A DNA stretch of 64,000 nucleotides, taken from positions 807,086 through 871,085 of the forward strand of contig CP060236.1 in the NCBI GenBank assembly GCA_023898725.1, given 5' to 3'. This document shows, piece after piece, positions 1 through 64,000 of the stretch (the stretch's first letter is position 1; the number at the start of each line of letters is the position of its first letter). The position numbers and the translations under genes were made by a program. This DNA is from Alphaproteobacteria bacterium (lineage in GTDB: Bacteria > Pseudomonadota > Alphaproteobacteria > JAUHZC01). Under the pieces are notes generated by a model. That model did no database searches. It had not been told where the DNA came from and saw only the letters and a program-made list of their open reading frames with translations.

Positions 1-387
1 CCATAGCTGGTTTACAAAATTCACCACTGAGCTTTTGCCATTTGTTCCAGTAACAGCAACGATATGATCAGGCTTAGCGGCATAAAATTTGGCAGCAGCA
101 TAAGAAAGAATCGCACGAGCGTCATCCACGACAATAATCGTCGGTGATGTATCAACTGGAATTACACGAGGAGGGACAATCACAACACATGCCTTGTTGC
201 GAATTGCCTGGCGTATGTAGGGGAGGGTGTCTTTGCCAGACTCCGAGGGTAGAGCAAAGTACATATCACCAGGACGAACATTTTGCGCCTGCACACTCAG
301 TCTTGTAAGGAAAGGATTTTGGGTGATCACTGGATGATTGGAAAGCTGATCGAGAAGATAGCTGGGTAAAAGATCGCGCAGAAACAT
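1..387 (-). CDS. murE: UDP-N-acetylmuramoyl-L-alanyl-D-glutamate--2,6-diaminopimelate ligase MurE, N-terminal ~129 codons (gene truncated by window edge)
   Basis: Reverse-strand translation starting at ATG 385-387 gives MFLRDLLPSYLLDQ...AVTGTNGKSS (P-loop of the Mur ligase family). The start overlaps the ftsI stop by one nucleotide (ATGA arrangement), in the canonical dcw order. Confidence 0.75.
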   Translation of the reverse strand, partial: MFLRDLLPSYLLDQLSNHPVITQNPFLTRLSVQAQNVRPGDMYFALPSESGKDTLPYIRQAIRNKACVVIVPPRVIPVDTSPTIIVVDDARAILSYAAAKFYAAKPDHIVAVTGTNGKSSVVNFVNQLW

Positions 388-2093
388 CAGTGATTCCCCA
401 CAGGAATATATTTTACTTGTCGCATAAGCGCTTCTGTATGGCGAGAAGATGTTTCCTGACGGTTAGGTGTAATCCCTGCAAGCGGGGCAATTTTAGCAAT
501 AATGCGTGCTGCAATGGGAGCTGTGTTCCAACCAGCATTGTTGAATCCAAATGTTTTTGCAAGACGCTGGGGGTTATCCAGCATGACAACTACGACATAA
601 CGTATGTCGTTAATTGATGAACCTACAGCGCCAACAAAGGCCGCATCCACATTATTTTTTTGATAGTTTCGGCCGACGCGCTTATTGGCTGTTCCTGTTT
701 TTCCGATCACAACATAGGAGTCAACATTGGCCTTTCTACACGTGCCTTCTGTCACAGCAAGGCGCATCAATGCACGCATTTGTGCTGACACACGCTTTGA
801 AATAACAGGCTGCCCTAAGTGTGGTTGAGAAGCTATGATGAAGGAGGGTGTGACTTCCTTACCGTTATTAACAATTGTTGCAACTCCTTTTGCAAGATGC
901 AGGGGTGTTACTGAAATACCATACCCATAAGCAATAGTAGAAAGACTTGTCTCTGACCAATGGAGGGGTACGAGAGGGTTTCCTTTTTCTGGAAGCTCAT
1001 ACGATAGAGCCTTTAGGAAACCCAGTTTTTCAAAAAAATCTTTTTGTTTGGCAATGCCCGCATCGATTGCCATTAAGCTTGAGCCAACATTTGAGGATTT
1101 TAAAAACACCTGAGGTACAGTCATCCACTCGCTCTTTCCATGAAAATCGGTGATTCGAAAGCGTCCTATTTTTAAACCAGCTCCTGTTTTGTAACGACTT
1201 GAAAGTGTTGCTGCTCCTGTTTCTAGGCTCATCGCAGTGTTGAAAATCTTAAGGGTTGATCCCATTTCGTAGACGCCCGAGGTATTGCGGTTAAACATAT
1301 TGACCGGCGTGCGCTCTTTTGAACTATGGGGGTTATAATCAGGGAGCGATATCATGGCTTTAATGAGACCTGTTTTGGCATCCATAATGATTACGTTTCC
1401 GGCGTTAGCACCAAATTCAGCAATACCTTTTGTCAGCTCTTCGTAGGCCGCTTGCTGAAAGCGAATATCAAGGCCTAATCTCACCGCACTGACATTGTGA
1501 AAGTGACTGCCATTAAGCGTATGTTCAATGCCTGATATTCCCCTATTATCAAGGTTTGTTAACCCAAGAACGTGCGAAAACAAACGACCATGGGGATAGA
1601 AGCGCTGTGTATCATTCACTAACTCAAGCTTGGGATTGCCGAGTTTTAAAATAGCCGCATGTTGGCGCGGGGTAATATTTCGAGCAAGCCATACAAATCC
1701 AGGTCCTCGGGCAAGTGCTGCCCTTAGGCGCACAAGGGATTTTTTGGGAAAAATATTTTGTAATTTTTGTGCAAGCTCGTCGGCCTCGTCAGGAGCGATA
1801 GCACGACCTGCCAAAGACACTGTTGAGACAGTTGTGGCAAGCAGCTCTCCATTCGCGTCATAAATGTCGGGTCTTTTTTTTGCAACCGCGCCGTAGGGAA
1901 GAGCAGACGACGATCCCCCTGCATCAGACCCACCTAGGCCAAACATACCCACCCTTATCATGAGACATATCATGATAAAGGTTAGTGCAGCTAAAATAAC
2001 AATTACACGGTTGTGGAGGTCATTAATACCTCGTTGGGAAAATGAGGGTGTAACAGGTTGAGGTGTATATCCAAAAACATGTGTGCGCTTCAT
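387..2093 (-). CDS. ftsI: peptidoglycan D,D-transpeptidase FtsI (PBP3)
   Basis: 568-aa ORF with an N-terminal membrane anchor. The PBP transpeptidase-domain motifs STxK, SxN and KTG (VIGKTGTA) are present. It sits between ftsL and murE in the dcw cluster. Confidence 0.9.
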   Translation of the reverse strand: MKRTHVFGYTPQPVTPSFSQRGINDLHNRVIVILAALTFIMICLMIRVGMFGLGGSDAGGSSSALPYGAVAKKRPDIYDANGELLATTVSTVSLAGRAIAPDEADELAQKLQNIFPKKSLVRLRAALARGPGFVWLARNITPRQHAAILKLGNPKLELVNDTQRFYPHGRLFSHVLGLTNLDNRGISGIEHTLNGSHFHNVSAVRLGLDIRFQQAAYEELTKGIAEFGANAGNVIIMDAKTGLIKAMISLPDYNPHSSKERTPVNMFNRNTSGVYEMGSTLKIFNTAMSLETGAATLSSRYKTGAGLKIGRFRITDFHGKSEWMTVPQVFLKSSNVGSSLMAIDAGIAKQKDFFEKLGFLKALSYELPEKGNPLVPLHWSETSLSTIAYGYGISVTPLHLAKGVATIVNNGKEVTPSFIIASQPHLGQPVISKRVSAQMRALMRLAVTEGTCRKANVDSYVVIGKTGTANKRVGRNYQKNNVDAAFVGAVGSSINDIRYVVVVMLDNPQRLAKTFGFNNAGWNTAPIAARIIAKIAPLAGITPNRQETSSRHTEALMRQVKYIPVGNH

Positions 2094-2377
2094 TTTTTTC
2101 TCCGGTTGGTCACAAAAGTGATTTCAGAGGGTAGAAAAATCTGGGAAGGCTTAATGGGTTGGAGTTGTGTGTGCGCACGAGCGAGGTGCTGCATGCGTGT
2201 AGGGCTGCTAAGATAATTTGCCTCTGCTTTGAGAATGCGAATAGAGTTTGTGTGCTGGCGAATTTTTTGATTGATTTGCCGATGCTCATCCTCAAGACTT
2301 GAGACCTTGTATTTCAAAGTGAACAAACCAAAGGCAACACCAGAAATCAGCACAACAAGAGCCATCGTTGCGTTCAT
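2090..2377 (-). CDS. ftsL: cell division protein FtsL
   Basis: 95-aa single-TM protein (MNATMALVVLISGVAFGLFTL) followed by a coiled-coil. It lies between rsmH and ftsI with 4-nt overlaps on both sides. Confidence 0.6.
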   Translation of the reverse strand: MNATMALVVLISGVAFGLFTLKYKVSSLEDEHRQINQKIRQHTNSIRILKAEANYLSSPTRMQHLARAHTQLQPIKPSQIFLPSEITFVTNRRKK

Positions 2378-3351
2378 GCTAATACCCCCCCCTGTGAGGA
2401 AGAGGATAATAGGCGCCGTGCGGCACGTAATTTTGCTGATCGCGCCCGAGGGTTGTTAGCAAGTTCATCCTGAGATGCGGTAATGCTCTTATGTGTAATG
2501 AGATCAAAGGCATAGTGAGCGAGATCATTGTTGTGGGTTACTGTGTTTTTATACTTATTCGTGTGCGTGCGCGGCTGTGTGTGCATCTTCATAAATTGCT
2601 TTACGCGCCTGTCTTCAAGCGAGTGAAAACTCACACATATTAAGCGCCCGTTAGCCCTCAGAGACATCAGACTTTGATCGAGTAGCCGATCTATTTCATC
2701 AAGCTCCTGATTGACTTCAATACGCAATGCTTGAAAAACACGCGTAGCTGGGTGCGTTTTTTTATGACCATAACGAGCAACCCTTGCTACTAAACTGGCG
2801 AGCTGCTTTGTTGTGGTAAAGGGTGTTTCTGTACGATCAGCCACAATGGCCCTTGCTATTGCTCGTGCTCGGGGCTCCTCACCATAGTGCCGAAAGATAC
2901 GAATCAACTCTTCTTCTGGATATGTATTTACAGCGTGGGCAGCTGTATGGAGTTCTGTACGGTCCATACGCATGTCCAAAGGTCCCTCGTGGAAAAAGGA
3001 AAACCCACGATCGGCTTCATCAAGTTGAGGAGATGAAACACCGAAGTCTGCAACAATCCCATCAACTCCCTGCCCAGCATGGGGGAGTGCAGTAAGGTGT
3101 TTGTGAATTTGACCAAAGCGTGCGCGAACAAAATCAAACCGCTGCGCATACGAGGCCTTTAGCGCCGTCGCGTGCGGTACGGCTGCTTCGTCACAATCCA
3201 AGGCGATAACGCGACAATTTGCAGCGTTAAGGATGGCGCGTGTATACCCACCACGCCCAAACGTGGCATCCACATATGTTTCGCCATCTGTGGGGGAAAG
3301 GACTTTCAAAACTTCAGCAATGAGAACGGGTGTGTGTGTGTCGCGAGTCAT
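2374..3351 (-). CDS. rsmH: 16S rRNA (cytosine1402-N4)-methyltransferase RsmH (MraW)
   Basis: 325 aa with a SAM-binding N-terminus (VDATFGRGGYTRAIL), the DFGVSSPQLD motif and the conserved dcw position. Confidence 0.9.
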   Translation of the reverse strand: MTRDTHTPVLIAEVLKVLSPTDGETYVDATFGRGGYTRAILNAANCRVIALDCDEAAVPHATALKASYAQRFDFVRARFGQIHKHLTALPHAGQGVDGIVADFGVSSPQLDEADRGFSFFHEGPLDMRMDRTELHTAAHAVNTYPEEELIRIFRHYGEEPRARAIARAIVADRTETPFTTTKQLASLVARVARYGHKKTHPATRVFQALRIEVNQELDEIDRLLDQSLMSLRANGRLICVSFHSLEDRRVKQFMKMHTQPRTHTNKYKNTVTHNNDLAHYAFDLITHKSITASQDELANNPRARSAKLRAARRLLSSSSQGGVLA

Positions 3352-3352
3352 C

Positions 3353-3814
3353 TTAGGCCTTTTGCGTGTCGGATAGCTTTAACGTTGGTTTTTCTATTTT
3401 CATCCGGTTGCGCGCATTGGCTTGTGTGTGCGCAAAGACATCTGGATGCCAGAGTTGAAACGTTGCTCCCCGACCTACAAAGGCCACATGCGTATCAAGT
3501 CCCGCGTGCTCGATGAGCTCCTGCGGGAGAGTGATGCGCCCATCACTGTCTATTGGTAATTGATGGGCGTCTGCAAAAATCGCGGACGCCATGTCTTCTT
3601 GTGAATCTGAGAATAAATCCATGGAATCAATACTTTGGCTCATGCGCTCCATACGTGACATGGTGCAGCCCTCAATAGACGCGTGCTTGTATGAACGAAA
3701 GAGAATTAATCCTTGAAAACTTTCCGCTGAAAGAGTTGCGCGAAACTGGGCCGGAACGGAAATACGCGCTTTTTTGTCGAGCTTATTGACGTATGTGGAA
3801 AGAAAAAGAGCCAT
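3353..3814 (-). CDS. mraZ: transcriptional regulator MraZ
   Basis: 153 aa with the duplicated MraZ fold and first gene of the dcw cluster. Confidence 0.85.
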   Translation of the reverse strand: MALFLSTYVNKLDKKARISVPAQFRATLSAESFQGLILFRSYKHASIEGCTMSRMERMSQSIDSMDLFSDSQEDMASAIFADAHQLPIDSDGRITLPQELIEHAGLDTHVAFVGRGATFQLWHPDVFAHTQANARNRMKIEKPTLKLSDTQKA

Positions 3815-4180
3815 TTGTTTCGCAAGCGTTGAAGTTATTCACAGTGAGTTTTTGAAGCACTTTAATGGTAATAAGTGCCTATTTATGGGATATCATGGGA
3901 TAGTATGGGTGTCAACGGGAAAACCTGGAATTTGGACTATGCACAGACTTATCCACAACCCGATACTGCCACCAAAACCCCTATAAAACAGGGGTTTTGA
4001 TAAAAATGTCACACACGTAACAATATTAATGCCATCCAAGTAATTAATAAGTATTAAAAATTGATTAAAATTTTATATAATCAACTATATACTGTTTAAA
4101 AACACCTAATAAACGAATCTTTGATGCAGAAATGCGTAAATATCCATATTTAGGCCATATCTATACTAGAAAGGGAACGT

Positions 4181-4633
4181 ATGACATACACGCACCGTCC
4201 TCTTATTTTAACGGACAGGATCGTTCTAAAAGATCTTCTGTTGGACCTTGGTTATCCTCAAACAGAGGAATCTCTCACAACCATTATGCAAACATACACA
4301 AATGAGAGGGAGTATTACGCTTATGTAGCTATGAGTGAAGGCATTGTATGTGGAGTCATTGCATGGCACATGCGCCGGCTATTTGTTAATGCGCGTCTAA
4401 AAGTAAGCATTGAGGGTCTTGTTGTTAATCCTCGCATGCATAGGCGTGGTGTCGGTCAGTACCTTATGGGGATTGTAGAAGTTTTTGCCCGGAATGAGGG
4501 CGTTTGGGTGATTGATTTGACCTCAGGAAGGTATCGCGCCTCCTCAGGCGCCCATGCATTTTATCAAAGTCTGGGGTATGACAACACGGGCATGGGGGAA
4601 AAGATTTATCTCCGTAAGATCATAAAGCAATAG
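4181..4633 (+). CDS. GNAT family N-acetyltransferase
   Basis: 150 aa containing the acetyl-CoA binding motif (VNPRMHRRGVGQYLM matches the Q/RxxGxG/A motif). Confidence 0.6.
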   Translation: MTYTHRPLILTDRIVLKDLLLDLGYPQTEESLTTIMQTYTNEREYYAYVAMSEGIVCGVIAWHMRRLFVNARLKVSIEGLVVNPRMHRRGVGQYLMGIVEVFARNEGVWVIDLTSGRYRASSGAHAFYQSLGYDNTGMGEKIYLRKIIKQ

Positions 4634-4673
4634 GCCATTGGTCTGTTGCTGCCCTGATAGTACTACCCTGGTG

Positions 4674-5312
4674 CTATGAGTGCTCTTTAGCTGTCAGCTG
4701 ATTAGCAAAAGAATGGTTTACATCTCGGTGATTTTCTTCATCCGCACGCACAGCCAAAACCAGCTCACGCAGACGCGCCCCTTTGGGTAATCCCCAGTAC
4801 GCGACAGCAATAGCAGGAGCAAGGGTGTTTGGAATTTGCCCACTATCTATTTCATGGAGATACTGTGTGTATGAAATAACAGCTTCTTCTTCAAGGTAGC
4901 CAACAATGCGGTGTGCTGTGCGCTCGGAGACAATATACAGGATGAAGTATGCTGTAAAAAAGAAAAATTGGACAAGGATGATCAAAAGGCGCTCAAACCA
5001 GGAAGGTTGAGCAATCTCAATGAATGTCATCAGATGCATGCGTTCATTTTCTGCTTCACTTAGTAAGATTTTAATCCAGCCGTTGTCATCGGCACACCGT
5101 CGTAAACTTTTGAGGTGTTGAAACATTCCCCCCACCATGCCTGGAACGGCTGCGACTGTTTCAAGAACAACAGCCCTATGACCGTAACGTTTTTTAAAAA
5201 ATGTGTCTGCACAAAAACGCAACATTTGCACAACCCAATACGCAAAAGAATCGCAGAAGCCCTGGCGCGGGTGGGAGGATTTCTGTTTCTTTGTGGGAAG
5301 AGATTTTTTCAT
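4674..5312 (-). CDS. aox: alternative oxidase (cyanide-insensitive di-iron ubiquinol oxidase, AOX)
   Basis: 212 aa carrying the diagnostic AOX di-iron motifs [34 protein letters not shown] and RADEENHRD. It is the size of a bacterial AOX with no mitochondrial presequence. The N-terminal ~25 residues may be over-extended. Confidence 0.75.
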
Positions 5313-5556
5313 TTTTTACCTCAACTTTGCGAAATGACCTATCTACTCTATGAATAAGGATAGAAATTAACGCAGATAAACACAAGAAAATAGTCAACCA
5401 TGTGTTGGATTCTGCTGTTTTGTGCAGGCAGGCGTATGATTTAAAGATTATAAAAAAAATAATTTAACAAATAAATAAAAACAAATAAGTATCACTTGTC
5501 TCTTCAAAAAAATCTTTTTCCTGTTAGTCTGCAGGAAATTCGAAAGAATACGATCT

Positions 5557-6825
5557 ATGACTAAACGGTTAACTTTTTCTACATTTACAGCCTGGCTCAG
5601 CCTAAGTCTTTTTTTTCTGTATGTTTATGTGTTGCGCGTCAGTTCAGGCATGATGTTTGTTCAGCTGCGTTCAGAGTTTTGTATGACAGCAGGACAGTTC
5701 GGTATTTTTGGGGCCTGTTATTTTTATGCATACGCTCTTGCGCAGGTTCCTATGGGAGTTCTATTGGATCGCTTAGGTATTCGCTGGGTGGTTCTTTTTT
5801 CACTGATTCTGACTCTTATGTCGACGATTATTTTTGCCTATGCCGATACACTCTGGTTGGTTTACGGCAGCCGCGCGTTATTGGGTCTTGGATCGGCAGC
5901 CGTGTTGATGTCGTGCCTCAAGTATGTTTCTGATACGATGCCTGAAAAGTACTTGGGAACATTCATGGGGTTGAGTTTAGGTGTTGGGGTCATGGGTGCT
6001 TTGGGAGCAGGGAGTAATATTCCGGATTTTTTAGAGCTGTACTCATGGCGTTCTGTGCTTATGATGGTGGCATATGGAGGAATCCCTCTGTTTGCTTTGC
6101 TCATGATAGTCATTCCAGCCAAGAAATCCCCACACGGGGGAACCCCAACCGAACCTTTTAATCTGCGGGCGATTATTAGTGTTGTGTGGGCAGTCATTAC
6201 GCATCGCCACATTATGCTATATGGTTTTTTGTCAATTGGGGTTTACACACCTTTGGCTGTTTTGGCAGATTTGTGGGGCCCTGCTTATTTCACGATCAAG
6301 TTCGATTGGACGGCTGATCAAGCAGCTAAAGCAGCGACACGCATGTATGCAGGGCTCATGCTTGGCAGCATCGTTTTACCCTGGATTAGTCGCATACTTC
6401 ATGACTATAACAGGGTGATTCAGTTTTCTACATTTGGGATTTTCTTTTTGATGATAAGTATCCTGTACATCCCGAATATTTCAGCCATTACTTTTGCTGC
6501 AGGACTTGTTGGTATTGGCATACTGTGTGGTGCGGAAATGCTTTGTTTTACAGGAGCCACGCACTATACAACTGGGAAAACTTCAGGAACAACCATTGGG
6601 ATTGTGAATACGTTTAATATGCTGGGTGGAGCCATATTGAGCCAACTGATAGGAAAAATTCTTGACTGTAGTTGGGGTGGAGGGATGATTGGCAATATAC
6701 GCGTCTATACAGTCGCGGACTATACAACAGCACTTGTTGTAATCATTTGTGCAGTTGCTGGGTGTGCAGTGGGGACCTTCTTTTTGCAGAAACCCGGGGC
6801 CCCTGGAGCTGACTGTGTGAGGTGA
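5557..6825 (+). CDS. MFS transporter (paralog 1 of tandem pair)
   Basis: 422 aa with ~12 predicted TM segments and MFS motifs (GVLLDRLGIRW). Confidence 0.8.
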   Translation: MTKRLTFSTFTAWLSLSLFFLYVYVLRVSSGMMFVQLRSEFCMTAGQFGIFGACYFYAYALAQVPMGVLLDRLGIRWVVLFSLILTLMSTIIFAYADTLWLVYGSRALLGLGSAAVLMSCLKYVSDTMPEKYLGTFMGLSLGVGVMGALGAGSNIPDFLELYSWRSVLMMVAYGGIPLFALLMIVIPAKKSPHGGTPTEPFNLRAIISVVWAVITHRHIMLYGFLSIGVYTPLAVLADLWGPAYFTIKFDWTADQAAKAATRMYAGLMLGSIVLPWISRILHDYNRVIQFSTFGIFFLMISILYIPNISAITFAAGLVGIGILCGAEMLCFTGATHYTTGKTSGTTIGIVNTFNMLGGAILSQLIGKILDCSWGGGMIGNIRVYTVADYTTALVVIICAVAGCAVGTFFLQKPGAPGADCVR

Positions 6826-6860
6826 ACAGGGAAGAAGCCGACAGCAGAAAAAAATCCATA

Positions 6861-8189
6861 ATGAAGAAGCTCGTGCGTGCAGTTGACGGCACTGCTATTT
6901 TAGTTTGTAATTACACTCGGTGTTCGTTGATAATTTTTGTGCAAAAAAAACACTTTTTTCCAGTATTAGCTGCCTGGATCAGTCTCAATCTTTTTTTTCT
7001 TTACATGTACGCTATTCGTGTGAGTACGGGTGCTATGTTTGCTCAACTGCGAACAGAATTTTCCATGACAGGTGAGCAGTTTGGGCTATTTGGATCATGT
7101 TATTTATACGCGTACTCCCTTGCCCAAATCCCTATGGGGATTTTATTGGATAGATTTGGGGTGCGTACAATTAGTCTTTTTTCTGTTTTTTTAACGCTTC
7201 TGGCGGTCTTTTCTCTGGCAAATGTCACGTCGCTAAATTTGGCCTATGTGAGTCGATCACTTTTGGGATTGGGTTCTGCCGCAGTAATGATGTCATGTTT
7301 GAAGTTCACATCAGATCAGTTACCGATACATCTGCGTGGTATTTTTATGGGAGCGGGCTTGAGTGTCGGTGTTGTGGGTGCGTTGAGTGCGGGAATGGGA
7401 GTTCCTGAGCTTCTCAAGGTTATGAGCTGGCGTGTGGTGCTTAATAATAGCTTGTTGATAGGTGCTCCGATTGCCTTTCTTTTGCTTACATTTGTTCCTA
7501 AAAATCTCTCTAATCAAGAGGAAAAGAAAGCAAATACCCCTGTTTTTTCTGGTGTTGGCCGACATTTGAAAGGTGTACTGACTAATCCGTCAATTATTCT
7601 GTATGGATGCATGTCTATTGGCGTATATACACCGTTGGCAACAATTGCTGACTTGTGGGGGACGGCCTTTTTATCGGCAAAATATGGATGGGATAACGCA
7701 CTTGCTTCGCAAACAATTGTACAAATGTATGTGGGTTTGATCTTGGGTGCTGTTTTGCTTCCCTGTGTGAATCGGTACATTAATAATATTAATGCGATGC
7801 TACGGATGGCTATCCTTGGAATATTGATACTATTTTGTGTAATTTTGTATATTCCTGGTTTGAGCATTGGGTTCTTGGTTGGGTTCTTGGTAACAATTGG
7901 TATGTTATGCGGTGCAGAAATGATGTGTTTTAATGGTGCTTCCCAGTATGCTACACCCCAAACATCAGGGTTAATCATTGGCATAGTGAACACATTTAAT
8001 ATGCTGGGCAGTGGTCTTTTGAATCAAACTATTGGAAAAATGCTTGACATGAATTGGGATGGAACAATGGACAATGGATTGCGTGTGTACAGTGCTGAAA
8101 ATTACACAGTTGCTTTATCGGTTTTGGTTGCCACTTCTGCGCTGTGCTTTATGATTTCCTTTTTCTTGAAAAGCCCTTCTAAAAAATAG
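6861..8189 (+). CDS. MFS transporter (paralog 2 of tandem pair)
   Basis: The N-terminal region aligns closely with the upstream paralog (FFLYMYAIRVSTGAMFAQLRTEF versus FFLYVYVLRVSSGMMFVQLRSEF). The ORF track starts at a GTG at 6822 that overlaps the upstream stop, so the ATG at 6861 was chosen. The start is uncertain. Confidence 0.75.
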   Translation: MKKLVRAVDGTAILVCNYTRCSLIIFVQKKHFFPVLAAWISLNLFFLYMYAIRVSTGAMFAQLRTEFSMTGEQFGLFGSCYLYAYSLAQIPMGILLDRFGVRTISLFSVFLTLLAVFSLANVTSLNLAYVSRSLLGLGSAAVMMSCLKFTSDQLPIHLRGIFMGAGLSVGVVGALSAGMGVPELLKVMSWRVVLNNSLLIGAPIAFLLLTFVPKNLSNQEEKKANTPVFSGVGRHLKGVLTNPSIILYGCMSIGVYTPLATIADLWGTAFLSAKYGWDNALASQTIVQMYVGLILGAVLLPCVNRYINNINAMLRMAILGILILFCVILYIPGLSIGFLVGFLVTIGMLCGAEMMCFNGASQYATPQTSGLIIGIVNTFNMLGSGLLNQTIGKMLDMNWDGTMDNGLRVYSAENYTVALSVLVATSALCFMISFFLKSPSKK

Positions 8190-8308
8190 CTTCCGCCTCC
8201 CCGATGCCGGAGTCGCACCAGGAAAAACCTTGACCGTGCAGGATAATTTTCATAACTTTATACCCGAAGCTCTCTTTCTTATAGGCGATTAGGCTATCCC
8301 CGAAGTTT

Positions 8309-8803
8309 TTAAGCATTTATGAATTTACCTTCATACCTTATAATATCATGCTTGATGGCTGATCCCCACCGATAACCCTGTGTTCTATCAGACATATTGT
8401 GGGATGCGCGTACCACGCGGTGACAGGGAATGAAATAACTAATGGGATTGCATCCAAGCGCAGTGCCTACGGCACGTACGGCTGTGGGCTTTCCAATGGC
8501 TTCTGCAAGCTGTCCATATGTTGTAACGGTTCCTCTTGGTACATTTTTCACTGCAGACCACACCTTTTTTTGAAACGGTGTTCCAGCAGCCGCAAGGAGC
8601 ATTTTTTTGATGTCACTGAGGGAACAGTTCTTTGGTGTGGGCGAATCTGTCCTATGTGTCTGTTTATGAAAAGCCCTAATAACACCACTGTACTCGCCAA
8701 ATCCTGCGAAAATAATATGTCCGTCGCGAGTATAAATAGTGTGAAGGGGGGACTGCGTTTCTGGCACTGTGTTTGTTGTAATAAAGTAGTTTTCTGTCAT
8801 CGT
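8309..8803 (-). CDS. ogt: methylated-DNA--protein-cysteine methyltransferase (Ogt/MGMT)
   Basis: Active-site motif IPCHRVV and helix-turn-helix YGQLAEAIGKPTAVRAVGTALGCNPISY. The start was trimmed to the internal Met (MTENYF) to avoid overlap with asnB. Confidence 0.8.
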   Translation of the reverse strand, partial: TMTENYFITTNTVPETQSPLHTIYTRDGHIIFAGFGEYSGVIRAFHKQTHRTDSPTPKNCSLSDIKKMLLAAAGTPFQKKVWSAVKNVPRGTVTTYGQLAEAIGKPTAVRAVGTALGCNPISYFIPCHRVVRASHNMSDRTQGYRWGSAIKHDIIRYEGKFINA

Positions 8804-8825
8804 ACAAATCCTCTTAGGGGGGCAA

Positions 8826-10706
8826 TCAGTGGTGGCTTTTATGCCAAGAAACAAAACTCAGTATATTCCAAAGGCGGTAGGGATTATTTACAGCACCAGA
8901 AACATGCTGGTCGAAAGTATTCATGAGTCTATCATGGTGAAAATATAACTTTGCCGTATCACTCGTGAGTAAATCCCGACTCCATGCGTGAAGGTCATTT
9001 TTCAACCATTCTCCCATTGGCACACCAAATCCCATTTTAGGTCGCTCAATCAAATGCTTGGGTATATAGTGCGCAAGAATATCCCGCAAAATTCTTTTAC
9101 TTCCCCCAGCCTGGCGCTTATAAGTCTGAGGTAATGTCCACGCGTACTCTACCAGTCGATGATCCAGAAGAGGAATGCGTGACTCTAAAGAAACAGCCAT
9201 ACTCGCGCGATCAACTTTGGTTAAGATATCACCAGGCAAGTACTGTAGCGTATCGGCTATCATAAAACTAGGAATAAGATCGTTGTGTTGCTTTTGTTCA
9301 TACATAGAATGATAGGAAGATATCCACTCAGGAGATAGAATTTCCCCCACCACCCATTGTTGGACTAAATGAAGCGGCAGATGTGATGGGGAGCTTCGCA
9401 AGATAAATCCCAGGCGGTTGAGTCTGGTGGCGTAAGATTTCCCCAACCATGTGGGAATAAGTGCTGTTGGTATTTTTTCAAGAAACCACCCCACAGCCTT
9501 TGGAAAGGACAGAATTTTCATATATCCAGCGATACGCTGAGCGTAGTCATAGCGGGAGTATCCACCAAAAATTTCGTCACCACCATCCCCAGAAAGTGTC
9601 ACCGTGACCTGAGTTTTGGCGAGCTTTGAAACCAGAAATGTGGGGATTGCGGATGAGTCTGAGAAAGGCTCACCATACATGCCGGGAAGGTCAGGAATTA
9701 TATTGCGCGCATCCATGGATGTTACATAATGTTCGTGGTGATCTGTTCCTAAATGACGCGCAACATCGCGGGCGAAAATTGCTTCGTTGAATCCCTGTTC
9801 TTCAAATCCAATCGTGAAAGTTTTTACAGGGCTTGCAGAATACTCCTGCAAAATAGCCGTAACCAGTGAGGAGTCAATGCCCCCTGAAAGCAATGATCCT
9901 AATGGTACATCTGACATCATGCGCCCCCGGACAGCATTTTTGAGAAGTTTGTGTACCTGATTTTTTGCCTGGCTATAGGGTATGGATCCATCTGGCTCTT
10001 TATTTGCAAGGGCATGAAAATCCCAATAGGATCCACATGTAGGTTCCTTTCCTAAAGAATAGGTAAGAATTTCCCCTGGATTAAGCTTGAAGACGCCTGT
10101 GTAAATACTGAGTGGTTCTGGTACGTAACCAAGTGTGAGATAGGCATTCAGTGCTTGGGGATTAATGGTTGTTTCGTAAAGGCCTGTACGCATGAGTGCG
10201 CTGATCTCAGAAGAAAAACCAAACATGCCATCACGGTAGGCCCAATAGAGAGGCTTGACACCCAAGCGATCACGCACACATGCCAGTGTTCGTGTGTGGG
10301 TATCCCACAACGCAAAGGCAAACTCACCCACAAGCCGTTTGGTTGCTTCAACCACTCCCCATTGGACGCACGCTTGTACGATTACTTCTGTATCTGAGTG
10401 ACCGCGGAAGGTATGCCCTTTTTTGCTAAGCTCCATACGGAGCTCATTAGCGATGTACATTTCTCCGTTATAGCAGAGGATATAGCGTCCACACTGAGAA
10501 GCCATTGGTTGGTTTCCGGCAGGACTAAGGTCGACGATTGCTAGGCGCCTGTGGCATAATCCTCCTTGGAGATTTTCATCAAGCCATGTGTCATGACTAT
10601 CGGGTCCTCGGTGAAGTAAGGTCTCTGACATGATTCCCAGGGCATCCTTGAGGCGGTTGGGTGTCAGTTTATGGGGTGCAAAAACACCGGCAATGCCACA
10701 CATCAA
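8826..10706 (-). CDS. asnB: asparagine synthetase (glutamine-hydrolysing) family amidotransferase AsnB
   Basis: 626 aa with N-terminal MCGIAGVF (class II glutamine amidotransferase, catalytic Cys2) and the PP-loop SGGIDSS of the synthetase domain. Confidence 0.85.
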   Translation of the reverse strand: MMCGIAGVFAPHKLTPNRLKDALGIMSETLLHRGPDSHDTWLDENLQGGLCHRRLAIVDLSPAGNQPMASQCGRYILCYNGEMYIANELRMELSKKGHTFRGHSDTEVIVQACVQWGVVEATKRLVGEFAFALWDTHTRTLACVRDRLGVKPLYWAYRDGMFGFSSEISALMRTGLYETTINPQALNAYLTLGYVPEPLSIYTGVFKLNPGEILTYSLGKEPTCGSYWDFHALANKEPDGSIPYSQAKNQVHKLLKNAVRGRMMSDVPLGSLLSGGIDSSLVTAILQEYSASPVKTFTIGFEEQGFNEAIFARDVARHLGTDHHEHYVTSMDARNIIPDLPGMYGEPFSDSSAIPTFLVSKLAKTQVTVTLSGDGGDEIFGGYSRYDYAQRIAGYMKILSFPKAVGWFLEKIPTALIPTWLGKSYATRLNRLGFILRSSPSHLPLHLVQQWVVGEILSPEWISSYHSMYEQKQHNDLIPSFMIADTLQYLPGDILTKVDRASMAVSLESRIPLLDHRLVEYAWTLPQTYKRQAGGSKRILRDILAHYIPKHLIERPKMGFGVPMGEWLKNDLHAWSRDLLTSDTAKLYFHHDRLMNTFDQHVSGAVNNPYRLWNILSFVSWHKSHH

Positions 10707-10714
10707 AAAAATCC

Positions 10715-11830
10715 TTAACTTCTGAGTATTTGTTGTAACACATGCTCTGTGCGTTTCACCAGTCGTTCACATGTAAAATTATCAGTAATATGATTACGGC
10801 ATTGGTTTCGTATGTTTTCTTTATCACCCTGTATGCGCTTTACAAGAAGGGTGATCGCGTTGACAACACTAAGTGTGGTGGAAGGGTTAAACGTTTCTCC
10901 ATGCGCACCAATAATTGCAGAAGCGTCTCCTACTTGTGCGCTTGCGCAGGGAACTCCGCATGCCATTGCTTCACACAGTGTGTTGGGAAACCCTTCTGCA
11001 ACCGAAGTGAGGACATGTATATCAAGAGAGCGATAGATAGCAACAGGATTTGTGATGTGCGGATAAAAGTGGAATACGGAAGATAGCCCCTGGGACTCAA
11101 CCATTTTCTCCAATTTTTCTTTGTAGTCTTTGTCACCTGACCCCACGAGCACAAAACGCACAGTTGAGTTTGCACGTGATACGTGAGCGGCAGCTGCAAT
11201 GAAACGCTCAATGTTTTTGATTCGTTGAACACGTGTCACCATTCCTATAAGAATATTTTCGTGAGAAATTCCCAAGCTTTGCCGGAACTGACTATGTCCC
11301 GGGCAAAAAAAATCTGTATCAATGCCATTGGGAATAATCTCTTGCGGCGCTCTGTATCCCCGTGTGTGCAGATTCTTTTGTCCTGTGTGTGAGTTGACAA
11401 TAATGCGATGAGGAACCTGCGATAAAAGACGCTCAAGACTTGCAATGGTTCGTGTTTTTAGGCTATAGCCACCCCAGGTTGCCAAAGAATCACGGATTCC
11501 CCATACCAACTTATGCTTCGGAATGAATGGTTTCAGCGCCGCCATGAGCACATTGCTCAAGGGGAGGTAGCTATGAATAATGTGAGGTCTTAGTCTGTAG
11601 AAGAGGCTGACTAATGAGGGGATACCAAAGGCCATCTCTCTTCCCCCATGGATGCTTAGGGAGTGATAGTGCAGACCACTTTCACACGCCAGGGGGTTTT
11701 CTTTATCAAGAGGTTTTAGGCTGACGATATGAATATCGTGCTTGCGTTGGCGCAGTCCTTTAGCAAGATTGATGAGTTGGCGCTCTGCTCCTCCACAGGC
11801 CAAGCTACCAATAACAAAACATATCCGCAT
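10715..11830 (-). CDS. glycosyltransferase family 1 (GT-B fold, GT4-like)
   Basis: 371 aa with a C-terminal EGFPNTLCEAMACGVPC (the E-x7-E motif region of GT1/GT4 enzymes). It lies 9 bp downstream of asnB on the same strand. Confidence 0.8.
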   Translation of the reverse strand: MRICFVIGSLACGGAERQLINLAKGLRQRKHDIHIVSLKPLDKENPLACESGLHYHSLSIHGGREMAFGIPSLVSLFYRLRPHIIHSYLPLSNVLMAALKPFIPKHKLVWGIRDSLATWGGYSLKTRTIASLERLLSQVPHRIIVNSHTGQKNLHTRGYRAPQEIIPNGIDTDFFCPGHSQFRQSLGISHENILIGMVTRVQRIKNIERFIAAAAHVSRANSTVRFVLVGSGDKDYKEKLEKMVESQGLSSVFHFYPHITNPVAIYRSLDIHVLTSVAEGFPNTLCEAMACGVPCASAQVGDASAIIGAHGETFNPSTTLSVVNAITLLVKRIQGDKENIRNQCRNHITDNFTCERLVKRTEHVLQQILRS

Positions 11831-12260
11831 AACTACACTGCTTCAATCGTAGATACACCATACGCATCTTTGGAGTAAATCGCAATAATGCCTATTTAAA
11901 CGAAGAAAGACGCCCCTGAAGCAAACGCAAGACATAAAGCGCCAACAAGCAGGCGAATAACTTCGGCTAAATACATTCTTCGTTTCCTTTTTCTATAATC
12001 TATTCATATCCCGAAATTATTAGCAAAACCTTAAAAACAATCCCAATATCCCTTTAATTACAGAATTTTTCAAAACATATTCAATGCGATCAAAAAACTA
12101 CGTTGTTTCGCTCCACATGCCCCACAATGCTGGTATAAAAAAGAAGTGTAGATACGCAATACAATTGCGCAGATACTGTGGTGAAAAACACGGATACTGT
12201 GTATTTTTTGTGTATAAAAAACTATTGTTTATTTACTTCAATTACGTATTATTCTAATAT

Positions 12261-13304
12261 GTGATAATAAATATAAAAATGAAATCATGCTACATTCTAA
12301 CGCTTCTTTTTGTTACTCACTTAGCGCTACAGGCTTCCTCGGCGCTTAGAAGTGAAGAGGAGGAATCCTCTTATGATCGATCACCAAGGGCAATACACTC
12401 TGACTCTGAAGCATTTTTTTCTGACCCCAGTGATAGTTCCTCTGGTGCGGAGGAACTATCTGAGCGGGCGTGCATGGAAAGAATTGACTCCCCTGATTTC
12501 CCTGGCAATCTGGGTTTATCGGAAAAAGCATGGCTGATTGAAAAACTTTTTTATCTCCCAGAACATGATAAAGGACCTTGGCTTCAGGCCATAGAAAGAG
12601 TGTATGCTGATGATTTTCCTGGTTCTTTGAGTCTGCACGAAAAGAACACAATAGCTCACCGTCTTGCTCTGTGTATTGTGAGCCGCTGTGAGCCCTATGA
12701 GTCTATGAGAGCTCGTCTGGATTGCTTGGTAAGAATTTATGCAAAAGATTTTCTTCCTCACTTCACCGCGCAACAAAAAAACACCTTGATCCACAATACG
12801 CTAGGGCTTCCAGGAGCAACGCAAGAGGGATATCGCTCGTGGCTCTCGTGGCAGCAAGATTTTTATGCCGAAAACTCTTCTTGGGGTTTGGGTCCAGAAG
12901 GGCAATTAGAGGTTATCAGGTGTATTACGCACACCACTATGTACTGTAAGATAGAGCACGTGCTTCCTTGCCTCAAAATTATGAGTGCTCCTGATTTTTT
13001 ACCCTATCTGACGCTGCATGAAAAACTGGCAGAACATCAAGGACTAAGAGTACTCAAAGTGCTTCATGAGGCATCAAAAATATCACCTGTTTTTTTGCGC
13101 TTTCTTACGAAGCACAGGTCATTTTTATTTAAGCCTATGCGAAACTCAGCCGAAGCAGTTGATTTTATTCGAACTCTCATGTTTTGTTACGATACTGTCG
13201 TCAGCCCAGTACTTATAACACCACAAAATCCAACGGGCAGAGTATTTTCTCGACCAGAGATATGGCCAACGCTCATTGAGTACCTTGGCGGTACACAAAG
13301 GTAG
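12261..13304 (+). CDS. hypothetical secreted protein with four internal ~45-aa repeats (DFPGxLxLxEK)
   Basis: Signal peptide (MKSCYILTLLFVTHLALQASSA), an acidic Ser-rich linker, then repeated DFPGNLGLSEKAWL / DFPGSLSLHEKNTI / DFLPHFTAQQKNTL / DFLPYLTLHEKLAE units. No known domain recognised. Confidence 0.5.
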   Translation: MIINIKMKSCYILTLLFVTHLALQASSALRSEEEESSYDRSPRAIHSDSEAFFSDPSDSSSGAEELSERACMERIDSPDFPGNLGLSEKAWLIEKLFYLPEHDKGPWLQAIERVYADDFPGSLSLHEKNTIAHRLALCIVSRCEPYESMRARLDCLVRIYAKDFLPHFTAQQKNTLIHNTLGLPGATQEGYRSWLSWQQDFYAENSSWGLGPEGQLEVIRCITHTTMYCKIEHVLPCLKIMSAPDFLPYLTLHEKLAEHQGLRVLKVLHEASKISPVFLRFLTKHRSFLFKPMRNSAEAVDFIRTLMFCYDTVVSPVLITPQNPTGRVFSRPEIWPTLIEYLGGTQR

Positions 13305-13354
13305 ATGAGAATAACGCAGGTTTTTTTTGTTTTTATTAAGAATGCTTTATTTCT

Positions 13355-14698
13355 CTACTCAGGCTTTGCCAAGTACCGTTCAAGCCAGTGAATATCAAAG
13401 GCACCCTCAGCAATATTGCTATTGTGTGCGAGGCGTTTGTGTAGGGGAATATTTGTTTTGATTCCTGTAATCACGAATTCCTCTAGGGCACGCTGGAGTC
13501 GGGCAAGACATTCGGCACGGGTTTCTCCGTAGACAATGATCTTGCCCACAAGGCTGTCATAGGTCGGCGGAACTTTGTATCCGGCATATAAGTGACTGTC
13601 GACCCGCACATGCATGCCTCCGGGAGGGTGATATTTTTCAACCAGGCCAGGAGAGGGCATAAATGTTTCGGGATCTTCCGCATTAATGCGACATTCAATA
13701 GCGTGGCCAGAAAAGCGAATATCTGATTGTTTGAAACGTAGTTTTTCACCTGCAGCTACACGAATTTGCTCACGAATGAGGTCAATTCCTGTAATCATTT
13801 CCGTGATGGGATGTTCCACTTGAATGCGTGTGTTCATCTCAATAAAGTAAAACTGACCCTCTTCATACAAAAACTCAAAGGTTCCAACCCCTCTGTAACC
13901 AAGCTTTTGCACCGCACGTGTAACCACTTTTCCTAGTTTATAACGCTCTTTTTCTGTAAGAGAAAATCCAGGTGCTTCCTCCCAAATTTTTTGATGACGC
14001 CGTTGAATAGAACAGTCACGTTCACCTAAGTGCACAACATTTCCATAATTATCAGCGAGTACCTGCACTTCAATGTGCCGAGGTTTTGTCAGATACTTTT
14101 CCATAAATACGGTGTCATCACCAAAATTGGATTTTGCTTCGGATCGTGCGATACGCAAGGCGTGAGGAATGTCCTTTTCGCTATACACGATCTGCATCCC
14201 TTTTCCGCCACCACCGCTGGACGCTTTGATAAGAATTGGAAAACCAATACTACGTGCGTACTGTAGTGCAGCTTGATCATCCCGCACCGCTCCGGCAGAT
14301 CCTGGCACAACAGGTACACCGAATTTCTCGAGCGTTTGTTTAGCCGTTACCTTATCACCCATAACCTTGATATGCGTAGGAGAGGGACCGATAAATATAA
14401 GATCATGTTCCTCGACCATGCTGGCAAAGGTATCATTCTCAGACAAAAACCCAACGCCTGGATGAATGGCTTGTGCTCCTGAAATAACCGCTGCTGAGAT
14501 AATAGACTGCATATTTAAATAGCTGTCACGGGAAGGTGCCGGGCCAATGCATATAGACTCATCAGCGAGGCGGACGGGTTTGCTTTCTGCATCGATGGTA
14601 GAGTGTGCAATGATCGTTCGCACACCCATTTCCTTGCAGGCACGAATGATCCGAAGAGCAATTTCACCGCGATTAGCAATCAAAATCTTGTGAAACAT
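13355..14698 (-). CDS. accC: acetyl-CoA carboxylase biotin carboxylase subunit AccC
   Basis: 447 aa starting MFHKILIANRGEIALRIIRACKEMG with ATP-grasp motifs, immediately downstream of accB. Confidence 0.95.
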   Translation of the reverse strand: MFHKILIANRGEIALRIIRACKEMGVRTIIAHSTIDAESKPVRLADESICIGPAPSRDSYLNMQSIISAAVISGAQAIHPGVGFLSENDTFASMVEEHDLIFIGPSPTHIKVMGDKVTAKQTLEKFGVPVVPGSAGAVRDDQAALQYARSIGFPILIKASSGGGGKGMQIVYSEKDIPHALRIARSEAKSNFGDDTVFMEKYLTKPRHIEVQVLADNYGNVVHLGERDCSIQRRHQKIWEEAPGFSLTEKERYKLGKVVTRAVQKLGYRGVGTFEFLYEEGQFYFIEMNTRIQVEHPITEMITGIDLIREQIRVAAGEKLRFKQSDIRFSGHAIECRINAEDPETFMPSPGLVEKYHPPGGMHVRVDSHLYAGYKVPPTYDSLVGKIIVYGETRAECLARLQRALEEFVITGIKTNIPLHKRLAHNSNIAEGAFDIHWLERYLAKPE

Positions 14699-14710
14699 AT
14701 ATCCCTCTGC

Positions 14711-15256
14711 TTATCCAATAGAAACCAAAGGTTGATCAAACTCAACAGGATCTTCGTTGTTTATAAGAATTGCTTTTACAACACCATCTTTGGTACTACG
14801 AATCGGATTCATGACCTTCATAGCTTCAATAATCACAAGAGTATCCCCTTTTTTAACCCTCGCCCCTACTGCAATAAAGTTTTTTTCACCGGGCGTGGGG
14901 GCCATGTACGCGACACCAACCATGGGAGATTTCACAATCTCATCAGACTGTTGCTGTGAAGAAGGAGAGGGATTTTCTGGGGCGATAGTTTCTGTTTGTG
15001 CACCGACAGGAAAAAAATTCCCCGCTGGCACGGGTGCTGAATGACCCTGATAGGTGTGGCGGCACACGCGCACCCGTCCAATACCTGGATTTTCAAATTC
15101 AATCTCGGTAAGTTTTGTATCGTCTAAAACCTTTGCGAGGTCCCGAATAATATCTGTGTAAGAAGATTTTTCATGAGAGGGTGTTACTTTATTAAGGGCT
15201 TCTTTCTTGGGTGCGGGGGATGCATTATGAGACTTTGTTGCCATGTAAATAACCAA
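14711..15256 (-). CDS. accB: acetyl-CoA carboxylase biotin carboxyl carrier protein AccB
   Basis: C-terminal biotinyl domain with the EAMKVMN biotinylation motif and an Ala/Pro-rich linker. Confidence 0.9.
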   Translation of the reverse strand: MVIYMATKSHNASPAPKKEALNKVTPSHEKSSYTDIIRDLAKVLDDTKLTEIEFENPGIGRVRVCRHTYQGHSAPVPAGNFFPVGAQTETIAPENPSPSSQQQSDEIVKSPMVGVAYMAPTPGEKNFIAVGARVKKGDTLVIIEAMKVMNPIRSTKDGVVKAILINNEDPVEFDQPLVSIG

Positions 15257-15294
15257 AAACTAACCACTGTAATCTGAAACTTACCCTCAAACGT

Positions 15295-15855
15295 CTAGGA
15301 TTGCAATTTTTCAATTGGGATTAGAGCCTGAAGGGCTAATTTTAGTTTTTGATTAAGAGTGGCGTTCGTTAGTTTGCCAGATTGATTGTCAAAATTATCA
15401 TTAAAGCTACCGATAGAAAGCGTAGATTTGACGATTGCTCCAAAAAATGGTGCCGATTCCTGAGCGATCCTCATCACGCTTGACCCCCCTTTTATTCCAA
15501 CAGAAGCAGATAATATTACCATGGGCTTGTCTTGAAAAACACGCATATTGATGCGTGATATCCAGTCAAGAATATTTTTGAATGCCGTCGTATAGCACCC
15601 ATTATGCTCAGCATAAGAAATGATCAGAGCATCGGAAGCGCCAATCGTATCAAAGAAACGATGTGCAAGAGCGGGAATTCCACTGTCTTGTTCCCGATCG
15701 ATGCTGTAAATTGGCATTTCAAAATCATTCAAGTCGATAATTTCAATATCTGCGCCTTGTAAAATTTCACTTTTTATAAGAGCCGAAGCATAGTGAATAA
15801 GCTGATTATTAAGGGATTTTTTGCTATTGGTGGCAGCGAACGCTACAATTTTCAT
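15295..15855 (-). CDS. NAD(P)H-dependent FMN reductase / flavodoxin-like oxidoreductase
   Basis: MKIVAFAATNSKKSLNNQLIHYA is a flavodoxin-like fold N-terminus typical of the SsuE/ArsH/NADPH-FMN reductase family. The start was set at the MKIVAF Met. Confidence 0.65.
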   Translation of the reverse strand: MKIVAFAATNSKKSLNNQLIHYASALIKSEILQGADIEIIDLNDFEMPIYSIDREQDSGIPALAHRFFDTIGASDALIISYAEHNGCYTTAFKNILDWISRINMRVFQDKPMVILSASVGIKGGSSVMRIAQESAPFFGAIVKSTLSIGSFNDNFDNQSGKLTNATLNQKLKLALQALIPIEKLQS

Positions 15856-16218
15856 TGTTCTCTCTCTTTCTTGAGGGTTTATTCTGTTGCGCAATGAACC
15901 CCTTTTTCAAACAATACTGTATGAATTCTCAGTCATGCAATACCCCATACTTATTATAGTGAAAAAAACTTTTCTGTGGTCAATCTTCACTCTTTCCTCC
16001 ACTTTATTACAGAAAATTTCTGGACGAAACTCCTCACAAATGTAAAAACTGGAATCGTCACTAAGCGAAGATGCTGGAAATTACAAAAAATAATTTTTTG
16101 ATAATTACTCCCAACCTTAAACATGAGGTCTTTTACTGATATAAATTAAATTTTTATTTTTAAATAAAAATTTAATACAACTCAAATACATTAATCTGCA
16201 TTAATAATTCTTAATCTT

Positions 16219-17739
16219 ATGAAAAAGATCATTAGCGGAACGTATGTAAGCCTATTTTTTGCGGCAAATGCCACGCTATTACTATCACATGTTTGGGGGT
16301 CGGATCAGCGTGCTGCAAATCCTGAGGCCCCCGAAACAGTTGTTCCTGGGTTATCTGGGATGGGATATACGGCTCCTCCTGATTCTGGCTTATTGGAACA
16401 ACCTCACGTCGATGTAGCTGCACGCCTTCTGACTCCAGATAGAAGCTCCTATGAGAGGTGGATGGATAATGTATATCATGCGCGCACTTTTTTGGGCATA
16501 GAGGCACGTGGTGCTGATGTCTCTCGGCTTGTTCGTATCCTTTCTGGATTGCCACCAGGGAGTGTTGAGGGGTGCATTGCCCACGCAGGCAGTCTAACGA
16601 CAGAAGACATGACGCCATCAAATCGGGTGGAAGTTATGCGCATTCTCTCCGGTATACAGCCGCTGCATCGTGACGATTTCGTTGCCAAGATCTGGAGGCT
16701 TTATCCACGCCTGGAGAAAGAAGAGCATGTAATGCACGCTCTTCTTACAACCCATAGACTGTACTCCCCGCATGCGCAGATGAGCAATGTTGATGATTTT
16801 ATTAATATGATTGAAGGTATTCGCCTCGATGGGGAAAGCCGAGAGGAGGCTATGGCTATTCTCTTAGAGCGCAGCCATGACGAACGCAAAAGCCGTGTGG
16901 CTCGTGTTTATGAGTATGTAGGTCTTTCACCATGGCATCATGGGTACGCCACCCGTGTCCTCGACATTCTTCGGTCTCCTGTTGGGCAAAATATTCTTCC
17001 TCCTCAAGAAAGACTGATAGATATGGCGGCTGACGGCATTGATGTCCATGTTTTGGGTCGAGATTCGGCTACGAAACGCGCGTATGAACTTGTTTGGGAT
17101 CATCAAAGAGGTCTTACAGAAGAAGCAATAAGTACCTCCTATGGCAATTTCTTGGAAACGATGGAATTATTGGAAGAGTCACGTCAGACTATGCTTCTGC
17201 AAGCTCTTGGTCTAATGCGTGCAGTCGGTCAGTCATTTGGTGGTCTTCTTGATATTGAAGACAAGATAACCTCTTTGGATATCAATATGTCTCCACATGA
17301 ATTTCTGGGGCGTCTATGGCACTTTGCCTTGCATTACCGTGACCCAAGAGGAGGAACTGTGGCAGAGCAAAAAGAAGCATTTTTGAGTGGACTGATAGAT
17401 GCAATAGAGAGTGATGGCCATCGCGTTTGTGTTGCCGGACAACTTCAGCGATTAGCCGTTAGTTTGTTTCAGGGGCGCCTTCCTGGTGTGGATATTGACG
17501 GCTTAGATGCCATGCAAGTGGCAACTGAAGTAAAGTCTGTTTGTGTTACTCCTGCTGATACGGCAATAATTGTTCTTGGGGCTTGGACTGCCTATCAAGA
17601 AGGGCTTCGTCATACCGCCACAGCTGTTGACCTAGAGCGGTTTGCCCATGAGTACAGAGTGCAAAACCCCGGGATACACCCTGATTCTTTTGCGGAAACT
17701 CTTATTGAGTTGCGTGATAGGTTACATCGTGAGATGTAA
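16219..17739 (+). CDS. hypothetical secreted protein (506 aa, mostly alpha-helical)
   Basis: Signal peptide (MKKIISGTYVSLFFAANATLLLSHVWG), long ORF with coherent codon usage and no recognisable domain. Confidence 0.5.
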   Translation: MKKIISGTYVSLFFAANATLLLSHVWGSDQRAANPEAPETVVPGLSGMGYTAPPDSGLLEQPHVDVAARLLTPDRSSYERWMDNVYHARTFLGIEARGADVSRLVRILSGLPPGSVEGCIAHAGSLTTEDMTPSNRVEVMRILSGIQPLHRDDFVAKIWRLYPRLEKEEHVMHALLTTHRLYSPHAQMSNVDDFINMIEGIRLDGESREEAMAILLERSHDERKSRVARVYEYVGLSPWHHGYATRVLDILRSPVGQNILPPQERLIDMAADGIDVHVLGRDSATKRAYELVWDHQRGLTEEAISTSYGNFLETMELLEESRQTMLLQALGLMRAVGQSFGGLLDIEDKITSLDINMSPHEFLGRLWHFALHYRDPRGGTVAEQKEAFLSGLIDAIESDGHRVCVAGQLQRLAVSLFQGRLPGVDIDGLDAMQVATEVKSVCVTPADTAIIVLGAWTAYQEGLRHTATAVDLERFAHEYRVQNPGIHPDSFAETLIELRDRLHREM

Positions 17740-17916
17740 ACTTTCTTGAACCACTATACGCAGGAAAAGTAGATTCTGTGTCTATAGGATTTTGGGCGCC
17801 ATTTTTTCACAGATTAGAACGCCAAATCCTCAAGAAAACCAAAGCTTTCAAGGTATTTCTTTGCATAATCATATACTTCTGATAGTGTTTGCTTTTGTTT
17901 TATAAAAGTTACATTA

Positions 17917-19113
17917 ATGACTCAATCGCGCCGGTTAGAATTTCCTATTTATATTATAAGCTTTATGAGTATGCTTGTAAATATTTCGGCAAGCATCATG
18001 TTTACGGCGATGCCAACATATATGACCACAGTGTTGAAGGTCAGTCCTTTTGCCTTGGGACATATTGAAGGGGGGTTGGAGCTTGTCGCCTATTTCTTGC
18101 GTGTATTTTCGGGTGTAATCAGCGATATTTTTCGGTGTCGTAAATTTTTGCTAGTTATTGCCCTTGTGTTTATTGTTTTTTCGCGGCCGTTGCTAGCCTT
18201 CTTCCCTTTTCTGGGGATTGTGATTTTTGCCCGTGTTTTGGACCGTCTCGGCAATGGACTGCAGGCGTCGCCCCGGGAGGCCCTGATTAGTGACTACTCG
18301 AACAGGGAAACAAAAGGAGCAGCCTATGGACTGCGTAATAGCCTTGGGATGGTGGGTTCTTTGGGAGGCTCCGCCCTTTTGTGGTGGTTAATGCATAAAA
18401 CAAGTGGAGACTATCAATTTATTTTTACCGTGGCTATCGTTCCTCCGGTAACTGCTCTTTTGCTGCTTCTCTTTTTTGTTAAGGATAAAAAAGAGAATCC
18501 ACGGAATACTCAAGTCCGTTCACACTTTTCTTTTCATGAAATTAATAATTTACCAAAAAAATACTGGTTTATTTTAGGAGTTGCTGCCTTTTATTGTCTA
18601 GCTAATCCTGCAGGAAGCTTTTTGATTCTACATGCGCAAGAAAAAGGGTTAAATGCCTGTGATGCGCCCACAATTATGATGATGCAGAATATTCTCGCTG
18701 CCCTTATCAGCTACCCGGTGGGTCGTCTTTCAGATCGTGTGAACAGAATTCATATGTTGATGCTTTGTTCTGTGCTCATGATCGTTGCCAATATGTTTAT
18801 GGCCCGTGCGGAAGGTGTTGCGATGGTTTATGTGGGGGTTGCCGTTTGGGGATTACAGTTTGGCCTGAACCAAAGTCTTTTGTTTGCGGAAATAGCCAAT
18901 ACTGTGCCAAAAGGTCTGCGGGGAACTGGCTTTGGTTTATTTTATTTGGTCGCAGGGGTGTTCTTATATGCCAGCAATGCAACAGCTGGATATCTTCTCC
19001 AGCATTATGGCAGTTCGTCTATTTTTATCCTTGGATCGTTTTGGGCAGTAGGGGGATTAGGGCTTCTCATTTTTATGAAACACGCTAGAATGCGTACAGA
19101 AAAAAAGCAATAG
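17917..19113 (+). CDS. MFS transporter
   Basis: 398 aa, 12 TM segments and the MFS loop motif (DRLGNG). Confidence 0.7.
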   Translation: MTQSRRLEFPIYIISFMSMLVNISASIMFTAMPTYMTTVLKVSPFALGHIEGGLELVAYFLRVFSGVISDIFRCRKFLLVIALVFIVFSRPLLAFFPFLGIVIFARVLDRLGNGLQASPREALISDYSNRETKGAAYGLRNSLGMVGSLGGSALLWWLMHKTSGDYQFIFTVAIVPPVTALLLLLFFVKDKKENPRNTQVRSHFSFHEINNLPKKYWFILGVAAFYCLANPAGSFLILHAQEKGLNACDAPTIMMMQNILAALISYPVGRLSDRVNRIHMLMLCSVLMIVANMFMARAEGVAMVYVGVAVWGLQFGLNQSLLFAEIANTVPKGLRGTGFGLFYLVAGVFLYASNATAGYLLQHYGSSSIFILGSFWAVGGLGLLIFMKHARMRTEKKQ

Positions 19114-19125
19114 ATTTAGAGATAT

Positions 19126-20136
19126 ATGCACACAACAGATGTTGTCATAATTGGAACAGGTCCTGTTGGGCTTTTCGCCATTTTTGAGTGTGGCATGATG
19201 GGCTTCCAGTGTCACGCTGTGGAGGCCTTGGATGGTATTGGAGGCCAATGTCGTGCCCTTTATCCGGAAAAACCAATCTATGATATCCCTGCCTATCCTG
19301 CAATTTTGGGGGGTGATCTTATTGATAATCTTGAGTCTCAGGCAGCTCCTTTTCGTCCTGTCTATCACCTAAATCAGCGCGTGGATGAATTGCGTAACGT
19401 GGAAGATGAATGGTACGTAAAAACATCCAAGGGTACGGAGATTAAGGCCAAAGCTGTTATTGTTGCTGCAGGGGTAGGGGCTTTTGGTCCTAATCGTCCC
19501 CCTCTTGAGGGCATTGAGCGCTACGAAGGCAAGTCCGTATTTTATTATGTAAAAAATCGCAACCAATTTGATGGCAAGCGTCTTGTGATCGCAGGTGGTG
19601 GAGACTCTGCAGTTGACTGGGCCTTGACCTTAAGCAAAACGGCGAAGTGTATATATATGGTTCATCGCCGCGATAGGTTTCGCGCAGCACCTGATTCCGT
19701 AGCGAAACTCCATGATTTAGTAGATTCAGGAAAGATTGAACTTGTGACACCATACCAGCTTAAGGGTTTGCAGGGAAATGAGGGAGTGCTATCAGGTGTC
19801 ACCGTGACGGACATGGATGGAGAAACACGCACCCTTGCTGTTGATGCGCTGTTGGCATTCTTTGGACTTTCCATGAGTTTAGGGCCCATTAGTGAGTGGG
19901 GGCTAACCCTTCAAAATAAGCACATTACAGTTGATCCTCTTACCATGAAAACCAATGCAGAAGGTATATATGCTGTGGGTGATGTGGCGGATTACCCCCA
20001 TAAACTTAAGCTTATTCTTTCAGGATTTAGCGAGGCCGCCCAAGCAGCTCACCAGATTCGGGCACAAATATACCCTGATAAAATCTTCCATTTTGAGCAC
20101 TCCACTACCCAAGGGGTTCCTGGGGCACTTATTTAG
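19126..20136 (+). CDS. fpr: ferredoxin--NADP+ reductase (thioredoxin-reductase-like type)
   Basis: N-terminal FAD-binding motif DVVIIGTGPVGLFA and a second GGGDSA nucleotide-binding motif. 336 aa, typical of TrxR-like FNR. Confidence 0.8.
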   Translation: MHTTDVVIIGTGPVGLFAIFECGMMGFQCHAVEALDGIGGQCRALYPEKPIYDIPAYPAILGGDLIDNLESQAAPFRPVYHLNQRVDELRNVEDEWYVKTSKGTEIKAKAVIVAAGVGAFGPNRPPLEGIERYEGKSVFYYVKNRNQFDGKRLVIAGGGDSAVDWALTLSKTAKCIYMVHRRDRFRAAPDSVAKLHDLVDSGKIELVTPYQLKGLQGNEGVLSGVTVTDMDGETRTLAVDALLAFFGLSMSLGPISEWGLTLQNKHITVDPLTMKTNAEGIYAVGDVADYPHKLKLILSGFSEAAQAAHQIRAQIYPDKIFHFEHSTTQGVPGALI

Positions 20137-20412
20137 TATTCATTAAAGAGCAGGGCCTTGTTTTTGGAAGAGAAACAGGAAAAATGCCTATGTCTCAACA
20201 ATCATTATCACTTTTTCTGTCACATTTTTCTAACCGAGAAAATACATAGATCCCACAGCAGATGCTGTGAACCCTATCCAAAGAATGATTTTTCTAATAC
20301 TGCTCGTGCTGCCATTGGTGTTGTCGTTGATGGCGAATCCCCATTCAGTAGCTTCGCCAGGCTTGAGAATGACAAGTTTATATGATTTTTTATTATTATC
20401 TGCCATTGTTTT

Positions 20413-21705
20413 TTACCTTTTTTGTATATCAATGTAGTGTCTTTTTTTAGCACCTATATATAGTTGTCGAGGTCTCCCAATTTTATGACTTTCATTACTC
20501 ATTTCTAGCCAGTGTGAGGTCCATCCAACAGTACGTCCAACGGCAAACAATACTGGAAACATTTGTACGGGTATACCTATAGCTTTTAAAATGATTCCGG
20601 AATAAAAGTCAACGTTTGGAAAAAGTTTTCTTTCTATAAAATAATCATCTTCCAATGCTTGTGATTCAAGCTGAAGCGCGATGTCAAAAAGAGGAGATCC
20701 CACGCAACCCACTTCCTTGAGTACATTATGACAATCTTCACGAATAACCGCGGCTCGTGGGTCATAGTTTTTGTATACGCGATGGCCAAACCCCATAAGC
20801 CGAAAGGGATCGTTTTTATCCTTAGCCCTAGCAAGGTACTTCCCAATATTTGCGGGTGTCCCAATTTCTGTAAGCATGCGTATGACAGCTTCATTGGCGC
20901 CCCCGTGTGCTGGCCCCCATAAGCAGGCAATACCAGCAGCAATGCATCCAAATGGATTGGCTTGACTTGAGGCTGCCAGACGAACGGTGGCGGTAGAGGC
21001 GTTTTGTTCGTGATCAGCATGCAGAATTAAAATTTTATCCAGGGCGCGCGCGATAGTTGGTGAAAGGGCATAGGCCTGCGTGGGTTGGCTAAATAACATA
21101 TGAAGGAAATTTTCTGCATATCCTAAGGTATTTTGAGGATAGTTGAATGGCCAACCGCATGAGTATCGATAGGCCATTGCAGCGAGTGTAGGCATCTTTG
21201 CCACCAATCGATAGCAAGCATCAAGACGGCTTTCTGAATCATTAAGGTCTACTGCCTGATGATAAAAGGCAGATAATGCACCAACAACACCAATCATAAT
21301 AGCCATCGGGTGGGCGTCATGGTGAAAGCCATCATAAAACTTTACAAGCTTTTCATGAACCATTGTATGCGTGTTAATAGAACCAACAAAGGCATCATAA
21401 TCCTGTGGTGTAGGAAGTTCTCCATGCAAAAGCAGATAGCTTGTTTCCAAAAAAGTTGAGTGCTTGGCCAATTCTTCAATAGGATATCCGCGGTAGAGCA
21501 ATTCACCTTTATCTCCATCAATAAATGTTATGGCAGATTCGCAGCTTGCGGTAGAGGTAAAGCCGGGGTCAAATGTGAACATCCCCGTTTGTTTGTAAAA
21601 TGATTGGACGTCAATAACGTCGGGGCCTAAAGTGCCTTTCCTGTGGGGTAACTGCACATGCTGGTCATCTATTAATAATAGCCCCTGACTTCTAGAATCT
21701 GGCAT
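20413..21705 (-). CDS. gltA: citrate synthase GltA
   Basis: 430 aa with [36 protein letters not shown] and IGRPRQLY, close to Rhizobiales GltA sequences. Confidence 0.95.
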
Positions 21706-21731
21706 TTTTGCAAAAATAAAGATGACACTGT

Positions 21732-23132
21732 TTACAATACTAGCACATCCTGAATACGTCCCAAAGCCTCTTCTTTACCAAAAACTTCTAAGACCTCAAA
21801 AATACCTGGTGAGTGTTTTTTGCCCGTTACGCCTGCACGCAAAGCCTGAGCAAGTACACCAAACTTGATTCCTTTGTTCTCTGTATAATCCCGCAATACT
21901 TTCTCAATACCGCTCCTTTCCCACAACGAGAGAGCTGAAAGCAAAACTAAGACATCGGGGAGAAACGCTTTGCCTGATGCAATAAGAGATTCTACCTCTG
22001 GGTCAATAGTGATGGGCCGCGGGGTGATGTATACTAAGGCATGCTGTGCGAGCTCACATAAATCTTTGGCACGCTCCTGGAGTCCATGAATTCCTTTGTG
22101 TAGGAGGGACTTTTGGTCATTGCTCAAAGAGCTGCCCCAAGCTTTTTCGACGAAAGGAAGAGCGTTCTCCAGAATCTTAGGAGGAGATTGCTGGCGGATA
22201 TAATGCCCATTCAGGTGAAGAAGTTTTTGCACATCAAACCGCGCAGCGGCCTTACCAATGGCGCCAACGTCAAACCAATTTATGGCTTGTGTGCGCGAAA
22301 TTATTTCATCATCTCCATGTCCCCAGCCTAATTTCAGCAAATAATTGCACAGCGCTTGGGGGAGTAATCCCCTATCTTTGTAAGCCTGAACCCCTAATGC
22401 GCCGTGACGCTTTGATAACTTCGCCCCGTCAGATCCATGAATGAGGGGAATATGGGCGAATTGTGGTATAGGCCACCCCATGGCCTCATAGATATTTTTC
22501 TGCCGAAAGGCGTTTGTCAAGTGATCGTCACCACGTATAATGTGTGTGATTCCCATGTCATGATCATCAATAACAACCGACAGCATGTAGGTGGGGTTTC
22601 CATCAGCGCGAAGCAAAACAAAGTCATCGAGTTGCCGGTTATCCACACACACTTCTCCTTGAACCAAATCAGCAATGGTACTTGTTCCCACCTGAGGAGA
22701 TTTAAGACGGACAACAGGGTGTACACCAGAAGGGGCTGTTGATGGATCCCGGTCGCGCCACATGCCATTATATCCTATTGGTTTTTTTGCTAAGCGTGCG
22801 GTTTCACGCATTTGTTCCAGTTCCTCGGGTGAACAATAGCAATAGTAGGCGTTGCCTGAATCAAGGAGTTCTTGAACAACCTGGCGGTGGCGTTCCGCAC
22901 GTGCATATTGGTACACAGGGGGGGCGTCAGGAGGCAGGTCAAGCCATGCCAGACCCTCCAGAATGGCATCAACAGCATCTTGTGTGGAGCGTTCGCGATC
23001 TGTATCCTCAATGCGCAGAAGGTATTTCCCGCCATGGTGCTTGGCAAATAAGTAATTAAAAAGAGCGGTGCGTGCCCCTCCAATATGCAGATATCCAGTA
23101 GGTGATGGGGCAAAACGTGTAACAACTGTCAT
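21732..23132 (-). CDS. gltX: glutamate--tRNA ligase GltX
   Basis: Class I aaRS with the HIGH motif ([18 protein letters not shown]) and KMSKS (KLSKRHG). The start was set at MTVVTRF. Confidence 0.9.
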
Positions 23133-23203
23133 ATTTTTGACCAACCCTCTTCACGTATTCTAAAAACAATTATTACGAGGGATCATAAGCAAAATAATAA
23201 CGT

Positions 23204-24901
23204 ATGTATAGATCGCATCGCATTCTGACTCGATTTTTATGGCACATAGGTAGCATACGCATGTTCACGCAAGCGCTTTACCAAGATAAAAGCCAAATTT
23301 TTTACTGGTATGTGATTATTTTTGCTGTGGGTATAGGGGTTTATCAGTGCTTTTTGTGTTTGTGGTCTTCTTTGGTCGCATGGGGTGCCGTTGGCTGCAT
23401 TGCGGTGCGCATCATGTATGATCAGAAACTATGTCACGGAGTTGGGGTGCCTCTTGCGCTTGTTGGCGGTATTCTTCATATGCATTGGCATAAAAGTATG
23501 CGCTATGCCAATACTTTAGTGGATAAGGCCTATGTAGAAAAGGGTGTGTGGGATGTGGATTCTTCACAAATATGGGAAAAACAATGCCAAATGGTGTTGC
23601 GTCGTAAAGAGTGGAAGATACAGGCGTGGACATCACGGAATCGCTGTTCTCAAGAAGGGCAACGTGTTTTTGTGCATGGGCTTGTTTCTCCTGTGTTCAG
23701 CGGGAAAAAATATGGATTCTTTGATCGTAGCGATTACTTGCGGTGGCAGGGTATTCAGGGGCAGATGAAAATTTGGCACATACATACACTTCCTTCATTT
23801 TTGGGATCGCCGGCGCCGCAATTACCCTCCTTGCGTATCCGTATTATAAAGCGTGCAGAGGACCTCACCGTCTATCATCCCCATGTGGCAGGTGTTTATC
23901 AAAAACTGGTCCTTGGAAAGGGGATGGTTAATCAAAAAGTACGATGCCATTTTGGAAACACGGGTATTTCTCATGTACTGGCTGTTTCGGGATTACACGT
24001 TAGTTTATTAGGTGGCGTCATTGCAGCAAGTATGCGTGCCTTGACACTTATATGGGGACGATCATGGTATGCACGGGCGTTTATGGTTGCAGGCGCTATG
24101 ATGAGTCTTCTTGTGGTGGGGGGGTATTGTTGGCTGTGTTGGCCATCAATAACAGCTGTGCGTGCGACAATTGCAGCAGCGTTTCTGACGTTTTTTTCCA
24201 TCTGCCAACGTCAATTGTGCCTGATATGGGCAAGTCTTGGTGGGGGGCTGGGCGTACTCTTGGTGTGGCCAGAGGCTCTTTTTAGGCCAGGCTTTCAAAT
24301 GTCGATCTTGTGTGTGCTCACGTTAGCTGGAATGCACACTCGTCGCGTAGGTGTTCCGGCATACAGGGACTCTGTGTTGCAAGAATTTCCTATTCGAACG
24401 CTTAGCAACCTTTCTGTTACCCTGCGTTTGAGCGCTCTTACGGCTGTCTTTGCTTCTCAAATCCCTGGAGGTGGAGTTCTGGGGATTGGGGTATTGGCAA
24501 ATTTTGTGGCAATTCCATTAATGGGGTTTGTGCTTATGCCAATTCTGCTTATCGATGTCAGTCTCGTGTGTGTTGGGATTGAACCGAATGAAAGTTGGAA
24601 TAGGGTGTTGGTGTTGATATTTCGATTGTTATTTCTCATTGGGGAGCAGTTCGACCGGTTAAATGTTCTGGCAATGGTGCGTGTTGAGGGGCTTTCTTGG
24701 GTAAGCATGCTTGCTGCAGCAGCCGGAGTTTGTTGGTGTTCGTTGTGGCGTCATCACTGGTATTTATGGGGTCGTGCCTTTTTTTTCATTCCTTTTTGTG
24801 AGCTAATTTGGCAGGCCTTGCGCAAAGCTGCGTACTTTTCTGAGGGCTACGGATTCAATCTGACGAATGCGTTCGCGGGAAATTCCAAATTTTTGACTTA
24901 G
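23204..24901 (+). CDS. comEC: ComEC/Rec2 family competence membrane protein (short form without a C-terminal beta-lactamase-like domain)
   Basis: Competence-domain motif ISHVLAVSGLHVSLLGG and multiple TM helices. It is only 565 aa and its 3' ~100 bp overlaps the convergent rpoH. Confidence 0.7.
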   Translation: MYRSHRILTRFLWHIGSIRMFTQALYQDKSQIFYWYVIIFAVGIGVYQCFLCLWSSLVAWGAVGCIAVRIMYDQKLCHGVGVPLALVGGILHMHWHKSMRYANTLVDKAYVEKGVWDVDSSQIWEKQCQMVLRRKEWKIQAWTSRNRCSQEGQRVFVHGLVSPVFSGKKYGFFDRSDYLRWQGIQGQMKIWHIHTLPSFLGSPAPQLPSLRIRIIKRAEDLTVYHPHVAGVYQKLVLGKGMVNQKVRCHFGNTGISHVLAVSGLHVSLLGGVIAASMRALTLIWGRSWYARAFMVAGAMMSLLVVGGYCWLCWPSITAVRATIAAAFLTFFSICQRQLCLIWASLGGGLGVLLVWPEALFRPGFQMSILCVLTLAGMHTRRVGVPAYRDSVLQEFPIRTLSNLSVTLRLSALTAVFASQIPGGGVLGIGVLANFVAIPLMGFVLMPILLIDVSLVCVGIEPNESWNRVLVLIFRLLFLIGEQFDRLNVLAMVRVEGLSWVSMLAAAAGVCWCSLWRHHWYLWGRAFFFIPFCELIWQALRKAAYFSEGYGFNLTNAFAGNSKFLT

Positions 24902-25687
24902 AACCTCTAGCGTTTTTGGTTTTTCTTGGCAAATTCTGTGCATGATGATCGCACGTTCGCGGGCGCTGAGTTGTGACAGAAATGACTTAGCCAGATTGAG
25001 ACGATAGGTATGTTCATTTGTTGCGATAACATACTCTTCAGGGTTGAGAGCATTGTCTTCAGTGATGTCTTCAAACGTTGATTCGTCTCCATCACCTCCT
25101 GAACTCAGGGGTGTTTGAAGAGAGAAATCACGTCCTCCCAGACGTTGCTCCATGTTGGCAACTTCTTGTGTGGTGACACCAAGTTCACTAGCAATAGATT
25201 GACATTGTGAGGAAGATAGCGTTTGGCTATCTTCACCCTGAATTTTTGCTTTTAACCGTCGCAATGTAAAAAAAAGTTTTTTTTGTGCCCGCGTTGTGCC
25301 AACCTTGACCAAAGACCAATTGTGAAGAGCGTACTGTTTTAGCTGTGCATGAATCCACCATGTGGCATACGTTGAAAATCGAGCACCCTGCGCCGCATCA
25401 AAATTCCGTACCGCAAGGGAAAGCCCCACTGTTGCTTCGGAAATAAGCTCCGCCATGACAAAATTATATCCACTATACCCACCGGCAATTTTTATGGCAA
25501 GCCGCAGGTGCGTGTTGATCAGTGCTTGGGCAGCTTCAATGTTACCATTCTCGACCCACATTTTGACGAGGACCTCCTCCTCATGAGGCGTCAAGAGGGG
25601 AAATTTATTTACACTCCGAATGTAATGAGAGAGGGAGTCTTCACCAGACAGCGGCGTGATCGGTCGTTTGAACTTGCTAAGATCCAT
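24803..25687 (-). CDS. rpoH: RNA polymerase sigma-32 factor RpoH
   Basis: 294 aa with sigma-70 regions 2 and 4 and the RpoH box-like segment (QRKLFFTLRRLKAKI). Confidence 0.85.
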   Translation of the reverse strand: MDLSKFKRPITPLSGEDSLSHYIRSVNKFPLLTPHEEEVLVKMWVENGNIEAAQALINTHLRLAIKIAGGYSGYNFVMAELISEATVGLSLAVRNFDAAQGARFSTYATWWIHAQLKQYALHNWSLVKVGTTRAQKKLFFTLRRLKAKIQGEDSQTLSSSQCQSIASELGVTTQEVANMEQRLGGRDFSLQTPLSSGGDGDESTFEDITEDNALNPEEYVIATNEHTYRLNLAKSFLSQLSARERAIIMHRICQEKPKTLEVLSQKFGISRERIRQIESVALRKVRSFAQGLPN

Positions 25688-25736
25688 GCATATACAGTGT
25701 AATTTTATTCTAAATTAGCAAATTATCGCCAATATT

Positions 25737-26783
25737 TCAAGTTATTTTGATTTCTTTCTTAAACTTATCAAATAAATAGGGAGTATTCGCCTCAAATGAA
25801 ATCTCTTTGTTTGTTTCTGGGTGAATAAAGTGCAGTTCATAGGCGTGTAAGTGCTGATGGTTGTGTGCGGCTAAGTGAGCGTTTATTCGTGCGCGAAGCT
25901 GTGCGGTGGGAAAGCGAGGCAAGCGTCCATACGTTGTATCGCCAACCAAGCCATGACCAATAGACGCCATGTGCACCCGAATTTGGTGTGTGCGCCCACT
26001 ATGGAGGGTACACGCAACAAGACTTGCTACCTCATCGTATATTTCTTGCACACGATATTCTGTCCGGGCTTCTTTGCCATGGGTTTCTGTAATTGTCATT
26101 TTTTGGCGATTAAAGCGTGATCGTGCGATTGAGCCATCAATTGTTCCGAAAAGAGGTTTAGGTAAACCCCAGACAAGTGCCATATATTTACGCCCAATTG
26201 TGCGACTGGCAAACTGTTTGGTCAGGTGTTGATGGGCATGGTTAGTCTTTGCGACAACCATGAGTCCACTTGTGTCTTTATCTAAGCGGTGGACGATTCC
26301 CGGCCGTTCGACGCCGCCAATCCCAGAAAGAGATCCCTGGCAGTGATGAATTAACGCATTGACTAGTGTCCCGCTGTGATTGCCTGCCCCTGGGTGGACC
26401 ACAAGCCCTGTTGGTTTGTTAATGACAATAAGATGGTCATCTTCGTACACAATTGTTAACGGAAGAGGCTCTCCCGCAATGTGGTTTGAGGCCGCTGGAG
26501 GAATGGTGATTCGAAGTCTGTCTCCACCATGAATTTTATGGCGAGGTTTTGTGACTGTGTGACCGTTTAGCGTTACATGCTCACCCTCAATCAGATTTCG
26601 TAACTGTGTGCGTGAAATATCTGGAAGAAGAGCGGCAAGAGCGGCATCAAGGCGCTGACCGATGCACAAAGAGGGCTGATCGTCCTGCTCTGATGAAATC
26701 ATAAAAAGGTGAGTATCGTTGTTCAACATGGGTTCATATAGCGTTTGTGGACTTACAATACGTGGAGATAGGCCCCGAAACAA
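25737..26783 (-). CDS. rluD: 23S rRNA pseudouridine synthase RluD (RluA family)
   Basis: S4 domain followed by the catalytic HRLDKDTSGLMVVAK motif. Confidence 0.85.
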   Translation of the reverse strand: MFRGLSPRIVSPQTLYEPMLNNDTHLFMISSEQDDQPSLCIGQRLDAALAALLPDISRTQLRNLIEGEHVTLNGHTVTKPRHKIHGGDRLRITIPPAASNHIAGEPLPLTIVYEDDHLIVINKPTGLVVHPGAGNHSGTLVNALIHHCQGSLSGIGGVERPGIVHRLDKDTSGLMVVAKTNHAHQHLTKQFASRTIGRKYMALVWGLPKPLFGTIDGSIARSRFNRQKMTITETHGKEARTEYRVQEIYDEVASLVACTLHSGRTHQIRVHMASIGHGLVGDTTYGRLPRFPTAQLRARINAHLAAHNHQHLHAYELHFIHPETNKEISFEANTPYLFDKFKKEIKIT

Positions 26784-26817
26784 TCATGGTAAATATCTTT
26801 ACTAATGATAAGGAAAG

Positions 26818-26894
<77 letters not shown>

Positions 26895-27045
26895 TAAGGA
26901 CACATAAGGAACTACAGGACTTATGTTTGTACGTCAAGCGCCTTCTTTAATAAATTCTGCTTTAGGGGCGTTTGATAAAGGGATACGCAATCACTTGCGA
27001 GGGGGCTTTTTACTACGTATGATGCTTATATGTTTTGAAAAATAA

Positions 27046-27243
27046 ATGCTAATGCCTGACGAACGACGGAGTGATCAACCAAAAAACGACCATGTTTATG
27101 TTGATGAAAAGGAAACACAGATTTCGTGCGGTGGGGCTGGTATTTTAAGCCATCCTAAGATATATCTTGCGTTCGGCCATCGTTCTGTGTGTGTGTGTCC
27201 GTACTGTGGTCGTTTGTTTGCGCGCAAAACACATACTGCATAA
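27046..27243 (+). CDS. zinc-finger domain protein (zf-CHCC type, conserved in alphaproteobacteria)
   Basis: 65 aa with the CGG...HP.IYL...CPYCG pattern characteristic of the zf-CHCC family. Confidence 0.55.
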   Translation: MLMPDERRSDQPKNDHVYVDEKETQISCGGAGILSHPKIYLAFGHRSVCVCPYCGRLFARKTHTA

Positions 27244-27270
27244 CCCCAGTTTTAATAAAGGAGTCACCTG

Positions 27271-27909
27271 ATGAAAAAGGCTTTTAATGCACTTTTAGCA
27301 CGCTTGCGTACATATTTCTTCACAGGGATTCTTGTGACTGTTCCGGGTATTCTAACAATTTATGCGGTTATTTTTATTGTTAGCTCGGTTGATCGTGTGA
27401 TTACACCTCTTTTGCCAGGATTTATTAAGCACTGGATTCTTTTTCAGGGGGTTCCAGGAATTAGTTTTTTTATCGTTTTACTATCTTTGGTAATCATTGG
27501 GGCCATTATGGCTGGCGTAATTGGCAAATCAGTATTGGGACTGGGTGAAAAAGTGGTTAATAAGATGCCTGTTGTGCGCACATTATACGGAGGCACAAAG
27601 CAAATTTTAGAAACCATGGTTTCGTCGAAGTCAAATTCTTTTCAGAAAGTGGTCTTGGTGGAATTCCCGTGTGAGGGATCATGGTCCTTAGGCTTTATCA
27701 CAACAGAGGCCAAGGGACCTGTGCAAAAGTCCCTGAATAATGATTGCCTCAGTATTTTTGTGCCAACTACACCTGTGCCTACCTCGGGGTATCTTCTGTT
27801 TTTGCCCCAAGAACGTGTGCGTGCTGTCAATATGACGGTAGAGGAAGGATTGAAAATGGTTATTTCTGTGGGAATCGTCGCCCCGGAAGAAGTCTCCTTG
27901 CCTAATTGA
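27271..27909 (+). CDS. DUF502 family membrane protein
   Basis: 212 aa with two N-terminal TM helices and the conserved FLP...R motif region. Confidence 0.6.
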   Translation: MKKAFNALLARLRTYFFTGILVTVPGILTIYAVIFIVSSVDRVITPLLPGFIKHWILFQGVPGISFFIVLLSLVIIGAIMAGVIGKSVLGLGEKVVNKMPVVRTLYGGTKQILETMVSSKSNSFQKVVLVEFPCEGSWSLGFITTEAKGPVQKSLNNDCLSIFVPTTPVPTSGYLLFLPQERVRAVNMTVEEGLKMVISVGIVAPEEVSLPN

Positions 27910-27952
27910 GTGTAATCGTTTAGGTCTGTAGTCTTAGGTTCAGTATCGTTTT

Positions 27953-29233
27953 GTGTGCTTTGATTCGATGAAAAAACAAACAATTACAAAAGCAGAAAAC
28001 CTCTCGTGGTTCATGTGGCTTTGTGGGGGTATTTTTTATGCCTATCAATTTGTACTACGTGTCTCACCTACGGTTATGGTCCAGGAAATTCGGGCAGATT
28101 TATCTCTACAAAATTGTGATTTAGGTATCCTAATTTCTTATTACTATAATGGGTATGCCTGGCTGCAAATTCCTGCGGGGTTCATTCTTGATTATATGGG
28201 TCCACGTCGACCAATAATTTGGGCAACGGGATTGTGTTCGGTCGGTTGTGTTTTGTTTGGTCTTGGTGAGACCCTCTTTACTATGGGAATTGGTCGTTTT
28301 ATGATCGGTGTTGGGTCTGCTTTTGCCTTTCTTTCTGCTTTGAAAATTGCTAATTTGTGGTTCCCCAAACGATTGCTACCGTTGATGGTTTCTCTGACGT
28401 TGTTGATGGGGTCCTTGGGGGCAACTGTTGCGGGCATTCCCTTAACGCTTTTGATCGAAAGCTATGGGTGGCGCATCACACTTGTTATTTTTGGTGCTAT
28501 TGGCTTTATGTTGATGGGCATCAGTGCCTGCGTTGTGCGTGATCACCCGCTGCATCTGCAAATAGAAAATCGTCTTGAATGGAGCCGCATATGGGCTGAC
28601 TTCCTATTTTTGATTCGCAGTATTCAAACGTGGATCTTTGGAATGTTTGGTTTTTGCATGTACGTTCCACTTTCTGGATTTGGAGATCTGTGGGGGACAA
28701 GCTATGTTATGGCGGCTTATGATATTTCTAAGATGCAAGCTTCGGGACACATGACTGCTTTTTATCTTGGTATTGGTCTGTCAGGTCCTGCAATTGCTGC
28801 AATGAGTGATCACCTCAAGACACACAGTCGTGTAATGCGGTGGACAGCCCTTTTAGGTTTTATTAGCTTCGTTTACCTTTTATACGGCCCAAAAGTTCCT
28901 TTGTGGATGCTGGGCCCTTATCTTTTTATCGCCGGCGGATGCGTGGCAGGACAATTTCTTGCCTTTACAAGTGTGAGTGTTTTAAACCCGACCAACTTAA
29001 GTGGCCGCGCAACAGGAGTATATAATATGTTTTCTATGGTGAGTGGTGTTGTGGCTCAACCTTTTATTGGGAGTATACTTGATATTTGCTCCCCTGGTGA
29101 AGGTGAGGCAAGCCTTATTGCTTTTCAATATGGGTTGAGTGTGATGCCGGTGGTTCTTTTTGTCTCATTCATCTTGACCTTTTGGATGAAGGAATCATAT
29201 TCTTACAAAGGAGTAGAGTTTGCTGCGTCATAA
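27953..29233 (+). CDS. MFS transporter (third paralog of the 5557/6861 family)
   Basis: 426 aa. Its N-terminus (VMVQEIRADLSLQNCDLGILISYYYNGYAWLQIPAGFILDYMGPRR) aligns with the two tandem MFS genes. Confidence 0.75.
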   Translation: MCFDSMKKQTITKAENLSWFMWLCGGIFYAYQFVLRVSPTVMVQEIRADLSLQNCDLGILISYYYNGYAWLQIPAGFILDYMGPRRPIIWATGLCSVGCVLFGLGETLFTMGIGRFMIGVGSAFAFLSALKIANLWFPKRLLPLMVSLTLLMGSLGATVAGIPLTLLIESYGWRITLVIFGAIGFMLMGISACVVRDHPLHLQIENRLEWSRIWADFLFLIRSIQTWIFGMFGFCMYVPLSGFGDLWGTSYVMAAYDISKMQASGHMTAFYLGIGLSGPAIAAMSDHLKTHSRVMRWTALLGFISFVYLLYGPKVPLWMLGPYLFIAGGCVAGQFLAFTSVSVLNPTNLSGRATGVYNMFSMVSGVVAQPFIGSILDICSPGEGEASLIAFQYGLSVMPVVLFVSFILTFWMKESYSYKGVEFAAS

Positions 29234-29252
29234 GACTAAAAAGGTTCTAAAT

Positions 29253-29705
29253 ATGAAAAAATCATTCATACTAAGGCGTGACGATCTGTCAGAAACCGCT
29301 GTGGATGCTCACATTTTTGCACGTCGCTCCCACTGTGTCGAAATTAAGGTTATTCCTTTTTATTTAGAGGATGAGTCTGCCCCTTTGGATCAAAAATATG
29401 TTTGGGCCTATCATGTGCAGATTTATAACAAACGTCCTAAGGCAGTGAAGCTTTTGAAGCGTGTCTGGGCTATTACGGACGGGATGGGAATAACACGAGA
29501 GGTTCGGGGTGAGGGTGTCATTGGTGAGCAACCAATCATTGAGCCAGACAGCCTTTTTGAGTATACCAGCGCTGTTCCTTTGACTACGCCTACGGGCTTT
29601 ATGTCGGGTTTTTATGAAATGGTTGATATTGATGGTCATGACTTTTCTGCAAAAGTTCCGGCATTTTCACTCGATAGCCCTCATGTAATCAGTACACTTC
29701 AATAG
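29253..29705 (+). CDS. apaG: ApaG (DUF525) protein
   Basis: YHVQIYN...WAITDGMG...VRGEGVIGEQP...PDSLFEYTS...GFMSGFYEM matches the ApaG family consensus. The start was set at MKKSF. Confidence 0.75.
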   Translation: MKKSFILRRDDLSETAVDAHIFARRSHCVEIKVIPFYLEDESAPLDQKYVWAYHVQIYNKRPKAVKLLKRVWAITDGMGITREVRGEGVIGEQPIIEPDSLFEYTSAVPLTTPTGFMSGFYEMVDIDGHDFSAKVPAFSLDSPHVISTLQ

Positions 29706-29780
29706 CAAAGGAAACCTCTCGGGAAGCGAGAGGTCTCCTTTTTTGCGAAGCTTGTCTTTTTTGTGTTTTGTGAGGGAACC

Positions 29781-30581
29781 CTAGTAACCCCCAACACCGG
29801 AGGTGGGACTTGGATACCTGTCGTCTCTCGGGTCGTTTCTTTTTCTTTTTTCACTAATATGCGTGTATGTATGATTAGGTGTCTCAAAATCATCATCTGC
29901 TCGAGGATCTATAGCTCGTGTTTGCCGCAAACTGCTGATCGTCGGTGCAGATCGAGCGTAGCCAGCAGGTGTGGGAGTATCTCTTTCTTCCGTGGGATCA
30001 ATTCTTTGCCTTCCATACTTATCCTGCAACAGCTCTGTCAATGTCTTTTTATAGGATTCACGGTGATCGGATACGGCATTTTCGTCAATTGTAGCCAGGC
30101 GTTCGGTATGCTGACGAGGCACTGTGCTATAAGAGGATCGGAAGTTATCTGGGTGCTGATCATCTGTTCTGCGCGGATAGGATGTGCGAGACTCTGGTCC
30201 ATAATTCTGAGGCTTGGGAGCCAGTGGAGAGCGCGAGACTGGCTGTGTATAATCGGTATAAGAGGGAGATCTGCCAACACTCACTTCGGTGGTTTTGTTA
30301 AAGCTCACCCGTCGAGGGTCTTGTTCTGGTACATAGGGTGCAATGGGGGGGCGTGATACCCGCTGTGTGCAGTCGCAAACAGGTTGATTGTGATCATGCG
30401 CTGTAGGCGTTTCGCTGAAACCATTGGTGAGTAGGGCAAGTTTTGCGCGAATTTTTGCCAAACGTGCCTCTAGGACTTCCGTTGGCAATGCTGCCTCTGA
30501 AGCCGTAACCTGGGATGCATATGTTGTGAAATCACCTGCTGTTGTCGCTATAAGTGCTATAAGAAAATATTTTTTGTTCAT
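29781..30581 (-). CDS. hypothetical secreted low-complexity protein (Pro/Arg/Ser/Thr/Tyr-rich)
   Basis: Signal peptide (MNKKYFLIALIATTAGDFTTYASQVTA), then a compositionally biased region (RSPLAPKPQNYGPESRTSYPRRTDD...). The opposite-strand ORF is Cys-rich nonsense. Confidence 0.5.
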   Translation of the reverse strand: MNKKYFLIALIATTAGDFTTYASQVTASEAALPTEVLEARLAKIRAKLALLTNGFSETPTAHDHNQPVCDCTQRVSRPPIAPYVPEQDPRRVSFNKTTEVSVGRSPSYTDYTQPVSRSPLAPKPQNYGPESRTSYPRRTDDQHPDNFRSSYSTVPRQHTERLATIDENAVSDHRESYKKTLTELLQDKYGRQRIDPTEERDTPTPAGYARSAPTISSLRQTRAIDPRADDDFETPNHTYTHISEKRKRNDPRDDRYPSPTSGVGGY

Positions 30582-30782
30582 TTTTTTATAAATGAGAAAC
30601 TTAATATATACGATAATCAATTATTGTTTCTATTTTATTAACTCTTATTTTTTTATTGCCAACAAACAAAATATCTATTTTATCTAGTGTTTATCCAAAC
30701 ACTTCTTTCTTTGCTCATAGTTTTTTTGCTGCACCTCAAAAAACGTTTGGCTGTCTGACGCTGAGCCAGAAAAATGCATTTT

Positions 30783-31793
30783 TTATATTTTTGCTTGGGT
30801 ATCTGCATTGCTTTTTTCTGCGCGGATTTTTCTCCATAGACGGTGGTTGCGCGCATGTTGAGAGGAAAACCGTGAGAACACGTGACCTCCTGTGCCGTCT
30901 GCCACAAAATATAGATCTTGTGTGTTGGAGGGGTTTGCTGCTGCTTGAAGACTTTTTATGCCAGGGTTTGCAATGGGGTCAGGAGGTAATCCGCTGCGGG
31001 TATAAGTATTGTAGGGTGTGTCTATTTTTAGTTCTTTCTTGGTTAACCCTTGATTCCACGAACGCTCTTGATTGGTGTAGCAGCAACCATATAGCACCGT
31101 GCAATCGGCCTGTAGGCGCATGCCCTTGCGGAGACGGTTAACAAAAACTCCCGCAATATGGTTTCTTTCAGAGGAAAGTGCGGTTTCTTTTTCAATAATC
31201 GATCCCAATATAACCAGGGCTTTAGGCGAGGGCAGAACATCTTTTGTCTGTGCCTGTGCCCAAAGTTTTTTAGCAATTTGATGAAGATTTTTTTGCATAC
31301 GCTTATAAAGCTTATGGCGCGATTCACCTTGATTGTAAGCGTATGTATCCCCGAGAAGGGTCTGTGTATGGTCGAGAGGAATGGGCGGTCCGCTAAGGCG
31401 TTTATTGTTATTGATCAGGTGAATAACTTCATAAGGTGTGCTTCCCTCGATGACGGTAAAAAAGAAAACACGCCCATCCGAGCGCGTTAAGAGCCTGAGA
31501 AGCTTCCTATACGAAAGCTGTGATGGAATAATGTATTTTCCTGGTTTAAGACAGCGTCCTGTCAAGCGAATGTAAGTCTCAAGTATGGGAAGTCCATCCA
31601 CAATTTTGCGCTTAACAAGCTGGTCAAGTGTTTTGCGCAGTGTGTCACCACGGTGAATAATAACAGGGATGCGCCGAAAGTTGAGGGTTTTTCCGCTATG
31701 AATGAATGACCATCCCCCGACGAGGAGTGTTACTATTACAAAACTAAGAAATCCCACAAAATACGTTATAGTTTTGGTCATAGAAATGCCCAC
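30783..31793 (-). CDS. mltG: endolytic murein transglycosylase MltG (YceG)
   Basis: N-terminal TM helix plus a YceG-like domain (conserved LQADCTVLYG and PPDPIANPG motifs). Confidence 0.85.
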   Translation of the reverse strand: MGISMTKTITYFVGFLSFVIVTLLVGGWSFIHSGKTLNFRRIPVIIHRGDTLRKTLDQLVKRKIVDGLPILETYIRLTGRCLKPGKYIIPSQLSYRKLLRLLTRSDGRVFFFTVIEGSTPYEVIHLINNNKRLSGPPIPLDHTQTLLGDTYAYNQGESRHKLYKRMQKNLHQIAKKLWAQAQTKDVLPSPKALVILGSIIEKETALSSERNHIAGVFVNRLRKGMRLQADCTVLYGCCYTNQERSWNQGLTKKELKIDTPYNTYTRSGLPPDPIANPGIKSLQAAANPSNTQDLYFVADGTGGHVFSRFSSQHARNHRLWRKIRAEKSNADTQAKI

Positions 31794-31884
31794 GATGTTT
31801 TAATTATCTGCTTTTTAGCGAATAAGGATTGCACCTCAAGGCTATTTTTCATATCGTAAATCATGGGAGGTTAAAAAGAAACAT

Positions 31885-32283
31885 ATGATTGGTATTATTG
31901 TCATTGCTCATGGGCGTCTAGCCTACGAATTTGTCGCTGTTCTCGAGCACGTTGCTGGCCCCAGAAATAACCTTAAGGCCCTGGGAATTAATCCGGATGA
32001 TAACATTATTGCTCAGCGCGTGACGCTTGAGGAGATGATTACCCAAGTAGACTCGGGACGGGGCGTTGTGTTGGCTACTGATATGTTCGGTGGAACCCCG
32101 TCAAATTTGGCAATTGCAGTATCGAAGGGGAAAAATGTGGAGGTTGTGGCGGGGGTAAATTTACCGATGCTGATCGATCTTGTCCAGCGACGTGAGGCGA
32201 ACCTTTCATTGAATGACATCGTTTTGGCATCTCGGGCCGCAGGACAAAACTATATGAATGTTGCATCAAGCTTTGTAGCGTAG
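31885..32283 (+). CDS. PTS EIIA component, mannose family (regulatory PTS)
   Basis: 132 aa starting MIGIIVIAHGRLAYEF with a His at the active-site position of EIIA-Man. Confidence 0.75.
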   Translation: MIGIIVIAHGRLAYEFVAVLEHVAGPRNNLKALGINPDDNIIAQRVTLEEMITQVDSGRGVVLATDMFGGTPSNLAIAVSKGKNVEVVAGVNLPMLIDLVQRREANLSLNDIVLASRAAGQNYMNVASSFVA

Positions 32284-32304
32284 ACAAGGAGTAGTGAACA
32301 CACG

Positions 32305-32574
32305 GTGATTGCAAAAAACGTAACAATTCTTAATATGAAAGGACTACATGCCCGGGCTGCAGCCAAGCTTTCAGGTGTGTGTCAACAGTTTCAAGCAACA
32401 GTGTGGATAGGTAAGGGGTTGAGAAAAGTTGATGGCTCTTCAATTCTTGAGCTTTTGAGTTTGGGCGCTGAGTGTGGCAGTCAAATTATTGTTGAGGCTG
32501 ATGGTGCAGATGAAAAGGAGGCTATCGAACAGGTGGCGCGTCTTATTGCTGGGCGTTTTGATGAATCGTCTTGA
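32305..32574 (+). CDS. ptsH: phosphocarrier protein HPr (NPr-like)
   Basis: 89 aa with the GLHARAAAK active-site His region, immediately downstream of EIIA-Man. Confidence 0.8.
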   Translation: MIAKNVTILNMKGLHARAAAKLSGVCQQFQATVWIGKGLRKVDGSSILELLSLGAECGSQIIVEADGADEKEAIEQVARLIAGRFDESS

Positions 32575-32781
32575 CGATAAGAAATAACAGATCGTTTAAT
32601 CCTACAGGGACCGGCTTTGGTGCTGCATGCTCATGCGTAGGTGTTCATACTCCATGGTTTTTTGTGGAGGACCTTATTTATTTTTTATCTCCTTATATTT
32701 TTAGGGTTATGTCTTTTTACCTTGACAATGACAGGCAAGAGCCCGTATAAAACGAGTACTATTATTCCTAAGGGTTCTTTT

Positions 32782-32907
32782 GTGCGCGTAGTAAGCTCAA
32801 TCAAAGCATTTAAAAAACGTGATAAAAATTGCCAGGTCGTGCGTCGCCATGGCCGTATCTATGTTATTAACAAGCGGAACCCTCGGTTTAAGGTTCGGCA
32901 GGGCTAA
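32782..32907 (+). CDS. rpmJ: 50S ribosomal protein L36 (RpmJ)
   Basis: The C-terminal 41 aa of the 88-aa track ORF read M(GTG)[40 protein letters not shown], matching the L36 consensus (SLKxxK...C..VRRxGRxYVINKxNPRFKxRQG). An RBS taaggg lies 7 nt upstream of the GTG. The upstream 47 codons are a spurious extension. Confidence 0.7.
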
Positions 32908-33033
32908 TGCAAGTCTTGAGTGCGATGCGATAATGTATCGATCCACTCTTTGTTTTTTCTGGGAGTGATAATTACAGTGTTTGTTTCACAAGTCACTCTT
33001 TAGGTACCCACTCTTACTATAAAGGCAAAATTC

Positions 33034-33438
33034 ATGGCACGCGTTACAAACAGAGACTGCATCCAAAAAATACCAAATCGATTTGATCTAATCATCCTAA
33101 CAAGTCAGCGAGCCCGCCAAATTATTGGTGGTGCATCACTAACTATTGATCGCAACGACGATAAGCCAACTGTCCTTGCGTTGCGCGAAGTGGCGGCAGG
33201 AACTGTTACGGCAGACCAACTCCGAGAGAGCCTTTTGTACTCACTGCGCAAGCACCATGGCCATCTCGAGGAAACCGAAGAAGAGCTTGAAAGTCTTCTT
33301 GCTAGTGATGGTGATTTTTTTCAAGAAGAAGCAGGAAGTTCTGACCTTGAAGATGAGGATTTTTCTGATAACATCGGCTTTGAAAACGATGATATTGCTG
33401 AAAATGACTCATCCATAATCATCGGTGATGGTGAATAA
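33034..33438 (+). CDS. rpoZ: DNA-directed RNA polymerase subunit omega RpoZ
   Basis: MARVTNRDCIQKIPNRFDLIILTSQRARQI is a canonical RpoZ N-terminus. It has an acidic C-terminal tail. Confidence 0.85.
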   Translation: MARVTNRDCIQKIPNRFDLIILTSQRARQIIGGASLTIDRNDDKPTVLALREVAAGTVTADQLRESLLYSLRKHHGHLEETEEELESLLASDGDFFQEEAGSSDLEDEDFSDNIGFENDDIAENDSSIIIGDGE

Positions 33439-33834
33439 ACGGATCAATAATTGTCTAAGTTTTCACTTCTCGGTTTTGTGTGTGTATTATTGCTTTACGC
33501 ATCACTTTTGGCTTTTGCTATAATAACATACTCCTTTTTCTTCATATAGATTTCTTTGTTTTTTAGCCTAGTTTCTTTTAGAGGCTAGGCTTTTTATGCG
33601 TAGCTTGATTTATACGCATAAAAAATATGCAATATTGTTTGTTTTTTTGTCTCAAAAACTGATGCATGCACATGAAAGTATATTTTTTACTTACGGGTTT
33701 GCACAAGGATTCAAAAAATACTATCATAGGAGTGTATATGTAAAGTAACGATTAATATGAATTTTACAAAACTGTCTTAGGAAATTCCTTTAGAGAATTA
33801 TTAAGGGTTTTAGTACTATAATCACAAGGTAACA

Positions 33835-35064
33835 ATGGTTAAAAATCCGGATTTTAAGAGTGGAATGTATCTAAAGTCTTTACATATCTTGGCGTTGTTG
33901 GCGCTGTTGTGTACCGTTGTGGTGGCTCGTCCTATTCCTGCATCCTTTGTTGTTGATATTAATACCGGTCGTGTGTATCACGCACAAAACGCTGATTCCT
34001 ATGTTCACCCTGCATCACTCACAAAAATGATGACGCTATATATGCTTTTTGAGGCTTTAGATAAGGGGGAAATAAGGATGGATTCATCCATCCGCTTTTC
34101 GCGCAATGCGGCGCGTAAGCCACGCTCTAATCTAGGGGTGCGTGCGGGGCAAACGCTGACAGTTAAGCAGGCATTAACCGCAATGGTGGTCAAATCTTGC
34201 AATGATGTAGCATGTGCAGTGGCCGAGCGCCTTGCGGGAAATGAAGAACGCTTTGCCCGCATCATGACGCGTAAAGCACGCTCGTTGGGAATGACGCGCA
34301 CCCAATTCAAAAATGCATCGGGCCTTCATCATCGTTATCAGCAAACAACAGCGCGTGATATGTCAAAACTTGCCGGTGCATTGATGAAAAATTTTCCACG
34401 CTATTTTGAGTACTTTAAAGTCAGAACTTTTAGGCATCACGGGCGTAACTATGGAACAACGAATAAACTTTTGGGAAATGTACAGGGCGTTGATGGTATC
34501 AAAACAGGATATATTGCAGCTGCAGGCTTCAACCTTACGACGTCGGCTAAGTATAAGGGGCGGCGTTTAGTCGCTGTTGTTATGGGGGGGTCAACGGGCC
34601 GTGCCCGTGATATGAAAATGCGTAGTTTGCTTCAGCGTACATTTAGGCGTGTGGATCAGGAATCACAAGGAACTCTCAGCTTTATTCGTGCGGATGGTCG
34701 ACAGGCTCATATTGAGCAAGCTTTTCCTCGTCTAAAGCCAACGACAAAACTTCAATTGGCTCTAAAGCCAGTGTCCCGAAAACCCCCTGTTCCTATACGG
34801 TTGGCAAAGAAAAGAATAAAATCTGCATCCAATTGGCAAGTGCGCATGGGATCTTTAGCCAATAAATCTCAATCTCTCCAGTTGGCCAAAAAGATGCGTG
34901 TGGCTCTTACGAAAGCACTTGGTTTTCAACCAAAAGTGCATGTTGGACGAAAAACAAAGGGCAAATCTCAACCACAACTTTTTGCGTTAACAGAACATCA
35001 GGCACGATCAGCCTGTCGCGCCCTTCATAGCCGCAACGTACCTTGTGTCGCCCAAAGTGGCTGA
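33835..35064 (+). CDS. dacC: D-alanyl-D-alanine carboxypeptidase (S11 peptidase, PBP5/6-like) with C-terminal SPOR domain
   Basis: Signal peptide, SxxK active site (PASLTKMMT), SxN (VKSCNDVA) and KTG (IKTGYIAAAG). The C-terminal ~75 aa resemble a SPOR septal peptidoglycan-binding domain. Confidence 0.8.
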   Translation: MVKNPDFKSGMYLKSLHILALLALLCTVVVARPIPASFVVDINTGRVYHAQNADSYVHPASLTKMMTLYMLFEALDKGEIRMDSSIRFSRNAARKPRSNLGVRAGQTLTVKQALTAMVVKSCNDVACAVAERLAGNEERFARIMTRKARSLGMTRTQFKNASGLHHRYQQTTARDMSKLAGALMKNFPRYFEYFKVRTFRHHGRNYGTTNKLLGNVQGVDGIKTGYIAAAGFNLTTSAKYKGRRLVAVVMGGSTGRARDMKMRSLLQRTFRRVDQESQGTLSFIRADGRQAHIEQAFPRLKPTTKLQLALKPVSRKPPVPIRLAKKRIKSASNWQVRMGSLANKSQSLQLAKKMRVALTKALGFQPKVHVGRKTKGKSQPQLFALTEHQARSACRALHSRNVPCVAQSG

Positions 35065-36400
35065 GAATGGCATCACACAAATAGTAAACGTATGTGTAAC
35101 GGGAACTTTAAAACTTTTCTTGCAAATATCGTAGTATCCCCCTAAGAGACCGAAGATTACGGGTTGATGAGAGACTAGAATCATTGTCCCGCTGACCATT
35201 TTTTATGGGAGTATAGAATTAATTGTTATTCTGTCCTCGATAATTAGATTACCAGGCCCTAAATCCATTTTTTGAATCGCCTTTCTGGGTCTTTGTGTGG
35301 ATAGATAAATTTACGTAACAAATCGGTTGCTATGTTTCCAAACGTTTGCAATCCTATTAGGAGGAAGCGTTTGATTAGCAAAAATTTTAGCAGAGTTGAT
35401 AGGGAAGCATGGTATCCTTGGGTGGGGGAGATTGTTACACCCTCTCCCATAATCCAAATAAATGATAGGATCCGTGGATAATATTTAACGCCTAATCCAT
35501 AGGGGTGTTACTAATTTTCCATTTTTACACACGCTTAATTTACCTCCCCACTTATCAACTCAGATAGCAAATACAGGCCTTTTTCCTGTGGCATTCCGTT
35601 CCCACATCTTTATGAGTGTTGTGACAAGAGTGTTCACCTTTTTCTTTTGTTCCTTAAGAATATCTCTAGCTTTTTGTGTTATATGCAGGACAATAAATCT
35701 ACCAAGTGCTTAAACGTATAGTATTTTTATGTGTGTATAGACACTTTCTCATTCTTTTGTGTAAGGGTTGCCGGGAATAGGTAAAAAATCCTCTAGCCTA
35801 TAGACTTTTATAAGTTTTTGAATTCTTTATTTTTTCGTACCTTCTTGCTTTGTTTAAGAGATTTTCTAAGCGATGCCATCGTTGCTATTGTTTGAGCTGT
35901 AATCCTCCTCGTGAAAAGTTTATTCGGTTGTGCAGTTTCGTGAGGATGGTCTTTTTAAAAGATTTTTGAAGTAGTGTAGTTTAGCCCCTAGCTGGTAGGT
36001 AGGAACAACTGAACTTTCTTTTTTTTCAGGATCAGGTGGGCTTTTTTTAGATAATTGCGTGATTCACACAAAAAATAAGAATGTATCGTTCTTGATACAC
36101 GATCAATCAGTTGCTTCTGACCTTCGCATAGAGATCGTAGCTATCCCATGAATGAATTCGGTGTATCTCGGGCACATTACTAGGGGATCACAGAACCCTT
36201 TTGAATTATATGGGCATAAGTAGATACTCCACGTATGCACATGCTAGTTGTCGAAATCATGAAGCCTTCGTTTGTAGGGGTGTTAAAGTCAGCATCAGAT
36301 GTCGTATCTGCCCATAAAAAAATCCCCCACCAAATTAAGGAAGGGGATATCATATTCGCTAATTATGAGGCAATAGGTTCAGTGACAGAATCCTTATTCT

Positions 36401-36991
36401 TTATTCTTCCTCTGAACTATCTTCTATGTCATCAATACTATTGCTTGCTTCCCACTTAGCTGCTTCAGCAGCGGCTTGTGCATCTTTTTCAGCTTTCTTT
36501 TCTTCAGCCGATTTTGATGGCTCGCGCAGTTGCTTCGTAGCTTCATCAAGTGTTGCAGCAACACTAATGGGGAGTGTAAAATCAACCTCAGGGTGCAAAA
36601 CAATTTGCACAGACGATACACTGACTTGTTTAATGGGAGCCGTAAGATGAATCTGACGACGTTCAAGTTTAAAACCTTGTGTCTCAAGAAAATCAACAAC
36701 GTCACGGTCTGTAACAGAGCCGTATAGTTGCCCAAGTTCACTGGCGTTTCGTTCAAGAATAATTGTAACGGACTTCATCTTTGCAGCAAATTTCTCTGCT
36801 TCTTGACGCCGTTCAATGTTTTTTGCTTCAAGCGCAGATTTGCGTGATTCAAACACCTTCATGTTTGCATCAGACGCGCGTAAAGCCTTTCCCTGCGGAA
36901 GAAGGTAATTACGGCCATAGCCACTCTTCACTGTGACGATGTCGCCCATGAAGCCTAGATTGCGGACTCGTTCGAGGAGGATCAGTTGCAT
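36401..36991 (-). CDS. rplI: 50S ribosomal protein L9 (RplI) with acidic C-terminal extension
   Basis: MQLILLERVRNLGFMGDIVTVKSGYGRNYLLPQGKALRA is a canonical L9 N-terminus. It is the last gene of the rpsF-rpsR-rplI operon. Confidence 0.9.
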   Translation of the reverse strand: MQLILLERVRNLGFMGDIVTVKSGYGRNYLLPQGKALRASDANMKVFESRKSALEAKNIERRQEAEKFAAKMKSVTIILERNASELGQLYGSVTDRDVVDFLETQGFKLERRQIHLTAPIKQVSVSSVQIVLHPEVDFTLPISVAATLDEATKQLREPSKSAEEKKAEKDAQAAAEAAKWEASNSIDDIEDSSEEE

Positions 36992-37003
36992 GGTTGTGTA
37001 CTC

Positions 37004-37315
37004 CTATTTTACAACGTAGGGAAGCAAAGCTAGAAAACGCGCACGCTTAATAGCTTTAGAAAGATTGCGTTGAGCAGCGGCTGAGATACCGGTAATGCGC
37101 CGTGGCATAATACGGCCACGTTCTGTTACATACCGCTGCAGCATGCGCACATCCTTGTAGTCGATAGCAATGGCATCTTTACCTGAAAAAGGGCATGAAC
37201 GACGGCGCTTAAAAAAGGGCTTTCTATTACCGCCCTGTGCTGACGAACGATCATCGGAACGCCCTGGCGTATAGGATGATGTGCGGCTTCCTGATTGATT
37301 TGATGGGTATGCCAT
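37004..37315 (-). CDS. rpsR: 30S ribosomal protein S18 (RpsR) with N-terminal extension
   Basis: The C-terminal 75 aa ([12 protein letters not shown]...[25 protein letters not shown]) are a canonical S18. They are preceded by ~28 Ser/Gly/Arg-rich residues. Confidence 0.85.
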
Positions 37316-37320
37316 AGTGT

Positions 37321-37755
37321 TTATCCTTCCTGTGCAGTTTGGCGCGACTCATGGGAGCTGCGTGAGTGGTGATGGGTGCGATCATCTCCTGTGCGGGGGG
37401 AACCATGGTTGTTGTCACCTTCAGAAGACAAACGAGCTTGCTTGAGAAGGGGGGATGATCCTTCCGGAACACTTTCAAGCTCAAGTGTGATAAAGCGCAA
37501 AATTTCTTCACGCAGTTTCATTGTGCGTTCAAGTTCCGTAACAAACGTACCCGGTGCCTGAATGTACATAATGACATAGTGGCCTTTACGGTTTTTTTGG
37601 ATAGGATATGCCAAAGGCCGTAAACCACTAAATTCAGTTTTTAACACATTGCCTTTAAAATCGGCAACAATTTTTGAGAATTTCTCAACAAGCTCTTCGA
37701 CTTGTTTGGAAGAAAGGTCTTGGCGCGCGATAAACACGCTTTCATAAAGATTCAT
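37321..37755 (-). CDS. rpsF: 30S ribosomal protein S6 (RpsF) with C-terminal low-complexity tail
   Basis: [26 protein letters not shown] is a canonical S6 start. Confidence 0.9.
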
Positions 37756-37986
37756 TTATAACTCCTTACGGTTAATGAACGTTATCGTTACAAGCCCATG
37801 CGCGTTGAATGAGCAAGGAGGGGAATTTTCCATATTCACTAGAAAATATGAATAGGGGTATACCATTGATTCAGAAAAACACAAGTACTTTCCTTGATTC
37901 ATTCGCTAAAAAGCCTTATTTTCTTAGTTTTATGTCGAATCTTTGTTCGAGAGGCGGTATAATCAAAATCCAACAAAGGTAATGCC

Positions 37987-38865
37987 GTGAAAATACATGT
38001 CCCCGTCAGTCAAAAAGAGCTTACCCAATGTGTGGAGGGTCTTCTTGCGCATGCGCAAAGCGCTCCTGTTATTATAGGGCTTGATACCGAGTTTTGGCGA
38101 GTTCGTACCTATTGGCCACAGCTTTGCTTGATGCAAGTCTGCGTGGCAAATGATGTGTATATTATTGATCCTACGCTTCTTGATGTTTCCGTGATAGCGC
38201 CTGTCTTGGTTCATGATAATATTATAAAAATTATGCATGCTGCGGATCAGGATTGTGAAATTTTCATGCATGACTTTAATGTCACACCTGTTTCAGTTTT
38301 GGATACACAAATTGCAAGCCGATTACTCAATATGGGCCGCCAAGTGGGATATGCTTCGCTGGTTATGGAGGTGATGGCAGTTACTTTGGATAAGTCTGAA
38401 CAGCACGGGAAATGGCGAGATCGTCCTCTGACAGAAGAGCAAACGTCCTATGCGGCACGGGACGTGCTTTATCTCCCTCAGTTATATCACTTTTTTGAGA
38501 AGCGATTGACGGAAGAAAACCTCATAAACGCCTGGCGTGTGCAAAGTGGGGAAATGATCCTGCATGTGAAAAACAGCCAAGATCCTGCAAACGTATGGAG
38601 ACGTTGGAACAATAATCGTTATAGCCCGCCAATGCGTGAGCGTCTAAAAATCTTGGCGGAATTTCGTGAACGACTGGCCCAAGAAAGAAATATTCCACGT
38701 ACCCGTATTTTTACCGATGAGGCATTGGTATCACTGATAATGAATCCGGTTGAAAGCAAAGAAACACTCAAGCGTCTCAAGGGCGTTAGTTCGTGGTTAC
38801 CAGCACATGAGGCTTTCTGGGAGCTTATTGTATCCATGAGAACCCTTGAAAATTCAACGAGCTAA
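37987..38865 (+). CDS. rnd: ribonuclease D (Rnd, DEDDy 3'-5' exonuclease with HRDC domain)
   Basis: GLDTEF (Exo I), Exo II/III motifs (YAARDVLYL) and a C-terminal HRDC-like region. The listed start is a GTG and may be imprecise. Confidence 0.8.
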   Translation: MKIHVPVSQKELTQCVEGLLAHAQSAPVIIGLDTEFWRVRTYWPQLCLMQVCVANDVYIIDPTLLDVSVIAPVLVHDNIIKIMHAADQDCEIFMHDFNVTPVSVLDTQIASRLLNMGRQVGYASLVMEVMAVTLDKSEQHGKWRDRPLTEEQTSYAARDVLYLPQLYHFFEKRLTEENLINAWRVQSGEMILHVKNSQDPANVWRRWNNNRYSPPMRERLKILAEFRERLAQERNIPRTRIFTDEALVSLIMNPVESKETLKRLKGVSSWLPAHEAFWELIVSMRTLENSTS

Positions 38866-39014
38866 GTTTTGTTCACATCCCAAAATCCCATTACCCAGGG
38901 TAGATGGTTTCTCCTTGGATGAACCCGCTGGCGAGCCACTGGTCCTGTATTTACGAAAGGATAGCATGGAGGCGGTTTTGTCGAGGCTTAGCGGTACAAT
39001 TTCTTCAGAAAGTT

Positions 39015-39800
39015 CTATGGTTTGAAACGGTGTTTTTGCATTGCATCAGCCACACATCTCATACGCCAAACTGTTTCTTCATCAGCCTGGCCACTGAGGT
39101 TCTCTGGAAGCCAATGCATTTGAAAGGCACGTATCCGCCTTTCTAAGTGTCTGCGCGTCATTGTATCGCAAAAATTATATCCAATCATCCGCAACAAATG
39201 GACAACCTGGCCTGCTGATGTATCACCTGCGGATGGGGATGTTCGTTTGGGCCACACGCCAATGCCATGATTTTTCGACAGCCATTCCCAGGGAAACAGT
39301 GGGCCAGGGTCAATTTTACGATCGGGGGCAATATCGCTGTGTCCTAATATCCCCTGTTGGGGGATTTGGTGGCGCTTAATAATGTTTTTCATCAGAGGGA
39401 CTGCTACTTCAAGCTGTCTTGATGAGTAGGGATACCATTGCTCCCGCATGCCCGGTATGATTACTGTGTTTTCTGGGGATAGTTTTTCGTGCCACCGGTA
39501 TCCGGGATGTACAAACTCAATACCTACAGAGCGGTTGTTAAGGTTATGGATGCCAGCCCAAGAGGAAACACCGGCGTGATGGGCAGCGTTTGATTCAACA
39601 ACGTGTTGCCAGATCGTTCCCGTATCTGTAACCGTGTAATGTGCACTTACACCGCCTGGCGTTAAAAATGCTTTTTGCGTTTCTAGAGCAGAAATTTGTG
39701 TAAAGTGTGCAATTAAAAACTCCACCTTCACCTGATTGCCCGTTGTGGCATCTAACCGCGGGGTGTAATTGGGGGAGGGCTTCGTGATAACAGGAGTCAT
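39015..39800 (-). CDS. N-acetylmuramoyl-L-alanine amidase (Amidase_2/AmpD family) with C-terminal peptidoglycan-binding domain
   Basis: AmpD-like zinc ligands (AHFT...H...D pattern: IAHFTQ, GHSDIAPDRKIDPGPLFPW) and a C-terminal PG_binding_1-like helical repeat. Confidence 0.75.
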   Translation of the reverse strand: MTPVITKPSPNYTPRLDATTGNQVKVEFLIAHFTQISALETQKAFLTPGGVSAHYTVTDTGTIWQHVVESNAAHHAGVSSWAGIHNLNNRSVGIEFVHPGYRWHEKLSPENTVIIPGMREQWYPYSSRQLEVAVPLMKNIIKRHQIPQQGILGHSDIAPDRKIDPGPLFPWEWLSKNHGIGVWPKRTSPSAGDTSAGQVVHLLRMIGYNFCDTMTRRHLERRIRAFQMHWLPENLSGQADEETVWRMRCVADAMQKHRFKP

Positions 39801-39977
39801 TGTTGCTGCTCTTCAAAAGAAAAAAGACGCATAATGTTTTTCTCGCATGTGATGAATCAACCTCCGACTTCGATTGCACAAATATAGTATGGCATTTTCA
39901 TTAATGTGACCACCGTGAAAGACGCGGATTTTTTTCACAGCCAAAATATACGTATAATTACAGATGTATAAAGTAGA

Positions 39978-40871
39978 ATGATTCCATTGAAAAAAAAATC
40001 ATATTTAATCAGAGTAATTTTATTATTATCCATAGGTGAAACTTCTTTTATTTCTGCCTGCGCCGAGAGCATTCTTGACGATAGTGTTGCCACACAAGCA
40101 GTTGGATGCTCAGAATATCCTGCTGTGTGGAATTCTTTTCCCAAAAAAATCAGGATGTGGTTACCAGGGGATCGCCCCCTGCATCGCGGACGGGAACTGT
40201 CTCAAAATAGTTTAATTCAGACGCTGAAGGATTTTCCAGACATTTCCTGGGATGACTTATCCCCCCATCAAAAGCGTTTAATTGGGTGTGCGCGTGATGC
40301 GGAAGTACGCTGGGCAGAGATGAATGCGCGCGCTTCCCAACGCAGTGTACTATCGGGGGCTGTTGCAGAAGGATTACTGCTTTCTGACGATGAATATGTG
40401 CGTCATGTAGCGCCAAATATCCCGCGATGGTTGCGCACGTGGCTGCCGAGCGATCTTCTCTTGAGTGCGCGAGGACCGCAGGCAGACAAGAACATGCTTC
40501 TTTCTGAATTGCGGCGTATATACAACCCTTCGCCTGAAAGCGTACATGAGGGTAGTAGCTTTTCGTGGGGTGCGCTAGACAAATTTCACAAAGATCGGAT
40601 TGAAAAACAAAAAAAACGTATGCAGAATATGCACAGACGCCAGAAACGCAAGAGTCGTAGGCAATTTGTTAGTCCCGGGCGTGCTTCTTTTTCTGGTAAA
40701 TCAAAAGCCTCCCATCGCGGTGTTTTGGGTCGAGGGTATTCTGTGCGCGCCTATCTTGCTATGACGGAAGAAGAAGATAGAGACAGTTTTTACGGTTATC
40801 AAGCCGATGAAGATAGCTCTGCTGCTGAGGCGTCCATAAATGGCAAAGAAAATAAAGAGCCTAGAGGATAG
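39978..40871 (+). CDS. hypothetical secreted protein with basic C-terminal tail
   Basis: Signal peptide (LIRVILLLSIGETSFISACA) and no recognisable domain. Confidence 0.4.
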   Translation: MIPLKKKSYLIRVILLLSIGETSFISACAESILDDSVATQAVGCSEYPAVWNSFPKKIRMWLPGDRPLHRGRELSQNSLIQTLKDFPDISWDDLSPHQKRLIGCARDAEVRWAEMNARASQRSVLSGAVAEGLLLSDDEYVRHVAPNIPRWLRTWLPSDLLLSARGPQADKNMLLSELRRIYNPSPESVHEGSSFSWGALDKFHKDRIEKQKKRMQNMHRRQKRKSRRQFVSPGRASFSGKSKASHRGVLGRGYSVRAYLAMTEEEDRDSFYGYQADEDSSAAEASINGKENKEPRG

Positions 40872-40997
40872 TTTCCCTGTCTGTGTATGGTTCAATATCT
40901 GGTCCGTATATCCGGTAAACCCTTTCTTGTTTGATGTCAAAAATAAGCGAGTCTCTTTGTAGGCCTCATCTGTGAGGGAGTGATGGCTTCGTGTGTG

Positions 40998-42443
40998 TCA
41001 AGCCTCACCCTGGACTTTGGTGTAGAAAAGAGTATTTCCCTGCACGAACAATTTTTTGATTGTTGACCAAGGTAATGTTGCTGAAAGACCACTGAGGAAT
41101 TGGAGGATGAAGGCATCAGAGAGTGTTCCCTCCAAGGACAGTAATCGACACTGCCAGGATGAGTTGCACGCTGGTTTCATCCCCACATCCGGATATACTT
41201 TGATTCCTCGATTCGCAATCATGGAAAGGTGCATGGGGAGACCAAGGCATGCTCGTTCTAAAATTCCTCCAATTTCTGTAACAGGTAGGCGGCTATCAAT
41301 GAATACATCGATTCCCGTGCACGTGACATCTTTGGGTATGGTTATACTTGGTTTTATTTGGCGCATATCAATGGTTTTATAGGTGCGAGCAATCGCTCCC
41401 ACCGGAGATTTTCCCAGGTTATTAATAATGCGATCGGTAAAGTCAGAGGTAGTTACACCCCCACCAGACTGAAAAACATCACGGGTCAGATATCCTTCTT
41501 CTAGGGTGACAAAAAGAGCATTTTCAAGAGCGGTTGCTGCGTGTATTTCTCCAATATGTCGCAACATCATTGTGCCCGAAAGAAGAACGGCTGTGGGGTT
41601 TATCATGTTTTTCCCTGCATATTTGGGTGCAGAACCATGAACAGCTTCAAAAATAGCAATATCACTGCCAATGTTTGCGCCAGGAGCAAACCCCAGCCCA
41701 CCCACCAATCCAGAAGCAAGATCCGATAAAATATCACCGTTCATGTTCGTCATTACAAGACAGTCAAACTTTTCAGGCGATCGTACCAACTGGTGTGCGC
41801 AGTTATCTACGATAATATGGTGCGATTCAATGTCGGGATACTCTTTTGAGACATTTTCGAAAACATGCTTCATCATACCTTCTGTAAGCTTCAGAATGTT
41901 GGCCTTTGTTGCACAGTGAAGCGTTTTTCGCCCCTCAGAGCGTGCGAACTCATAAGCAAAACGGATAATTTTTTCACACCCTTCGCGTGTAATCAATTTT
42001 AATCCCTCAGCTGTTTCTGCGTTTGTCATATACTCAATGCCTGCATAAAGATCTTCAACATTTTCACGGATTAAAACAAAATCAATGGGGACATCGGAGT
42101 AAGGAGTATTGACGTTAGGAAAATTTCTGACTGGTCGAATATTAGCAAACGTTTCAAAACATTTGCGCAAGGTTACATTGGCGCTTTTTTCACCAAAACC
42201 AATGGGGGTTTCTAAAGGTCCCTTGAGCACAGTTTTATTTCGGTTGATGGAGTCAAGTGTTTCTTGTGGAATGCCTGTGGCAATACCCTTGTGAAAGGCC
42301 TCGCAGCCGGCTATGCATTCTTCCCAGATGATGTTAAGGCCTATGGCATCAATGATCCTGCGGGTGGCGGTGATCACTTCCCGGCCGATCCCATCTCCGT
42401 AAATCAGTGAAATTGTATGTGTCATAGAATTTAGATGAGTCAT
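40998..42443 (-). CDS. icd: isocitrate dehydrogenase (isocitrate/isopropylmalate dehydrogenase family) with ~135-aa C-terminal extension
   Basis: The first ~345 aa align with prokaryotic IDH (LIYGDGIGREV, SANVTLRKCFETFANIRPVRNF, LIRENVEDLYAGIEY, HGSAPKYAGKNMINP). An unrelated ~135-aa tail follows. Confidence 0.75.
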   Translation of the reverse strand: MTHLNSMTHTISLIYGDGIGREVITATRRIIDAIGLNIIWEECIAGCEAFHKGIATGIPQETLDSINRNKTVLKGPLETPIGFGEKSANVTLRKCFETFANIRPVRNFPNVNTPYSDVPIDFVLIRENVEDLYAGIEYMTNAETAEGLKLITREGCEKIIRFAYEFARSEGRKTLHCATKANILKLTEGMMKHVFENVSKEYPDIESHHIIVDNCAHQLVRSPEKFDCLVMTNMNGDILSDLASGLVGGLGFAPGANIGSDIAIFEAVHGSAPKYAGKNMINPTAVLLSGTMMLRHIGEIHAATALENALFVTLEEGYLTRDVFQSGGGVTTSDFTDRIINNLGKSPVGAIARTYKTIDMRQIKPSITIPKDVTCTGIDVFIDSRLPVTEIGGILERACLGLPMHLSMIANRGIKVYPDVGMKPACNSSWQCRLLSLEGTLSDAFILQFLSGLSATLPWSTIKKLFVQGNTLFYTKVQGEA

Positions 42444-42622
42444 TTTCTAAACTTTACACGAGTAGGAGGCTATTTTGTGAAATATTTTATCTCTTTAAAG
42501 GAAGAATAAGAAAATTGACATAAAGTCAAAAATCATATTGCCTAAAATACAGAAACATGAGTAGAGTGGTTGTTGGTATTTGTAGATTTGTAATAAATAC
42601 ACCCTAAAAATATGGATAAATT

Positions 42623-42877
42623 ATGTCAAAAAATATACAAGACCTTCAAGATACGTTTATGAATCAACTTCGGAAAGAAAGGGCTTCCGTTACCATTTTT
42701 CTGGTCAATGGCGTAAAATTGCAGGGGGTAATAACAGGGTTTGATAGTTTCACAGTTTTGTTGCGCCGCGAAGAACATTCACAGCTTATTTTTAAGCATG
42801 CCGTATCGACAATTTTACCCGTGGATCCTATTATCCTTAAAGAAATTGACTCTCTCCGTCTTAAAGAAATTACGTAA
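42623..42877 (+). CDS. hfq: RNA chaperone Hfq
   Basis: Sm1/Sm2 motifs ([25 protein letters not shown]...[11 protein letters not shown]). Confidence 0.95.
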
Positions 42878-42984
42878 TACACACAACCTTCTTTATGTAA
42901 TCTCGTTTTTTATTGCGAATATTGTGCATCTTGCTTTCTATCTGTGATAAAGTTCTTCACGACGTGTAAAGAATGTGAGTATCG

Positions 42985-44319
42985 TTGAAAAAATCCGACG
43001 TTTCATTAGTATCGGTAGATAAAAACAAACAGACGTGTATCGTTATTCACCCAGAACATTATGTCCGGAAACCTTTGTACAGTGGCTATGTGTCATCGCG
43101 GACACATAGCGCCCAATTGGAAGAAGCAGAGGGTCTGGCGGCGGCTATAGATCTTCAGGTGTGTCATAGTTTTATTCAAAAAATCAGTAGTCCCAAGCCA
43201 GCAACCTACTTTGGTTCAGGATTCATCGATCATATTAGTGCGTTGGTGTCACAGGAAAATATTCCTGTTTGTATTATAAATACTACTATCTCACCGACTC
43301 AGCAGCGCAACCTTGAGAAATTACTCAACTGTAAGGTTCTTGATCGTACTGAACTTATCCTTGAAATTTTTGGTGCTCGTGCGCAATCCGCGGAAGGATC
43401 TTTGCAGGTAGAACTTGCATCACTACGCCACCAAATGACACGCCTTGTGCGCGCATGGACACACTTGGAGCGTCAGCGCGGAGGGCTTGGATTTATTGGT
43501 GGACCGGGCGAAACCCAGCTGGAAATGGATAAGCGTATGATTCGTCAGCGCATTCAGCGTATTGAGAAAGATCTGGCGAAAGTTGTTCAAACACGGGCGC
43601 TTCATCGCAAGTCACGCCAAAAAAACAAGATCCCAGTGGTAGCCCTTGTCGGCTATACGAATGCGGGAAAATCAACACTTTTTAACTATTTAACGCAGGC
43701 AAAAGTTCTTGAAAAAGACATGCTTTTTGCAACGCTTGATCCGACTATGCGGACGGTACAACTTCCCTCCGGGCGCTCCTGTATTCTTTCTGATACTGTT
43801 GGTTTTATCGCAAATCTTCCTCACGGTTTGATCAATGCCTTTCATGCAACATTAGACGAAGTGAACCAGGCGGATGCTATCATTCACGTGCGGGATGTTG
43901 CTCATCCCGATACAAATGATCAGGCGCGGGAGGTAGAGCGTGTTTTGGATGTTCTGGATATTCATACGCCACCAGAGCGTCGCTTGGAAGCATTAAACAA
44001 AAGTGACAAACTGCCTTTGGAAAATCGCCAAACTTTTGCTGATAACTCCCGACAGATAACAATCTCAGCGCGGACGGGTGAGGGGATTGGCCGATTACTA
44101 CAGATGCTCGATGCCTGCCTCGATTATGATAGGATCATGATACGTGTTTTGTGTGATCCTGGAAACACTCGCCTTCTCTCATTTTTGTATAAGCATACTG
44201 CTGTGCGGGAGATTAGGGATGATTCTCATGCGCTCTCTGTTCGGCTGGCAATTGACCAGGAAATTTACCCATTTATTGCACAAGAAGTAAAAGTACGAGG
44301 AGGTGAGGTGTGTACATGA
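42985..44319 (+). CDS. hflX: GTPase HflX
   Basis: G1 GYTNAGKST, G3 DTVGF and G4 NKSD motifs, in the conserved hfq-hflX arrangement. Confidence 0.9.
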   Translation: MKKSDVSLVSVDKNKQTCIVIHPEHYVRKPLYSGYVSSRTHSAQLEEAEGLAAAIDLQVCHSFIQKISSPKPATYFGSGFIDHISALVSQENIPVCIINTTISPTQQRNLEKLLNCKVLDRTELILEIFGARAQSAEGSLQVELASLRHQMTRLVRAWTHLERQRGGLGFIGGPGETQLEMDKRMIRQRIQRIEKDLAKVVQTRALHRKSRQKNKIPVVALVGYTNAGKSTLFNYLTQAKVLEKDMLFATLDPTMRTVQLPSGRSCILSDTVGFIANLPHGLINAFHATLDEVNQADAIIHVRDVAHPDTNDQAREVERVLDVLDIHTPPERRLEALNKSDKLPLENRQTFADNSRQITISARTGEGIGRLLQMLDACLDYDRIMIRVLCDPGNTRLLSFLYKHTAVREIRDDSHALSVRLAIDQEIYPFIAQEVKVRGGEVCT

Positions 44320-44400
44320 TCTTCTGGAACAATATGAATGTATTAAGAAAAATACTACGGAGGAAAAACTCCCTCTTTTGTCCATAAGGTCTTTGTGCGA

Positions 44401-45663
44401 TCAGGTTTGCTCCCAAAGATCAGGTGATATAAGAGCATGTGGTGCGCGCGCGCGCCGTGTACGCTCGGCATCAAATAAGGCTGTTGGCATTACATACGCT
44501 TTTCCACTGTTGCTGCGCAGGACAACTCCTGCTTTATGTTGCTGTAGTTGCTGTTGGGGTGCTAAGTTGAGAGCATGCATCCCATTGCGCAAGGTGCGCT
44601 CAAATGCCTCGTTACTGGTCCGGCGTGGATTTGCGTTGTGAATAAGGCGACGAATGGCATCTGGGCTGAGGCTGTGAGGATCACCCTTCTCTGGGGAATA
44701 GTCAATTCCCATCCGGATAAAGCGATCCCCTAGGTTAATTTGCAGGACCCTTTCCATATGCCGTGATGTAATTTCCTGTGGGTTTAAGGTGCTTTGATAA
44801 CCATGTGGAGTATTAAGATATCCAACAGCGATCATTCCGAGGGAATCCCAGGAACACCCCGTTTCATCTTTGAACGCAAGGAGGGAGGGTAGGGCTGTGT
44901 CTGGAATTATAGGAACAATGTCACGCAAGCGCCTGGTCACATCACCACGGCTAACAATAGCACGTGATTTAAATAACCCTTTTGTCGCTGATGTCGAGGC
45001 AATCACATCAACCAAAGTATAATCGTCCCCGGGGTTTGATCGTGCTTTTCCAGAAGCAAAAAGGTATTCGGCATTAGTACCACGAATACGCGTATGAAAG
45101 TAAATAGGTTTTTCAATGGAGCTTAGATAAGCCTCGCCAAAAATTTTTTGAAGTGTCCGGGTGAGGCAATCCCTATCAAACACGTGCCTGGGAGGGAAAC
45201 ACAAAAACCCACTTTTGCGCTTTAATAAATCGGGAAGGTTGTTTCGTAATAAGTTTTCAACATCAGTCACAGTGCGGTATTTTCCATTATTTTTTCGTGA
45301 GAAAAAAGCAGCAGCAAGAAAACTACCTGCAAATGAGGCACCTGCTCCAGCAGAAAATAACTCACCAATAGGTAATCCTGCTGCTGCTTCAATATATCGC
45401 AACTCCTGAAGAGCTGAAAAGCTAGAAGTCAGACCCGGAGCAATATATAAGAGCTTGTTGATAACGCTTGGAACAAGAGGTTTTCCTGAATCTGGGGGTA
45501 GTACTGTTCTTTCAAGAGTGCTAAGCCCCCCTAAATGGACGTGCTCTGAGGAAAGTGCGGCTATTGCCATTGATGCGTTAATAGGATTCATAAATACCTG
45601 CAGATTGGTTGTTACCCAGAAAGCGAGTATTGTTAGAATAAGGACATTTTGAATAATAACCAT
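44401..45663 (-). CDS. hypothetical protein (N-terminal hydrophobic segment, 420 aa)
   Basis: Long ORF convergent with hflX and no confidently recognised domain. Patatin-like motifs were checked and are not convincing. Confidence 0.4.
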   Translation of the reverse strand: MVIIQNVLILTILAFWVTTNLQVFMNPINASMAIAALSSEHVHLGGLSTLERTVLPPDSGKPLVPSVINKLLYIAPGLTSSFSALQELRYIEAAAGLPIGELFSAGAGASFAGSFLAAAFFSRKNNGKYRTVTDVENLLRNNLPDLLKRKSGFLCFPPRHVFDRDCLTRTLQKIFGEAYLSSIEKPIYFHTRIRGTNAEYLFASGKARSNPGDDYTLVDVIASTSATKGLFKSRAIVSRGDVTRRLRDIVPIIPDTALPSLLAFKDETGCSWDSLGMIAVGYLNTPHGYQSTLNPQEITSRHMERVLQINLGDRFIRMGIDYSPEKGDPHSLSPDAIRRLIHNANPRRTSNEAFERTLRNGMHALNLAPQQQLQQHKAGVVLRSNSGKAYVMPTALFDAERTRRARAPHALISPDLWEQT

Positions 45664-46281
45664 AGTTCCCTCCTGAACATGAGCCGCAACTAGAAAAGTT
45701 TTTTATAAATCAATAAAAAAGCGGCGGTCTAGGGCTGTATTAATTGTAAATAATAAATATTAACGAAGCGTTAAATTTGACTTATTGGAAATAAAGACAA
45801 TATTACAGTGACACAAGATCGATGTATATTTTTTATAATGTGAGTAAGAGTGGAGAAGGCGCATCGCCGTTTCTACCAACGAATAGCTATCATCAATATT
45901 TCGCTGTATGAAGCGCGTTAAGAATAAAGGAGTTATGTTCCGAAAGTCCTCGACTTTTTTTGTACCCTTATTCTTTACAACAAGCTTGTAATGATATGTG
46001 CATGAAAGAGGATTAGAGGCTTTAGTTGTGGGCCCTTGATTCAGGCATGCACAGACGCTTAAGGATCCCAGAAAAGCCATCCTCTTGGGAAGCAAGGAAA
46101 GAATTTGTACAGAATAAAGAACTACGATGATTACGCATCCTAAAACAGAAGCCCCCCATACGGAATACGGAGAGCATCTGATTGTATTGATAACAAGGTA
46201 TGTTGCTTGTTCACTAATAGTGAACAGAGTACGTACTATTCACACCTTTTTCGTAGGCACACGACAGAAAGTGAGAGGTGA

Positions 46282-47322
46282 TCACATCCAGTCATAGACA
46301 CCCAAGTTTTCCGCACCAGAGCCTTCGGCATCAGTTGCTGGTTCATACCCCCCTGAATTATCGAAACTGTTAAGGTCATCGAAATTACCAATATCAGAAG
46401 CATCAGGACTACCAAATTCTGGGATATTTGATCCGCCCCATTCATTGTTGTCAACGCTACCAACATCGGATCCACCAAAGTCTTGAAAATCATCGAATCC
46501 CCCAAAGTCCTGAAAATTATCAAGCCCCAATCCTTCATGTTTCTCACGAATAATTTGATTGTTTTGGGCAGCAAGATCTTGCATTTCTTGTTGTTCTTTT
46601 TTCTTTTGCTCTATTGCCGATTGACGTGCCCTCATCGTTTCTGCAATTTGTTCCGCCTGTTGCTTAGCAGAATTGATGGCTGCTGTGTACGCGGCCTTGT
46701 TTTTGTTTTCAACCATACGATTGAAGTTTGATATACGGTTATTGTAATACATAATTATTTTTGGAAGAAGCATCCCCTCTGTTACCTGTTTACTTTTTAA
46801 GAGTGCGTTCAGGTAGTTTTTTATCTGGTGGGGATCACAACTTTTGAGGGCCAAAGGAAGCTTTTCTTTTTTTGCACCCCAAGAACGAAATTTTGTGGAG
46901 CAAGCTGCACGTGATGTCTTGGAGGTGACACTGGGATGCTGTTGAGCATGCTGGATAGCCTTTGCTAAATTCAATCCCTGCAAGGGCATTGTTGGAAGTG
47001 TTGGGTACATGGTGTATGCTTCCCTTATACCCCCTGGCAGTGTAGGTGTTTCCATGTGTTTTATCTCTAGTTTGGGAGGTACCACATAGTTTGAGTGAAT
47101 GGGACCTTGACCCGAAGACTGTTGCATGACACTTCCAGAAGGCTGTCGGGCAAGTTGCCTATTTTGAGCAAAGCTCCCAGAGGGTTTCCGCACAAGTTGC
47201 CTCGTAGATGCAGGTTTCTTTTTTGCAAAAGGGTTCCATGCGGCATCACAGTGAGAGGCCGAAGTGAAAACAAATGACAGTGTGAGTACTTTTAGAATTT
47301 TTTTATTCATAGAATATACCAT
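46282..47322 (-). CDS. hypothetical secreted protein with central coiled-coil and acidic C-terminal DF/G-rich repeats
   Basis: Signal peptide (MNKKILKVLTLSFVFTSASHCDAA), a Gln/Lys-rich coiled-coil, and a C-terminus of DNFQDFGGFDDFQDFGGSDVGS... repeats. Confidence 0.5.
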   Translation of the reverse strand: MVYSMNKKILKVLTLSFVFTSASHCDAAWNPFAKKKPASTRQLVRKPSGSFAQNRQLARQPSGSVMQQSSGQGPIHSNYVVPPKLEIKHMETPTLPGGIREAYTMYPTLPTMPLQGLNLAKAIQHAQQHPSVTSKTSRAACSTKFRSWGAKKEKLPLALKSCDPHQIKNYLNALLKSKQVTEGMLLPKIIMYYNNRISNFNRMVENKNKAAYTAAINSAKQQAEQIAETMRARQSAIEQKKKEQQEMQDLAAQNNQIIREKHEGLGLDNFQDFGGFDDFQDFGGSDVGSVDNNEWGGSNIPEFGSPDASDIGNFDDLNSFDNSGGYEPATDAEGSGAENLGVYDWM

Positions 47323-47481
47323 AAATTAGCGACTCTAATTACTGTATAGTTCTATTACTAATTATTTGTTAATTATCTGAAAAATAATAATATAGATACC
47401 TCAAACAATGAACCTTTGTGCGTTAAGGTTCCGCTGTGGCGTCCCAATGCGTGCAACAGTTCCCTGTTTTGTTGGCCCGCT

Positions 47482-48741
47482 CTAATCTGTGGTAGAATCA
47501 GGCTGTGTGTCGTGCTCTTGCAATGAGGTCACAGCAACCTCTGCTGTGACAGGTGATGTAGGTAAAGAAAGAGCAACCTCGCTTACCTGAGGGGATCCCT
47601 TGCTCTTATCATGAAATGAACGGTGAATAAAAAAGAACGCCATCGCAGCAGACGTACAGATATAGTAAAGTAAAAGACCATTTCGCCCGAGAACACCCAT
47701 AAGCCCTGATGCAGCAACAGGTCCTATAATGCAGCCGATTCCATACGCAAGTAAGAGTCCTTGTGTTGCCTCAACCAGGTGCTTGCGATCCATTTGCGCG
47801 CAAGTGTGATTGATGCTTACAGGATAAAGTGTAAAGGTTGCCCCCCCTAGAAGCATGAATAAAATGGGTAACTGTACCTCCATGCGAACGGGTAGGGCAA
47901 GAATAATTGTGCAAATCAAGCACATCATGAGGCTCAGAAGATACATCACTTTACGCTTATCCATGAGATCAGAGACGTATGAAACAGGGTACTGTAAAAC
48001 CATTGCACCTCCTATGATGGAAGCCATGGCATTGGCCAAAGCGTGCTCGCTGTATCCTGAATCTCCGAAGTACAAGGGCATTATAGAAAAAATAGCGCTA
48101 TTAATGGCACCCGCGCCAAAACATCCGACAACTCCTGATGCTGAAATGGTATAAAGTTTTTTGAGTGTCAGTGCTTCTGGTTCGTGCACATCCGGTGAAA
48201 CAATGCGTGTAATAGTGAGTGGTACAATGGAAAAACATGTCAACATACTGGCCATGCAAAATTGATTGAGGGAATTAATAGGAAAGAGTTTAATAAGAAG
48301 TTGCCCTGCTGCTTGTGATGCATAGAGCGCAATCATATAAAGCGCCAAAAACACACCACGTCGATGCAAGGGAGCCGCATCAAGAAACCAGCTCTCAATA
48401 ACAATATACACCCCTCCCATGCAAAAGCCCACGAGGGCCCGTAAGGGAATCCATGTAAGTGGGGATATGTAAAGGCCTGTGCATAAAATAATTCCAGCAA
48501 TAGTTCCGGCGCATGCCGTATATGCGCGAATATGTCCCACGCGCTTAATGAAGTGAGCCATAGTAAATGTTCCGGCAACCATCCCTGCGTACAGCGCAGA
48601 CCCTGTCAAGCCAATAACCCATTCGGGTGCGCCAATATTACGAAGGCTCAGTGGAACAAGTGTTCCATAAAGACCCACACCAAGCATAATGAGTAAAATG
48701 CTAGCAAGAGGTGCTGAAAGAGCTGACAAAGAGGAAAACAT
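47482..48741 (-). CDS. MFS transporter
   Basis: 419 aa with 12 TM helices. Confidence 0.7.
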   Translation of the reverse strand: MFSSLSALSAPLASILLIMLGVGLYGTLVPLSLRNIGAPEWVIGLTGSALYAGMVAGTFTMAHFIKRVGHIRAYTACAGTIAGIILCTGLYISPLTWIPLRALVGFCMGGVYIVIESWFLDAAPLHRRGVFLALYMIALYASQAAGQLLIKLFPINSLNQFCMASMLTCFSIVPLTITRIVSPDVHEPEALTLKKLYTISASGVVGCFGAGAINSAIFSIMPLYFGDSGYSEHALANAMASIIGGAMVLQYPVSYVSDLMDKRKVMYLLSLMMCLICTIILALPVRMEVQLPILFMLLGGATFTLYPVSINHTCAQMDRKHLVEATQGLLLAYGIGCIIGPVAASGLMGVLGRNGLLLYYICTSAAMAFFFIHRSFHDKSKGSPQVSEVALSLPTSPVTAEVAVTSLQEHDTQPDSTTD

Positions 48742-48893
48742 GAGCGCGTATGAAAGTGTGTTAGGTTACGGTTTTACACGTTAGAATAGAAAGTGAAAGC
48801 TTAACATAACGTTAACAAGTAAATTATGCAGCCGAATAATGAAAAAAATCTGCTGTCGTTGTCATAAAGTCACAACATAGGGATTATACAGCA

Positions 48894-49343
48894 TCACTTG
48901 TTGTGGCGATACTTCCCAAAATTGCCAAAAAGTTGCTGAATAAAAGTACTGCGGTGCCCGCTTGTTTTGGTGGATACAGGTGTTGGGGTTACACCAGGAA
49001 TTGTGGTGCGCATCTCTTTGTCAATGCGGGAGAGTGTGCCATTTTTTGCAAACGTGAGGCGAATGGCTTGAAATTGAACAGTATCCGGGTGCATAAAACT
49101 TCTGCGTGTGGTGTGTTGATACGCATAAATCCATTGATTCTTGGCGAAGCTGTCAATAAATGTAGGTGATCCAAGCACTGTACGGACAGTTTCTTTGTCA
49201 TCTTTTTTTACGTGTACGCGGGCAAGGTCTTCCGGCTCGATCATATGACCCCGGTGATCATGTGTTTGGGCACACCCTGCAACAATGATTAGAGTGCACA
49301 TAAGGCCATGGAAGAAAAAACAACGTAATAACGTAAACATCAC
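48894..49343 (-). CDS. bamE: outer membrane protein assembly factor BamE-like lipoprotein (SmpA/OmlA family)
   Basis: Lipobox (LIIVAGC) and SmpA/OmlA-like core (VLGSPTFIDSFAKNQWIY). Confidence 0.6.
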   Translation of the reverse strand: MMFTLLRCFFFHGLMCTLIIVAGCAQTHDHRGHMIEPEDLARVHVKKDDKETVRTVLGSPTFIDSFAKNQWIYAYQHTTRRSFMHPDTVQFQAIRLTFAKNGTLSRIDKEMRTTIPGVTPTPVSTKTSGHRSTFIQQLFGNFGKYRHNK

Positions 49344-49851
49344 AATCTATCGATAATCTAATACCACCATTCATGCACGCTGTTTGCAAAAATGTCAACG
49401 CTTACGATAGTTCGCATGATAAATGAGCAGGCTATCTTTGCGTCATAGAATGACAGGCAAAAGTGGGGGCATAGGGGATATAGTTTTAGAAAAAAGAGAT
49501 GGCCTTGGTGTGGGCAATGATTATCTGTGGGCATTTTCCCAATTGACTGATGGGATGGGGTGTCCTAAGACTGACTGAATGCCCTTTGCTGTGTGTGGTT
49601 ATAAAAACATCGGTCAACATCTTTCTCCCCCTCTACGATACCCCCTGCTTTTAGAGTGTTATCAGGACTGTTTGTAAACAGAAAATACTCTCCTTCTTGT
49701 CACAAACCCACGCCTCTTTTTGTTCAAAATTTTCTCAGTGTGGTAGAATACGTATGAAAATACGTAATAATAAGTATTGATTATTAAATATTTCATTTTG
49801 GTAAATATTAATTTATAGTAAATATATTAAAACAAAAAAGAAAGCGCGAAA

Positions 49852-57949: not shown

Positions 57950-58157
57950 CGTGGGTATATGAAAAAAGTATTGCTTGTTTGTGTTGATGAGCAATACCCA
58001 GAAAAAAAGCCTCGGGTGATCCGGGGCTTTTTTGCCTTGTGTGTATTATGCGTGTGTATTAGTTTTTATTGCGTGTATGGGAAAAGGGATTGCTTCTTTT
58101 TTGAAGGGGGGATCACCGATGATGTGGCTGGTTCTAATGTCTGTGTCTTTTTTTTGT

Positions 58158-58481
58158 CTATGTGCGGGGCTGGGTATCATAAACAATCATAATTTCATCA
58201 GGAAGAGCCAACCCGAGAGAAGCCTTCGCCCGTTCGCTAATTAAATCATGGCTTGCGGTTTTCCCTTTTAACAAAGATACACGGTGTTGCAAGTGTTGTT
58301 CTTCTGTACGTAACTCATCAAGGTGTATACGCCGCAATTCGACGTGATTTGTTAAATTGCGCCAGGCTAAGAATCCCCGTGATCCGCTGACCAAATGGTA
58401 CGCAAAATACATAAAGATCCCAGCCCCAAAAATGGGCCAAATCAACCGTTGGGTACGCCTGCGTATTTCACGTAAAAACAT
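58158..58481 (-). CDS. ftsB: septum formation initiator family protein (FtsB/DivIC-like)
   Basis: 107 aa with an N-terminal TM helix, a coiled-coil and the conserved C-terminal LISERAKASLGLALPDE. Confidence 0.65.
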   Translation of the reverse strand: MFLREIRRRTQRLIWPIFGAGIFMYFAYHLVSGSRGFLAWRNLTNHVELRRIHLDELRTEEQHLQHRVSLLKGKTASHDLISERAKASLGLALPDEIMIVYDTQPRT

Positions 58482-58557
58482 TGCGATTCATCACGACTTA
58501 TCGTAAAAAGTATAGGCTATTTTTGCAACCAACGATAGAAGGTTTCGTAACTTAAGG

Positions 58558-59544
58558 GTGATATCTATGGATACTAATCATACGGACACTGTTTTGCACA
58601 AGGAGCGCAATCAGGAATCCTTGATAACCGTTTGTGCTTACTACAAATTTCAGCCAGTTGCTGATCCGGAAAGAATGCGCGAAAAACTGCGGCGTTTGTG
58701 TAAAAAACATATAATTAAGGGTTTAACTCTTCTGGGAACAGAGGGAATTAACGGCACAATGGCGGGCTCAGATGCCGCGATGAAGGCTTTTCGTGCTTTT
58801 ATTGAGGATGATCTCGGCTTTGCTCCGCTTGATTGGAAAGTAGCCTATACTTCTCAAATGCCGTTTATGCGTCTTAAAATCAAAGTAAAGAACGAGATTT
58901 GCACCAGTGGTGTGCCTACTGAGGCTAACCCAATACAAGGCGTGGGTATTTATACAGATCCCAAGGAATGGAATGCCCTCATTACGCGGGATGATACTGT
59001 TGTCGTGGATGTTCGCAATGATTTTGAGGTTCAAATGGGTACCTTTGCTCATGCACGCAATCCTCACACAACAAGTTTTCGTGAATTCGCGGCATACGTG
59101 GATAAAGAGCTTAGTGCTTATAAAGACACACCGATTGCGATGTGTTGTACAGGTGGTATTCGGTGCGAAAAATCGACGGCTTATCTGAAGGCCAAGGGCT
59201 TTCAACACGTTTACCATTTAAAGGGAGGAATTTTGCGCTATCTCGAAGAAATGCCTAAGGAGCAATCGCTATGGTCGGGCGAGTGTTTCGTCTTTGACGA
59301 ACGGGTTTCTGTGGATCATGATTTGAAACCAGGTTCATATGAATTGTGCCATGGCTGTCGTTTGCCAATCAATGCGACACACAAAGCCTCCGTTGACTAT
59401 GAAGAGGGGGTGTCCTGTCCCCAGTGTATCAATATCCGTACAGATGATCAAAAATCTCGGGCGCGGGAACGACACCACCAAATTACGCTGGCTAAGGCTC
59501 GCAACCGCTCTCACAGAGGGGATTGCAGCGTTATCGAGGAATGA
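58558..59544 (+). CDS. trhO: rhodanese-related sulfurtransferase / tRNA uridine(34) hydroxylase TrhO (YceA, UPF0176)
   Basis: Rhodanese active-site loop CCTGGIRCEK, a UPF0176 N-domain and a C-terminal Cys cluster (CHGCRLP...CPQC). Confidence 0.8.
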   Translation: MISMDTNHTDTVLHKERNQESLITVCAYYKFQPVADPERMREKLRRLCKKHIIKGLTLLGTEGINGTMAGSDAAMKAFRAFIEDDLGFAPLDWKVAYTSQMPFMRLKIKVKNEICTSGVPTEANPIQGVGIYTDPKEWNALITRDDTVVVDVRNDFEVQMGTFAHARNPHTTSFREFAAYVDKELSAYKDTPIAMCCTGGIRCEKSTAYLKAKGFQHVYHLKGGILRYLEEMPKEQSLWSGECFVFDERVSVDHDLKPGSYELCHGCRLPINATHKASVDYEEGVSCPQCINIRTDDQKSRARERHHQITLAKARNRSHRGDCSVIEE

Positions 59545-59626
59545 GAGAGATATTTCTAGATAAATTCATAAGTATTAACGAAAATAACTTGATTTTTTGT
59601 CGGTAATATTGATACTACACAAACAC

Positions 59627-59716
59627 GGATGGGTGGCCGAGCGGTTGAAGGCACCGGTCTTGAAAACCGGCGAGGGTTTGCGCCCTTCGTGGGTTCGAAT
59701 CCCACCCCATCCGCCA
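59627..59716 (+). tRNA. tRNA-Ser (anticodon TGA), long variable arm, CCA encoded
   Basis: Acceptor stem ggatggg/cccatcc, D-arm tggccgagcggttgaaggca, anticodon stem ccggt/accgg with loop cTTGAaa, variable arm cgagggtttgcgcccttcg, T-arm gtgggttcgaatcccac. Confidence 0.9.
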
Positions 59717-59757
59717 CGTTGAAGTGGCTATTTGTTTTGTATTGAGTAGGAGTCACC

Positions 59758-59976
59758 TTGGCTAAAGAAGACGCAATTGAGTTCAGTGGTATTGTTGAGG
59801 AGTTACTTCCTAATGCTATGTTTCGGGTAAAACTCGAAAATGGCCGTGAAATCACCGCTCATATTTCAGGGCGCATGCGTAAAAACCGCATCCGGGTCCT
59901 TGTTCAAGACAGGGTTACCATTGAGATGACACCCTATGATTTGACCCAAGGCCGAATTATTTTTCGCGAAAAATAA
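59758..59976 (+). CDS. infA: translation initiation factor IF-1
   Basis: 72 aa, [67 protein letters not shown]. Canonical InfA. Confidence 0.95.
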
Positions 59977-59993
59977 AACTGGGTCTACACCCC

Positions 59994-60173
59994 ATGTCAT
60001 CAGTTCCCCCTTTACAAAAATACTCCTCCTTGAAAAAATGTGTTATCTGTAAAAAAGAATACACAGAAATGACCTATGCTCCGTTTTGCTCAAAACGATG
60101 CAAGCTTATTGACTTGCATCGTTGGTTAGATGGTTCTTATAGTGTGCCAACAAATGAAAAAGAAGAGGAATAA
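59994..60173 (+). CDS. yacG: DNA gyrase inhibitor YacG (zinc-ribbon protein), 59 aa, below the ORF-track size cutoff
   Basis: Manual translation from ATG 59994 gives [52 protein letters not shown]..., matching the YacG pattern (C-x2-C...C-x3-C plus the RC.LIDL..W motif). Confidence 0.65.
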
Positions 60174-60484
60174 TTAGTCTATCTTTTACAGGAATTTTTT
60201 CCTAAGAACTGTTTTATGATTTCTTCGAATTAAGGGTGTGGATAACGCGCATGCTCCCCATGAGAAAAACCTGTGTCAAGGCAGAAAGTCAATAAAATCC
60301 CTAAAATACATCCTTTTAGTTATCCCCACAACCTGTGGATAAGGGTGGGGATATGTAGGGGGAGAAAATGAAAGCTTTAAGTTTTGCTTAACCTTTTATC
60401 CTAATGCTCAAAAATTGAGCATGCAGAAATTAGTAATTAATAATGCCTATTAAGTTCTTGTAAAAAAAATACACTTATTTTATT

Positions 60485-63400
60485 GTGATTTTCACAAAAA
60501 AATTGATGAGTACACTAATAATGACAAAAAACTTCGCATATCTTTTGTTTACTTCTGTTTTTTTACTGCCGATTTCTGCAAGCCAATCGCTACTTATCCC
60601 CGGTATGGACGCCTGTTATAATCAGGCATTGCTTGAATCTGAAATTGAGGCTGGTGAAGATAGCACCAAGGACTTGTATGATGCTCTGCGACCATCTCGT
60701 CTACCTGTTGCCCAGCAAGTTGCAAATCTAACTGTGCGAACAGCAGAATGGTGTGGCGGTTATGCAGATGGAACATATCTTTTTACATGCTTTGATCGTG
60801 ATATGTCTCAGGATTCTCGTCATGGACACGCAAATGCCCTGGATGCGGTTGCCTTGTGGTTGTTTCGTGAACCAGGTGAGCCCATCACCCGTGCGACAAG
60901 TCCATCTTCCCGTATAGATGTGCAAAAAATGGGAAAAATTGTGCGTATTGTTCTCGATTTATTTGCCGGTCACATAAAAGAAGAAGATCTGTCCCTGGTT
61001 TTGGGTCGTGTGCTAGAGAAAAGTATCAAAAAGCCTATTTCTTTTGAGGTTTTGCAGTCTTATGAGCTTTATCGTCGACTTGATTACGCTTATGATCATC
61101 TCAAAAATATGGCGCAAGAACTTGATCCTGACGAAGTCAGTGAGTACGAGGATGAGCAAGATCGCCTGCTCAGGCTATTCAGATCTGAGAGATATACACC
61201 AGAAAGTTTTCTCAAGATTACAAAAAAAGCAGACATGTGGAGCAAAGAAAAATCTACCTTTTTCCCTTATGATCCTTCTGTAAAAATTCTTAATTTTATA
61301 AGACTGCGTGATCGCAAAACGACTTTCGAGAAACTTTTGCAGCATATGAAGTCTCCATGGTCTCATGGTGATTATGATCATGATGCAATTGATAAGACTC
61401 AAGCGCGTTATGAGGAAATCACCTCTGAGTATTCTTCATACGGTCGATTTCTTACCACTATCAACACCACACAAACTCACCGTCAGTATGGGGCTCATTT
61501 GTTGCTGCATAATATTTGCGTAGCCGCACACGAAGCAAAAGCACGTGGTCGCGAAGCGCAAATTGCGCTTTTACAAGTTCTCGCTGCCTTTGCCGTGCAT
61601 CGAGCCACAGAACCAAAAGATCTAGAGAAATTTTATGATGAGCTTGGGCTTCGCATGACCTTTTCTGGAAAATCGGCTTTTAGTATGGATGACTATAATA
61701 ATCTTACAAGTAGAATCACTCAGTCTCCAGAGGCGTATCGTGATCTTAGTGAAGAGGAACGTCAAAATTTATCAACATTCTCAGTGTTGGTTTCTGCGTC
61801 AATGCTTCCTCTCAAAACTTACGATAGGGTGACGGTTAGAAGCCCTCTTTTGCAGGAGCGGACATTTTCAAATTGCTATGAAGTCGCCTTTGAAAACTTT
61901 TTGCGTATTATGTGCATGAGCTTTGTTCCGGGTCGTGGTTGGATTTCAGACACACGTCTTTTTCCTGATCACTCTCTGGTACAGAAGTATTTTGCTGAGG
62001 AGGCTTTTGGAACAGTGCGAGCAGCGAATACAGAAGATGCATCAAATACTTTTGCAACAATGATTTCGGGAATTCCAAATGTTCGGTACGTTAAAAAAGG
62101 TTCTGAAGTAATACCATCAGTGCTCAACACACTCTATTTATTAAGTACGATATGGTGCCTTGATGAGCCGGAAGAATCAGATGATGAAGAATCAGATGCG
62201 ACAGAACTCATCACCGGTGCATTTAAGTACATTGAGAATGGAATCAACAGGCATTTTCTGCCATATGGAAAGAGCATTTCACTGCGTGCTGAAACTGATC
62301 TTTTTGAAGGAAGAGGCGACTCTGACAGCGTACATGTAACTGTAATGGAGGAGGAAACCCCTGTGCAAGAAGGGGTGATGCATATATATGAAAAGCACGC
62401 TGAAACAAAGGTGACCACACCCTTTAAGGATAGTGATGATTGGCGGACACTCTTGATTGCACATACAAAAAAAATATGGGAAGCCAGTGATGATTGTCCT
62501 TTGGAATTTGTAAGCACCCTTAGTGCAGAACAGATAGATACAATGGGGGAATCTGTGCCATTGAATGTTTTGCGTACTTTTGTGGACAAATCGAACATGC
62601 ATGTTTTAGACGTGATGGTTGCACAAGTTTCCACTCTCGTGCGGGGGCTGCAGGATGAGCATACCCATGAATATGCCAAACGTATGCTAAGGAAGATAGC
62701 AACCACTGTTGAAAGACAGAGTGACGGGCACACATCAATGGTTTTTACAGAAAAACTACGTGCCGGGATTAAGGAGAATGTGATCCCGCTAGACCTTCTA
62801 TCCTTTTTGGTTGACGCCTGTCCAGATGTTGCAAAAGTTTTTGCAAATGGATGGGAAGATTTCTTTCAAAGTCCTTTTTATAAAGCATGTATTAATAGGG
62901 ATGAGGAATTATTATTAATAATGAATAAAGGATTTGAAAAAGAAAAAGGTACTCTTTTTCTGTCACACTATATTTACGGGAGTGACGGGAATTCTTTGAG
63001 TGATGATGTTCTATGGGGGATTGAAAAACTATCTCATATTTATGGACTTTATTTAACGAATAGTTTTGCTATATTACCGAGTAAACTCGATCATGTAATG
63101 CATTCTCTACAAAAATTGAAAAATCTAGGGATGGCTACATTAGCGGTTTCATCAGAAATTTTCGATGATAGAGATTTGCTCGCCTATTTTGCAACGAGAT
63201 TACCAAATGCTGAAAAAACTTCCTACCAGATTGAATGTGCAGGTGAAAATCGTTCAGCAAAAATAAACTCGTGGGAAATTTGCGCACGTATGCAGAAAGA
63301 AAACCCTTTTTTACGGCTACACGTTTCGGGAAATAGAGAGCAAATAATGCTTGTTGCTCGGGCCCTGGCGTCTTACGGATGTATTGATGGAAACGATTAT

Positions 63401-63676
63401 ACCTTGCATAAAAGATCGGGAGTGTCATTATCCTTCGTTGCCTATACGAAAGATTTGCGCACAACAATAGCTTCTGAACAAGAGGCAGCAGGTGGGGAAG
63501 AAGCCTACAGAGAAAAACTTCGCAGTGGTTTTTATGAGGATCAGTATCCAGGCGTATATGCCTTGTATACAGATTCATACGCAGCAAGAGGCTTTCCTGT
63601 TGTGGACGAATCCCTTTTTGCAACCAGAGAAAGAGCCGCGAGTCTATCAGCCGCTGCTGAGGTCGATGACGTGTAG
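60485..63676 (+). CDS. hypothetical large secreted protein (1063 aa), no recognisable domain
   Basis: Signal-peptide-like N-terminus (MSTLIMTKNFAYLLFTSVFLLPISASQS) and an uninterrupted 3.2-kb ORF with uniform composition. No catalytic motifs identified by eye. Confidence 0.55.
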   Translation: MIFTKKLMSTLIMTKNFAYLLFTSVFLLPISASQSLLIPGMDACYNQALLESEIEAGEDSTKDLYDALRPSRLPVAQQVANLTVRTAEWCGGYADGTYLFTCFDRDMSQDSRHGHANALDAVALWLFREPGEPITRATSPSSRIDVQKMGKIVRIVLDLFAGHIKEEDLSLVLGRVLEKSIKKPISFEVLQSYELYRRLDYAYDHLKNMAQELDPDEVSEYEDEQDRLLRLFRSERYTPESFLKITKKADMWSKEKSTFFPYDPSVKILNFIRLRDRKTTFEKLLQHMKSPWSHGDYDHDAIDKTQARYEEITSEYSSYGRFLTTINTTQTHRQYGAHLLLHNICVAAHEAKARGREAQIALLQVLAAFAVHRATEPKDLEKFYDELGLRMTFSGKSAFSMDDYNNLTSRITQSPEAYRDLSEEERQNLSTFSVLVSASMLPLKTYDRVTVRSPLLQERTFSNCYEVAFENFLRIMCMSFVPGRGWISDTRLFPDHSLVQKYFAEEAFGTVRAANTEDASNTFATMISGIPNVRYVKKGSEVIPSVLNTLYLLSTIWCLDEPEESDDEESDATELITGAFKYIENGINRHFLPYGKSISLRAETDLFEGRGDSDSVHVTVMEEETPVQEGVMHIYEKHAETKVTTPFKDSDDWRTLLIAHTKKIWEASDDCPLEFVSTLSAEQIDTMGESVPLNVLRTFVDKSNMHVLDVMVAQVSTLVRGLQDEHTHEYAKRMLRKIATTVERQSDGHTSMVFTEKLRAGIKENVIPLDLLSFLVDACPDVAKVFANGWEDFFQSPFYKACINRDEELLLIMNKGFEKEKGTLFLSHYIYGSDGNSLSDDVLWGIEKLSHIYGLYLTNSFAILPSKLDHVMHSLQKLKNLGMATLAVSSEIFDDRDLLAYFATRLPNAEKTSYQIECAGENRSAKINSWEICARMQKENPFLRLHVSGNREQIMLVARALASYGCIDGNDYTLHKRSGVSLSFVAYTKDLRTTIASEQEAAGGEEAYREKLRSGFYEDQYPGVYALYTDSYAARGFPVVDESLFATRERAASLSAAAEVDDV

Positions 63677-63791
63677 GCATATGTAAGCGTTGTTTTCTTA
63701 AAAAGAACAAAACATTGACTTTCGGGACGAGAACACATAGAGTCCTTCGACTGCTTTTTGTTTTAATCAGTTTAGAAAGGAAGTGATTGTC

Positions 63792-63995
63792 ATGATCGTT
63801 ATTGTTCGCGATAACAATGTAGATCAGGCCGCTCGTGCATTAAAGAAAAAGCTTCAGCGTGAGGGTCTCTTTCGGGAGATCAAGTTACGCCGGCATTATG
63901 AAAAGCCATCCGAGCGCAAACTACGCCAGAAGGCTGAATCGGAACGCCGCGTTCGTAAACTTATGCGTAAGCGCTTTGAGCGCGAGGGTTATTAA
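63792..63995 (+). CDS. rpsU: 30S ribosomal protein S21 (RpsU)
   Basis: [43 protein letters not shown] matches the S21 consensus. The track ORF starts 3 codons earlier. Confidence 0.85.
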
Positions 63996-64000
63996 TCACC

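Follow-up and report, generated by a model that had tools for sequence, protein, structure and literature searches.

The 64-kb window, that is, the whole stretch of 64,000 nucleotides that was analysed, contains an ORF of the alternative oxidase (AOX) family, aox, at positions 4674..5312 on the minus strand. It encodes 212 aa, with an ATG start and a stop codon inside this range, and a Shine-Dalgarno sequence (GAGGT, 5318-5322, minus strand) is located 5 nt upstream of the ATG. A GNAT gene (4181..4633, plus strand; Pfam Acetyltransf_1) lies next to the 3' end of aox. The original prediction described these two genes as divergent, which is wrong: GNAT is on the plus strand and aox on the minus strand, so that they are convergent (tail to tail), with stop codons 40 bp apart. 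Beyond the GNAT gene, the dcw cluster starts with mraZ-rsmH-ftsL-ftsI. On the other side of aox there are two plus-strand genes with the Pfam domain MFS_1, namely MFS1 (5557..6825) and MFS2 (6822..8189, or 6861..8189 in public gene calls, which give 442 aa). They share 49% identity (E=7e-138) and are real paralogues, as had been proposed; they had also been said to follow aox, but they are transcribed away from it. The aox and MFS1 genes are divergent across an AT-rich spacer of 244 bp (5313..5556; GC about 0.37-0.39), which presumably holds the promoters of both. The aox gene itself appears to be monocistronic. In total, five MFS_1 genes were found within the 64-kb window, at 5557, 6822, 17917, 27953, and 47482.

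The aox protein matched the Pfam family PF01786 (AOX) far beyond chance (E=4.6e-84; 281.8 bits against a cut-off of 22.7), and the match covered profile positions 10-216 of 216, which is full length. No NCBIfam model was matched by the protein. The only sequence matches in the PDB were entries of Trypanosoma brucei TAO (E ~1e-52), and the alignment with 3vv9 (E=1.8e-52) showed 51% identity over 190 aligned residues. All four AOX di-iron motifs that had been read in the ORF were found, and its coordinates, 4674-5312, are correct to the base. As placed by the TAO alignment, all on the minus strand, motif 1 consists of 11 residues (residues 50-60, nt 5133-5165); motif 2 is NERMHL (residues 89-94, nt 5031-5048), which was also read directly from the DNA; motif 3 is LEEEA (residues 140-144, nt 4881-4895), after which come S147 and Y148; and motif 4 is RADEENH (residues 189-195, nt 4728-4748). 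The conservation of the iron-ligand Glu and His residues had been singled out as a check on the assignment. All six of them are kept in the alignment to TAO, namely E51, E90, H93, E141, E192, and H195, which are equivalent to E123, E162, H165, E213, E266, and H269 of TAO, respectively. None of the 30 aligned AOX sequences deviates at these ligand columns.

Further residues are also conserved relative to TAO, including Y148 (Y220), W173 (W247), Y172, R46 (R118), R32, and D36, as well as N89 and D191 (Asn161 and Asp265 in TAO). The sole change at the listed sites is conservative, with T219 of TAO replaced by Ser147. We take Y220, W247, R118, Asn161, and Asp265 of TAO to be catalytic or quinol-site residues, the roles of which were reportedly described by Shiba et al. 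in 2013. The alignment of 30 bacterial AOXs (29 homologues and the query) contains 68 invariant columns, and every one of these family-invariant columns is retained in the aox protein. The length and the N-terminus of the protein agree with those of homologues of 207-212 aa. An AlphaFold2 model, for which the alignment with the 29 homologues was used as input, is all-helical with nine helices (mean pLDDT 85.8, pTM 0.82). The Foldseek search of this model against the PDB returned TAO in all of the top 14 matches (TM 0.86-0.88, rmsd ~2.1 Å). Judged from its sequence, aox is an intact gene for an alternative oxidase of the bacterial type.

Comparison with known oxidases places the protein in the same way. 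The bacterial AOXs (Novosphingobium, Vibrio fischeri, and marine metagenomic forms) are, like aox, short (~210-230 aa) and lack an N-terminal extension, and they have the full AOX Pfam domain and all of the di-iron motifs. Thousands of proteobacterial homologues are 60-84% identical to the aox protein. TAO (PDB 3VV9, 3VVA, 5ZDP, and 9KUN) has the same E-E-H-E-E-H ligands as aox and the same Tyr220, Trp247, and Arg118, and it superposes on the aox model with a TM of 0.87 and an rmsd of 2.1 Å. However, TAO has an N-terminal arm of ~80 residues and a mitochondrial targeting region, both of which are absent from aox, and the loop after helix 1 is 8 residues shorter in aox. PTOX, Coq7, and bacterioferritin-like bundles share the four-helix-bundle di-iron scaffold. 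Coq7 and bacterioferritin were only remote structural matches (E >0.1, TM 0.35-0.47), and in the Foldseek search the non-AOX bundles scored 13 orders of magnitude worse than AOX. By sequence and predicted structure, aox therefore belongs squarely with AOX.

The gene is already known and annotated, and the enzyme family to which it belongs is a familiar one. NCBI/nr contains a protein of 100% identity (P0001), which is encoded on a contig of 1,107,460 bp and carries the name "MAG: alternative oxidase [Alphaproteobacteria bacterium]"; the locus is also present in two Logan assemblies. The first bacterial AOX was that of Novosphingobium aromaticivorans in 2003 (Stenmark & Nordlund), and its abundance in ocean metagenomes was recognised in 2005 (McDonald & Vanlerberghe), as stated in PMC5156696 and PMC10955580. 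At least 8000 homologues of the aox protein were scored as candidates, all of them significant. An exhaustive search of representatives at 50% identity yielded 2347 AOX clusters at E≤1e-3, of which 394 also pass E≤1e-30. The description of AOX as patchily distributed in bacteria agrees with textbook knowledge, but AOX is also a very abundant family.

The base composition of aox is ordinary. Its GC is 0.451, whereas 41 genes of the window average 0.457±0.027; its GC3 is 0.423, compared with 0.404±0.035; and its codon-usage distance is 0.20, compared with 0.18±0.09 for the same genes. No tRNA, repeat, or mobile-element gene flanks aox. Among the matches listed, the closest AOX homologue is P0003 (84% identity, on a 1-kb contig) and the next ones have 72-75%, all from MAGs or metagenomes. 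The citrate synthase GltA of the same organism has best non-self matches of 78% and then 68-70% identity. Although the AOX-bearing and the GltA-bearing relatives in this comparison come from different assemblies, aox is not conspicuously closer to or further from its homologues than a housekeeping gene, and the similar distances fit vertical descent in an under-sampled lineage. The named close AOX matches among those listed belong to Hyphomonadaceae, Ferrovibrio, Alkalimonas, and Haliea. These mix alpha- and gammaproteobacteria, so that AOX has evidently moved among Proteobacteria over long times.

A neighbour-joining tree was reconstructed from 173 sequences, comprising the 40 closest homologues and the 50%-identity representatives, over an alignment of 190 columns. 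The query fell into a clade of 45 proteins, 44 of which have at most 260 aa and none of which has 290 aa or more. The long AOX forms, presumably eukaryotic ones with an N-terminal extension, join only at a node of 162 leaves. The protein is short, and the deep nodes of such trees are poorly resolved. Since aox nests among the short bacterial forms, a recent transfer from a eukaryote to a bacterium was rejected. The original prediction had raised a horizontal origin of the gene, and this was not supported: GC, GC3, and codon usage are ordinary, and in the tree aox is a normal bacterial-type AOX.

The surroundings of other AOX genes were surveyed with 80 further AOX loci taken from metagenomes. 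A neighbour was defined as the nearest ORF of at least 100 aa within 600 bp on each side, which gave 138 neighbours of 87 AOX genes, and these were scanned against Pfam. The ORF calling was naive (longest first, both strands), and a few shadow ORFs are possible, but it still could not hide a recurrent MFS partner of 400 aa. The 138 neighbours belong to 118 different families, the commonest of which are sensor-kinase domains (HATPase_c, 5; PAS, 4). MFS_1 was found twice among the 138 immediate neighbours of these 87 other AOX genes, and GNAT families are absent from the 25 most frequent families of this set. Rrf2 and the NO-response protein NnrS were each seen twice (2/138). There is no MFS or GNAT neighbour at the AOX loci L003, L004, L007, L008/9, L010, L011/12, and L016/17, and tblastn of MFS1, MFS2, and GNAT gave no match in any of the nine closest AOX loci that were examined. 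In L003 (2287-9197), the translations read by eye place the AOX gene (P0029) beside an 806-aa orphan and HemD-like, HemX-like, and HemY-like ORFs; this is another AOX dropped into an unrelated housekeeping neighbourhood.

The MFS genes were also followed in the opposite direction. The MFS1 family is sparse, with 65 matches, mostly in Logan assemblies. No AOX was found in five contexts of MFS homologues (L013, L014, L015, L019, and L020). L013 is syntenic with the window: its MFS1 and MFS2 are 62% and 66% identical, respectively, and it has ogt at the other end. No AOX is present in the 1.2 kb upstream of its MFS1, where the DNA is repetitive and ORF-poor. In L013 (1224-4424), L014 (5265-7098), and L015 (8001-9855), homologues of MFS1/MFS2 (48-66% identity) are followed by a Flavodoxin_2/FMN_red gene, partly overlapping. 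These genes are NAD(P)H:quinone-reductase-like and the pairing of MFS with a flavoprotein is conserved, so that the MFS family recurs beside quinone-linked redox enzymes. The FMN_red gene of the window (15295..15894) was considered as an orthologue of these MFS-adjacent genes and rejected, as tblastn gave no match at 1e-5. Because there are five MFS_1 genes in 64 kb, a chance adjacency of MFS to aox is likely. The MFS and GNAT neighbours of aox are incidental and are not functional partners.

The regulatory DNA of aox was searched for recognizable sites. In a promoter/terminator scan of 3800-8400, no sigma-70-like site was found in the aox-MFS spacer, and the counts matched those of shuffled sequence. 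By eye, a perfect TATAAT can be seen on the aox strand, but it was not accepted as a promoter because of its poor -35 and the AT-rich DNA. There are no significant inverted repeats or palindromes in the spacer, only matches of A/T runs. In Vibrio fischeri, AOX is a NO-resistant oxidase that is induced by NO and repressed by NsrR (Dunn et al. 2010, as given in PMC5156696), and this link between NsrR and aox had been a prediction in PMC1274295, where the NsrR consensus is gATGyAT-N5-ATrCATc. No ATGYAT-N5-ATRCAT site with at most 2 mismatches was found in 5313-5556, and the window as a whole has 16 matches to the NsrR box, compared with a shuffle expectation of 15.4. A 23-bp NsrR consensus of the E. 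coli type scored at best 12 of 22 in the spacer, below the background maximum of 15 in the window. No Rrf2 gene was found among the annotated ORFs of the window.

Some relatives look different in this respect. An Rrf2 gene overlaps the AOX start in the relative L011 (7544-8639) / L012 (6256-7351). A common element was also seen upstream of AOX in two other loci, as AAAATGCATTTATTCATACATTTTTAA in L004 (~1860-1900) and as ACACATTTTATTCACGCATTTTTAA in L003 (~5880-5960). It resembles NsrR half-sites (ATGCAT ... ATACAT), with a spacing of 6 nt rather than 5 nt. The Rrf2, NnrS, and PAS/histidine-kinase neighbours (the last 4-5 times) suggest that AOX is tied to NO or redox sensing in particular lineages. 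The AOX of V. fischeri has the NsrR link, whereas aox lacks both an NsrR box and a nearby Rrf2 gene; moreover, the alphaproteobacterial lineage to which it belongs has a host-associated look. Neither the missing NsrR and Rrf2 nor this lineage changes the kind of enzyme.

Two other parts of the window deserve mention. A stretch of ~1.3 kb (35065-36400) separates the D-Ala-D-Ala carboxypeptidase gene from rplI. Its ORFs do not exceed 63 aa and Rfam gave no match at the gathering threshold, so it might be what is left of a gene, or else an RNA that has escaped annotation. A comEC-like ORF (23204..24901, plus strand) and a sigma-factor-like ORF (24803..25687, minus strand) are convergent with a 99-bp overlap in the mechanical ORF calls, so that one end of this pair is probably mis-set; the second ORF is a candidate rpoH from its sigma-factor-like N-terminus.

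Taken together, the aox ORF very probably encodes a functional, stand-alone bacterial-type alternative oxidase, as far as can be read from the sequence. By homology, the product would be a monotopic di-iron carboxylate protein of the inner membrane and, as in characterised homologues, it would form a dimer on the cytoplasmic face. It would take electrons from ubiquinol and reduce O2 to water at the di-iron centre, with no proton pumping, and electrons would thereby avoid both the bc1 complex and the haem-copper oxidase. Respiration and the re-oxidation of NADH and quinol could then go on when the cytochrome path is blocked by NO, cyanide, or sulfide, and the bypass might also serve when the quinone pool is over-reduced or the cytochrome branch is saturated. 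The gene would be read from the 244-bp spacer with its own Shine-Dalgarno sequence, back to back with the MFS pair. The ubiquinol oxidase activity and the insensitivity to cyanide, NO, and sulfide are inferred by analogy with the T. brucei TAO structure and with the AOXs of V. fischeri and N. aromaticivorans, as treated in PMC5156696 and PMC10955580. By homology, the activity would also be sensitive to SHAM. A stress-bypass role is likely on the same grounds. The rest of the respiratory chain of the organism is encoded outside the 64-kb window.

Other explanations of the locus have to be weighed against this reading. It is extremely improbable that aox is a decaying or non-functional relic. 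Gene decay is common in reduced genomes, and the organism looks small-genome and host-associated, with a 1.107-Mb contig and many orphan secreted proteins; yet the ORF has no interruption, a normal length, and a Shine-Dalgarno sequence, and it retains all iron ligands and all family-invariant columns together with a confident structure model. A recent horizontal acquisition, from another bacterium or from a eukaryotic host, inserted with the dcw cluster on one side and the MFS pair on the other, is unlikely. The gene has the GC, GC3, and codon usage of its flanks, its homologues are about as distant as those of GltA, it nests with the short bacterial AOXs and not with the long eukaryote-type forms, and mobile-element genes, tRNAs, and repeats are absent on either side. 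Such a transfer would agree with AOX contexts that differ in every lineage examined (118 families among 138 neighbours), with the syntenic L013, which lacks AOX beside MFS1, and with named top matches that mix alpha- and gammaproteobacteria, the last of which shows that AOX has moved between lineages over evolutionary time.

It had been suggested that AOX, GNAT, and the two MFS genes are one accessory redox or detoxification module. In such a module, the genes could be co-regulated from the shared spacer, and the transporters might, for example, move a respiratory poison or a redox-cycling compound whose effect AOX bypasses. The single 244-bp spacer between the divergent aox and MFS1 could allow common control, and the three relatives in which a homologous MFS is followed by a quinone-reductase-like FMN_red/Flavodoxin_2 gene are a further, weak point. 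Such a module is nevertheless very unlikely and the suggestion was not confirmed, since MFS_1 makes up 2 of 138 AOX neighbours and GNAT stays outside the top 25 families, since none of the five MFS-homologue loci has an AOX, the syntenic L013 (MFS1-MFS2-...-ogt, 62-66% identity) included, and since the tblastn searches of the nine closest AOX loci were negative. In addition, the GNAT gene is convergent and is not co-transcribed with aox, and the spacer holds no common operator-like repeat. That aox is a NO-stress gene of the V. fischeri type, which NsrR (Rrf2 family) would repress and nitric oxide would induce, is improbable. The precedent of V. fischeri (PMC5156696; predicted in PMC1274295), the Rrf2 gene directly upstream of AOX in L011/L012, and the two occurrences each of Rrf2 and NnrS among AOX neighbours speak for it. 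On the other side are the spacer, with no box at up to 2 mismatches and a 23-bp score below background, the chance-level count in the window, and the annotated window ORFs, which include no Rrf2 gene. A functional, stand-alone AOX thus remains the preferred reading.

Several features of the organism might bear on the role of such an AOX. The GltA of the organism groups with MAG proteins in 30 of 30 cases, and not with Paracaedibacteraceae or Odyssella, the GltA proteins of which are among many matches at 65-66% identity. A patatin-like ORF (44401..45663) scored 26.6 bits, under the Pfam cut-off of 27.7. Many orphan ORFs have signal-peptide-like N-termini (12261, 16219, 29781, 39978, 46282, 49852, 51307, and 52453), as does a 1063-aa orphan ORF at 60485..63676. 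The region 53517-57155 contains three tandem paralogues (53528..54109, 54535..55116, and 55542..57155), spaced 1007 bp apart, with DNA identities of 99% and 83% over the first 300 nt; all of them have signal-peptide-like N-termini and no Pfam match. The third paralogue has an unusually high GC (0.56) and carries about seven tandem repeats of 102 nt (34 aa) at 55794-56507. In the relative L013, there is an ankyrin-repeat gene with a faint Pfam match. The 1.1-Mb contig, the five MFS genes, the patatin-like ORF, the orphan secreted paralogues, and the ankyrin-repeat gene of L013 suggest a small-genome, host-associated alphaproteobacterium.

As it stands, aox is of little import, bacterial AOXs having been known since 2003 and this protein being annotated in NCBI. 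The useful outcomes are negative ones: MFS and GNAT stand beside aox by chance instead of forming a module with it, and nothing points to a recent horizontal transfer. More speculatively, and with doubt prevailing, the AOX might reflect adaptation to a eukaryotic host in which the bacterium lives, where it would keep respiration going despite NO or sulfide from the host, or it might act as the main quinol oxidase, or even the only one, in a streamlined chain. If true, respiration arranged in this way would be unusual for an endosymbiont-like alphaproteobacterium, and a host-associated reduced genome with AOX as its main oxidase or NO defence would be a data point on the respiratory flexibility of symbionts. 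It would also have some relevance to the debate on the alphaproteobacterial ancestry of mitochondrial AOX.

Follow-up and report, generated by a model that had tools for sequence, protein, structure and literature searches.

A near-singleton, putatively Sec-exported protein of an uncultured alphaproteobacterium and the module that links it to a few distant relatives

The largest gene in a 64,000-nt stretch of DNA from an uncultured alphaproteobacterium (the window) encodes an orphan protein that is a true near-singleton among ~15 billion proteins, and the argument that would place it on a tRNA-linked island fails. HMMER, run exhaustively against 1.84 billion cluster representatives (~15e9 proteins), recovered only the orphan itself and one distant protein, P0002, while a word-indexed search with the orphan returned only the query. 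The protein belongs to a near-singleton, lineage-restricted family, and the lineage specificity proposed in the initial annotation is borne out by the single distant relative cluster found among the 1.84e9 representatives. Scans of metagenomes and of IMG/VR, with the family alignment and the orphan as queries, gave no relatives. A profile search with alignment A2 was also empty, and this negative is treated as unreliable because the search missed even the query's own proteins. The reading that we tentatively prefer, and that we rate a little below an even chance, is of a native, lineage-restricted, Sec-exported protein of the envelope or the host interface. The case opens no long-standing question and would be unsurprising to a specialist in symbiont genomics.

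The orphan ORF is a real gene. In its maximal form it occupies 60485..63676 (+), starts with GTG and encodes 1063 aa, as initially annotated. The NCBI annotation places the CDS at 60521..63676 (+), with an ATG start at 60521 and a product of 1051 aa (USO01239.1, titled 'MAG: hypothetical protein H6849_04035 [Alphaproteobacteria bacterium]'), and residues are numbered throughout on this 1051-aa form. The ORF is indeed the longest in the window, the next in size encoding 626, 568 and 565 aa. Computed from its own base composition, the probability that 1063 codons would be stop-free by chance is ~3e-31. Its GC content by codon position (GC1>GC2>GC3, 0.52/0.39/0.34) shows the periodicity typical of coding ORFs, and its synonymous codon log-likelihood of -1.08 is a native one, the values for 43 other ORFs of the window running from -1.02 to -1.22. 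Moreover, the source contig, assembled to 1,107,460 bp (1.107 Mb), was obtained in identical form by independent assembly from two samples. It could be argued that the ORF is a decaying, non-functional relic or an annotation artefact, given that it has no orthologue, that the AlphaFold models described below are of very low confidence and that no clear Shine-Dalgarno sequence precedes any of its candidate starts. However, the improbability of so long an open frame, the periodicity and codon usage, the two independent assemblies, an intact signal peptide, and a module that distant organisms have conserved and on which purifying selection acts in the P0002 lineage leave this explanation scarcely credible.

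The few relatives that exist are informative as to which part of the protein is shared. P0002 (MDP3533027.1, 906 aa), its orthologue P0004 (MDP1724605.1) and P0003 (MDP3532361.1, 1022 aa), a paralogue of P0002, derive from 'Alphaproteobacteria bacterium' MAGs (GCA_030696155.1 and GCA_030680745.1), with P0002 and P0003 both coming from another uncultured alphaproteobacterium. Common to all of them is a module of ~190 aa, corresponding to residues 351–544 of the orphan (61571..62152, +), whose homology was detected by phmmer (E 6.9e-8 against 1.84e9 proteins), by BLASTP (24% identity, E 6e-15) and by hhalign (probability 97%, E 1.3e-10). Judged from the sequence of this module and of the motif that it carries, the orphan belongs to an unnamed new family defined by P0002 and P0003. 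Between the orthologues P0002 and P0004, dN/dS is 0.127 for the whole protein and 0.061 for the module, compared with 0.02–0.06 for three flanking housekeeping genes, showing that purifying selection acts in the P0002 lineage and that the family, to the extent that it can be assessed, is functional.

Much of the overall plan is also held in common. Like the orphan, P0002, P0003 and P0004 measure 0.9–1.05 kaa, begin with a Sec-type signal peptide and bear the motif in a central module, and all four are encoded by stand-alone genes scattered amid housekeeping and orphan genes; the genomic context of the orphan is unrelated to those of the other three. On either side of the module, residues 1–350 and 545–1051 of the orphan are unique, with no detectable relatives; the C-terminal half that follows the linker described next spans 62207..63676 (+). 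P0002 and P0003 have in common an N-terminal domain that is strongly conserved between them (…DHVASFIQ.LFPSFD..NFIPNQI…), and they have C-termini that are ankyrin or ankyrin-like, whereas the orphan has neither feature. The repeats of P0003 match PF12796 at 8.5e-8 and DARPins in the PDB. Directly after the module, the orphan carries an acidic linker, LDEPEESDDEESDATE (residues 547–562; 62159..62206, +), and an analogous acidic insert is found in P0002 but not in P0003.

Within the module lies the motif F449-S-N-C452-Y-E454-V-A-F-E-N459 (61865..61897, +; alignments A1 and A2), which takes the form F-[SA]-[ND]-C-x-E-x4-N across the family. Cys452 (codon 61874..61876), Glu454 and Asn459 are invariant in the three distinct sequences, a number so small that invariance carries little weight. 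In one low-confidence structural model, with pLDDT below 50, Cys452 is placed at the N-terminus of a helix following a beta-hairpin. An invariant Cys that comes after a small or polar residue and would, on that model, open a helix recalls papain-like (clan CA-type) cysteine proteases and deubiquitinase effectors, but the orphan matches no profile of such enzymes in Pfam, NCBIfam or the PDB, and the likeness is one of resemblance only. Cys452 may be proposed as a candidate nucleophile by inference only, and a thiol-enzyme core in the module is possible on the basis of its sequence. An 'x-H-A' motif does occur in all three proteins, +167 to +182 from the Cys and after a beta-hairpin (H626 in the orphan). 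However, it lies outside the significant alignment, and hhalign finds the His region not significantly similar (probability 0.14%, E 0.43), which reduces a Cys/His dyad to speculation. No third catalytic residue was identified.

Of the possible roles for the module, our preferred guess is that it would form a papain-like, thiol-dependent core for catalysis or binding, with the unique N- and C-terminal regions supplying target specificity. A considerably bolder proposal is that the module constitutes the catalytic core of an unrecognised family of Sec-exported thiol enzymes (proteases, deubiquitinases or transferases) that act against host targets in poorly sampled, probably protist-associated alphaproteobacteria, and that are flanked by lineage-specific targeting domains, such as the ankyrin repeats of P0003 or the helical and beta/alpha regions of the orphan. 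We regard this proposal as improbable. If the protein does reach a host, a barely sampled, small-genome alphaproteobacterial lineage would gain a new family of effectors, with Cys452 as a defined residue to mutate.

No known domain accounts for any part of the orphan. Pfam, NCBIfam and PADLOC yielded 0 families for the whole protein, its fragments or the family alignment at thresholds up to E<=10, and the PADLOC anti-phage defence models were likewise without a match for the orphan, P0002 and P0003. A PDB sequence search with the orphan gave nothing below E=0.25, and a PDB profile search was empty as well. The initial statement that the protein has no recognisable domain or catalytic motif is upheld as regards domains, and homology to a characterised housekeeping enzyme family was looked for and none was found. 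A structure search, suggested at the outset, was also run, and it revealed no homologous fold. AlphaFold2 reached a pLDDT of 37.8 from the single sequence and 38.8 from a 3-sequence core alignment, both models being unusable, and Foldseek returned only matches to helical-repeat proteins of the PDB at a TM of ~0.1, which are meaningless. With a pLDDT of ~38 and a TM of ~0.1, no fold is assigned to the orphan. For what low-confidence models are worth, they depict a mostly alpha-helical protein, with the C-terminal region drawn as helices and beta/alpha units and an alternating beta/alpha region predicted at 63062..63445 (+).

Several classes of exported protein were considered and rejected. A type V autotransporter adhesin is contradicted by the lack of a PF03797-type barrel in Pfam searches of the whole protein and its C-terminal fragments, by a C-terminus that reads …AAAEVDDV, where an aromatic last residue would be expected, and by low-confidence models that contain no barrel. 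An RTX or type I toxin, which would carry GGxGxD nonapeptide repeats and a signal at the C-terminus in place of a Sec signal, does not fit a protein that has no internal repeats by self-BLAST, no Pfam match and a Sec signal. A lipoprotein is ruled out by the sequence of the signal peptide, which lacks a lipobox Cys. An ankyrin-repeat effector is countered by 0 ANK matches in the orphan (PF12796, PF00023 and PF13606; fragments to E<=10). A type IV-like basic C-terminus is absent from the orphan. Finally, a divergent LRR-like pattern that can be read by eye at residues 848–975 is supported by no profile.

At its N-terminus, the protein carries a putative Sec signal peptide of the SPase I type, MTKNFAYLLFTSVFLLPISAS↓QS (60521..60583, +; the arrow marks the predicted cleavage), which was recognised by sequence inspection and hydropathy. 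Its layout is MTK / NFAYLLFTSVFLLPI / SAS↓Q, with a positive n-region, an h-region of 15 residues and -3 and -1 positions that are both occupied by small residues. Starting the protein at GTG 60485 or ATG 60506 would merely lengthen the n-region, to which KK would then be added. The signal peptide is the sole hydrophobic segment of the protein, forming a single hydropathy peak, and no further transmembrane segment was found by hydropathy. Equivalent N-termini occur in P0002 (…VFAHA↓EP) and P0003 (…NHAFS↓EL), and the feature is also kept in P0004; by the same rules, the n/h/c layout with small -3/-1 residues is present in all three family proteins. These assessments were made by rule and used no trained predictor. 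A check of secretion signals agrees with the initial annotation, in that the N-terminus has canonical Sec-type features by rule.

From these sequence features, we infer that the protein is actually exported, and its final location and any targeting of a host can be read only in the same way. Under the preferred reading, the gene would be native to the uncultured alphaproteobacterium, and its product, 1051 aa long, soluble and acidic, would be carried over the inner membrane by the Sec machinery and cut after SAS21 by signal peptidase I. Its site of action would lie outside the cytoplasm, be it in the periplasm, at the cell surface or, upon release, at the host interface. It would not be a cytoplasmic housekeeping enzyme; this non-cytoplasmic reading rests on the signal peptide together with the lack of a match to any cytoplasmic enzyme family.

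A Sec signal peptide by itself guarantees delivery just to the periplasm, and this lends support to the alternative that the orphan is a periplasmic or envelope factor for the bacterium's own physiology, serving, for instance, as a scaffold, for the upkeep of the envelope or in some developmental form, and never meeting a host. The orphan's lack of an autotransporter barrel, RTX repeats and a type IV-like basic C-terminus favours the same view, as do its native codon usage and housekeeping neighbours. A precedent is available in RARP-1 of Rickettsia, which combines a Sec signal with ankyrin repeats and was originally taken for a secreted effector, before its periplasmic location was demonstrated (bioRxiv 10.1101/2022.02.23.481736). 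The same case illustrates that such proteins can remain in the periplasm yet support host-cell invasion (bioRxiv 10.1101/2022.02.23.481736). Like the orphan, RARP-1 is lineage-specific, alphaproteobacterial, equipped with an N-terminal Sec signal and devoid of enzymatic annotation, and, like P0003, it joins a signal peptide to C-terminal ANK repeats. It has no sequence similarity to the orphan, however, which contains no detectable ANK repeats, and the parallel is one of analogy only; moreover, RARP-1 has a long disordered region whereas the orphan is predicted to be largely helical. Standing against a purely periplasmic role are the extreme restriction of the protein, its fast divergence and its unique halves, all of which fit interface proteins better than core envelope machinery, and the eukaryote-like ankyrin repeats of P0003, though these are no proof of host targeting. 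By analogy, the repeats are compatible with host interaction, though Sec-exported ankyrin proteins may be purely periplasmic. On balance, we consider the periplasmic alternative a serious one, if rather unlikely.

For a Sec-exported orphan, a plausible functional model by analogy is offered by the protist-associated alphaproteobacterium Holospora obtusa, whose infectious form contains two periplasmic proteins, the 63-kDa PRP1 and an 89-kDa protein of the invasion tip (PMC9866348). Both are novel in sequence, have a putative signal peptide and are stored in the periplasm; in the course of infection they become exposed to the host or are released to it (PMC9866348). They resemble the orphan in being large, novel, alphaproteobacterial and signal-peptide-bearing, but there is no homology between them, the exhaustive search having given only P0002.

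The location of the gene had been taken as a typical setting for acquired virulence genes, and the elements of that description were largely accurate. Pfam matches support the flanking genes as named, with yacG upstream (PF03884, 7e-15) and rpsU, for ribosomal protein S21, downstream (PF01165, 4e-17), and the tRNA gene placed ~0.8 kb away is a tRNA-Ser(TGA) at 59627..59716 that ends 769 bp before the GTG. The conclusion is not supported, however. Both infA (IF-1, PF01176) and yacG stand between the tRNA gene and the orphan; no second copy of the 25-nt 3' end of the tRNA, and hence no att-like repeat, occurs in the window with <=3 mismatches allowed; and Pfam annotation detected no integrase, transposase or phage gene in the window or 10 kb downstream. 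The neighbours and those 10 kb are all housekeeping in nature, comprising S21, DUF819, MlaD, NDUFA12, RimP, NusA and IF-2, and an Rfam scan of 59.4–64 kb found the tRNA only.

In composition, the orphan gene is mildly atypical. Its GC content is 0.416 versus a mean of 0.445, at the 3rd percentile of windows and the lowest in the neighbourhood; its dinucleotide delta* is at the 93rd percentile, and its di- and tetranucleotide signatures are at the 92nd–93rd, a deviation of ~1.3 SD that is mild and non-diagnostic. The true compositional outlier of the window is a cluster of repeat genes at 53–57 kb.

Such figures bear on a further explanation, in which the orphan would be a horizontally acquired toxin, effector or adhesin, carried as island cargo beside tRNA-Ser. 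The nearby tRNA gene, the low GC content, the oligonucleotide signatures and the lack of orthologues elsewhere would all suit it. Against it, in addition to the intervening genes, the unrepeated tRNA 3' end and the absence of mobility or phage genes and of IMG/VR relatives, are the native codon usage and a deviation far below that of the native-looking repeat cluster. Furthermore, the sole relatives are alphaproteobacterial, and their 24–27% identity to the orphan in the module represents a divergence similar to that of RNase D, a housekeeping gene common to both organisms (32%), which is compatible with old vertical descent. Island cargo is accordingly, in our estimation, highly doubtful.

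Syntenic conservation of the gene was not seen either. When 80 yacG loci from metagenomes were searched by tblastn, the orphan, P0002 and P0003 as queries detected no relative, and within the fetched flank rpsU lay downstream of yacG in 0/80. The YacG relatives recovered by the metagenome scan were of <=66% identity, and a scan of GTDB representatives with the neighbouring TrhO gave relatives of <=53% identity, mostly from Gammaproteobacteria, while missing the source genome itself.

Upstream of the orphan is an AT-rich intergenic region of 311 bp (60174..60484, +), containing a promoter-like site, TTGAGC-18-AATAAT (60415..60444), and a palindrome of 19 bp without mismatch (60404..60422). It also holds clustered DnaA-box words (60237..60245, 60320..60328 and 60334..60342). 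A replication origin at this cluster was considered and rejected, since GC skew stays positive through the window and 10 kb beyond.

Finally, the orphan has company. We saw no secretion system among the genes of the window, which do encode an OMP beta-barrel, five MFS transporters and a weak patatin-like match, and contig size together with gene content suggests a host-associated lifestyle for the source organism. At least a dozen other ORFs in the same 64 kb lack a Pfam match and have signal-peptide-like N-termini, a feature found in all the Pfam-less ORFs of the window that were examined, and such a setting speaks for the preferred reading. The genome carries many exported orphans, and the protein described here is the largest among them.

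The coding sequence at 60485..63676 (plus strand) corresponds exactly to an entry in the ORF listing, and its maximal form of 1063 aa, with a GTG start, is the largest gene product of the window, the runner-up ORF being 626 aa. The public record carries the protein as USO01239.1 ([quoted passage not shown]), a 1051-aa form that starts at ATG 60521 on a 1,107,460-bp contig and whose residue numbering is used here. The reading of this frame as a relic ORF is scarcely credible; the chance of a 1063-codon open frame, computed from the ORF's base composition, is ~3e-31, codon-position GC (0.52/0.39/0.34) is similar to that of other genes in the window, and the synonymous codon log-likelihood is -1.08 per codon against a window range of -1.02 to -1.22.

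Judged by its sequence, this orphan is an uncharacterised and nearly unique protein. The initial annotation recognised no domain in it, and searches of Pfam, NCBIfam, PADLOC and PDB sequences likewise returned zero matches. A word-indexed search of 5.8e9 clusters matched the orphan to itself alone, and an exhaustive phmmer search of 1.84e9 representatives (standing for ~15e9 proteins) gave two matches, the orphan itself and P0002 (MDP3533027.1), a 906-aa alphaproteobacterial MAG protein aligned at query residues 361-557 (E 6.9e-8, 24% identity). P0004 (MDP1724605.1) is the 98%-identical orthologue of P0002 in a second MAG, while P0003 (MDP3532361.1; 1022 aa) is a 30%-identical paralogue in P0002's own MAG and possesses ankyrin repeats. 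No relatives of the orphan's N-terminal 350 and C-terminal 500 residues were found anywhere in the searches, and scans of metagenomes and viruses, using the family alignment and the orphan as queries, yielded zero further members.

The predicted signal peptide held up on inspection rules and hydropathy: the N-terminus (MTK / NFAYLLFTSVFLLPI / SAS|QS) is of the Sec type, in that its n-region is basic, 15 hydrophobic residues form the core and positions -3 and -1 are occupied by small residues, and equivalent signals are predicted in P0002, P0003 and P0004. By hydropathy, the protein has no hydrophobic segment other than the signal-peptide core, and the mature form is acidic (157 D+E vs 118 K+R), contains 13 Cys and has no internal repeats. 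A lipoprotein was rejected on inspection of the N-terminus, where a lipobox is absent; an autotransporter was rejected because the C-terminus (…AAAEVDDV) lacks a barrel, and an RTX protein on sequence features and the lack of a Pfam match. Unreliable models predict a mostly helical fold and, around residues 848-975, a beta/alpha stretch. The AlphaFold models reached a pLDDT of 37.8 (whole protein) and 38.8 (core, with the 3-sequence alignment), and Foldseek matches to the full-length, low-confidence model reached TM ~0.1.

Tentatively, we read the orphan as a native, lineage-restricted, soluble protein that would be exported through Sec to work in the envelope or at a host interface, with its conserved central module as a possible thiol-dependent core. 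The main rival, which we consider possible and rather doubtful, is a purely periplasmic factor; by analogy, RARP-1 of Rickettsia shows that a Sec signal combined with eukaryote-like repeats need not mean secretion into the host (bioRxiv 10.1101/2022.02.23.481736), whereas the periplasmic proteins of Holospora illustrate the opposite outcome (PMC9866348).

The module behind the putative thiol-dependent core, common to the orphan and its three relatives, lies at residues 351-544 (61571..62152, plus strand) by hhalign profile-profile comparison (probability 97%, E 1.3e-10). Family alignments reveal an invariant F-[SA]-[ND]-C-x-E-x4-N motif, which includes Cys452 (codon 61874..61876), together with the invariant blocks NT[QE]DA[RS]N and PN[VI].Y[VL][KR]. 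MAFFT further aligned an 'x-H-A' motif in 3/3 proteins, located 167-182 residues past the Cys and following a beta-hairpin-like stretch, and this arrangement suggests a resemblance to a papain-like Cys/His pair. When aligned separately, the 'x-H-A' region had no significant similarity (hhalign probability 0.14%, E 0.43), and a Cys/His dyad in the family is therefore speculation. Membership in a new exported Cys-enzyme effector family is unlikely; as a type, exported orphans of small alphaproteobacterial genomes are familiar, and there is no sign of a new mechanism in the results.

The initial annotation also placed the gene in a tRNA-linked, acquired setting. Its landmarks are genuine, as infA, yacG and rpsU all have strong Pfam matches and a tRNA-Ser(TGA) lies upstream at 59627..59716; farther downstream are DUF819, MlaD, NDUFA12, rimP, nusA and infB. 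The setting itself is not supported, since two housekeeping genes, infA and yacG, stand between the tRNA and the orphan, the window contains no second copy of the tRNA-Ser 3' end, and mobility genes are missing from the orphan's neighbourhood and 10 kb downstream. The orphan is thus not recognisably a tRNA-linked acquisition. Its codon usage is native, its GC of 0.416 compares with a window mean of 0.445 (SD 0.020), and its di- and tetranucleotide signatures fall at the 92nd-93rd percentile. This deviation is mild; the repeat-gene cluster at 53-57 kb departs far more strongly. Island cargo is accordingly very improbable, and it joins the relic ORF among the unlikely readings.

No close relatives of the window organism were found in searchable collections; the best identity was 53% for TrhO among GTDB representatives (a set without the source genome) and 66% for YacG in metagenomes. 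In about 30 metagenomic loci of distant relatives, infA is usually ~1.8-1.9 kb upstream of yacG, which suggests that intervening genes were lost in the window genome, where infA and yacG (59758..60173) are separated by a 17-bp gap. Within the fetched flank, rpsU was never found downstream of yacG in the distant loci retrieved with YacG, and yacG-rpsU is therefore no conserved unit for an insertion to interrupt. Module identity between the window organism and that of P0002 and P0003 (24-27%) is consistent with ancient vertical descent in a poorly sampled clade, because RNase D is likewise distant (32%). Between P0002 and P0004, dN/dS was 0.127 overall and fell to 0.061 within the module, compared with 0.02-0.06 for three flanking housekeeping genes, indicating somewhat relaxed purifying selection in that lineage.

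Predicted exported orphans are very frequent in the window genome. Every Pfam-less ORF examined, at least 12 in 64 kb, has a signal-peptide-like N-terminus, and the protein under study is therefore the largest of a common class rather than an isolated oddity; examples with signal-peptide-like or lipoprotein-like N-termini lie at 12261..13304, 16219..17739, 39978..40871 and 46282..47322. Several Pfam-less ORFs also adjoin the P0002 and P0003 loci (L034, L117 and L035), and GCA_030696155.1 and GCA_030680745.1 therefore have a similar orphan-gene load; P0003 neighbours include a Lipase_3 and a Porin_4 protein.

Six consecutive Pfam-less ORFs span 49852..57155 and include coding repeats of 102 bp as well as a tandem triplication with a 1007-bp period. 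The first three (49852..53328) encode signal-peptide proteins of 427, 298 and 291 aa; the 427-aa gene has a 225-bp internal duplication, and the N-terminal domain of the 298-aa protein (…NSRYGL…) is common to the triplicated family. The triplication (53517..56530; copies starting at 53517, 54524 and 55531) is the window's strongest compositional outlier (GC 0.55-0.60). Copies 1 and 2 encode identical 193-aa signal-peptide proteins (53528..54109, 54535..55116), while the 537-aa product of copy 3 (55542..57155) shares its first 76 aa at 95% identity and beyond them carries a 102-bp (34-aa) repeat, present 6-7 times, and a tract of AQ-rich 9-bp repeats. In each unit, the intergenic stretch contains a 36-nt near-palindrome, CCATAATCCCCAGAAAACTTTTTGTGGGGATTATGG (54268..54303, 55275..55310), which resembles a terminator or a REP-like hairpin.

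Between yacG and the orphan, three DnaA-box words fit within 106 bp (60237..60342): two perfect boxes, TTATCCACA, on the minus strand (60237-60245, 60334-60342), of only four in the whole 64 kb, and one with a single mismatch (60320-60328). Hairpin arms TATCCCCAC (60321-60329) and GTGGGGATA (60345-60353) enclose one box, and the stem of the 36-nt near-palindrome is similar to this hairpin (ATCCCCA…TGGGGAT). A replication origin was rejected because GC skew is positive there and 10 kb beyond; the cluster could be a DnaA-regulated promoter or titration site. Upstream of the orphan there is a single promoter-like site, TTGAGC-18-AATAAT (60415-60444), whose -35 element is overlapped by a perfect 19-bp palindrome, ATGCTCAAAAATTGAGCAT (60404..60422); this palindrome may be an operator.

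Elsewhere, the window mostly encodes housekeeping functions (mraZ/mraW, PBPs, TCA enzymes, tRNA synthetases and ribosomal proteins), along with five MFS transporters and a ComEC-like protein. An alternative oxidase (4674..5312, minus strand; PF01786, E 4.6e-84) is unexpected for a genome with a 1.1-Mb assembled contig, this enzyme being uncommon among bacteria. Finally, patatin-like proteins are frequent effectors of intracellular bacteria, and a weak 420-aa candidate with a hydrophobic N-terminus is encoded at 44401..45663 on the minus strand (PF01734, 26.6 bits vs a cutoff of 27.7).
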